From an uncultured Bacteroides sp. (GTDB taxonomy: Bacteria; Bacteroidota; Bacteroidia; Bacteroidales; Bacteroidaceae), in contig CAZKNB010000001.1 in assembly GCA_964554075.1 (NCBI GenBank), positions 1 through 40,698 of the forward strand: DNA of 40,698 bases, in the 5' to 3' direction. Below are positions 1-40,698 of this stretch, piece after piece. The notes beneath the pieces were generated by a model that saw only the letters and a list, made by a program, of their open reading frames with translations, was not told the origin of the DNA and searched no databases. Position 1 is the stretch's first letter; the number at the start of each line of letters is the position of its first letter. The position numbers were made by a program, and so were the translations under genes.

Positions 1-14
1 AAGCTTCGGTTTTT

Positions 15-45
15 TTTGTGCTCCCAAAGCTAATTTTTATCTTTG
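15..45 (+). promoter_or_regulatory. Bacteroidetes primary-sigma promoter for ribE
   Basis: TTTG (15-18), 19-nt spacer, TATCTTTG (38-45); matches the -33/-7 consensus TTTG-N19-21-TAnnTTTG. Confidence 0.7.
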
Positions 46-73
46 GCGAAGAATTACACTATGCAGAATATAA

Positions 74-234
74 CCGGACGCTATACATAGCGTCCCTACA
101 TTCCGACAGCATGGATGTTGAGGGGTAGAATGATGTTTGTTGTCAGTTGGAACATCCCTGCAAACCAATGAATATCCAATGAATTTTCAATATCCCCATA
201 GACCAAATGTAGGGTCGCTATGTATAGCGACCGG
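74..234. repeat. Inverted doublet of GTAG-type REP-like palindromes (REPIN/MITE-like)
   Basis: 74-102 CCGGACGCTATACATAGCGTCCCTACATT is the reverse complement of 206-234 except at 2 positions; each unit is GTAG followed by an 8-bp-stem hairpin. Confidence 0.8.
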
Positions 235-296
235 ATATCATAAAGCTTTTGTATTATTCATTTTATTGTGGATTAATAGAGAAAAATAGAGTATAT

Positions 297-899
297 ATGT
301 TTTCCGGAATAGTAGAAGAGTATGCCACTCTGGTGGCATTGGTGAAGGATCAGGAAAATATCCATTTCACCTTCAAGTGCTCGTTTGTCAGCGAGCTGAA
401 GATAGATCAGAGCATCTCTCATAATGGCGTTTGCCTCACTGTGGTCAGTCTGACCGACGACACCTATACGGTGACAGCCATGAAGGAGACCCTCGACCGT
501 TCAAACCTCGGTCTGCTCTCTGTTGGCGACAAGGTCAACGTGGAGCGCAGCATGATGATGAATGGTCGTCTGGATGGTCACATCGTTCAGGGCCATGTGG
601 ACCAGACCGCAACATGCGTGGCTGTCGACGATGCCGACGGCAGCTGGTATTTCACCTTCAAGTATGCTTTTGACAAGGAGATGGCTAAGCGTGGCTACAT
701 CACTGTGGACAAGGGTTCGGTTACAGTCAACGGAGTGAGCCTCACGGTTTGCAACCCAACCGACGACACCTTCCAGGTGGCCATCATCCCCTACACCTAC
801 GAACACACCAACTTCCACACCATCAAGCCGGGAAGTGTGGTCAACATTGAGTTTGACATCATCGGCAAGTATATCAGCCGTATGATTGCTTACAAATAG
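297..899 (+). CDS. ribE: Riboflavin synthase (alpha chain)
   Basis: N-terminal MFSGIVE motif, VNVER, GHIVQGHVD, VNIEFDIIGKY; ATG at 297 preferred over the TTG start of the ORF track. Confidence 0.95.
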   Translation: MFSGIVEEYATLVALVKDQENIHFTFKCSFVSELKIDQSISHNGVCLTVVSLTDDTYTVTAMKETLDRSNLGLLSVGDKVNVERSMMMNGRLDGHIVQGHVDQTATCVAVDDADGSWYFTFKYAFDKEMAKRGYITVDKGSVTVNGVSLTVCNPTDDTFQVAIIPYTYEHTNFHTIKPGSVVNIEFDIIGKYISRMIAYK

Positions 900-941
900 A
901 TTTGAAATTTTTTATTGTTCATGATTGGAACGGGCAGGGAG

Positions 942-2258
942 CTACAGATCTTTCAGTAGTATCTTGCTCGTTCTTTCGTAATACTCCTTCCTGGTTCTCT
1001 CCAGAATCTTCCACTCGTCACTGAACTCCTCCTCTTTATCAATCTTGAAGTTCTCCGAGCCATACTGGTCTATGCGCTCGAAGAGGAGAGCCACATTCAT
1101 CTGGTTGACATCGAAGGCGGGCTGGAAGCGCACCTCCTCGCTCTTCTTCTCTGCGGGTGTCTCCGAAATGAAGTTGATGGAGCCGAGCAGGTCGAGCGTC
1201 TGGCGGGTCAGGCGGATGGGGATATGATTCTCGAGCGAGATCTCCTCGGCAGTGTAGGCCCTCTCGCCATTGACGAAGCGCTTCACGATGAGCGACATGA
1301 TGAGCACCGTGATGAAGTCCTTGTAGCGGCGGGTGATGTTGCGCGTGTCCTTGTCGAAGCTGAAGTTCTGGATGTTCTGTCCGGCATAGGTCAGCGAGGC
1401 GCCGAAGAGGCAGATGGTCCATGACATCTGAAGCCAGAGCAGGAACATCGGGAGGGCAGCGAAGCTACCGTAGATGGCGTTGTAGCGCGACACCCATATC
1501 TGTCCGTCGATGTAGAGGTACTGAAACGCCTGATAGGCCGAACCTGCCAGCACACCGCCGATGAGTGCGTACTTAAACTTAACCCTCGTATTTGGCATGA
1601 TGATGTAGAGTCCCGTAAACATCGCCCAGGTCAGCACGTAGGGGATGAGGCGGATGAGGAATTTCATCACCGGCGCCAGAATTACGTAGTTGTCCATCTG
1701 CTTGAGCGTGGTGCTCATGAAGATGCTTATACCGGCCGAGAGAACGATGAGGATAGGTGTCAGAAGAAGCATGGAGAAGTAGTCGGTCACCATGCGATAC
1801 CATGTGCGCGCCTTCTTCACTCCCCAGATGCGGTTGAAGGTAATCTCAATGTTGTTGATCAGGTTGATCACCGTCCAGAGCAACATCACCAGACCTACGC
1901 CGATGAAGACTCCGCTCTTCGCCTCCGCCAGATAGGTGTCGACAAAGGTGAGTATGGTGCGTGCCGTCTCGGTGTTGCCCTCGAGACCCTGATAGAACTG
2001 CTGTTCCATAAGGTTGGCGAAGCCGAAGCCGCGCGCTATGGCGAAGACTATGGCAACGATGGGCACGATGGCCAGCAGGGTGCTGTAGGTCAGTGCCGAG
2101 GCCTTCGACACTATGCGGTCCTCCACAAAGCGGTCGATGCAGAGGTATATCGTCTTGATGATGTTGTAAAGGAAGAACTTCACGTGGGTCACTTCGTTGT
2201 CTGTGATACGCCAGATGTCGTAGGTCAGGAAGTGCCATATCTCTTGAATCTTTTTCAT
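942..2258 (-). CDS. YihY/virulence factor BrkB family membrane protein with C-terminal HTH-like domain
   Basis: ASALTYSTLLAIVP, FNRIW, YNAIYGSFAALPMFLLWL motifs; multiple hydrophobic helices. Confidence 0.88.
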   Translation of the reverse strand: MKKIQEIWHFLTYDIWRITDNEVTHVKFFLYNIIKTIYLCIDRFVEDRIVSKASALTYSTLLAIVPIVAIVFAIARGFGFANLMEQQFYQGLEGNTETARTILTFVDTYLAEAKSGVFIGVGLVMLLWTVINLINNIEITFNRIWGVKKARTWYRMVTDYFSMLLLTPILIVLSAGISIFMSTTLKQMDNYVILAPVMKFLIRLIPYVLTWAMFTGLYIIMPNTRVKFKYALIGGVLAGSAYQAFQYLYIDGQIWVSRYNAIYGSFAALPMFLLWLQMSWTICLFGASLTYAGQNIQNFSFDKDTRNITRRYKDFITVLIMSLIVKRFVNGERAYTAEEISLENHIPIRLTRQTLDLLGSINFISETPAEKKSEEVRFQPAFDVNQMNVALLFERIDQYGSENFKIDKEEEFSDEWKILERTRKEYYERTSKILLKDL

Positions 2259-2296
2259 AATACGGATTGTTAAGCTTAATGTGAATAAAAAAAGTA

Positions 2297-2667
2297 AAAG
2301 CAGTCAATCTGTAAGCCGGGTTCTGTCCCCTCAGCACAAGTGCCGAGGTGCCTGTCATTTATCTGAGTCGTGTGTCACCACACCACTTTAGCGGTCCACC
2401 CTCCGACATGGAGCGAGCAACTCTCTTAACGTCGGTATACATGACCTTACAACTCCTAAGACGTACAGCCTGACACGTCGCCGTGCAGCTGGTGGGCTCT
2501 TACCCCACCTTCTCACCCTTACCTCTCCGGGGAGAGGCGGTCATTCTCTTCTACGTTACTCTACCCTCGCGGACAGCTTTCTGTTAGGAAGTAGGATGCT
2601 CTGTGTTGCCCGGACTTTCCTCCTGCACGACCGAAATCGTACACGCGACAAGCCGATCAACTGCTTT
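2297..2667 (-). ncRNA. rnpB: RNase P RNA (bacterial class A)
   Basis: Minus strand reads GAGGAAAGTCCGGGC near the 5' end and ACAGAACCCGGCTTA near the 3' end; terminal P1 pairing AAAGCAGTTGATC/GATTGACTGCTTT; TATTTTTG -7 box at 2675-2682. Confidence 0.95.
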
Positions 2668-2788
2668 CAGCGTGCAAAAATAGACTATTTATTTGGCTTT
2701 TCATTAAAAAAGAGGGACAATCTTCTCTCTCATTTGGCGCTCTATACATATATTTGCACCTTATAAAATGTTTCCTATAGTTAACGTT

Positions 2789-3781
2789 ATGTATAAAAAT
2801 AGACTAATCATCACGGCTTTATGCTCTCTCGTGTGCTCTCTTTTCTCTGTTGTGGCGACGGCTGCAAATCTTTTCGTCTCCGACGGCGGCGGATATGCCC
2901 TGGTCAATGTGTCGGTCTGCAACGTGCGCCGCGAGGGTAAGTTTACATCGGGAATGGAGACGCAGGCGCTGCTGGGTACGCCTGTCCGTGTGCTCGGCTT
3001 CAATGGCTGGTACCAGATTCAGATGCCCGACGAATACACGGGGTGGGTTCATCGCATGGTGATTACTCCCGTCAGCGAGCAGGAGCTTTCGGAATGGAAC
3101 AGGGCTGAGAAGGTGGTGGTCACCGCCCTCTTCGGTCAGACCTTCGAACGTGCCGACGAGTCGTCGCAGAGTGTGTCGGATGTAGTTGCAGGCGACCGCC
3201 TCAAGCTGCTTGGTACCCACGGCCACTTCTTCCGTGTGGGCTATCCCGACGGACGCGTGGCATACATGCGCAAGCAGCTGGGAGCCGTGGAGAGCAGTTG
3301 GCGCAGGAGTGTCAGCCATTCGGCGGAGGATATATTGAAGACAGCCCATTCGATGATTGGCTTCCCATATCTCTGGGCAGGAATGTCGCCCAAGGGCATG
3401 GACTGCAGCGGCTTTGTGCGCACGGTGATGTTCATGCACGATATCATCCTGCCGCGCGACGCCTGGCAGCAGGCACTCATCGGCGACAGGATAGAGATTG
3501 CACCCGACCTCTCGAACCTGCGTCCTGCCGACCTCATCTTCTTCGGAAGCCGGGGCGAGAATGGTGCACGCGACAAGGTGTCGCACGTGGCTATATATAT
3601 AGGTGGCGGACGCTTCATCCATTCGCTTGGTGACGTCCACATCGGCAGCCTTGTCAGCGGAGACGAATACTACGACGCCTTCAACACCGGACGCCTGCTC
3701 TATGCCTCACGCGTGCTGCCATATATAAATAAGGTGAAGGAGATAACGACAATTGAGAACAACGAATATTACACAAAATAA
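2789..3781 (+). CDS. NlpC/P60 (C40) peptidase with SH3b domains, YkfC-like gamma-D-Glu-mDAP peptidase
   Basis: Signal peptide; ETQALLG SH3b motif; PYLWAG, DCSGFV (catalytic Cys), HVAIY; adjacent epimerase; alternative start 2768. Confidence 0.88.
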   Translation: MYKNRLIITALCSLVCSLFSVVATAANLFVSDGGGYALVNVSVCNVRREGKFTSGMETQALLGTPVRVLGFNGWYQIQMPDEYTGWVHRMVITPVSEQELSEWNRAEKVVVTALFGQTFERADESSQSVSDVVAGDRLKLLGTHGHFFRVGYPDGRVAYMRKQLGAVESSWRRSVSHSAEDILKTAHSMIGFPYLWAGMSPKGMDCSGFVRTVMFMHDIILPRDAWQQALIGDRIEIAPDLSNLRPADLIFFGSRGENGARDKVSHVAIYIGGGRFIHSLGDVHIGSLVSGDEYYDAFNTGRLLYASRVLPYINKVKEITTIENNEYYTK

Positions 3782-3798
3782 TTGAGGAGAGAAAGAGT

Positions 3799-4950
3799 AT
3801 GACAACCAGAAGAGATTTTCTGAAGACTGCAGCACTGGCGGGACTGAGCATGTCGCTGCCCATCAAGGCGATTGGTGCGACCGATGGCGTCGCCGAGCTG
3901 TTCAATGTGAACCGACGCGGACGAAGCGGAAAGATGACTATGCGCTTCTTCCCCTATACGCTCAACCTGAAGCATGTCTTCACCGTATCCTCCTTCTCGC
4001 GATCCACGACACCGGATGTGCAGGTGGAGATTGAGTATGACGGAGTGGTGGGCTACGGCGAGGCTTCTATGCCGCCCTATCTGGGGCAGAGCGTAGAGAC
4101 GGTGATGGCCTTCCTGCAGCGTGTCGACCTCAGCCAGTTCAGCGACCCGACTCAGCTGGAGGATATCCTGGCCTACGTTGACAGTCTGAGCGAGGGCGAC
4201 ACGGCAGCAAAGGCGGCTGTCGACATCGCGCTCCACGACCTAGTCGGCAAACTCATCGGCGCACCGTGGTATAAGCTCTGGGGACTCAATCCGGCTAAGA
4301 CACCATCAACTACATATACGATAGGAATAGACACCACCGAGGTGATGAAGCAGAAGACACTCGAGGTGGCGGGAGAGTTCAACGTGCTGAAGGTGAAGCT
4401 TGGTCGCGACACCGACAAGGAGATGATTGAGGCAATACGCTCGGTCAGCGACCTCCCGATAGCCGTCGACGTGAACCAGGGCTGGACCGACCGCAGCTAT
4501 GCGCTCGACATGATCTGCTGGCTCAAGGAGCATGGCGTGGTCATGGTGGAGCAGCCGATGCCTAAGGATAGGCTCGACGACACGGCGTGGGTCACCGAAC
4601 ACAGTCCGCTCCCCATCTTTGCCGACGAATCGCTTCAGCGTCTGAAGGACATACTGCCGCTGAAGGGAGTCTTCTCCGGCATTAACATAAAACTGATGAA
4701 GTGTGGTGGTATGCGCGAGGCGTGGAAGATGGTCAACATGGCACGTACGCTCGACATGAAGGTGATGGTGGGCTGCATGACGGAGACCTCGTGCGCCGTT
4801 TCGGCAGCTGCACAGCTCTCACCGGCGGTCGACTTTGCCGACCTCGACGGCAATCTCCTGATCTCTAACGATAGGTTCATCGGCATGAAAGTAGTTAACG
4901 GAAAGATAACTCTGAACGAGCTGCCAGGCATCGGTTTAACTAAATTATAA
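3799..4950 (+). CDS. L-Ala-D/L-Glu dipeptide epimerase (enolase superfamily, YkfB-like) with Tat signal
   Basis: TRRDFLK Tat motif; KVK, DVNQGW, EQP, DES, NIKLMKCGG, DLDG motifs. Confidence 0.9.
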   Translation: MTTRRDFLKTAALAGLSMSLPIKAIGATDGVAELFNVNRRGRSGKMTMRFFPYTLNLKHVFTVSSFSRSTTPDVQVEIEYDGVVGYGEASMPPYLGQSVETVMAFLQRVDLSQFSDPTQLEDILAYVDSLSEGDTAAKAAVDIALHDLVGKLIGAPWYKLWGLNPAKTPSTTYTIGIDTTEVMKQKTLEVAGEFNVLKVKLGRDTDKEMIEAIRSVSDLPIAVDVNQGWTDRSYALDMICWLKEHGVVMVEQPMPKDRLDDTAWVTEHSPLPIFADESLQRLKDILPLKGVFSGINIKLMKCGGMREAWKMVNMARTLDMKVMVGCMTETSCAVSAAAQLSPAVDFADLDGNLLISNDRFIGMKVVNGKITLNELPGIGLTKL

Positions 4951-5113
4951 ATCGAAGATGTTATGGTTAAGTGCTGTTAAGCCATTCGATTCAGTATTAA
5001 AAGAGGCTAAAAAAGAGAGCTTAAGAGAATACTCGAATAATATTTCGCTTTAATTTAACGCCAAATAGTTAAAGCGCGAACATATTATTAACATATAAGG
5101 AAAGGAATCTAGT

Positions 5114-6649
5114 ATGAGACAGACAACAAAAAACATCCTTGGGATAAGTGCAGTTGTATTACTAAGCGCAGGAGTTGCCGGTTTTACAACTTATCAGATG
5201 CAAAGAATAGAGGCAAACAAAACACTTGCATTCGATGACATTTTCAAAACCGATTCAAACGCAAGACTTGCAGCTTTGCAGGCAGGTTCGGGTCAGCTCG
5301 TCGACTTGACACAAGCAGCTGAAAACTCATTGCATGCTGTGGTGCACATCCAATCTACTCAGCAAGCTAAGACCCAGACAGTTCAGGCTCCTACTGATAT
5401 ATTCGACTTCTTCTTCGGTGACGGCGGACGACGCATGCAACAGCAGCAGACGCAGCCGAGGATTGGCTTCGGTTCGGGTGTCATCATCTCTACCGATGGC
5501 TACATCGTGACCAACAACCACGTTATCGATGGCGCCGACGAGATTACCGTCAAGCTCAACGATAACCGTGAGTTCAAGGGCCGCATCATCGGTGCCGACT
5601 CAAACACCGACCTTGCCCTCATCAAGATTGAGGCTAAGGATGAGCTGCCTACAATCCCTGTCGGCAATTCCGACAACCTGAAGGTGGGCGAGTGGGTGCT
5701 TGCCGTAGGTAACCCATTCAACCTCAACTCTACCGTAACAGCCGGCATCGTGAGTGCCAAGGCTCGTACGCTGGGTGTCTACAATGGTGGCATCGAGTCC
5801 TTCATCCAGACCGATGCGGCTATCAATCAGGGCAACAGTGGTGGTGCACTGGTCAACGCACGTGGCGAACTGGTCGGCATCAACTCCGTGCTCTCATCAC
5901 CGACGGGAGCCTATGCAGGCTACGGCTTCGCAATCCCAACGACAATCATGACCAAGGTGATTGCCGACCTTAAGGAGTATGGCACCGTGCAGCGTGCATT
6001 GCTTGGCATCAAGGGTGCATCGCTCGGCGGCAACCTGATTGACGACCAGCAGGTCATCGACAAGAGCGGAACGAAGCTCAGCGACAAGGCTAAGGAGCTC
6101 GGAGTCGTTGACGGCGTATGGGTAAACGAGATTGTCGAGGGCGGTTCTGCAGCATCGGCAGATATCAAAGTCGACGATGTCATCGTTGGAATCGGTGATA
6201 AGGCAGTCCACGGCATGGCAGACCTCCAGGAGGCACTCGCTCAGCATCGTCCGGGCGACAAGGTAACAGTGAAGCTGGTACGCGCCAAGAAGGAGAAGAG
6301 CGTCAGCGTTACACTCAAGAACGAGCAGGGAACAACCAAGATAGTCAAGGACGCAGGCATGGAGATTCTCGGAGCATCATTCAAGGAGCTCTCCGACGAC
6401 GTTAAGCAGCAGCTCAACCTCGGCTACGGACTCCAGGTGACAGCTGTTGCATCGGGCAAGATGAAGGATGCCGGAGTGCAGAAGGGATTCATCATCCTTA
6501 AGGCCAACGAACAGGCCATCCGCACGACCGACGACCTCGAGAGCGTGATGAAGGCAGCTGTCAAGTCACCCGACCCAGTGCTCGTACTGAAGGGCATTTT
6601 CCCGTCAGGAAAACGTTCATACTACGTGGTAGATCTCAGTCAGGAATAG
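5114..6649 (+). CDS. degP: HtrA/DegP serine endoprotease with PDZ domains
   Basis: TNNHV, DLALIK and GNSGGAL catalytic triad motifs; C-terminal PDZ regions. Confidence 0.93.
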   Translation: MRQTTKNILGISAVVLLSAGVAGFTTYQMQRIEANKTLAFDDIFKTDSNARLAALQAGSGQLVDLTQAAENSLHAVVHIQSTQQAKTQTVQAPTDIFDFFFGDGGRRMQQQQTQPRIGFGSGVIISTDGYIVTNNHVIDGADEITVKLNDNREFKGRIIGADSNTDLALIKIEAKDELPTIPVGNSDNLKVGEWVLAVGNPFNLNSTVTAGIVSAKARTLGVYNGGIESFIQTDAAINQGNSGGALVNARGELVGINSVLSSPTGAYAGYGFAIPTTIMTKVIADLKEYGTVQRALLGIKGASLGGNLIDDQQVIDKSGTKLSDKAKELGVVDGVWVNEIVEGGSAASADIKVDDVIVGIGDKAVHGMADLQEALAQHRPGDKVTVKLVRAKKEKSVSVTLKNEQGTTKIVKDAGMEILGASFKELSDDVKQQLNLGYGLQVTAVASGKMKDAGVQKGFIILKANEQAIRTTDDLESVMKAAVKSPDPVLVLKGIFPSGKRSYYVVDLSQE

Positions 6650-6765
6650 GCTTTAACAAAAGTTAGAGGTATTATAAAGTAATAAGTAGGGAAAAAATAC
6701 GTTAACTTATAGTACAGTGACAAATTATTTGTAGTAATTTTGCACACCTAATCTGTTTTATAAGC

Positions 6766-7626
6766 ATGAGACAATTAAAGATTACCAAAAGTATCACAAA
6801 CCGAGAAAGCGCCTCGCTTGACAAGTATCTGCAGGAGATTGGTCGTGAAGACCTGATCACTGTGGAGGAAGAGGTGGAGCTCGCTCAACGAATCCGTAAA
6901 GGAGACCGTGTGGCTTTGGAGAAGCTGACACGTGCCAATTTGCGCTTTGTTGTATCTGTAGCCAAACAGTATCAGAACCAGGGATTGAGCCTTCCTGACT
7001 TGATCAACGAGGGAAACCTGGGATTGATAAAGGCAGCTGAGAAGTTCGATGAGACTCGTGGTTTCAAGTTCATCAGTTACGCCGTTTGGTGGATTCGACA
7101 GTCTATCTTGCAGGCACTGGCAGAGCAGTCGCGTATCGTGCGCCTTCCGCTCAACCAGGTTGGTTCGCTCAACAAGATAAGCAAGGCCTTTTCAAAATTC
7201 GAACAGGAGAATGAGCGCCGTCCGTCACCCGAGGAGTTGGCCGATGAGCTCGAGATTCCGGTAGATAAGATTTCCGACACACTGAAGGTGTCCGGACGTC
7301 ATATCTCTGTCGATGCGCCCTTCGTTGAGGGTGAGGACAACAGTCTGCTCGATGTGCTCGTGAATGACGATTCGCCAATGGCCGACCGCTCACTGGTGAA
7401 CGAGTCGCTTGCGCGCGAGATTGACCGTGCTCTCTCTACTTTGACAGAACGTGAGAAGGATATCATCCAGATGTTCTTCGGAATCGGTCAGCAGGAGATG
7501 ACGCTTGAGGAGATTGGTGATAAGTTTGGATTGACACGTGAACGTGTGCGCCAGATCAAGGAGAAGGCTATTCGTCGTCTGCGCCAAAGCAACAGAAGTA
7601 AGTTATTGAAGTCCTACTTAGGATGA
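6766..7626 (+). CDS. rpoD: Primary RNA polymerase sigma-70 factor (short Bacteroidetes type lacking region 1.1)
   Basis: [40 protein letters not shown]; TAATTTTG -7 box at 6735-6742. Confidence 0.95.
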
Positions 7627-7661
7627 GTCTACAAGAGGTATAGACAAACATAAAGGAAAAG

Positions 7662-7692
7662 AAAAGGTCGGAGCTTAGCTCCGACCTTTTTT
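7662..7692. terminator. Bidirectional intrinsic terminator between convergent genes
   Basis: AAAAGGTCGGAGC-TTA-GCTCCGACCTTTT with A/T tracts on both sides. Confidence 0.88.
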
Positions 7693-7711
7693 GTTGCTAT
7701 AAGCAAAAGTA

Positions 7712-7746
7712 TTACTTTACTCTTAACCCTTAACTCTTTACTCTTT
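7712..7746. repeat. Short tandem heptamer repeat (TTWACTC)
   Basis: TTTACTC TTAACCC TTAACTC TTTACTC; related tract at 11272-11299. Confidence 0.6.
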
Positions 7747-7747
7747 C

Positions 7748-8515
7748 TTACAGTCGCGTTGCGACTGTAAGACCGTCGTATGCCAGCTTCACTCCCTCCG
7801 GCAGCGTAGGATCTACTACGGCGTGCAGGCCGGCATGATGGCTCATGTGGATGAGGTAGGTCTCGCGTGCGCCAATCTTTGCAGCCAGTGCGACGGCCTC
7901 TTCTATTGTCTGGTGGGTAGGATGAGGCTCCGTACGCAGTGCGTTGAGCACCATCACGTCCACTCCCTTCAGCTGTTCCAGTGTCTCGTCGGGCATTGTC
8001 GACATATCGGTAACATAGCCCAGGCTGCCGCCGATGCGATAGCCCAGGATGGGCAGCTTGCCATGCATCACCTGTAACGGCATTACCTCGGTGCCGTTGA
8101 CGCTGAATGGCTTCAGTGGCTCAATCTCTCTCACTCTGATGCTCGGAACGCCGGGGTAGGGATGTTCGGCGAAGCAGTAGGGCATGCGCTCCTTCAGCTT
8201 GCCGCCAGTGTAGGCGTCGGCATAGATAGGCACAGAGCCGAAACGGCAGTGCGGGCGCAGGTCGTCGATACCTCCCACGTGGTCATAGTGCTCGTGGGTG
8301 ATCAGCACGGCATCAATCTTCTTGTATTCTACGCCCAGAATCTGCTGGCGGAAGTCCGGACCGCAGTCGATGAGTATCGTGGCCTCCCCGGTCTCAACGA
8401 GTGCCGAGGTGCGCAGGCGGTTGTCGCGCGGGTCTTTCGACTTGCAGACGGCGCACTGGCAACCAATCTCCGGTACGCCTGTCGATGTTCCGCTTCCTAG
8501 TATAGTTATCTTCAT
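7748..8515 (-). CDS. MBL-fold metallo-hydrolase (PhnP-like phosphodiesterase)
   Basis: LGSGTSTGVP, CxCxxC, THEHYDHVGG, IHMSH motifs. Confidence 0.88.
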   Translation of the reverse strand: MKITILGSGTSTGVPEIGCQCAVCKSKDPRDNRLRTSALVETGEATILIDCGPDFRQQILGVEYKKIDAVLITHEHYDHVGGIDDLRPHCRFGSVPIYADAYTGGKLKERMPYCFAEHPYPGVPSIRVREIEPLKPFSVNGTEVMPLQVMHGKLPILGYRIGGSLGYVTDMSTMPDETLEQLKGVDVMVLNALRTEPHPTHQTIEEAVALAAKIGARETYLIHMSHHAGLHAVVDPTLPEGVKLAYDGLTVATRL

Positions 8516-8555
8516 CACAATCTCTCTCTATATATATCTTACTGATTCTTTCCCT

Positions 8556-9569
8556 TTAGAATATGTTCACCTCCGGAGTGATCTTGAACTCTGGACCGAA
8601 CTTGTCGGTTACCGATTTCACTATCGCCTCTGCCAGCTCAAGTATCTCGCTTCCCGTTGCTCCGCCGCGGTTCACCAGCACCAGCGCCTGCTTCTCGTAG
8701 ACACCGGCGCGTCCCACTGTCTTGCCCTTCCATCCACACTGGTCGATGAGCCATCCTGCGGGAATCTTGTACTCGTTCTCCGAGATCTCGTAGTGCGGTA
8801 CGTTTGGATACTCCCTTTTGACTCTTTCGAATGTCTCAGCCGACACCACTGGGTTCATGAAGAAGCTTCCTGCGCTGCCAATCTCCTCCGGCTCCGGCAG
8901 TTTGCTCTTGCGGATGTTTATGATGGTGTCGCGCACCAGTCGCAGTGTAGGTTTCACGCCGAGGCTGTCGATGGCATCCTTCAGTGCTTTGTATTCCAGG
9001 TTGTACGACTCACTTTTTGAGAGGAAGATGTTGACGCTCACAACGATGTATTTCTTCATGTCCGGTCGCTTCAGCAGGCTCTTGCGATAGCCATACTCCA
9101 GCATCTCGTTGGTGAAGAACTGATAATCTCCCGTCTCCACGTCGAGTGCAATCAGCGAGCATGTCAGGTCATTGATCTCCGCTCCGTAGGCACCGATGTT
9201 CTGAACGGCAGCTGCGCCAATCTCTCCAGGGATGTGCGACAGGTTCTCTGCTCCGTAGAGGCCGTGCTCCACGCAGTATTCCACCACGTCGTCCCACTTC
9301 TCGCCCGATGCCACTCTGAGCATCACGTGGTTGTAGGGCATTTCAATCTCCTCGATACCCTTCATCTTCGAGTGAAGTATGGTTCCGTCGAAGTCCTTGG
9401 TGAAGAGCAGGTTGCTTCCGCCTCCGATGTGGAGGAATTTCTCCTTGAATACACCAGCCTTGACCATGTCGATGAGCTCTTTGGTCGATGAATATTCAAT
9501 GAATCTCTTGGCCTTAACGTCGATGCCAAATGTGTTGTAGGCTTTCAGTGAGTAGTTCGTTTGTTCCAT
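8556..9569 (-). CDS. murB: UDP-N-acetylmuramate dehydrogenase
   Basis: GGGSNLLF, IPGEIGAAAVQNIGAYG, GSAGSFFMNP, QALVLVN motifs. Confidence 0.95.
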   Translation of the reverse strand: MEQTNYSLKAYNTFGIDVKAKRFIEYSSTKELIDMVKAGVFKEKFLHIGGGSNLLFTKDFDGTILHSKMKGIEEIEMPYNHVMLRVASGEKWDDVVEYCVEHGLYGAENLSHIPGEIGAAAVQNIGAYGAEINDLTCSLIALDVETGDYQFFTNEMLEYGYRKSLLKRPDMKKYIVVSVNIFLSKSESYNLEYKALKDAIDSLGVKPTLRLVRDTIINIRKSKLPEPEEIGSAGSFFMNPVVSAETFERVKREYPNVPHYEISENEYKIPAGWLIDQCGWKGKTVGRAGVYEKQALVLVNRGGATGSEILELAEAIVKSVTDKFGPEFKITPEVNIF

Positions 9570-9622
9570 GATTGAAAAAATGTTATGGTGTTAGATTTAA
9601 AAATTCAGTATATCTCTCAGCG

Positions 9623-10483
9623 TCAGATGCCCACATCCTCAAACTTATACAGCTCCCATCCGCCACGTGAGCGGGTCTTGAAGTAGAAGACGTTGGAGAA
9701 TCCGTTACCCATGCCCTTGAGCATCAAGATCTTCTTTCCGGAAGGCTGACCGTCGTTGGGCGTAGAGCCGTAGCGTATGTTCGAGAGCTTGTCGGCCGGC
9801 AGGGTAGGCGAGAAGGCGAACCACTGGTTGATGTCGAGCGTCGTCTCGATCACTGCGAAGTCGTCGTCCGGGTCGGTAGTCACGAATGTGAGGTGCGGAC
9901 TTATGTGGGTAGTCTGGTAGAGACTATCTGTAGCAAACTGGCTGTAGAAGGAGATGAAGTCGGCAGTCGTGGCGTCGCTGATGGGGTGAATGGCAATCGA
10001 GTCGAGCGTCCATACACCATCCTTACGTCCGAAGCAGTACTGCTTCTGAGTGTTGTCGCCGGGGTAGAGCCACTCCACCGTGGCAGTGTTGACCGTCATG
10101 TCGTCGCCCAGATCCATATCCTCTTCGCGGTCGTAGAGCAAGGTGTAGTACTCCTCGTTGGTGAAGAGATCCTCGTGTTCCCACTCATTCTTTCCGATGG
10201 AGGTAACCTTGTCGCCGTTGCTCATTTTCAGCGGGAACTTGATACGTCGCATCTGCAGTGCGTGGTCGGAAGTGAAGTTGTAGATAAAGTCATCGAAGGC
10301 TCCGTCGAACTCTTTCTTCTCGCTCTCGGAGTCGGATTGCTGGTCCGTAGCGTTGGCAGAATCGCCTTTAAGCACGGAGTCCACCTCGCTAGTCAGTGCA
10401 GCAAAAGGGTCAATGTTTTTTTTACCTCCGCTACATGAGCACATCAAGGCAAGCAGAAGAAGTATGGCAACATTATATTTCAT
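9623..10483 (-). CDS. Conserved Bacteroidales lipoprotein (DUF4348-like)
   Basis: Lipobox ..MCSC; FDDFIYNF..RIKFPL and FYSQFATDS repeated subdomains; TATCTTTG -7 box at 10529-10536. Confidence 0.7.
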   Translation of the reverse strand: MKYNVAILLLLALMCSCSGGKKNIDPFAALTSEVDSVLKGDSANATDQQSDSESEKKEFDGAFDDFIYNFTSDHALQMRRIKFPLKMSNGDKVTSIGKNEWEHEDLFTNEEYYTLLYDREEDMDLGDDMTVNTATVEWLYPGDNTQKQYCFGRKDGVWTLDSIAIHPISDATTADFISFYSQFATDSLYQTTHISPHLTFVTTDPDDDFAVIETTLDINQWFAFSPTLPADKLSNIRYGSTPNDGQPSGKKILMLKGMGNGFSNVFYFKTRSRGGWELYKFEDVGI

Positions 10484-10599
10484 CTCTTATAATTGAATAT
10501 TAAGCCCCATCATATTCAAATGGGTGTGCAAAGATATATACTTTTTCGCCAATATATACAAATCGCAAATTCTTTATTTTGAATAATGTTGCAATCAAT

Positions 10600-10632
10600 A
10601 AAAAAGAAGAGGGGAGGCTGGCGCCTCCCCTC
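10600..10632 (-). terminator. Intrinsic terminator of the perR-rubrerythrin operon
   Basis: GAGGGGAGGC/GCCTCCCCTC stem followed by a U-rich tract on the minus strand. Confidence 0.85.
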
Positions 10633-10673
10633 GGTCATATAGACTGGCTATATGATTAAATCCCCCTTCGTTA

Positions 10674-11228
10674 TTACTTCTTGAAGTAGCGGTTGAAGAG
10701 ACCCTCGAAGCCCTTGCCGTGGCGAGCCTCGTCCTTACACATCTCGTGAACTGTGTCGTGGATGGCATCGAGATTGAGCTGCTTAGCACGAGTAGCGATA
10801 CGCTTCTTGTCCTCGCAAGCACCAGCCTCTGCGTTCATTCTCTTCTCGAGGTTTGTCTTAGTGTCCCAAACAACGTCGCCGAGGAGCTCTGCAAACTTAG
10901 CAGCGTGCTCTGCCTCCTCCCAAGCGTAGCGCTTGAAAGCGTCAGCTACCTCAGGATAGCCCTCGCGGTCTGCCTGGCGGCTCATTGCAAGGTACATACC
11001 AACCTCTGTACACTCACCCATGAAGTGGTTGTTCAAGTCCTGAATCATCTGCTCGTCGCAGCCCTTAGCTACGCCGATAACGTGCTCGTCAACAAACTGG
11101 ATAGGACCGTTCTCCTCGTCAGTGATCTCTACAAACTTGTCAGCACCAACCTTACACAACGGACACTGCTCAGGAGCTGTGTCACCCTCGTGGATGTAAC
11201 CACATACTGTACATTTAAACTTTTTCAT
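10674..11228 (-). CDS. rbr: Reverse rubrerythrin (NADH peroxidase)
   Basis: N-terminal rubredoxin CTVC..CPLC followed by a di-iron ferritin-like domain (EEAEH, DEARH). Confidence 0.9.
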
Positions 11229-11271
11229 TGTCGTCAGAATTCTAATTTATTACTAGTGTTATCTATTTAGT

Positions 11272-11299
11272 TTACTTTACTCTTAACTCTTGCCTCTTT
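11272..11299. repeat. Short tandem heptamer repeat (TTWACTC)
   Basis: TTTACTC TTAACTC TTGCCTC; shares the 16-mer TTACTTTACTCTTAAC with 7712-7727. Confidence 0.55.
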
Positions 11300-11317
11300 G
11301 GACGCGAAGCGACCACT

Positions 11318-11731
11318 CTAGATTTCATCTCTCAGGCAATCTCTGCATACACCGTGATAGTAGACGTGAGCCTCCTCGATCATAAAGCCGCTGTCGGATA
11401 TTCCCTGATAGCCCGACTGCCCGAAGGGTGAGCGATAGTCGAATATCCTGCCACACTTGCGGCAGAGGAAGTGGGCGTGCTGCGACGTGTCGTAGTCGAA
11501 GTTGGCATTGCGGCCGTCGATTGTCAGCATCAGTATCGCCCCGCTGTCGGCAAATAGTCTCAGTGTGCTGTAGACTGTAGTCTTGGACAGTGTTGGCATG
11601 CCCGGTGAGAGCGCAGCATAGACATCTTCTGCCGAAGGATGTGTGCGATGCTCCTTCAGGTAGTCCAGGATTGCAATGCGCTGCAATGATGGCTTAATGT
11701 TATGTTTTACCAATATGTCGTAGGACTCCAT
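11318..11731 (-). CDS. perR: Fur-family repressor, PerR-like
   Basis: HPSAEDVY, FD..HAHFLCRKC..IFD, CRDC; upstream of rubrerythrin in the same orientation. Confidence 0.8.
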   Translation of the reverse strand: MESYDILVKHNIKPSLQRIAILDYLKEHRTHPSAEDVYAALSPGMPTLSKTTVYSTLRLFADSGAILMLTIDGRNANFDYDTSQHAHFLCRKCGRIFDYRSPFGQSGYQGISDSGFMIEEAHVYYHGVCRDCLRDEI

Positions 11732-11752
11732 ATAACCTTTGTTATTATTCCG

Positions 11753-11773
11753 AGATTGTAATGATTACAATCT
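11753..11773. promoter_or_regulatory. PerR-box-like operator
   Basis: Perfect palindrome AGATTGTAAT-G-ATTACAATCT between the TACATTTG -7 box (11783-11790, minus strand) and the perR start. Confidence 0.75.
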
Positions 11774-12146
11774 TTCTGAGGGCAAATGTATGAAATCTGC
11801 AAATATCAACAAATATATCGTCCCGATATTTTATCAGACGGCTTAACTTTTATGTTCTATTAACAACTGAGGGACAGAAGAAACGAGATTGGAAGGTAAA
11901 TGGTAGTGTAATGCAGTTTTACCGTTGTTTCGCGGGAAGATTGTCAGCTGCAACCTCTGATTCAGGCGAAATCGGGTCTGAAAGGTGTCAAAAAGAAAAG
12001 AAAATCGAGGAAATTGGCATTTTTTTAGAAAAAGGTAAGTACATATATAATAAAGCACCGTCTTTATCGTTGTATAAGAGTGCACAAATATTTGTGAATG
12101 CTTGTGCGAAATTGAACTTTATTTATTAACCAAAGAACATATAAGA

Positions 12147-15100
12147 ATGAAAGAAGTGTTCGGACAGAAGGGGCGTCACGACATAAAGCGTACCCCTGTC
12201 ATTTTAGGACTCTCGGCGGCTCTCTGTATGCCGTCAGCATTCGTATTCGCCAATACGAATGGCTATGTAGAGAACGAATCTATTCAGGCTGTTCTTCAGT
12301 CACGTACCGTGAAAGGTCAGATCCTTGACGAGACCGGCGAACCTTTGATTGGTGTTTCTGTATTGGTGAAGGGTACTACAATCGGTACAATTACCGATTT
12401 CGACGGTAACTTCTCATTGGACGTACCGCAGGGCAAGAGCCAGCTGGAGGTTTCTTACGTAGGTTACAAGTCACAGACTGTAGCTCTCGGAAGCAGCAAC
12501 CAGGTCAACATCAAGATGCAGCCAGACACTAAGACTCTCGACGAGGTCGTAGTCGTTGGTTACGGTACAATGAAGAAGCGCGACTTGACTGGTTCTGTTG
12601 TTTCAGTCAAGAGCGACGATATCACTCTGAACCCGGGTTCAAACCCAATGCAGGCCCTCCAGGGTAAGGTTGCCGGACTCGACATCACCAAGACTTCTGG
12701 TCAGGCAGGTAGCGGCGTAAGCATGCAGCTGCGTGGTACTCGTTCATTCACTGCCAGTGGCGACCCTACATTCATCATCGATGGTATGCCGGGCGACTAC
12801 TCAACTCTTAACCCGAACGATATCGAGAGCATCGAGGTATTGAAGGATGCATCTTCAACAGCCGTTTACGGTGCCAGCGGTGCCAACGGTGTTATCATCA
12901 TCACTACTAAGAACGGTAAGGCTGGTAAGATCAACGTAGACTTCAACGCTTATGTGGGTGTCAACGGTTGGTCAAAGGTTCCTGAGGTTCGCTCTGGTGA
13001 CTCTTACGCTAATACAATCATCGAGGCTCAGAAGGCTGCCGGCAACACTGGCTCCGACGAGACTCTCTTTAATAACGCAGTAGGTGAGGGTGCTTACGCT
13101 CTCCATCAGTCTGGTCAGTATATTGACTGGGCCGACGAGCTGCTGAAGACAGGTGTCACTCAGAACTACAGTGTATCTGTATCCGGTGGTACTGACAAGA
13201 CAAAGGCTTACATGTCTTTGAACTTCACAGACGAGGCTGGCCAGTACAGCAACGATAACTACAAGCTCTACTCTTCTAACATCCGTGTTGACCACAAGGT
13301 TAGAAACTGGTTGAGCCTTGGTGTTAACGCTCAGATGTCATACGTTCACCAGAACAAGGCTTACGCTAAGCTTGAGAGCGCTCTGACAAGTGTGCCTCTG
13401 GGTTCTGTTTACGATGAGGATGGCAACATGAACGCATATGCCAACTCATACGACAATCAGGTGAACTTGTTGCTCAACAACAACAGCAACTACCGTAACA
13501 ACAGTCAGAACTACAAGCTCTACTTCAACCCATATATCGAGTTGAAACCTGTCAAGGGCTTGACAATTCTCTCTCGTATCGGTGCTACTCTCACTAACTC
13601 ACGTTCTAACTACTTCCAGGGTGTTGGTTCATACCAGTACTACAACGCAGGTGAGACAAGCGGCAAGACATCAACAAACGTCTACGCTTCAATCGCTACT
13701 GCACGTAACTACAACTACAAGTGGGAGAATGTCTTCACTTACAACTTCAAGGTTGCTCGTGACCACGACTTCACCATCACAGCCGTAACATCTTGGAACC
13801 ACAACCAGTACGACTATACATATCAGCAGGAGACTAACATTGCAGACAACGCTTACATGTGGTACAACATGGGTCTTAACCAGGACAACGTAACTGCTAC
13901 ATCTACTTATAATATGTCTAAGGGCTTCGGTCTTATCGGTCGTATCAACTACTCTTACAAGGGTAAGTACCTCTTCTCTGCATCTGTTCGTCACGACGGT
14001 TCTTCACGTCTGGCAGCAGGCAACCGTTGGGATACATTCCCTGCAGTATCTCTTGGATGGAGAATCTCTGACGAGAGCTTCATGGAGAATACTAAGGATT
14101 GGTTGAGCAACCTGAAGCTTCGCGTTGGTTATGGTGTGACAGGTACTGCATCTATCAACCCATACTCAACAGCATCTGTGCTCGAGGCATCTACTCTCGA
14201 CTTCTCTGGTAGCGTAGAGAACATCTACCGCTTCTCTAAGAACTACACTAACCGTGGTCTTGGCTGGGAGAAGTCACACAACACTAACATCGGTCTCGAT
14301 GCAGCATTCTTCAACAACCGTATTGACTTGACTGCTGATTACTACATCACTAACACTGACGGTGTAATCTGGAGTCGTCAGATTCCTGTTGTCAACGGTG
14401 CTTACAACTCATCTACTCTCTACACTATGAACATGAATATCTGTGAGACTAAGAACTCAGGTTTCGAGCTTGCTCTTAATACTCGCAACATCGATACTCG
14501 TGATTTCAAGTGGAACTCAACAGTTACATTCAACTACAACAAGGAGAAGATCAAATCATTGACTGGCGGTACTGCCGACAACATCACTAACGGTGACTAC
14601 GCTTTGACAATCGGCCAGCCGGTTAACTCATTCTATACATACAAGATCGACGGTATGTGGCAGAAGGGCGAAGAGGCTGATGCAGCTGTATTCGGCAAGG
14701 AGCCAGGTGACATCAAGATCAACGTTCCTGGAATGTATAAGGAGTCAGACGGTGTCTTCTACAAGATCGGCGACGACGGTGAGAAGGTTTACTACAACTC
14801 TGAGAACAAGTATGCTTACAGCGACAAGGATTACCAGACAATCGGTCACAACTCTCCGGACTGGACACTCGGTTTCCAGAACACATTCTACTGGAAGAAC
14901 TTCGACTTGAGCGTATTCGCTTACATGCGTTGGGGTCAGACAATCAAGTATAGCTTGCTCGGCAACTACGATCCGACAGGTAAGGGCAACTTCCCGACAT
15001 ACTTCAACTACTGGACAGAGGATAACCCATCAAACGATTTTCCTGCTATCAACGCCAACAGAAGCATCACTTCATACACTGGTTACTCTGCTTTGCAGTA

Positions 15101-15329
15101 TGTTGACGGTTCATTCTTCAAGATTAAGAATATCACACTCGGTTACACACTGCCTAAGAACGTTCTTACAAAGGCTGGTATCAGCAAGTGCCGTTTCTAC
15201 GCAACAATCACAAACCCGTTTGTCGTTGCCAAGAGCCACCTGCTGAAGGACTACGATCCTGAGATGAACGGTAGCTTGAACTATCCGTTGACAAAACAGA
15301 TGGTATTCGGTGTTAACTTGTCATTCTAA
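12147..15329 (+). CDS. susC: SusC/RagA family TonB-dependent outer membrane transporter
   Basis: CarboxypepD-like N-terminal domain, LDEVVVVGYG, DIESIEVLKDASSTAVYG plug motif, C-terminal NLSF; ATG at 12147. Confidence 0.95.
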   Translation: MKEVFGQKGRHDIKRTPVILGLSAALCMPSAFVFANTNGYVENESIQAVLQSRTVKGQILDETGEPLIGVSVLVKGTTIGTITDFDGNFSLDVPQGKSQLEVSYVGYKSQTVALGSSNQVNIKMQPDTKTLDEVVVVGYGTMKKRDLTGSVVSVKSDDITLNPGSNPMQALQGKVAGLDITKTSGQAGSGVSMQLRGTRSFTASGDPTFIIDGMPGDYSTLNPNDIESIEVLKDASSTAVYGASGANGVIIITTKNGKAGKINVDFNAYVGVNGWSKVPEVRSGDSYANTIIEAQKAAGNTGSDETLFNNAVGEGAYALHQSGQYIDWADELLKTGVTQNYSVSVSGGTDKTKAYMSLNFTDEAGQYSNDNYKLYSSNIRVDHKVRNWLSLGVNAQMSYVHQNKAYAKLESALTSVPLGSVYDEDGNMNAYANSYDNQVNLLLNNNSNYRNNSQNYKLYFNPYIELKPVKGLTILSRIGATLTNSRSNYFQGVGSYQYYNAGETSGKTSTNVYASIATARNYNYKWENVFTYNFKVARDHDFTITAVTSWNHNQYDYTYQQETNIADNAYMWYNMGLNQDNVTATSTYNMSKGFGLIGRINYSYKGKYLFSASVRHDGSSRLAAGNRWDTFPAVSLGWRISDESFMENTKDWLSNLKLRVGYGVTGTASINPYSTASVLEASTLDFSGSVENIYRFSKNYTNRGLGWEKSHNTNIGLDAAFFNNRIDLTADYYITNTDGVIWSRQIPVVNGAYNSSTLYTMNMNICETKNSGFELALNTRNIDTRDFKWNSTVTFNYNKEKIKSLTGGTADNITNGDYALTIGQPVNSFYTYKIDGMWQKGEEADAAVFGKEPGDIKINVPGMYKESDGVFYKIGDDGEKVYYNSENKYAYSDKDYQTIGHNSPDWTLGFQNTFYWKNFDLSVFAYMRWGQTIKYSLLGNYDPTGKGNFPTYFNYWTEDNPSNDFPAINANRSITSYTGYSALQYVDGSFFKIKNITLGYTLPKNVLTKAGISKCRFYATITNPFVVAKSHLLKDYDPEMNGSLNYPLTKQMVFGVNLSF

Positions 15330-15353
15330 CGTTTAAGAAAGGAGATAAAGAAA

Positions 15354-17306
15354 ATGAAGAAAAATATATTTAGTAAAGCGGCTCTCATCTGTGGAGCAGC
15401 TTTGATGCTGAATTCATGCGGACTCGACGAGTTTAACCCGAGCGCAGGTTCGGGTGGCGACGTACTGAAGTCGTTCGATAACTGGTCTGGTATGGTGACA
15501 TACTGCTACGAGCCTCTCTATGGTCAGTTGTTCTCAGCTTTCGACTATTTCGAGGTTGCTGAGGGTGGTACAGACCTCTGGCAGACTGCCAACAACAAGA
15601 CTTGGGCTTCTGAGTTGTTCCATTACGAGGGACTTACTACCAACACCAACGCTACCAACAAGCTCTTCACTCAGGCATACTCACAGATCAACACATGTAA
15701 CTCTGTGATTGAGGTAGCCGACGAGGTAACTGGCGGTAACGCTGCCGATGTTCAGGTGCTCAAGGGTGAGGCTCTCTGCCTTCGTGCTTACTACTACTCA
15801 ATCCTTGTGACTAACTATGGTGATGTCACTCTGACATTGACATCTTCACAGAACGGTGCTATCATGAGCCCGAAGCGTAACTCTTACGAGGAGCTCTACG
15901 GACAGATGGTTGCTGACTTGAAGGAGGCTGCTGAGCTTCTCGGCACTAAGCCTTACAACGGCGATTATGCTCGTGTGACAAAGAAGACTGCTCTCGGTCT
16001 TTTGGCTCGTGTGTATGCTCAGGGTGCCGGTCTCGATCTTAAAGAGAATGGCGTAAGCTACTGGCAGCGTGCTAAAGAGGTTGCTGAGGATTTGATCAAC
16101 AACGCCTCTAAGTATGGTGCTGCTCTCTACGATGATGTAGAGGATGTATGGGCATCTGCTAACAACAAGAGCAACAAAGAGGCTCTCTTCATCGCAGCAG
16201 GTCCTTCAGATAAGACTGCTTCCAACTATGCTCTGAGCAACATCTTTTCTTATATGTTCTGTAACCCTTATAAGCTGAACGATGTTTACAAGACAGCTGA
16301 TAAGAGCAACTACTTCCTGGGACGTGTAAACAACAACATCCTTGCTCCCTCTAAGTATTTGATCGACCTGTTCGATGCTGACAACGATAAGCGTTGGGAG
16401 AACACATTCATGTGTGCTTTCGGACATGAGTCAGGCGTTCAGCCGGGCTGGTCAGCTTACAACAACAAGAATACTTACACTATCATCACTTCAGCTTTGG
16501 CTACTAAGTATGGCATCGACCAGACTCACGTAGGTGATACAATCTGGCCGTACGCTGACTATGCATATGTTGCTGGTGTTTACAACCAGTATCCTGCTAA
16601 GGTTTGGAAGAAGAACAGCGACCACACTGGTAACACTGCTGATCTCTACGATCCAAAGAATGTCTACGTAATCGACTACCCTGTTGAGCCGGACGATGAC
16701 CGCTTCGTAATCTACCTCTCAAAGAAGAAACTCTCTGCAGAGGAGAAGGCTAAGTATGCTTGTGTAACTGTAAACATCGACGACCTCTTCGACGAGAATG
16801 GCGAGTATAAGACAGCTTCATTCGACGGTACAAATACTTACCTGCTCTATCCGGGCTTGGTTAAGTCTAACTGGAACTATGATGGCATCTTCACTAGCAA
16901 CCTCCAGAAGAAGACTGGTGACGTGTTCATCATGCGTATGGCTGAGATCTACCTGATCGCTGCTGAGGCTAACGCTATGCTTGGCAACACTACTAAGGCT
17001 GCTGACTATATCAACGTTCTCCGTAAGCGTGCTTGCCGCAACGCAGCAGACTACGAGAGCTCAATGAAGCTGACAAGCGCAAGCGAGCAGGATGTACTCG
17101 ACGAGTACGCTCGTGAGTTGGTCGGTGAGTTCCAGCGCTGGTCTGTCTTGAAGCGTCACGGTTACACTGTATTCATGAATCAGTTGAAGAAGGGTAATCC
17201 TCGTGCTTCTAGAAGCTTCTCTGAGAAGAATATGCTTCGTCCTATCTCTTACAACTTCTTGAACCAGATTGAGAATGCTGAGGAGTATGGTAACAACGGA
17301 TATTAA
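15354..17306 (+). CDS. susD: SusD/RagB family lipoprotein
   Basis: Lipobox LNSC; GEALCLRAYYY, RMAEIYLIAAEA, EYARELVGEFQRW. Confidence 0.93.
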   Translation: MKKNIFSKAALICGAALMLNSCGLDEFNPSAGSGGDVLKSFDNWSGMVTYCYEPLYGQLFSAFDYFEVAEGGTDLWQTANNKTWASELFHYEGLTTNTNATNKLFTQAYSQINTCNSVIEVADEVTGGNAADVQVLKGEALCLRAYYYSILVTNYGDVTLTLTSSQNGAIMSPKRNSYEELYGQMVADLKEAAELLGTKPYNGDYARVTKKTALGLLARVYAQGAGLDLKENGVSYWQRAKEVAEDLINNASKYGAALYDDVEDVWASANNKSNKEALFIAAGPSDKTASNYALSNIFSYMFCNPYKLNDVYKTADKSNYFLGRVNNNILAPSKYLIDLFDADNDKRWENTFMCAFGHESGVQPGWSAYNNKNTYTIITSALATKYGIDQTHVGDTIWPYADYAYVAGVYNQYPAKVWKKNSDHTGNTADLYDPKNVYVIDYPVEPDDDRFVIYLSKKKLSAEEKAKYACVTVNIDDLFDENGEYKTASFDGTNTYLLYPGLVKSNWNYDGIFTSNLQKKTGDVFIMRMAEIYLIAAEANAMLGNTTKAADYINVLRKRACRNAADYESSMKLTSASEQDVLDEYARELVGEFQRWSVLKRHGYTVFMNQLKKGNPRASRSFSEKNMLRPISYNFLNQIENAEEYGNNGY

Positions 17307-17333
17307 TATTCGATAAGATTATAGATATGCGTC

Positions 17334-17365
17334 AGGCGCCGGCCATCAGGTCGGCGCCTTTTTTT
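17334..17365 (+). terminator. Intrinsic terminator after susD
   Basis: AGGCGCCGGCC-ATCA-GGTCGGCGCCT followed by a T run. Confidence 0.88.
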
Positions 17366-17378
17366 GTATGGTGTTGGA

Positions 17379-17407
17379 CCGGACGCTATACGTGACGTCC
17401 CTTTATT
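17379..17407 (-). repeat. Degenerate copy of the GTAG REP-like unit
   Basis: CCGGACGCTATACGTGACGTCCCTTTATT vs CCGGACGCTATACATAGCGTCCCTACATT at 74-102 (24/29 identical). Confidence 0.6.
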
Positions 17408-17490
17408 GGGTTTTATTGCTTTCTACGTTGGTGTGTGAGGATATCCTTGCGAAGCAGAAAATATCTTTGATGACTTTATTGTGGATATAC

Positions 17491-17528
17491 AAAAAAAGAG
17501 AAGGCTTGTCATTGACAAGCCTTCTCTT
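17491..17528 (-). terminator. Intrinsic terminator after tRNA-Lys
   Basis: AAGAGAAGGCTTGTCA-T-TGACAAGCCTTCTCTT inverted repeat with a U tract on the minus strand. Confidence 0.85.
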
Positions 17529-17532
17529 CAAG

Positions 17533-17605
17533 TACACCCTCAGGGATTCGAACCCTGGACCCACTGATTAAGAGTCAGTTGCTCTACCAACTGAGCTAAG
17601 AGTGC
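17533..17605 (-). tRNA. tRNA-Lys(CTT)
   Basis: Minus strand GCACTCTTAGCTCAGTTGGTAGAGCAACTGACT-CTT-AATCAGTGGGTCCAGGGTTCGAATCCCTGAGGGTGTA; CCA not encoded; TACCTTTG -7 box at 17627-17634. Confidence 0.96.
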
Positions 17606-17694
17606 GTTTTCCTTTCGATTGCGGTGCAAAGGTAGGGCTTTTCTGCTAACCTACCAAATGTTTCTGCAATTATTTTTCAAAAAATATTTTCTCT

Positions 17695-18498
17695 TTATTC
17701 GAATGTATAGAGCTCTGAAGGCGTACTTCGCTTAAGGGCAACGAGTTGCACGTCGCGACCCACCACAATATCTTTTTGCAAAAGTTCCATCTCGACAGTC
17801 TTGTATGCCAGTGCGGGGTGGTTGTTGTCCTTGCTGAGGTGGCAAAGCCAGATGTTGTGAAGGTGGTCGGTGAAGTGATCAGCAAGGAATCGGGCAGTCG
17901 TAGCGTTGCTCAGGTGGCCCACGCGACTTGCGATGCGCTCCTTGAGATACTGCGGGTAGGTGCCCATGCGGAGCATCTCCTCGTCGTAGTTAGCCTCGAT
18001 GATAAGATAGTTGGCACGACGGATGTATCGTGCAGCTGTCGGCGTAATCTCTCCAAGGTCGGTGAGGAATACGAATATCTTGCCATCGACAGCTATGCAG
18101 TAGCCAACGTTATCGGTTCCGTCGTGCGGTACCTCGAACGCCTCGACTGTGAAGTCGCCGAGCTCCATGGGGCACTCCTTCTCGAGGAAGCGTGCCGATG
18201 TCTTCAGCTTCTCGGTCATGCAGTAGCTCTTGTTGATGCCGACGTGTATCTCGCGGGTAGAGTAGATTGGAATACCCATCTTCTCTCCGAGGTTGCCTAC
18301 AGCCTTGATGTGGTCGGCGTGGTCGTGGGTGACGAACACAGCCTTGATGGAATCCATGGCGATGCCTGTCTCCTTAAGAGTCTTCTTTATTGTACGTATG
18401 CCGATGCCGGCGTCAATCAGTATTCCGTATGTATCAGTGCCCAGGTAGTAGCAGTTTCCGCTGCTTCCGCTACCGAGACTCATAAATCGTATCATCAT
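17695..18498 (-). CDS. MBL-fold metallo-hydrolase (YycJ/WalJ-like)
   Basis: SLGSGSSGN, THDHADH, PHD, IIEANYD, GHLSN, HLSKDNN. Confidence 0.85.
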   Translation of the reverse strand: MMIRFMSLGSGSSGNCYYLGTDTYGILIDAGIGIRTIKKTLKETGIAMDSIKAVFVTHDHADHIKAVGNLGEKMGIPIYSTREIHVGINKSYCMTEKLKTSARFLEKECPMELGDFTVEAFEVPHDGTDNVGYCIAVDGKIFVFLTDLGEITPTAARYIRRANYLIIEANYDEEMLRMGTYPQYLKERIASRVGHLSNATTARFLADHFTDHLHNIWLCHLSKDNNHPALAYKTVEMELLQKDIVVGRDVQLVALKRSTPSELYTFE

Positions 18499-18693
18499 CT
18501 CTACAGTTCTATTCTTTTACAGTTGGGGCATAAGCATGAAATGCCCGTTGCCACAGCAATAGTGTGGCAAATTAATCGCAAAGATAAGAAAAGGATTGAA
18601 AGGGGAGGCGTATGGAGGAATAATGTAGAGATATTTTTACTTTATTTTTCTTTTCAACGCTCCCCGATGTATGTAACGGGGCGGTGACCCGAC

Positions 18694-19302
18694 CTAGTCG
18701 ACCAGCTTTTTGAGATGCTTGAAATGCTCGACAACTGAGAGGTAGTCGCGGTCCTTGCAGATGTCGAAGTGATTCCAGAGGTCGTCGAGTATTACGGCTC
18801 CGCCAAAGCCGAAGTCCTTCACCGAAAGGATGTTGTCGGCCGTGATGCCTCCCATGGCCATCACCTTGTTGTCGATGAGCTTTGCTTTGCGCATCTGGCG
18901 CAGCTCTTCGGGTGTGAAGGTCGGTTGCTGCTCCTCGCCCTGAGTGTTGGCAAAGACGTTGTTGAGAAAAAGGTAGTTACCTGTATGCTTGTAGAGCTCC
19001 AGCTCCTCGGCGTTCTGGCAGGTGCGGCTGACGTGGCCGTGATAGTCGTGCGGCTCACTTGGGTTACGGCTGTTGAGATGAATGCCCAGAAGGTCGAACT
19101 CCTCCTTAAGGTAGAAGTGGTCGTGGGTTACTATCCTGCGGTGGTACTTCTCGGGTATAAGGGTGAGCAGTCGCTCGGAAAAGATGGCGGGCGACTCTGG
19201 TTTTCTGAGGTGTAGTATGTCTAAGCCCTCTTCGAAGAGTGCTGTTATAATCTTATCTTCTTCAACAAAGAATGTCGGAGATGTGACAACAATTAGTTTC
19301 AT
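18694..19302 (-). CDS. Thiamine phosphate synthase-like (ThiE/TenI family) protein
   Basis: LHLRKP, GIHL, AMGGITADN, FGGAVI TIM-barrel motifs. Confidence 0.75.
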   Translation of the reverse strand: MKLIVVTSPTFFVEEDKIITALFEEGLDILHLRKPESPAIFSERLLTLIPEKYHRRIVTHDHFYLKEEFDLLGIHLNSRNPSEPHDYHGHVSRTCQNAEELELYKHTGNYLFLNNVFANTQGEEQQPTFTPEELRQMRKAKLIDNKVMAMGGITADNILSVKDFGFGGAVILDDLWNHFDICKDRDYLSVVEHFKHLKKLVD

Positions 19303-19623
19303 ATCTTTTGCCGTATTCGTTTAAAAAGTAAACAAAAGTAGTAATAATAATGACACGTAGCACCATCCGGAGAGTAAAAAATTGTTTTATGTCAACTCTC
19401 CCTCTGCGGAGCCCCGATTTTACGCAATGAACTTTTTCTTGTTCCAATGGTCGGATGTTATTGACTATTATGACTGTAGCAAAAATCTATCTGCTAAAAT
19501 AAGTTATAAAATCTGCCGTAACGCTTTTGGAAGGCGTTTCCTTTTTTATTTTTGTAGCTTTAAAAGACACTAACATTCACACGTCGACAGGAAAGACGAA
19601 CAAATAATAAAGGAACAGTAATT

Positions 19624-20466
19624 ATGGAACAAACTAATCTGATGGTGGCAATAAGAGCGGCGGTAAAGGCCGGCGAAAGCATTCTTGCTATCTACAACGA
19701 CCCCAATTCAGATTTTCAGATAGAAAAGAAGGCAGACAACTCGCCATTGACAATAGCCGACCGCAAGGCGCACGAGGTTATTGCTTCGATGCTGAGCGAC
19801 ACTCCATACCCTCTCCTCAGCGAGGAGGGACAGCACCTGGGCTATGACGTCCGCAGCGGATGGAACTCTCTGTGGATTGTGGATCCGCTCGACGGTACCA
19901 AGGAGTTCGTGAAGCGCAACGGTGAGTTTACCGTGAATATAGCACTGGTAACCGATGGCGTACCGGTGCTCGGCGTGGTCTATCTGCCGGTGAAGAGCGA
20001 ACTCTACTTCGGCGCAAAGAGTCTCGGTGCCTACAAGTTGGACAACGTGACCGAGATTGCAGCCGACGCTAAGCTCGACGACCTCATTGCTGCTGCACAG
20101 CGACTGCCGCAGCAGAGGGAGAACAGTGCATTCGTAGTGGTAGCTTCGCGCTCACATCTCACTCCCGAGACAGAGGAGTTCATCGACGCTCTGCGCAAAG
20201 AGCATGGCGACGTGGAGCTTGTTTCCAGTGGCAGCTCAATCAAGATATGCCTTGTGGCAGAGGGTAAGGCGGATGTCTATCCGCGCTTTGCTCCGACAAT
20301 GGAGTGGGACACAGCGGCAGGCGATGCCGTGGCTCGTGCTGCCGGCATGTCGGTTTGTCATTCCGACCGCGTCACACCTCTCATATATAATAAGGAGGAC
20401 CTGCACAATCCGTGGTTCATCGTGGAGAAGAAACTTCAGTCAAATCCTGATAACGAGCAGCGCTGA
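19624..20466 (+). CDS. cysQ: 3'(2'),5'-bisphosphate nucleotidase (PAP phosphatase)
   Basis: LSEE, WIVDPLDGTKEF, GSSIKIC, EWDTAAG; TATTTTTG -7 box at 19547-19554. Confidence 0.93.
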   Translation: MEQTNLMVAIRAAVKAGESILAIYNDPNSDFQIEKKADNSPLTIADRKAHEVIASMLSDTPYPLLSEEGQHLGYDVRSGWNSLWIVDPLDGTKEFVKRNGEFTVNIALVTDGVPVLGVVYLPVKSELYFGAKSLGAYKLDNVTEIAADAKLDDLIAAAQRLPQQRENSAFVVVASRSHLTPETEEFIDALRKEHGDVELVSSGSSIKICLVAEGKADVYPRFAPTMEWDTAAGDAVARAAGMSVCHSDRVTPLIYNKEDLHNPWFIVEKKLQSNPDNEQR

Positions 20467-22022
20467 TGACCTTCGAGATAGCTTTTGTTCTGGTGGCGCT
20501 CGCCTTTATGGTCGCAGCATTGATAGCCGACACTATGCGTCCCGGTATGGTGCTCTTTACGGTGGTGGTGCTCTTCTTGTGTACCGACATCCTTACGCCG
20601 AAGGAGATGCTTGAGGGATTCAGCAACAAGGGTATGATTACCGTGGCTCTGCTCTTCCTGGTCAGTGAGGGCGTGCGTCAGTCGGGTGCCCTTGGTCAGC
20701 TCATCAAGCGCCTGTTGCCTGTCGGCAAGACCACTGTCTTCAGGGCTCAGCTGCGCATGCTGCCGTCAATCGCCTTCGTATCGGCATTCCTCAACAACAC
20801 TCCGGTGGTCGTAATCTTCGCCCCCATCATCAAGCGTTGGGCGCAGAAGTGCGGACTGCCTGCCACGAAATTTCTTATCCCGCTATCCTATGTCACCATC
20901 CTTGGCGGCATCTGTACACTTATCGGCACCTCGACCAACCTCGTCGTGCAGGGTATGATACTCGAGGCGGGACTCGAGGGCTTCACTATGTTTGAACTTG
21001 GCCGCGTAGGCATATTCATTGCCATCGCCGGCATCATATACATCTTCCTCTTCTCCAAGCGTCTGCTGCCCGACACTCGTCAGGATGTCGACGTGCCCGA
21101 CGAGGAGGTTGAACAGGGCGAGGTTCTCCACCGCGTGGAGGCTGTGCTCGGCTCCCGCTTCCCGGGAATCAACAAGACCCTGGCGGAGTTCAACTTCCAG
21201 CGCCACTATGGAGCGGAGGTCAAGGAGATAATGACCCGCAGCGGTCAGCGAATCACCAAGGATTTCGACAATGTAGTGATGCGTGAGGGCGATACGCTTG
21301 TCGTCATGGCCGACGAGACATTCATCCCGACGTGGGGTGAGTCTTCGGTCTTCGTGCTCCTCGCCAACGGAACAGATCAGGATGCCGGCAAGAACAAGAA
21401 GAAGCGCTGGCTCGCACTGGTGCTGCTGGTGCTGATGATTGCCGGCGCCACCATCGGAGAGTTACCTGCCGTCAAGGAGATGTTCCCCGAGAGTCATTTC
21501 GACATGTTCTTCTTCGTCTGCATCACCACGATCATCATGGCGTGGACCAAGATATTCCCGGCGCGCAAGTACACCAAGTATATCTCCTGGGACATACTTA
21601 TCACCATCGCGTGTGCCTTCGCCATCAGTAAGGCGATGGTAAACTCGGGCGTGGCGGACATGATTGCGAAGTATATCATCGGACTTAGCACCAACTACGG
21701 TCCGCACATACTGCTTGCCATCCTGTTTATCATCACCAATCTCTTCACGGAGTTGATAACCAACAATGCGGCGGCAGCGCTGTCGTTCCCGTTGGCTCTC
21801 TCGCTGTCGCAGCAGCTCGGCGTAGATCCGACTCCATTCTTTGTTGTGATATGTATGGCAGCGTCGGCCAGCTTCTCAACTCCGATAGGCTATCAGACGA
21901 ACCTCATCGTGCAGGGTATCGGTGGATACAAGTTCACCGACTTCGTGCGCATGGGTTTGCCGCTAAATATAATCTCGTTCCTGATATCCGTCTTCCTCAT
22001 CCCGCTGATATGGCCGTTTTGA
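20466..22022 (+). CDS. SLC13/CitMHS-family permease with TrkA-C-like insert, probable sulfate transporter
   Basis: SAFLNNTPVV, TLIGTSTN, ITNNAAA, TPIGYQTN; TGATG overlap with cysQ. Confidence 0.85.
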   Translation: MTFEIAFVLVALAFMVAALIADTMRPGMVLFTVVVLFLCTDILTPKEMLEGFSNKGMITVALLFLVSEGVRQSGALGQLIKRLLPVGKTTVFRAQLRMLPSIAFVSAFLNNTPVVVIFAPIIKRWAQKCGLPATKFLIPLSYVTILGGICTLIGTSTNLVVQGMILEAGLEGFTMFELGRVGIFIAIAGIIYIFLFSKRLLPDTRQDVDVPDEEVEQGEVLHRVEAVLGSRFPGINKTLAEFNFQRHYGAEVKEIMTRSGQRITKDFDNVVMREGDTLVVMADETFIPTWGESSVFVLLANGTDQDAGKNKKKRWLALVLLVLMIAGATIGELPAVKEMFPESHFDMFFFVCITTIIMAWTKIFPARKYTKYISWDILITIACAFAISKAMVNSGVADMIAKYIIGLSTNYGPHILLAILFIITNLFTELITNNAAAALSFPLALSLSQQLGVDPTPFFVVICMAASASFSTPIGYQTNLIVQGIGGYKFTDFVRMGLPLNIISFLISVFLIPLIWPF

Positions 22023-22053
22023 GCAGACGTATAGGAACCCTGTATGACAGAAT

Positions 22054-22662
22054 ATGGAAAATAAAAACAATATATATCCGATTTACGACCGAATGTTGAA
22101 ACGGTCGGACAAGGAGGAGCTGCTCGGTCAGCGCAGTGCCATGATATGGTTCACCGGCCTGAGTGGTTCCGGAAAGAGTACTATTGCCATCGCCCTGGAG
22201 CGCGAGCTCCATAAGCGCGGACTCCTCTGTCGCATACTCGACGGAGATAATATCCGCAGTGGCATCAACAACAATCTTGGTTTCAGCGAGGCGGACCGCG
22301 TGGAGAACATTCGCCGCATCGCAGAGGTGTCGAAGCTCTTCATCGACTCGGGCATCATCACGATTGCTGCCTTTATCAGTCCCAACAATGATATCCGCAA
22401 CATGGCAGCCGACATCATCGGACGTGATGACTTCCTCGAGATATATGTCAGCACGCCTATCGAGGAGTGCGAGCGACGCGATGTCAAGGGGCTCTATGCC
22501 AAGGCACGCCGTGGCGAGATCAAGAATTTCACCGGCATCTCTGCCCCCTTCGAGGCGCCCGAGAATCCCGCACTGGAGCTCGACACGTCGAAACTCTCGC
22601 TCGAGGAGTCGGTCAACCGCCTGCTCGACCTTGTCCTCCCGCGTGTGGCAGTAAAGAAGTAA
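22054..22662 (+). CDS. cysC: Adenylyl-sulfate kinase
   Basis: [35 protein letters not shown]. Confidence 0.96.
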
Positions 22663-22687
22663 ATCAAGAAGACTAACAGATTACAAG

Positions 22688-23599
22688 ATGAAAGAAGATT
22701 ATAAGTTAAGTCACCTGAAGGAGCTCGAGGCTGAGTCCATTCATATCATTCGTGAGGTGGCTGCCGAGTTTGAAAACCCGGTGATGCTCTATAGCATCGG
22801 TAAAGACTCTTCGGTAATGGTTCGCCTGGCTGAGAAGGCCTTCTACCCGGGCAAGGTGCCATTCCCGTTGATGCACATTGATTCAAAGTGGAAGTTCAAG
22901 GAGATGATTGAGTTCCGTGACAAGTATGCCAAGGAGCATGGCTGGAACCTGATTGTAGAGAGCAACATGGAGGCCTTCAAGGCTGGCGTGGGTCCCTTCA
23001 CTCACGGCAGTAAGGTCCACACCGACCTGATGAAGACAAAGGCTCTGCTCGATGCACTCGACAAGTATAAGTTCGACGCAGCCTTCGGTGGCGCACGCCG
23101 TGACGAGGAGAAGTCACGTGCCAAGGAGCGTATCTTCTCGTTCCGCGACCGCTTCCACCAGTGGGACCCGAAGAACCAGCGCCCGGAGCTCTGGGACATC
23201 TACAATGCGCGCGTCCACAAGGGCGAGAGCATCCGCGTCTTCCCGTTGAGCAACTGGACAGAACTTGACATCTGGCAGTACATCCGCCTGGAGAATATTC
23301 CTATCGTTCCGCTCTACTACGCCAAGGAGCGTCCCGTCGTTGAGATTGACGGTAACCTGATCATGGCCGACGATGACCGTCTGCCAGACAACCTGAAGCA
23401 GAAGATTGAGATGCGCATGGTTCGCTTCCGTACCCTCGGCTGCTGGCCGCTGACGGGAGCTGTGGAGAGCAGTGCCGACACGATCGAGAGCATCGTGGAG
23501 GAGATGATGACAACCACCAAGAGCGAGCGTACCACACGTGTCATCGACTTCGACCAGGAGGCGAGCATGGAACAGAAAAAACGTGAAGGATATTTTTAA
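22688..23599 (+). CDS. cysD: Sulfate adenylyltransferase subunit 2
   Basis: [36 protein letters not shown]. Confidence 0.96.
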
Positions 23600-23611
23600 G
23601 TAAGAGTAGTT

Positions 23612-25051
23612 ATGGCAGAAAACAATAATAACATAGATATAAAGGCATTCCTCGACAAGGATGAACAGAAGGATTTGCTCCGCCTGCTGACCGCTGGCTC
23701 GGTCGACGACGGTAAGTCTACTCTCATCGGACGCCTGCTTTTTGACAGTAAAAAGCTCTACGAGGACCAACTCGTCGCACTTGAGCGCGACAGCAAACGT
23801 GTCGGCAACGCCGGCGACCACATCGACTATGCCCTCCTTCTCGACGGCCTTAAGGCTGAGCGCGAGCAGGGTATCACCATCGACGTGGCCTACCGCTACT
23901 TCTCGACCAATAACCGTAAGTTCATCATCGCCGACACTCCGGGACACGAGCAGTACACCCGCAACATGATCACCGGTGGCTCCACTGCCAATCTGGCCAT
24001 CATCCTCGTTGACGCGCGCATGGGTGTTATCACTCAGACTCGCCGCCACACCTTCCTCGTGTCGCTTCTCGGCATCAAGCACGTGGTGCTGGCTGTCAAC
24101 AAGATGGACCTCGTGGACTTCTCCGAGGAGCGTTTCAATGAGATTGTGAAGGAGTACAAGGAGTTTGTGGCTCCGCTTGGCATCCCCGATGTCAACTGCT
24201 TCCCGCTCTCTGCCCTCGACGGTGACAATGTTGTTGAGCGTTCGGAGCGCACACCGTGGTACAGCGGTCCTGCTCTGCTCGACTTCCTCGAGACAGTCCA
24301 CATCGACAACGACAACAACTTCCAGGACTTCCGCTTCCCGGTGCAGTATGTGCTTCGTCCGAACCTCGACTTCCGCGGCTTCTGCGGCAAGGTTGCTTCG
24401 GGTGTCGTTCGCAAGGGCGACACAGTGATGGCTCTTCCTTCAGGCAAGACATCAAAGGTGAAGAGCATCGTCACCTACGACGGCGAACTGGACTACGCCT
24501 TCCCGCCGCAGTCGGTTACCATCACCCTCGAGGATGAGATTGACGTGTCTCGTGGCGAGATGCTTGTTCATCCCGACAACAAGCCTATCGAGAGCCGCTG
24601 CTTCGAGGCTATGCTCGTGTGGATGGACGAGGAGCCGATGGACATCAACAAGTCCTTCTTCATCAAGCAGACCACCAACACCAGCCGCTCACACATCGAC
24701 ACCATTAAATATAAGGTGGATGTCAACACCATGGAGCAGTCGAAGGTGGATCGCCTCGTGCTCAACGAGATTGCACGCGTGGTCATCTCTACATCGAAGG
24801 AGATGTTCTTCGACCCATACAAGCAGAATCGCCAGTGTGGATCGTTCATCCTGATCGACCCGATAACCAACAATACGAGTGCCGTCGGCATGATCATCGA
24901 CCGTGTTGAGGCATCCGAGCTCACAGCGGGCGACGACATTCCTACACTCAATCTGCCTAAGCTGGGCATCGCCCCCGAGCACTATGAGGCTGTGGAGCGC
25001 GCCGTCAAGGAGCTTGAGCGTCAGGGAGTGGGAGTGAAGGTCATCAAGTGA
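23612..25051 (+). CDS. cysN: Sulfate adenylyltransferase subunit 1 (GTPase)
   Basis: [40 protein letters not shown]. Confidence 0.96.
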
Positions 25052-25120
25052 TGACCCTCGCCCCGGCGTACTGACAGAGAATGAAAACATAATTGTAAGA
25101 AATAGATATATACACACATA

Positions 25121-26227
25121 ATGGGATTACTGGAATTTAGCAAATTACCTATCAACACCCTTGTTGGAGCCGACTGGAATACATTCAAGGCGGTGACCAA
25201 TGGTCGTCAGATTGACGATGCATACAAGGGTAAATACCGACTGACAAAGGCTGTCTGCCGTCTGCTCTCTGCCCTGGCTCCGCTTCAGGAGAGCCGCTAC
25301 AAGAAGTTGCTGGCCGACAAGCCCCTGGAGCACGACCCTGTCTTTATCCTGGGACACTGGCGCAGCGGTACGACATTCGTACACAACGTCCTCTCGTGCG
25401 ACAAGCATTTCGGCTACAACACAACCTATCAGACTGTCTTCCCCCACCTGATGATGTGGGGACAGCCATTCTTCAAGAAGAACATGAGCTGGCTGATGCC
25501 CGACAAGCGCCCGACCGACAATATGGAGTTGGCTGTGGACCTTCCGCAGGAGGAGGAGTTCGCCCTGGGCAACATGATGCCATACACATATTATAACTTC
25601 TGGTTCCTCCCGAAGTATCAGCAGGAGTATGCAGAGAAGTATCTGCTCTTCAATGATATCAGCGAGGCGGAGCTGAAGGAGTTCGAGGAGACATTCGTGA
25701 AGCTGATCAAGATTTCGCTCTGGAACACAGGTGGAACTCAGTTCCTCAGCAAGAACCCGCCTCACACGGGTCGCGTGAAGGAGCTGGTAAAGATGTTCCC
25801 CAACGCCAAGTTCATCTACCTGATGCGTAATCCCTACACTGTCTTCGAGTCAACTCGCAGCTTCTTCATCAATACCATCCAGCCGCTTAAGCTGCAGGAT
25901 ATCAGCAACGAGGAGCTCGAGAAGAACATCCTCTCAGTCTATGCAAAGCTCTATCATAAGTATGAGGAGGACAAGAAGTTCATCCCCGAGGGCAATCTGA
26001 TTGAGGTTAAGTTTGAGGACTTCGAGGCTGACGCAATGGCTATGACTGAGAAGATCTACAAGGAGCTCTCAATCCCCGGCTTCGAAGCAGCAAAGGCTGA
26101 CATCGAGAAGTATGTGGGTGGCAAGAAGGGCTACAAGAAGAACAAGTACTCATACAATGAGCGCACCGTGCAGCTCGTTCAGGAGAACTGGGACTTCGCC
26201 CTGAAGCAGTGGAACTACGAACTGTAA
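25121..26227 (+). CDS. PAPS-dependent sulfotransferase
   Basis: GHWRSGTT (5'-PSB loop), KNPPH, RNPYTVFES (3'-PB); located in a PAPS synthesis operon. Confidence 0.9.
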   Translation: MGLLEFSKLPINTLVGADWNTFKAVTNGRQIDDAYKGKYRLTKAVCRLLSALAPLQESRYKKLLADKPLEHDPVFILGHWRSGTTFVHNVLSCDKHFGYNTTYQTVFPHLMMWGQPFFKKNMSWLMPDKRPTDNMELAVDLPQEEEFALGNMMPYTYYNFWFLPKYQQEYAEKYLLFNDISEAELKEFEETFVKLIKISLWNTGGTQFLSKNPPHTGRVKELVKMFPNAKFIYLMRNPYTVFESTRSFFINTIQPLKLQDISNEELEKNILSVYAKLYHKYEEDKKFIPEGNLIEVKFEDFEADAMAMTEKIYKELSIPGFEAAKADIEKYVGGKKGYKKNKYSYNERTVQLVQENWDFALKQWNYEL

Positions 26228-27210
26228 TGGAGGAAAAGAGAAAAATGAAATATTCTTTTGGAAAGAGGAGCATCGTCTGCTCCCTGATAGCCATGATGGC
26301 GCTGCCGATGTTCGGCCAGACAAAGACCGAATATCTTAAGTTCGGCAACATGGATCAGTGGGTGACGAGAAAGATCAAGGAATCCGGCATCATCGGTGGT
26401 GCCACAAAGGAGGTCTACGAGATTGCTCCGACACAAACTATCGAGGGCGCCGTGGCATATAAGAACCTCGGCGGCTCTCCGTGGGGAACGTCAAACGTGA
26501 TGGCTAAAGTGGCAGGAATCATTAAGACCAACACATCAGTATTCCCCGAGAAGCGTGGCAGCGGTTATTGTGCACGCCTCGACACCAGAATGGAGAGTGT
26601 AAAGGTAATGGGATTGGTCGATATCACCGTGCTTGCTGCCGGTTCCATCTATCTCGGCTATATCAACGAGCCGGTGAAGAGCACCAAGAATCCTAACAAG
26701 ATGCTCTGCATGGGTATCCCCTTCACTAAGAAACCTGTAGCCATTCAGTATGACTATAAGGTAAAGATGTCTGGAAGCTCCAACCGTGTGAAGGCCACCG
26801 GATTCGGCAAGCAGACCACGGTTGAGGGTAAGGACTACCCCGCAACAATCCTTACTCTGCAGAAACGTTGGGAGGATAAGAATGGTAATGTCTACGCCAA
26901 GCGCATCGGAACAATGGTTGTCTACTACGACAAGACCACATCCGACTGGCAGAACAATGCCACCTACGAGATACTCTACGGCGACATCACAGGCAACCCT
27001 GCCTACAAGCAGAGCATGCGCCTCAATGCCGACGAGCGTTTCACCGAGAACAGCAAGGGTGAGAGCGTGAGGGTTCAGGAGGTAGCATGGGGAGATGCCA
27101 ACGACACTCCGACCCACCTGATGATCCAGTTCACCTCGAGCCATGGCGGTGCCTACATAGGTTCGCCGGGCAATAGCTTCTGGGTTGACAATGTGAGACT
27201 CGTTTATTGA
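26227..27210 (+). CDS. Exported PCMD (putative carbohydrate metabolism domain) protein
   Basis: Signal peptide; SPWGTSNV, AAGSIYLG, PTHL..FTSSHGGAYIG..WVDNV; TAATG coupling with the sulfotransferase (alternative start 26245). Confidence 0.75.
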   Translation: MEEKRKMKYSFGKRSIVCSLIAMMALPMFGQTKTEYLKFGNMDQWVTRKIKESGIIGGATKEVYEIAPTQTIEGAVAYKNLGGSPWGTSNVMAKVAGIIKTNTSVFPEKRGSGYCARLDTRMESVKVMGLVDITVLAAGSIYLGYINEPVKSTKNPNKMLCMGIPFTKKPVAIQYDYKVKMSGSSNRVKATGFGKQTTVEGKDYPATILTLQKRWEDKNGNVYAKRIGTMVVYYDKTTSDWQNNATYEILYGDITGNPAYKQSMRLNADERFTENSKGESVRVQEVAWGDANDTPTHLMIQFTSSHGGAYIGSPGNSFWVDNVRLVY

Positions 27211-27318
27211 TTAAACAAATTAAGAAAAGTACTTTAAAACCCGCAGTGTGGCAATTTTTACACATGTAGTCTTTTTTGCAGAAAAGTTGTCTGAATGCTT
27301 AGAAAAAGCAAAAAAAAC

Positions 27319-27349
27319 TTTGTAAATGTAGAAATTGTATTTATTTTTG
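27319..27349 (+). promoter_or_regulatory. Consensus Bacteroidetes promoter for the YjbH-lipoprotein-OmpA cassette
   Basis: TTTG (27319-27322), 19-nt spacer, TATTTTTG (27342-27349). Confidence 0.72.
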
Positions 27350-27391
27350 CGACGTTTTATGTTGTATAATTTGATGTAAAAGCACGCAGAA

Positions 27392-28621
27392 TTGGTGAGA
27401 AAATGCTGTTTGATAGATAGTTATGTAGGCGTCTTGTTGCTACTTTTATGTAGTTGCTTTACGCCATTGTCTGTTTGTGGACAGACATCCGACAAGGCTG
27501 TAAGTGCTTTGGTTAACATGGGATTCGAGAATGTTTCGGTGAGCGAAACCGAAACGGAGCTCGTTTATGTGATGGAGAATGTGGCCTACAAGCTGAACGG
27601 ACGAGGCGCTGCAAAGGCGCTGGAGCTGATTCAGGCGATGGGTATGCCGAAGGATAAGTCCTGCCGCGTGATTCTCCTGAAGAACAATGTCCCGGAGATA
27701 TCGCTCTGCTACCACAGAGCTGCCAACGACACTCTCTCAGAGGCTTCGCTGACCGACTGGAAGGCAAGCTATGAGTTGGGCGACAACTGGCAGAAGATAG
27801 TAAGAGAGAGAAAAGCGAATAGTTCGCTATATAAAATAGATGTGGTGATATATCCTGAGCTGTCATTCAAGAATGTAGTGATAACACAGATATATCAGGT
27901 GTTGTTCAACCTCTCGCCAGCCATTGAGATTTCTCTCTGGAACGGCATGAAGCTGACGGCACAGATGGTCTTCCCCGTGTACAACGACGGTTATGCGTCG
28001 CGCTTGGGGAAAGTTCACCCAGGCTTTCTGACTGTAGAACAGCGAGTGCGCCTGCCATACAACGTATGGGCAACGCTCACCGCCGGTTTCTTCAACAATG
28101 ATCGCTACGGAGTGAATCTTGCAGTGTTCCATCCCTTTAAGGATGAGCACTTCAGTGTTGACGGTCGCATAGGATGGACCGGTACACAGCGCTGGAACAG
28201 GTTTGATCTCACCTATGGAACTAAGATGCGATGGACCTGGGAGATTGGAGGAAGCTACTATTGGACACGTTTCAACACACAGTTGTCGTTGCATGCCCAG
28301 CAGTATCTGTTAGGAGAGAAGGGATTCGTCTTCGACCTCATCCGCCACTTCCGCTACGCATCGATAGGTTTCTATCTTGAGAAGGCACAAGACGCAAAGA
28401 AAGACGGCGGTTTCCGTATTCAAGTGGCTTTGCCTCCCTACAAGTATAAGAGAAGAGGCTATATTCCGCGCGTGACGACGTCCAAGAATATGGGCATTCG
28501 CTATGATGCAGGCAACGAACGCTACTACTATCAGACGTTCCGTGCCAATCCGAGCGACAACATGATGGAGACAAATAGTTTTAATCCATATTTTATTAAA
28601 TCGGAATTGTTGAATTATTAA
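27392..28621 (+). CDS. Outer-membrane beta-barrel protein, YjbH/GfcD-like (resembles C-terminal half)
   Basis: Signal peptide, small alpha/beta N-domain (GFENV), then amphipathic aromatic-rich beta strands; start uncertain (TTG 27392 or GTG 27395). Confidence 0.6.
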   Translation: MVRKCCLIDSYVGVLLLLLCSCFTPLSVCGQTSDKAVSALVNMGFENVSVSETETELVYVMENVAYKLNGRGAAKALELIQAMGMPKDKSCRVILLKNNVPEISLCYHRAANDTLSEASLTDWKASYELGDNWQKIVRERKANSSLYKIDVVIYPELSFKNVVITQIYQVLFNLSPAIEISLWNGMKLTAQMVFPVYNDGYASRLGKVHPGFLTVEQRVRLPYNVWATLTAGFFNNDRYGVNLAVFHPFKDEHFSVDGRIGWTGTQRWNRFDLTYGTKMRWTWEIGGSYYWTRFNTQLSLHAQQYLLGEKGFVFDLIRHFRYASIGFYLEKAQDAKKDGGFRIQVALPPYKYKRRGYIPRVTTSKNMGIRYDAGNERYYYQTFRANPSDNMMETNSFNPYFIKSELLNY

Positions 28622-28631
28622 TTTATTTGAA

Positions 28632-30131
28632 ATGGAAAAGAAAAGTTTCTTGAGTGGTATTAGTGCAAAAATCGCACTTTCCATTGTGGCTTTGTCCGGA
28701 GCTTTGTTGACCGGATGTTACCAGGATGACGGCTTGGACGTCAACGGTATCAAATTGCCTGCTGCGACTTACACAATCGCTGGTCAGGTTGTAGATGCTG
28801 AGACATTTGAGGCAATCCCTACAGCAACAGTATCAGGTGACGTTAGCGCATCTGTAGTTAACGGTGCTTTCTCTGTTGCAGTTGATTCTCCAAAGACATA
28901 TACTTTGGAAGTTAAGAATGTTGCAGGTTATGAGGATGCACAGGTAAACGTAGACGTTAAGGAGGTTAACGCTGGCCAGTCTGCAGTTTACTCTACAGTT
29001 ATTGCTTTGCAGCCTAAGTACAACGGTCTCTACACTTTGAACGTTGTTGCTGCTGACGAGAATGGTACAGTTCTTACTGACGCTACTACAGTAATCCGCG
29101 AGATCGGTGTTACTACAGCTGCTGAGAATGGCAAGCTCGAGGGTGGTAAGACTTACGTAGTTATCGTATCTGCTGATGGTTACACAACTTCACAGGTTAC
29201 AGTTGAGCTTCCTAAGGTTAAGACAAACACTACTAAGGGTGTTTACGTAGTTCTTAGCAAGAAGGCTACTGGTACAGTTAAGATCTTCGGTGAGGTTAAG
29301 ATTGGTAACAAGACATTCTCTGCTCACAAGATCGAGTTGAGAGCTCAGGATGGTACTCTCCTTGGCATCGACGAGGGTTACACTTACAACTTCGAGGTTA
29401 GCGAGTCTTACTTCACAGCTAAGACACGTGCTGCTGTTTCTAAGTCTGCTACATTCCAGATGACTATCGTTGATAACAACGGTGTTGAGCTTACATTCGA
29501 GAAGACTTACGAGATCACAGTTTCTGAGGATGGTTCTAACCAGGGTTCTGATTCTAACAGCCAGGCTAGCTCAGACGTAATCATCAAGGTTGCAACAACT
29601 GACGAAACTACTGACAACGTAGTTATCGCTACTGAGACTATCACTTCTGGTGTTTACAACAGCGAGGAGAGTGCAGTAGACGTTGATATCGTTTACACTC
29701 CGTACACTGGTTCTACAATCGTTGACGGTTACACTTCAGTATTGGCTTCAGCTAACGTAACTGCTGACAACAGCAACTTCTACGATGCAATCATCGAGGC
29801 TTTGAACCCAACTAAGGTAACTGCTACTGAGTTCGAGAAGGCTTCTAAGACTACAACTGGTAAGGTATCTATCGAGGCTCTCACAATCCTGAACTCTGTT
29901 AAGGCTTCACACATTGCAACTTCAGTTGAGCGTACAGTATCTGGTATCTCAGTTGACGGTAAGGAGTTCACTGACATCGAGTCATTGAGCGGTGTAATCA
30001 AGAAGGCTAAGTCAACTATCACTACAGCTGCTGGTCAGGCTACACTTGAGCCTAACACAACTTACGTTGGTCACGGTCACTCACACGGTGGTTCTAACAA
30101 CGCCGGTGGTGGTATCAGCAACGCTGAGTAA
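28632..30131 (+). CDS. Thr/Val-rich putative surface lipoprotein (DUF3869-like) with C-terminal GHGHSHGGSNNAGGG motif
   Basis: Lipobox LTGC followed by acidic YQDDGLD; two tandem prealbumin-like beta repeats; strongly biased codon usage. Confidence 0.75.
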   Translation: MEKKSFLSGISAKIALSIVALSGALLTGCYQDDGLDVNGIKLPAATYTIAGQVVDAETFEAIPTATVSGDVSASVVNGAFSVAVDSPKTYTLEVKNVAGYEDAQVNVDVKEVNAGQSAVYSTVIALQPKYNGLYTLNVVAADENGTVLTDATTVIREIGVTTAAENGKLEGGKTYVVIVSADGYTTSQVTVELPKVKTNTTKGVYVVLSKKATGTVKIFGEVKIGNKTFSAHKIELRAQDGTLLGIDEGYTYNFEVSESYFTAKTRAAVSKSATFQMTIVDNNGVELTFEKTYEITVSEDGSNQGSDSNSQASSDVIIKVATTDETTDNVVIATETITSGVYNSEESAVDVDIVYTPYTGSTIVDGYTSVLASANVTADNSNFYDAIIEALNPTKVTATEFEKASKTTTGKVSIEALTILNSVKASHIATSVERTVSGISVDGKEFTDIESLSGVIKKAKSTITTAAGQATLEPNTTYVGHGHSHGGSNNAGGGISNAE

Positions 30132-30177
30132 TAAAGGATATTGAAGAGAGGAAAGCATAACGGGTTGAATTTGAAAT

Positions 30178-30969
30178 ATGAGTAGAAAACAGTTTAGTAT
30201 AGCGATATTGTCAATATTCTTTTTGATGATGCCTGCTATGCTTTCAGCTCAATTTACCTATGGAGTAACCGGCTTGCTGCACACTCCGACTGCAGAGATG
30301 CAGAAGGACAAAACGGTAATGCTGGGTGCCAATTTCCTGAACAAGGAGTTGACTCCTCCTACATGGTACTACAACACATACAACTACTATCTGAATGTAA
30401 CCATCTTCCCATTTATGGAAGTTGCATATACCTGTACCTTGTTTAAGGCAGAGGCACTTGGATTAAAACCTTATGGTTACACCGGATTTACCAATCAGGA
30501 CCGCTACTTCTCGTTCCGCATTCGTGCGCTGAAGGAGGGTCAGTTCTGGGAATATATGCCTGCTGTGGTGCTTGGCACGTCCGACCCCTTCACTTCGTCC
30601 GGTCATAAACTGAACACGACGAGTGGAAACGGATACTACAGTCGCTTCTATGCGGCAGCCACCAAGCACGTCAATATCGGACAGGAGGAGCTGGGCGTGA
30701 GCCTCTCTTACCTCTACAACAGACGTACGGAGTATAAGTTGAATGGAGTGGCTGCGGGTGTCTCCTACAAGCCGTCGGTGCTCCCCGATATGAGGGTGAT
30801 TGCCGAATACGACACGAAGGACTTCTCGGTTGGCGCCACATATCTCTTCTTCAACCATCTTCAGGCGATGGTGGAGCTGCAGGGCATGAAATACCTTAGC
30901 GGTGGTCTTACCTTCAAGTTCCGCTTGAGCGGTGGATCGGGAAAGAGGGAGAAGACAGTTGTAGAGTAA
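30178..30969 (+). CDS. YjbH-domain outer membrane protein (resembles N-terminal half of YjbH/GfcD)
   Basis: Signal peptide; GVTGLLHTPTAEM, FPFMEV, DRYFSFRIR..E..MPAVVLG..D resemble the recalled YjbH N-terminus (GGVGLLQTPTARM, FPWLE, LPQVAVG). Confidence 0.75.
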   Translation: MSRKQFSIAILSIFFLMMPAMLSAQFTYGVTGLLHTPTAEMQKDKTVMLGANFLNKELTPPTWYYNTYNYYLNVTIFPFMEVAYTCTLFKAEALGLKPYGYTGFTNQDRYFSFRIRALKEGQFWEYMPAVVLGTSDPFTSSGHKLNTTSGNGYYSRFYAAATKHVNIGQEELGVSLSYLYNRRTEYKLNGVAAGVSYKPSVLPDMRVIAEYDTKDFSVGATYLFFNHLQAMVELQGMKYLSGGLTFKFRLSGGSGKREKTVVE

Positions 30970-31016
30970 TCATGGAAACAAAGAGTCAGATTATAATACA
31001 TAATTTTCAAAAAACG

Positions 31017-32153
31017 ATGAAAAGTAAATTAGTAATATTGTCTTTATTATTGGCAGGAGCTGCTTCTACAGTCTCTGCACAGACAAAGGAGACCTACTAC
31101 AGCGAGAGCTGGAAGGATAACTTCTTTGTAGGTGTAGGTGCCGGCATCCAGGCTTCAGCCAACCCAGACTCAAAATTCGGCTCATCAATTGAACCGGTTA
31201 TCAATGTCTCTCTGGGAAAATATATCACTCCGGTATGGGGAGTTCGCGGACAGGTTTACGGTTGGAAATCTAAACTGAAAACCGCATATCCTTTCACTCA
31301 GACTGGCGACGCTGTAAAGCGCGTTGAGAACTACGTTGGCGTTAACCTCGACGGACTCGTAAACTTGACTAACCTCTTCTGCGGTTACAAGCCTAACCGT
31401 GTATTCGAGGGATTCTTGTTCGTAGGTCCTTCTGTCAACGTTACCAGAAACTATGGCCACTTCGCATTCAACAACGACGTGACTACTGGTGAGGCTGAGA
31501 TCGCTTATCCTACTTCACACAAGACTCGCGCACTCGTTGGTGCAAGCGTTGGCTTGGGTGCTAAGTTCTATGTATGCAACAGCTTGTCTATCGACCTCGA
31601 GGCTCGCGGACAGGTTACTCCTTCTATCCTGGGCGCTTACAGTAGCTCACACAGAGGTGAGGGTTACGCATACTTCACTGGTGGTCTTACTTACACATTC
31701 GGCGGACGTAAGTTCGTTTCTAGCAAGTGTGACCAGAAGGCTATCAACGACGACGTTAACAACATCCGTGAGGTCGTAGTTGAGAAACCGGTTGAGAAGA
31801 TTGTTGAGAAAGAGGTTGTTAAGGAGCAGAAGGTGGCTAGCCCACTCGCTGTATTCTTCAAGATTGGTAGCGCTAAGATCGACGATTACGGTAAGGTTAA
31901 CATCGGTCTCGTTTCTAAGGCAATCAAGGAGACTCCGGGTACAGTCTACAAGGTTTCTGGCTACTGCGACATCGCAACTGGTAGCACTAACTCTAACAAG
32001 GTTCTCTCTGAGAAGCGTGCTAAGGCCGTTTACGATGCTCTCGTTGCTGAGGGTGTTGATGGCAGCCAGCTCGAGCTTGCCGGATTCGGTGGCACTACCA
32101 ACATGTTTGGTCAGGACTACTTGAACCGCGTTGTTCTCATCGAGGCTAAGTAA
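31017..32153 (+). CDS. OmpA family protein (beta-barrel plus peptidoglycan-binding domain)
   Basis: Signal peptide, GKYITPVWGVRGQ barrel, VFFKIGSA, NKVLSEKRAKAV, NRVV. Confidence 0.9.
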   Translation: MKSKLVILSLLLAGAASTVSAQTKETYYSESWKDNFFVGVGAGIQASANPDSKFGSSIEPVINVSLGKYITPVWGVRGQVYGWKSKLKTAYPFTQTGDAVKRVENYVGVNLDGLVNLTNLFCGYKPNRVFEGFLFVGPSVNVTRNYGHFAFNNDVTTGEAEIAYPTSHKTRALVGASVGLGAKFYVCNSLSIDLEARGQVTPSILGAYSSSHRGEGYAYFTGGLTYTFGGRKFVSSKCDQKAINDDVNNIREVVVEKPVEKIVEKEVVKEQKVASPLAVFFKIGSAKIDDYGKVNIGLVSKAIKETPGTVYKVSGYCDIATGSTNSNKVLSEKRAKAVYDALVAEGVDGSQLELAGFGGTTNMFGQDYLNRVVLIEAK

Positions 32154-32182
32154 TCAAGGAGCATTGCTCAAAACAGATAAAG

Positions 32183-32214
32183 GAGGGTGTCCCCACGGGA
32201 CATCCTCTTTTTTT
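32183..32214 (+). terminator. Intrinsic terminator after the OmpA gene
   Basis: GAGGGTGTCCC-CAC-GGGACATCCTC followed by T7. Confidence 0.88.
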
Positions 32215-32268
32215 GTGCCCCTGCGATAGGCGACGATTGAAAATAATATACTATTTTTGCAGCGGATT

Positions 32269-32688
32269 ATGAGTAGATTATTAGCTATTGACTACGGACG
32301 AAAGCGCACGGGCATCGCTGTGACCGACACCCTGCAGCTTATTGCCAACGGACTTACCACCGTCGCAACCCACGAACTGATGGATTTCATCCTCAAATAT
32401 GTGGCCAGCGAGCCGGTGGAGCGTATCCTTGTGGGTAAACCGAAACAGATGAACAATGAGGATTCGGAGAACATGAAACGCATCGAACCCTTCGTCAACA
32501 CCCTGCGCAAGCGACTGCCCGACATCCCTGTGGAGTTTGTCGATGAGCGCTTCACCTCCGTGCTTGCCCATCGCACCATGCTCGACGCGGGACTGAAGAA
32601 GAAGGCGCGCCAGAACAAGGGACTCGTCGACGAGATTAGCGCTACAATCATCCTGCAGAGCTACATGGAGAGCCGTCGACTCTTCTGA
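32269..32688 (+). CDS. ruvX: YqgF/RuvX family nuclease (pre-16S rRNA maturation)
   Basis: LLAIDYGRKRTGIA, DERFTS, VDEISATIILQSY; ATG at 32269. Confidence 0.93.
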   Translation: MSRLLAIDYGRKRTGIAVTDTLQLIANGLTTVATHELMDFILKYVASEPVERILVGKPKQMNNEDSENMKRIEPFVNTLRKRLPDIPVEFVDERFTSVLAHRTMLDAGLKKKARQNKGLVDEISATIILQSYMESRRLF

Positions 32689-32740
32689 CTCTGCCGCTAG
32701 AGAGATCAATTTTTTGTAAACGAATAGAATTTGAAAATAT

Positions 32741-33298
32741 ATGATACTACCTATTTACACCTATGGTCAGCCGGTGCTTCGCAAGGAGGCTGAGGACATC
32801 ACTCCGGACTATCCCGGACTGAAGGAGCTTATCGACAATATGTTTGAGACAATGGTCCGTGCCGACGGAGTGGGACTTGCTGCCCCTCAGATTGGTCTGC
32901 CCATCCGTCTGGTTGTCGTCACTCTCGACCCACTCTCTGATGAGTATCCTGAGTTTAAGGACTTCAACAAGGTCTACATCAATCCCTATATCCTTGAGAT
33001 TGGTGGCGACGAGGTCTCTATGGACGAGGGCTGCCTCAGTCTGCCGGGCATCCACGAGAGCGTTAAGCGTGGCTCACGCGTTCATGTGAAGTATATGGAT
33101 GAGAACTTCGTGGAGCACGACGAGATTGTTGAGGGCTACCTGGCTCGCGTCATGCAGCATGAGTTCGACCACCTCGATGGCACGATGTTCATCGACCACC
33201 TCTCCACTCTGCGCAAGCAGATGATCAAGGGTAAGCTCAACACCATGCTCAAGGGCAAGGCGCGCAGCTCCTACAAGATGAAGCAGGTTAAGGGCTGA
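32741..33298 (+). CDS. def: Peptide deformylase
   Basis: GVGLAAPQIG, EGCLS, QHEFDHL. Confidence 0.97.
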   Translation: MILPIYTYGQPVLRKEAEDITPDYPGLKELIDNMFETMVRADGVGLAAPQIGLPIRLVVVTLDPLSDEYPEFKDFNKVYINPYILEIGGDEVSMDEGCLSLPGIHESVKRGSRVHVKYMDENFVEHDEIVEGYLARVMQHEFDHLDGTMFIDHLSTLRKQMIKGKLNTMLKGKARSSYKMKQVKG

Positions 33299-33370
33299 TT
33301 CTGAACAAATCTGTAATCACTTTTGTTACACTCTTTGTCAATCCCCCCTGACAAACCAATTTAAAGAGTA

Positions 33371-33754
33371 ATGACAATGATAAAAGCAATGCTGGTCGCA
33401 GGTCTCGGAGGTTTCTTCGGAACCTGCGCTCGTTTTTTGGTGGGCAAGCTCGCCTCACACCTCTTCTCGTCGCCCTTTCCCTACGGCACCTTTACGGTGA
33501 ACGTGGTGGGCTGTTTCCTCATCGGAATATTTCTGGGGCTCAGCGAGCGTGCCAATCTGCTGTCGGCCAACCTGTCGCTCTTCCTGCTGACGGGCTTCTG
33601 CGGAGGTTTCACCACCTTCTCAACCTTTTCTGCCGACATGCTCCAACTCCTGCAGAGCGGACAGCGCGCCCTCTTTGCACTCTATCTCGTGCTGAGCATC
33701 CTGCTTGGCATCGCCTTCGTATTGATCGGACGCAGCATAGTGCGCCCCGCTTGA
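33371..33754 (+). CDS. crcB: Fluoride efflux channel Fluc/CrcB
   Basis: GGFFGTCARF, GTFTVNVVGCF, GFCGGFTTFSTF. Confidence 0.93.
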   Translation: MTMIKAMLVAGLGGFFGTCARFLVGKLASHLFSSPFPYGTFTVNVVGCFLIGIFLGLSERANLLSANLSLFLLTGFCGGFTTFSTFSADMLQLLQSGQRALFALYLVLSILLGIAFVLIGRSIVRPA

Positions 33755-33846
33755 TTCCAACCCTTTTTTTTTGAACCATTCCCATCTCTCGGATGTTTAT
33801 TGATGTGATAACGAATTTATTCACTTAATAAACATTTGAGAGAACT

Positions 33847-34149
33847 ATGCATCTTACTCCCAAAGAGATTGATAAACTAATGCTGCTGTCGCTCGGAATG
33901 ATAGCAGAAAGACGCCTGCAGAGGGGACTGAAGCTCAACCATCCCGAAGCTGTGGCGTACATCACATGTGCAGCACTGGAGGGTGCGCGCGATGGTAAAA
34001 CTGTTGAGGAGGTAATGACTCTGGCTGCCGGAGTGCTGAAGCGTGAGGATGTCATGGAGGGCGTCCCCGACATGATCAAGCTGCTTCAGGTGGAGGCGGT
34101 GTTCACCGACGGGTCGCGACTGGTGAGCATCCATAGTCCGATAAAATAA
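33847..34149 (+). CDS. ureA: Urease subunit gamma
   Basis: [31 protein letters not shown]; 100 aa. Confidence 0.97.
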
Positions 34150-34198
34150 CGCGGAGACCGAATTCATTATCATCAAACTTTTTTTAATCCATACAGTT

Positions 34199-34888
34199 AT
34201 GACCAACGAACTACTTGTCCTCTCTGAAGATGGACACGGACACAAATCCACACGCAAGGCCTGCGACGCCAGCCATCCCATGAGCTATCCCGACACCAAA
34301 GGCTACCAGCCCGACACTGCCGTCCCTGTTGGCGGAGTGGTGCTCAGCTCCATCCCCATCGGCTACAACATGGGCCGACAGGTGGTGAAGGTTAGGGTGC
34401 ACAACACCGGCGACCGCCCCATCCAGGTGGGCTCTCACTTCCATTTCTTCGAGGTGAACCGCTACCTGAAGTTCAATCGTACAGCCGCCTACGGCACTCA
34501 TCTCAACATACCTGCCACAACAGCCATCCGCTTTGAGCCGGGCGACGAGCGCGAGGTGGAGCTCGTAGGCTTCGGCGGCAAGTGTCGCATCATCGGATTC
34601 AACGGACTCACCTCTGGCTATGCCGGCAGCGAGGACACTCCGACCTACTTCCCGACGCGCATACGTGCCATCGCCCGCATGATGAAGTATCGCTTCCGCA
34701 ACAGCGACTGCGGCTGCGGAGCCGACGGCTGCTACTGCGACTGCGATGAAAAGCCGGACTGCAACTGCAATACCGACGGCTGCAACTGCGATGACAATGG
34801 CTGCAACTGCGATGAGAAGCCGGGCGACGGTGGAAAGAGCTGCGACTGTGAACCGGAGGGCTGCAAGTGTGAAACAAAGAAAAAGTAA
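34199..34888 (+). CDS. ureB: Urease subunit beta with N-terminal extension and Cys-rich C-terminal tail
   Basis: [26 protein letters not shown]; 229 aa, much longer than a standard beta subunit. Confidence 0.95.
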
Positions 34889-34900
34889 AAAGGAGGGATT

Positions 34901-36619
34901 ATGACAACAATATCAAGACAAGAATACAACAATCTGTTCGGACCCACAATCGGGGACAAGATAAGACTAGGCGACACTAACCTTTATGTAGAGATTGAAC
35001 GCGACCTGCGCACCTATGGCGACGAGTCGGTCTATGGCGGCGGAAAGACCATACGCGACGGCATGGGACTCGCCAACAGCGTCACCTCAAAGGAGGGGGC
35101 ACTGGACCTCGTCATCACCAACGTGACGATTATCGATGCACGTCTTGGCGTGGTGAAGGCTGACGTGGGCATCAAGGATGGACGCATTGCCGGAGTGGGC
35201 AAGGCGGGCAATCCCAATATTATGGATGGGGTGGACCCGAATCTCGTCATCGGCGCTGCCACCGATGCCATCTCGGGCGAACATCTCATCCTCACCGCTG
35301 CCGCCATCGACGGACATGTCCACTTCATCTCGCCGCAACAGGCCTACCATGCACTGAGCAACGGCATCACCACTCTCATCGGCGGTGGCGTGGGACCTAC
35401 CGACGGCACCAATGGCACTACGATAACCTCCGGACCGTGGAACATGGACCGCATGTTGCAGGCTGCCGAGTCGCTCCCCGTCAACGTGGGCTTCCTGGGC
35501 AAGGGCAACTGCTCCGTGGACTATTCGCTCGAGGAGCAGGTGGCTGCCGGCGTCTGTGGCTTCAAGATCCATGAGGACTGGGGCTCCACACCGCAGGCCA
35601 TCCGCGCCGCCATGGCTGTGGCCGACCGCCACGATGTGCAGGTTGCCATCCATACCGATACGCTCAACGAGGCGGGCTACGTGGAGGATACTCTCGCAGC
35701 CATCGACGGACGCACCATCCATACCTACCACACCGAGGGCGCAGGTGGCGGTCACGCTCCCGACCTCCTCAAGGTGGCATCTATGAGCAATGTGCTTCCC
35801 TCGTCCACAAACCCCACAATCCCCTTCGGCATCAACTCGCAGGCTGAACTCTTTGACATGATTATGGTTTGCCACAATCTCAACCCGAAGATTCCCTCCG
35901 ACGTATCCTTTGCCGAGAGTCGCGTGCGCCCCGAGACGCAGGCGGCAGAGAATGTGCTCCACGACCTCGGTGTGCTCTCCATGATCTCCTCCGACTCGCA
36001 GGCGATGGGAAGAGTGGGAGAGTCCTTCATGCGCACCTTCCAGATGGCATCCTATATGAAGGATTCGCGCGGCAAGCTTGCCGAGGACTCCTTCGACAAC
36101 GACAACTATCGCGTGATGCGCTACATCGCCAAGGTGACCATCAATCCCGCCATCACCTTCGGCGTGTCGGACGTTCTCGGTACGGTGGAGAGGGGAAAGA
36201 TGGCGGACCTCGTGCTCTGGGAGCCGGAGTTCTTCGCTGCCAAGCCAAAGATGGTCATCAAGGGCGGCATCATCAGTTGGGCCAATATGGGCGACCCCAA
36301 CGCTTCGCTCCCCACGCCGCAACCCTGCTACTATCGCCCGATGTTCGGCGCCTACGGCACGGCGTTGCCCCACACCTGCATCTCCTTCGTATCGCGCATG
36401 GCGTGTGAGCTCGACATCAAGTCGCGCCTCTCCCTCCAGCGAAAGGTCTATCCCGTGCGCCGCACTCGTCAGATCACCAAGCGCGACATGCTCCACAATA
36501 GCTGTACACCGCGCATAGAGGTCAATCCCGAGACATTCGAGGTGATGGTCGACGGCACCCATGCATACGTCAAGCCCGCCGAGCGCTTCCCGCTGGGACA
36601 GCTCTACTGGTTCGGCTGA
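34901..36619 (+). CDS. ureC: Urease subunit alpha (catalytic, Ni-binding)
   Basis: [43 protein letters not shown]. Confidence 0.98.
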
Positions 36620-36653
36620 TGCAGAACTTCGTATCAAATTAATACGTCTGAAG

Positions 36654-37223
36654 ATGAAGATATATACAGAGATAATTGGAAATATGTGGCGCTCTGCCGA
36701 ATGGAAGCGCCGAGTGGAACAGACCGAACAAGATCACATCAGACTAGACCGCTGGATGGCTCAGAAGAGCCGCATGCTTGTGGCTGGCGAGAGCGGACGC
36801 ATGTACCGCATCTCGCTCCGCCGCGGCGAGCATCTCACCGATGGCGACATAATAGACTATTCGCCCCATGAGGGAGTCTCCGTGGTGGTGTCGGTCGAGA
36901 TGACCCAGGTGCTTGCCATCAACATGGACCAGGCTCTCGCCTCCGACCATAAGGCACTGATGCGCACGGCTGTCGAACTTGGTCACGCCCTCGGCAATCA
37001 GCATTGGCCGGCGGTGGTCAAGGACAACATGGTCTACGTGCCACTCGTTGCCGACCGCAAGGTGATGCAGAGCGTGATGGAGACCCACCACATCGAGGGG
37101 GTGAACTACAGCTTCGTGAATGGCATGGAGGTCATTCCCTACCTTTCGCCCCATGAGATGCGCATGCTCTTCTCCGCCCACGACGAACCAAAAGAGGACC
37201 ACAAACACAGATCAGATATATGA
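36654..37223 (+). CDS. ureE: Urease accessory nickel chaperone UreE
   Basis: ELGHALGNQHWP motif; position after ureC; ATG at 36654. Confidence 0.88.
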   Translation: MKIYTEIIGNMWRSAEWKRRVEQTEQDHIRLDRWMAQKSRMLVAGESGRMYRISLRRGEHLTDGDIIDYSPHEGVSVVVSVEMTQVLAINMDQALASDHKALMRTAVELGHALGNQHWPAVVKDNMVYVPLVADRKVMQSVMETHHIEGVNYSFVNGMEVIPYLSPHEMRMLFSAHDEPKEDHKHRSDI

Positions 37224-37927
37224 AAAGGCCCCTAGCAAGAGATGAACAATCTGCCTATGCTCGCCTCATTCAGCTCTCCGACTCCGCTCTGCCGATAGGT
37301 ACATTCTCCTTCTCGGCAGCGCTGGAGACGGCAGCTGCCGAGCGTCTCGTAGTCGATGCCGACTCGCTTCGACTCTATGTCCAGGCTGTAGTCCACCAGT
37401 CGCTCACCGCCGATGCCGTCGCTGCCATGTCGGCGTTCCGTGCCGCTTCGGAGGGCGACTACGAGGGTGTGCTCTATGCCGACCACGTCGTCATGATGTA
37501 TCGCATGGGCGAGGAGAGTCGCCGCATGCTCTGCCGCATGGGACGTCGCATGGCGGAGCTTGGCGCCCTGCTCACCGGATGTGAGATGGTGGAGCGCTGG
37601 AACTCCGACATCCGCAGCGGCACTACACCGGGAAGCCATCCCGTGGCACTCGCCCTCGTGGCCCACGCCATGGGACTCAGTCAGCGCATGCTCTTCGCCT
37701 CGCACATCTATGGCGTGGCGAGCCTCCCGCTCAATGCCGCCCTGCGTTGCGTCAAGGTCTCCCACTACGACACTCAGCTCATCCTCCACGACGTCGTCGC
37801 CGAGGCCATGAGCCGCTACAAGGATGTGGCGTCGCTCTCGATAAGCGACATGAATTGTTTCACTCCCGAACTCGATATACTCGCGTCGCTCCACGAGGTG
37901 GGCAGTCAGCGTATGTTTATGAATTAA
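37220..37927 (+). CDS. ureF: Urease accessory protein UreF
   Basis: LSDSALPIGTFSFS..LE, C-terminal HE..RMFMN. Confidence 0.92.
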   Translation: MKRPLARDEQSAYARLIQLSDSALPIGTFSFSAALETAAAERLVVDADSLRLYVQAVVHQSLTADAVAAMSAFRAASEGDYEGVLYADHVVMMYRMGEESRRMLCRMGRRMAELGALLTGCEMVERWNSDIRSGTTPGSHPVALALVAHAMGLSQRMLFASHIYGVASLPLNAALRCVKVSHYDTQLILHDVVAEAMSRYKDVASLSISDMNCFTPELDILASLHEVGSQRMFMN

Positions 37928-37940
37928 CTTCCCTTAGATT

Positions 37941-38582
37941 ATGACATTTAGAAAAGAGACTTGCAGAATAGGAATTGGCGGCCCCGTAGGCTCGGGCAAG
38001 ACTGCCATCATCGAGGCCATCACTCCGCGCCTCCTGCACCGCGGACTGAAGGTGCTCATCATTACCAATGACATCGTTACCACCGAGGATGCCAAGCATG
38101 TGCGCCGCACCCTCAAGGGCATCCTGCTCGAGGACCACATAGTGGGCGTGGAGACGGGGGCCTGTCCCCATACTGCCGTGCGCGAAGATCCTTCGATGAA
38201 CATCGCGGCGGTCGAGGAGATGGAGGCGCGCTTCCCCGACAGCGACGTGCTGCTCATCGAGTCGGGTGGCGACAACCTGACGCTCACCTTCAGTCCCGCC
38301 CTCGTCGACTTCTTCATCTATGTGATCGACGTTGCCGCGGGCGACAAGATTCCGCGTAAGGATGGACCCGGCATATCGCAGTCGGACATCCTGGTGATAA
38401 ACAAGACCGACCTCGCTCCCTACGTCCACGCCAGTCTTGAGGTGATGCGGCGCGACTCGGAGTTCATGCGTCGTGGCAAACCATTCATCTTCACCAACTG
38501 CATGACGGGCGAGGGCATCGAGGAGCTTGTCGACATGGTGATGGATATGGCGCTCTTCGACTCTCAATGTAGCTGTGACTAG
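37941..38582 (+). CDS. ureG: Urease accessory GTPase UreG
   Basis: [25 protein letters not shown]. Confidence 0.96.
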
Positions 38583-38587
38583 TGGCC

Positions 38588-39526
38588 ATGAAACGGATGG
38601 ATTACCTCATGCCCGACTTCTCGCCTCTGCCTGAGCTTCGCCCCTTCCTCGATCAGCCGCGTGCGATGCATGTCGGGGCGCCTGGCAAGTCGGGCTATCT
38701 GCGCATGCACTTCTCGCTCGACGCTCGTGGCGAATCGGTGCTCAGCGAGCTGGAGAGGCGTGTGCCTATCATTGTTCAGCAGGCGCTCTATTTCGATGAA
38801 AACATCCCCGGGATGCCTTGCGTCTATATCCTCTCTTCGGGTGGTCCCAATGTCGACGGCGACCGCTACCGCCAGGAGATAAGCGTGGGGCGCAATGCAT
38901 TTGCGCATATCTCTACGGGTGCTGCCACCAAGATTGCCTCCATGCGCTACAACTATTCGGCTCTTGCCCAGCATATCTCTCTCGACGAGGGTGCCTATCT
39001 GGAGTATCTGCCTGAGCCTACCATTCCCTGTGCTCATGCGCGCTACGTTTCCGACACTCTCCTCACCGTGGCTCCTACAGCCACTCTGGTCTACTCCGAG
39101 ATCTATCTCTCGGGACGCCGCCACTATGGCGAGGGTGAGATGTTTGCCTACGATCTTCTTTCGGTGGCGACGACGGGTGAACGCCCCGACGGCGTGAGGC
39201 TCTTCCGTGAGAAGTATGTGGTGCGGCCGGAGCTCCATAGCCCGCGTGTGATGGGTGAGATGGATGGCTACGATGTCTTCGCCAACGTTGTGGTGATGCT
39301 GCCCGAGGCCGCCGTCGACGCTCTCTATCGTCGCCTCCGCAGTCTTCCGGGGCGAAATCGTTCGGTGGCGGTTGGTGTGTCGCACCTTCCCTTCGGCGCC
39401 GGTCTTCAGGTGAAGTTGCTTGCCGACAGCAGCCAGACTGCCAAGATGTTCGTCCGCCACGTCTGTTCGCAGGTCCGGCAGACGGTCAAAGGCGTCCCCC
39501 TCCCCGAGGAGTTTGTTTGGAGGTGA
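38588..39526 (+). CDS. ureD: Urease accessory protein UreD
   Basis: SGGPNVDGD, TGAATKI, LEYLPEPTIP, GR..GE.F motifs; alternative GTG start 38582. Confidence 0.9.
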   Translation: MKRMDYLMPDFSPLPELRPFLDQPRAMHVGAPGKSGYLRMHFSLDARGESVLSELERRVPIIVQQALYFDENIPGMPCVYILSSGGPNVDGDRYRQEISVGRNAFAHISTGAATKIASMRYNYSALAQHISLDEGAYLEYLPEPTIPCAHARYVSDTLLTVAPTATLVYSEIYLSGRRHYGEGEMFAYDLLSVATTGERPDGVRLFREKYVVRPELHSPRVMGEMDGYDVFANVVVMLPEAAVDALYRRLRSLPGRNRSVAVGVSHLPFGAGLQVKLLADSSQTAKMFVRHVCSQVRQTVKGVPLPEEFVWR

Positions 39527-39532
39527 AATAGA

Positions 39533-39619
39533 TTGGAATATCCTCACAAACCAGTGAATATCTAATGAATTTTCAATATCCCCATAGGCCAAATGTAGGG
39601 TCGCTATGTATAGCGACCG
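39533..39619 (+). repeat. Dispersed 87-bp repeat ending in a GTAG REP-like hairpin
   Basis: 80/87 identical to 147-233 by manual alignment; ends in GTAG-GGTCGCTA-TGTA-TAGCGACC. Confidence 0.85.
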
Positions 39620-39650
39620 CCATAATGCCGCATGGTTCAATAGTTTAATT

Positions 39651-40676
39651 ATGGAATATAAAATTGATAATGATAAAAACAGGAGAGGAGTGTGGGCGGC
39701 AACCTACGCCATGATGCGCGGTGCCGGTCAGGTCATGTTCCAGAACAGCGTACTGACGGGACTGCTCTTCCTCGCCGGCATCCTTTGGGGTGCTGTCTCG
39801 ACAGGCACCCACCAGGTCTTCATCGGAGCACTGGTCGGACTTGTCGTCTCCACCATCACCGGGTGTTTGCTTCGTTTACCCATTGATGAGGGCGACGCCG
39901 GACTATGGGGCTTCAACGGCATACTTGTAGGCTGTGCCTTCCCCACCTTCCTCTCCTCAACGCCATTGATGTGGGTGGCACTGATTGTCTGCTCCATGCT
40001 CACCGTCTGGGTGCGCACGGGCATGAACCGCCTTCTGGCGCCCTTCAAGGTCAACTCGCTCACCTTCCCCTTCGTCTTCACCACGTGGCTCTTCATGCTT
40101 GCAGCACGCATGCTGTGGGCCATGCCGCCCGACGACCTCTCCAATCCCGAGCTGGTTGTGGTCCACCATCACCTGCACGCCTTCACTCCGGTGCTCTTCG
40201 TCGTTGCCCTCTTCAAGGGCATCGCGCAGGTCTTCCTCATCGATTCCGCCATCACGGGCTTCATCTTCCTCATCGCCCTGGCGGTGAGCAGTATGCGTGC
40301 CGCCCTGTGGGCACTCATCGGATCGGCACTCTCCCTGCTGCTTGCGCTGCTCTACGGCGCACCGCTCTCCGATGTTGCCCATGGACTCTACGGTTTCAGT
40401 CCCGTGCTGACAGCCATAGCGCTGGGAGCTACGTTCTACCGTCACAACCTGCGCACCATGCTTTGGACGCTGCTTGGCATCACCGTCACACTCTTCGTGC
40501 AGGCGGGAATGAATGGCTTGATGCTGCCCTACGGACTGCCAACCTTCACCGCCCCCTTCTGCCTGGTGACGTGGATATTCCTGCTTCCGCTCTATAAGTT
40601 CGACAGCCGGGAGCCCGACCATACCCACTGGCATAAGAGGAGGAAAACATCTGACGTCAAAACTAAAACCAACTGA
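39651..40676 (+). CDS. Urea transporter (UT/Yut family)
   Basis: Duplicated GAGQVMF/GIAQVFL, GLWGFN/GLYGFS and LTFPF/FTAPF motifs; ATG at 39651. Confidence 0.92.
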   Translation: MEYKIDNDKNRRGVWAATYAMMRGAGQVMFQNSVLTGLLFLAGILWGAVSTGTHQVFIGALVGLVVSTITGCLLRLPIDEGDAGLWGFNGILVGCAFPTFLSSTPLMWVALIVCSMLTVWVRTGMNRLLAPFKVNSLTFPFVFTTWLFMLAARMLWAMPPDDLSNPELVVVHHHLHAFTPVLFVVALFKGIAQVFLIDSAITGFIFLIALAVSSMRAALWALIGSALSLLLALLYGAPLSDVAHGLYGFSPVLTAIALGATFYRHNLRTMLWTLLGITVTLFVQAGMNGLMLPYGLPTFTAPFCLVTWIFLLPLYKFDSREPDHTHWHKRRKTSDVKTKTN

Positions 40677-40678
40677 TT

Positions 40679-40698
40679 ATGCACCTTTCAGACGCACT
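40679..40698 (+). CDS. Partial: probable ECF-type Ni/Co transporter S component (NikM/CbiM)
   Basis: Only MHLSDAL is visible, 2 nt after the transporter stop; resembles the MH-x-x-D N-terminus of NikM/CbiM; truncated by the window edge. Confidence 0.45.

What the first reader, a model, noticed from the sequence alone, without database searches (positions are those of the whole stretch)
34709..34888. Metallothionein-like 15-Cys tail fused to the urease beta subunit
Seen: after the normal UreB C-terminal helix (..[13 protein letters not shown]) the reading frame continues with [60 protein letters not shown]. This holds 15 Cys, all in CxC or CxCxC motifs, in an acidic Gly-rich background. Established: CxC-rich, low-aromatic segments are the hallmark of metallothioneins, and urease systems usually buffer Ni with His-rich tails or proteins (UreE tail, Hpn). 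From recall, Yersinia UreB ends near the position where this tail begins. Inference: a structural subunit may carry its own thiolate metal store (Ni reservoir, or a sink for inhibitory Zn/Cu/Cd, or a redox buffer). I know of no described case.
Basis: partly seen in the sequence, partly recalled or inferred. Interest (0 to 1): 0.88.

Follow-up and report, generated by a model that had tools for sequence, protein, structure and literature searches.

The report
Cysteine-repeat tail on urease beta subunit
The urease beta subunit of this uncultured, likely Bacteroidales bacterium ends in a real 60-residue tail with 15 cysteines, kept in related strains and built from repeats of a motif that binds copper and zinc in another protein, so the enzyme likely carries its own metal sponge, though metal binding here is untested.

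Summary
ureB (34199-34888, 229 aa) runs in frame into a 60-residue acidic tail with 15 Cys, all in CxC and no His. It is not an assembly error: 13 of 13 members of its 90% cluster carry the tail, and contigs of another run span the junction without gaps. Similar tails occur in 10 more protein clusters and 2 other genomes; most close UreBs lack one. Cysteines are conserved among strain variants (1 of 108 columns varies, against 30 of 339 others; post-hoc grouping), while whole repeat units come and go (15/17/19 Cys). The unit is CxC-x4-CxC, the motif with which CopY binds Cu(I) and Zn(II). Best reading: a flexible, metallothionein-like Zn/Cu(I) sponge on urease that likely shields the enzyme from inhibitory soft metals (0.5). 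It fails membership of any metallothionein family, and I found no description in the papers searched. This scan has noted similar Cys tails on other proteins (GrpE, SHMT, pyrophosphatase), so this is a new variant of a known kind. Interest 0.55.

The parts
34199..34888 (+). ureB, urease beta subunit, 229 aa (a start at 34280 would give 202 aa)
   Evidence: best solved relatives 4Z42 and 6YL3
34199..34279 (+). N-terminal extension with 3 His and 1 Cys, shared by the four closest tailed clusters
   Evidence: some database calls start at the later Met
34337..34618 (+). Urease_beta domain (PF00699, residues 47-140)
   Evidence: pLDDT mostly above 90
34652..34687 (+). C-terminal 'central helix' (residues 152-163), which forms the inter-trimer threefold core in the Yersinia dodecamer
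   Evidence: searches (helix; PMC7547064 passages) for its role in Yersinia
34706..34885 (+). Cys-rich acidic tail: 60 aa, 15 Cys, four overlapping CxC-x4-CxC motifs
34735..34815 (+). 21-nt tandem repeat (3.7 copies, 7 aa per unit) whose copy number differs among strains
34889..34900 (+). 12-nt spacer with GGAGG, likely the ribosome-binding site of ureC
33847..34149 (+). ureA, urease gamma subunit
34901..36619 (+). ureC, catalytic subunit; mobile-flap Cys at residue 324
36651..37223 (+). ureE with a short, His-poor C-terminus (3 His)
37220..37927 (+). ureF
37941..38582 (+). ureG; ends in a CxC seen in 1 of 34 UreG ends examined
38582..39526 (+). ureD
39606..40676 (+). urea transporter (PF03253); the contig ends right after it
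33371..33754 (+). crcB/Fluc fluoride channel just upstream of ureA

Best explanation
The urease beta subunit ends in an in-frame, repeat-built tail of CxC pairs that is predicted to be unstructured without metal and likely works as a metallothionein-like sponge, probably holding Zn(II) at rest and swapping it for Cu(I) or other soft metals so that they would not reach the enzyme's flap cysteine or nickel site. Shown: the tail, its frame, its CxC-x4-CxC build, Cys conservation, repeat-number variation and its position directly after the central helix. Inferred: metal binding, Zn-to-Cu(I) exchange as in CopY, a rough capacity of 4-5 Zn or 7-8 Cu(I) per tail (my estimate from the CopY ratios and recalled metallothionein ratios), and protection of urease. 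If the enzyme assembles like Yersinia urease (untested), three tails would meet at each of four vertices, 180 Cys per particle. Whether it guards urease specifically or just rides on an abundant protein as a cell-wide buffer cannot be told here.
For: 137 of 138 Cys in 12 tails lie in CxC, none in CC; the commonest spacer between pairs is 4 (21 of 55), and the window's tail has four overlapping CxC-x4-CxC. A peptide with this motif from CopY is disordered alone and forms Cu2L, Cu4L2, ZnL and ZnL2 complexes, and Cu(I) displaces Zn in CopY (PMC12648655). Ciliate copper-thioneins have 92% of their Cys in CXC (PMC4862169). Among strain variants, 1 of 108 Cys columns varies against 30 of 339 others (Fisher p=0.002). 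Whole units are gained and lost (15/17/19, 5/10, 13/15, 5/8/9, 6/10/14 Cys), which fits capacity rather than a fixed site. The model has a confident core and a tail at pLDDT 45-53 with no secondary structure. UreC keeps the flap Cys, and Hg, Ag and Cu inhibit ureases (PMC6077230).
Against: No metal binding was measured. The conservation test used groups formed after a first, cruder run gave p=0.38 (two tail types of equal length were mixed), its columns are not independent, and repeat homogenisation can mimic selection. Most close UreBs work without the tail: 2 of 152 distinct UreB ends from other genomes have 5 or more Cys, and some strains halve it. The tail is net acidic (-9), whereas ciliate Cu-thioneins favour CKC. 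No metal-resistance gene lies beside the operon in the window, and the contig ends after the urea transporter. Low pLDDT also arises because the predictor does not model metal clusters.
Confidence: 0.5

Rival explanations
1. Nickel store or relay: the tail holds Ni(II) next to the enzyme and stands in for the His-rich tail of UreE.
For: All three tailed loci with context have a His-poor UreE end (3, 2, 2 His) against a median of 7 in 95 others, 6 of which have 3 or fewer; Spearman -0.28, p=0.005, uncorrected for kinship. One relative's tail mixes 10 Cys and 7 His, another has 3 His. CxC occurs inside the UreE His tail in 4 of 98 loci. His/Cys tails bind Ni and Zn in SlyD (PMC3292732).
Against: The window's tail has no His. 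The three loci are only two lineages. In two of them UreE is fused to UreF, which may itself have removed the tail. The window's nearest UreC relatives have 3 and 5 His without any Cys tail. No independent-pairs test visible in the output was significant (median p 0.25-1; part of the output was cut). Known maturation passes Ni from UreE to UreG and through a tunnel in UreFD (PMC11672702), with no step for a subunit tail. That all-thiolate clusters prefer Cu(I) and Zn over Ni is recalled.
Confidence: 0.2
2. Tolerated repeat expansion with little function: slippage of a short CxC-coding unit in a free C-terminus.
For: The DNA is a 21-nt tandem repeat, copy number varies within clusters, this position holds many unrelated low-complexity tails in relatives, and most relatives lack Cys there.
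Against: Cys columns vary about ten times less than spacer columns. Different repeat units (6, 7, 10 and 13 aa) in different lineages all keep CxC. Tails 65-69% apart in the full protein keep 10-16 Cys.
Confidence: 0.13
3. Redox or cross-linking role: the thiols absorb oxidants and thiol-reactive compounds that would hit the flap Cys, or link neighbouring subunits at the threefold vertex by disulfides or shared metals, replacing the usual oligomerisation tail.
For: The tail follows the helix that forms the inter-trimer core; in H. pylori the loop at this place binds the next trimer (PMC7547064). The flap Cys is a target of quinones and selenium compounds (PMC6077230, PMC9923736). The CopY motif dimerises through metal.
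Against: CxC is a poor intramolecular disulfide motif and the cytoplasm of an anaerobe is reducing (both recalled); strong length variation suits a structural clamp badly.
Confidence: 0.12
4. The tail is a substrate for a modifying enzyme or is released as a separate peptide (RiPP-like).
For: Cys-rich strings are modified in some peptide pathways (recalled); an earlier scan note proposed this for another tail (unchecked).
Against: No modifying enzyme is evident beside the operon in the window or in G691/G659 (ORF lists, only partly annotated). PF05114 was not found in this genome (66% complete).
Confidence: 0.05

Closest known systems
CopY C-terminal CxCxxxxCxC motif (Enterococcus hirae; PMC12648655)
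   Same: Same Cys spacing at a protein's C-terminus, followed by Lys residues; binds Cu(I) and Zn(II) and dimerises through metal in that study.
   Different: One motif on a DNA-binding repressor of Gram-positive bacteria; here a chain of motifs of variable number on an enzyme subunit. No homology is shown, and it is probably convergent.
Copper-thioneins of ciliates (Tetrahymena subfamily 7b; PMC4862169) and other modular metallothioneins
   Same: CxC-only pattern, growth by tandem modules, few aromatics, Lys over Arg.
   Different: Those are free, metal-induced proteins, often with CKC; this is a fused, acidic tail with no family match.
TrxA thioredoxin-metallothionein chimera of Runella aurantiaca (PMC13578184)
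   Same: An enzyme domain fused to a roughly 60-residue Cys-rich C-terminal domain; metal binding was measured there.
   Different: That domain is SmtA-like (16% Cys, mixed motifs); this tail has 25% Cys, is CxC-only, repeat-built and varies in length.
His/Cys-rich tails of SlyD (PMC3292732), HspA and UreE
   Same: Flexible metal-binding C-terminal appendages tied to nickel-enzyme maturation; relative P0175 has such a mixed tail.
   Different: Those are His-rich and sit on chaperones; the window's tail has no His and sits on a structural subunit of the enzyme. HspA details are recalled.
Yersinia enterocolitica urease UreB (PDB 6YL3, 4Z42; PMC7547064)
   Same: Best sequence and fold match; N-terminal extension, loop and central helix are all present.
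   Different: The Yersinia chain stops where this tail starts; a dodecamer is not shown for this enzyme.

Membership tests
Urease beta subunit (PF00699, TIGR00192) | Profile match above cut-off, within ureABC-EFGD | tested here: met
Yersinia-type dodecameric urease | Loop plus central helix after the beta domain | tested here: met
   alignment to 4Z42/6YL3 through residue 167-169; helix 152-163
Yersinia-type dodecameric urease | Tetramer-of-trimers assembly | not testable with these tools
   needs SEC-MALS or cryo-EM
Metallothioneins | Short, very Cys-rich, low-aromatic sequence with Cys in short motifs | tested here: met
   60 aa, 25% Cys, 1 aromatic, Lys 7 over Arg 0; compared with Table 1 of PMC13578184
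Metallothioneins | Match to a curated metallothionein family | tested here: not met
   Tail alone: no Pfam family at E up to 10 and no NCBIfam family at E up to 0.1; 1 of 7 relatives touches PF12749 at E 1.1, below cut-off
Metallothioneins | Stand-alone small protein | tested here: not met
   in frame with UreB; no stop between them in 13 of 13 cluster members
Metallothioneins | Metal-thiolate clusters formed on metal binding | not testable with these tools
   needs ESI-MS, ICP and UV/CD
His/Cys nickel-binding tails (SlyD, HspA, UreE) | His-rich segment | tested here: not met
   0 His in the window's tail; met only in P0175 (7 His) and weakly in P0004 (3)
CopY-type metal site | CxC-x4-CxC spacing | tested here: met
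   four overlapping copies
CopY-type metal site | Attached to a CopY repressor domain | tested here: not met
   only the Urease_beta domain is found
Cys-modified peptide (MNIO/DUF692 pathway) | PF05114 enzyme nearby or in the genome | tested here: inconclusive
   none found; genome 66% complete

The most novel reading that the evidence does not exclude
Some gut-type Bacteroidales have moved the metal store of the urease system from the chaperone UreE onto the enzyme itself: a dodecamer carrying about 180 thiolates, gathered three tails to a vertex, that feeds nickel to its own active sites, with capacity tuned strain by strain through repeat slippage.
Probability: 0.15. Interest if true: 0.8.

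Novelty: new variant of a known kind. Interest (0 to 1): 0.55.

Why it matters
Urease maturation is among the best-studied metal-delivery pathways, and the beta subunit is regarded as a scaffold (PMC7547064). A conserved thiolate array on it would add a metal-handling role to the enzyme itself. It also offers natural length variants (5 to 26 Cys; one His/Cys form) with which to test what makes a tail prefer Cu, Zn or Ni. It extends the short list of bacterial metallothionein-like sequences and supports the idea that such tails arise by repeat expansion on various host proteins. It is not a new kind of system, and its function is untested.

Tried and rejected
Assembly or read-through artefact: rejected.

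Expression of the tail: RNA-run contigs X2 and X4 covered parts of ureA, ureB and ureC but not 34515-34879; this says nothing either way, and raw reads across the tail were not seen. Of the 24 runs listed, only 4 were laid, so habitat labels ('gut', 'freshwater') are not used as evidence.

Several independent origins: not shown. The UreB-core tree needs 6 changes for 11 tailed rows of 114 (at least 2 on well-supported branches), but AU tests do not reject one clade (p=0.55; UreC, 3 of 35 rows, p=0.34).

First conservation test: 9 of 104 versus 39 of 313, p=0.38, redone after splitting mismatched tail types. The alignment of six repeat units is circular, because the units were picked by their CxC, and is not used.

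UreE compensation: not significant after allowing for kinship (35 of 138 loci dropped for a missing or unmatched gene, 5 as duplicates).

Same tail on other proteins of this genome: none in six frames (66% complete). The pattern search in G691/G659 hit ureB of G691; the other hits were not translated.

Three-copy complex prediction of UreB: no verdict. Structure from an 8-row alignment: too poor to use. ESM Atlas: no usable hit for two tails. The tail-only protein search found 2 of 5 candidates, both already known. The search of 50% representatives showed no further CxC-repeat UreB tail among its best 150. The metagenome scan read 3 of 64 parts and gave no tailed locus. No promoter or terminator signal above chance. 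HMA and NicO families were not found in this genome (incomplete).

Full report
Observation. The window is contig C1 of a 1.67-Mb assembly, 66% complete. It ends in a urease operon: ureA, ureB, ureC, ureE, ureF, ureG, ureD and a urea transporter, with crcB upstream. No call names the organism; the closest named UreB relatives are mostly Bacteroides, Muribaculaceae and Alistipes records, so Bacteroidales is an inference. ureB (34199-34888) encodes 229 aa. After the beta domain (47-140) and a helix (152-163) the frame continues for 60 residues with 15 Cys, all in CxC, net charge -9, no His and one Tyr. Y. enterocolitica UreB aligns up to residue 169 and ends there. The finding is exactly as described.

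Is it real? Yes. All 13 members of the window's 90% cluster, from several sources, carry the tail with 15, 17 or 19 Cys. Contigs of run X1 cross the junction and the stop without gaps and with a few substitutions. The stop sits 12 nt before ureC with a GGAGG between, an ordinary spacing. Raw reads were not seen, and RNA contigs did not cover the tail.

How widespread? Among the 162 proteins listed by two searches (best 120 each of about 8,000 scored), 11 clusters, the window's own included, have tails with at least two CxC; they hold 4 to 26 Cys. Two genomes of another genus in the same family, G691 and G659, have a tail built on a 6-residue unit. Across 207 genome loci (with overlap), 2 of 152 distinct UreB ends have 5 or more Cys and 17 have 2-4. 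Many others end in an acidic EAEAEY-type stretch or stop after the helix. Urease itself is patchy: 15 of 250 genomes of the genus. Repeat units differ between lineages (6, 7, 10, 13 aa), which suggests separate expansions, but neither tree rejects a single origin.

Is it under selection? Among equal-length strain variants, 1 of 108 Cys columns varies against 30 of 339 other columns (p=0.002). This grouping followed a cruder run that gave p=0.38 because two tail types were mixed. The columns are not independent, so this is good but not rigorous evidence. At the same time whole units are gained or lost within clusters, matching a 21-nt tandem repeat in the DNA. Cys identity matters and exact length does not: the pattern of a capacity element rather than a fixed domain or catalytic site. 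The structure model agrees as far as it can: confident core, best match 6YL3, tail without structure.

Which metal? In 12 tails, 137 of 138 Cys are in CxC and none in CC; four residues is the commonest spacer. CxC-x4-CxC is the motif by which CopY binds Zn(II) at rest and Cu(I) on exchange; the isolated peptide is disordered and forms Cu2L, Cu4L2, ZnL and ZnL2 (PMC12648655: abstract, Introduction and one results section read). Ciliate Cu-thioneins are 92% CXC (PMC4862169, passages). Urease is inhibited by Hg, Ag and Cu and has a reactive flap Cys (PMC6077230 and PMC9923736, passages), which this UreC keeps. I therefore favour a Zn/Cu(I) sponge that likely protects the enzyme (0.5). In Yersinia urease the helix before this position forms the inter-trimer threefold core (PMC7547064, passages; a supplement search found nothing and one file was unreadable). 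If this enzyme assembles alike, three tails would meet per vertex; that is untested.

Nickel rival. The three tailed loci with context have His-poor UreE ends (3, 2, 2) against a median of 7 in 95 others, and one relative's tail mixes Cys and His. But this is two lineages, one with a UreE-UreF fusion. The window's nearest relatives are also His-poor without a Cys tail, and the kin-corrected tests seen were not significant. Known maturation runs through UreE, UreG and UreFD (PMC11672702, passages). I give it 0.2. Neutral expansion (0.13), redox or cross-linking (0.12) and peptide modification (0.05) are weaker.

Comparison and novelty. It works like a metallothionein domain but is not a member of a metallothionein family: no profile match and not a free protein. 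Metal tails on other proteins are known: SlyD (PMC3292732, passages) and a thioredoxin-metallothionein chimera (PMC13578184, abstract and part of the Results). Three searches for a Cys-rich or metallothionein-like UreB gave 0, 0 and 1 papers, the last about a fungal ferroportin homologue (listing only). Two broader searches were seen as listings. The library lacks most subscription journals, and bioRxiv supplements were not visible, so absence from print is not proven. The scan's own notes hold no look-alike of this sequence but describe similar Cys tails on GrpE, SHMT and membrane pyrophosphatases in other genomes (unchecked). No second such tail was found in this genome. Verdict: real, apparently undescribed on urease, a new variant of a known kind; interest 0.55.

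Noticed in passing
window 33371-33754: A crcB/Fluc fluoride channel lies just upstream of ureA, and a crcB match occurs in 24 of 60 urease loci examined, the window included. Fluoride inhibits urease (PMC6077230), so the linkage may be functional.
   Followed up: partly
window 38568-38582: UreG ends in a CxC, seen in 1 of 34 UreG ends examined: a second small Cys addition in the same operon.
   Followed up: partly
window 34199-34279: The N-terminal extension of UreB carries His and Cys and is shared by P0001-P0004, the same clusters that have long tails.
   Followed up: no
L187 6579-7838 and L188 6385-7632 (G691, G659): UreE and UreF are fused into one 415-419 aa protein in both genomes with a Cys-tailed UreB; CbiM/CbiQ-type transporter genes follow the operon.
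   Followed up: partly
L003-L050, L212-L273: Many Bacteroidales UreBs end in a conserved acidic EAEAEY-type stretch after the central helix, at the place of the H. pylori oligomerisation loop; its role is unexplored.
   Followed up: no
L034, L274, L321, L338: CxC motifs occur inside the His-rich UreE tail in 4 of 98 loci.
   Followed up: no
G000 C58:335-2296 (partly in L359): A P-type ATPase with a Cys/His-rich N-terminus, probably a heavy-metal exporter.
   Followed up: partly
L002 (G006): The same genus also holds a second urease type with fused gamma-beta subunits; 6 of the 14 other urease-bearing genomes in the genus score low like it, which suggests separate acquisitions.
   Followed up: no
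family of G1023 (Alistipes record L021): Urease is common there, 92 of 301 genomes sampled, against 3 of 400 sampled in the window's family.
   Followed up: no
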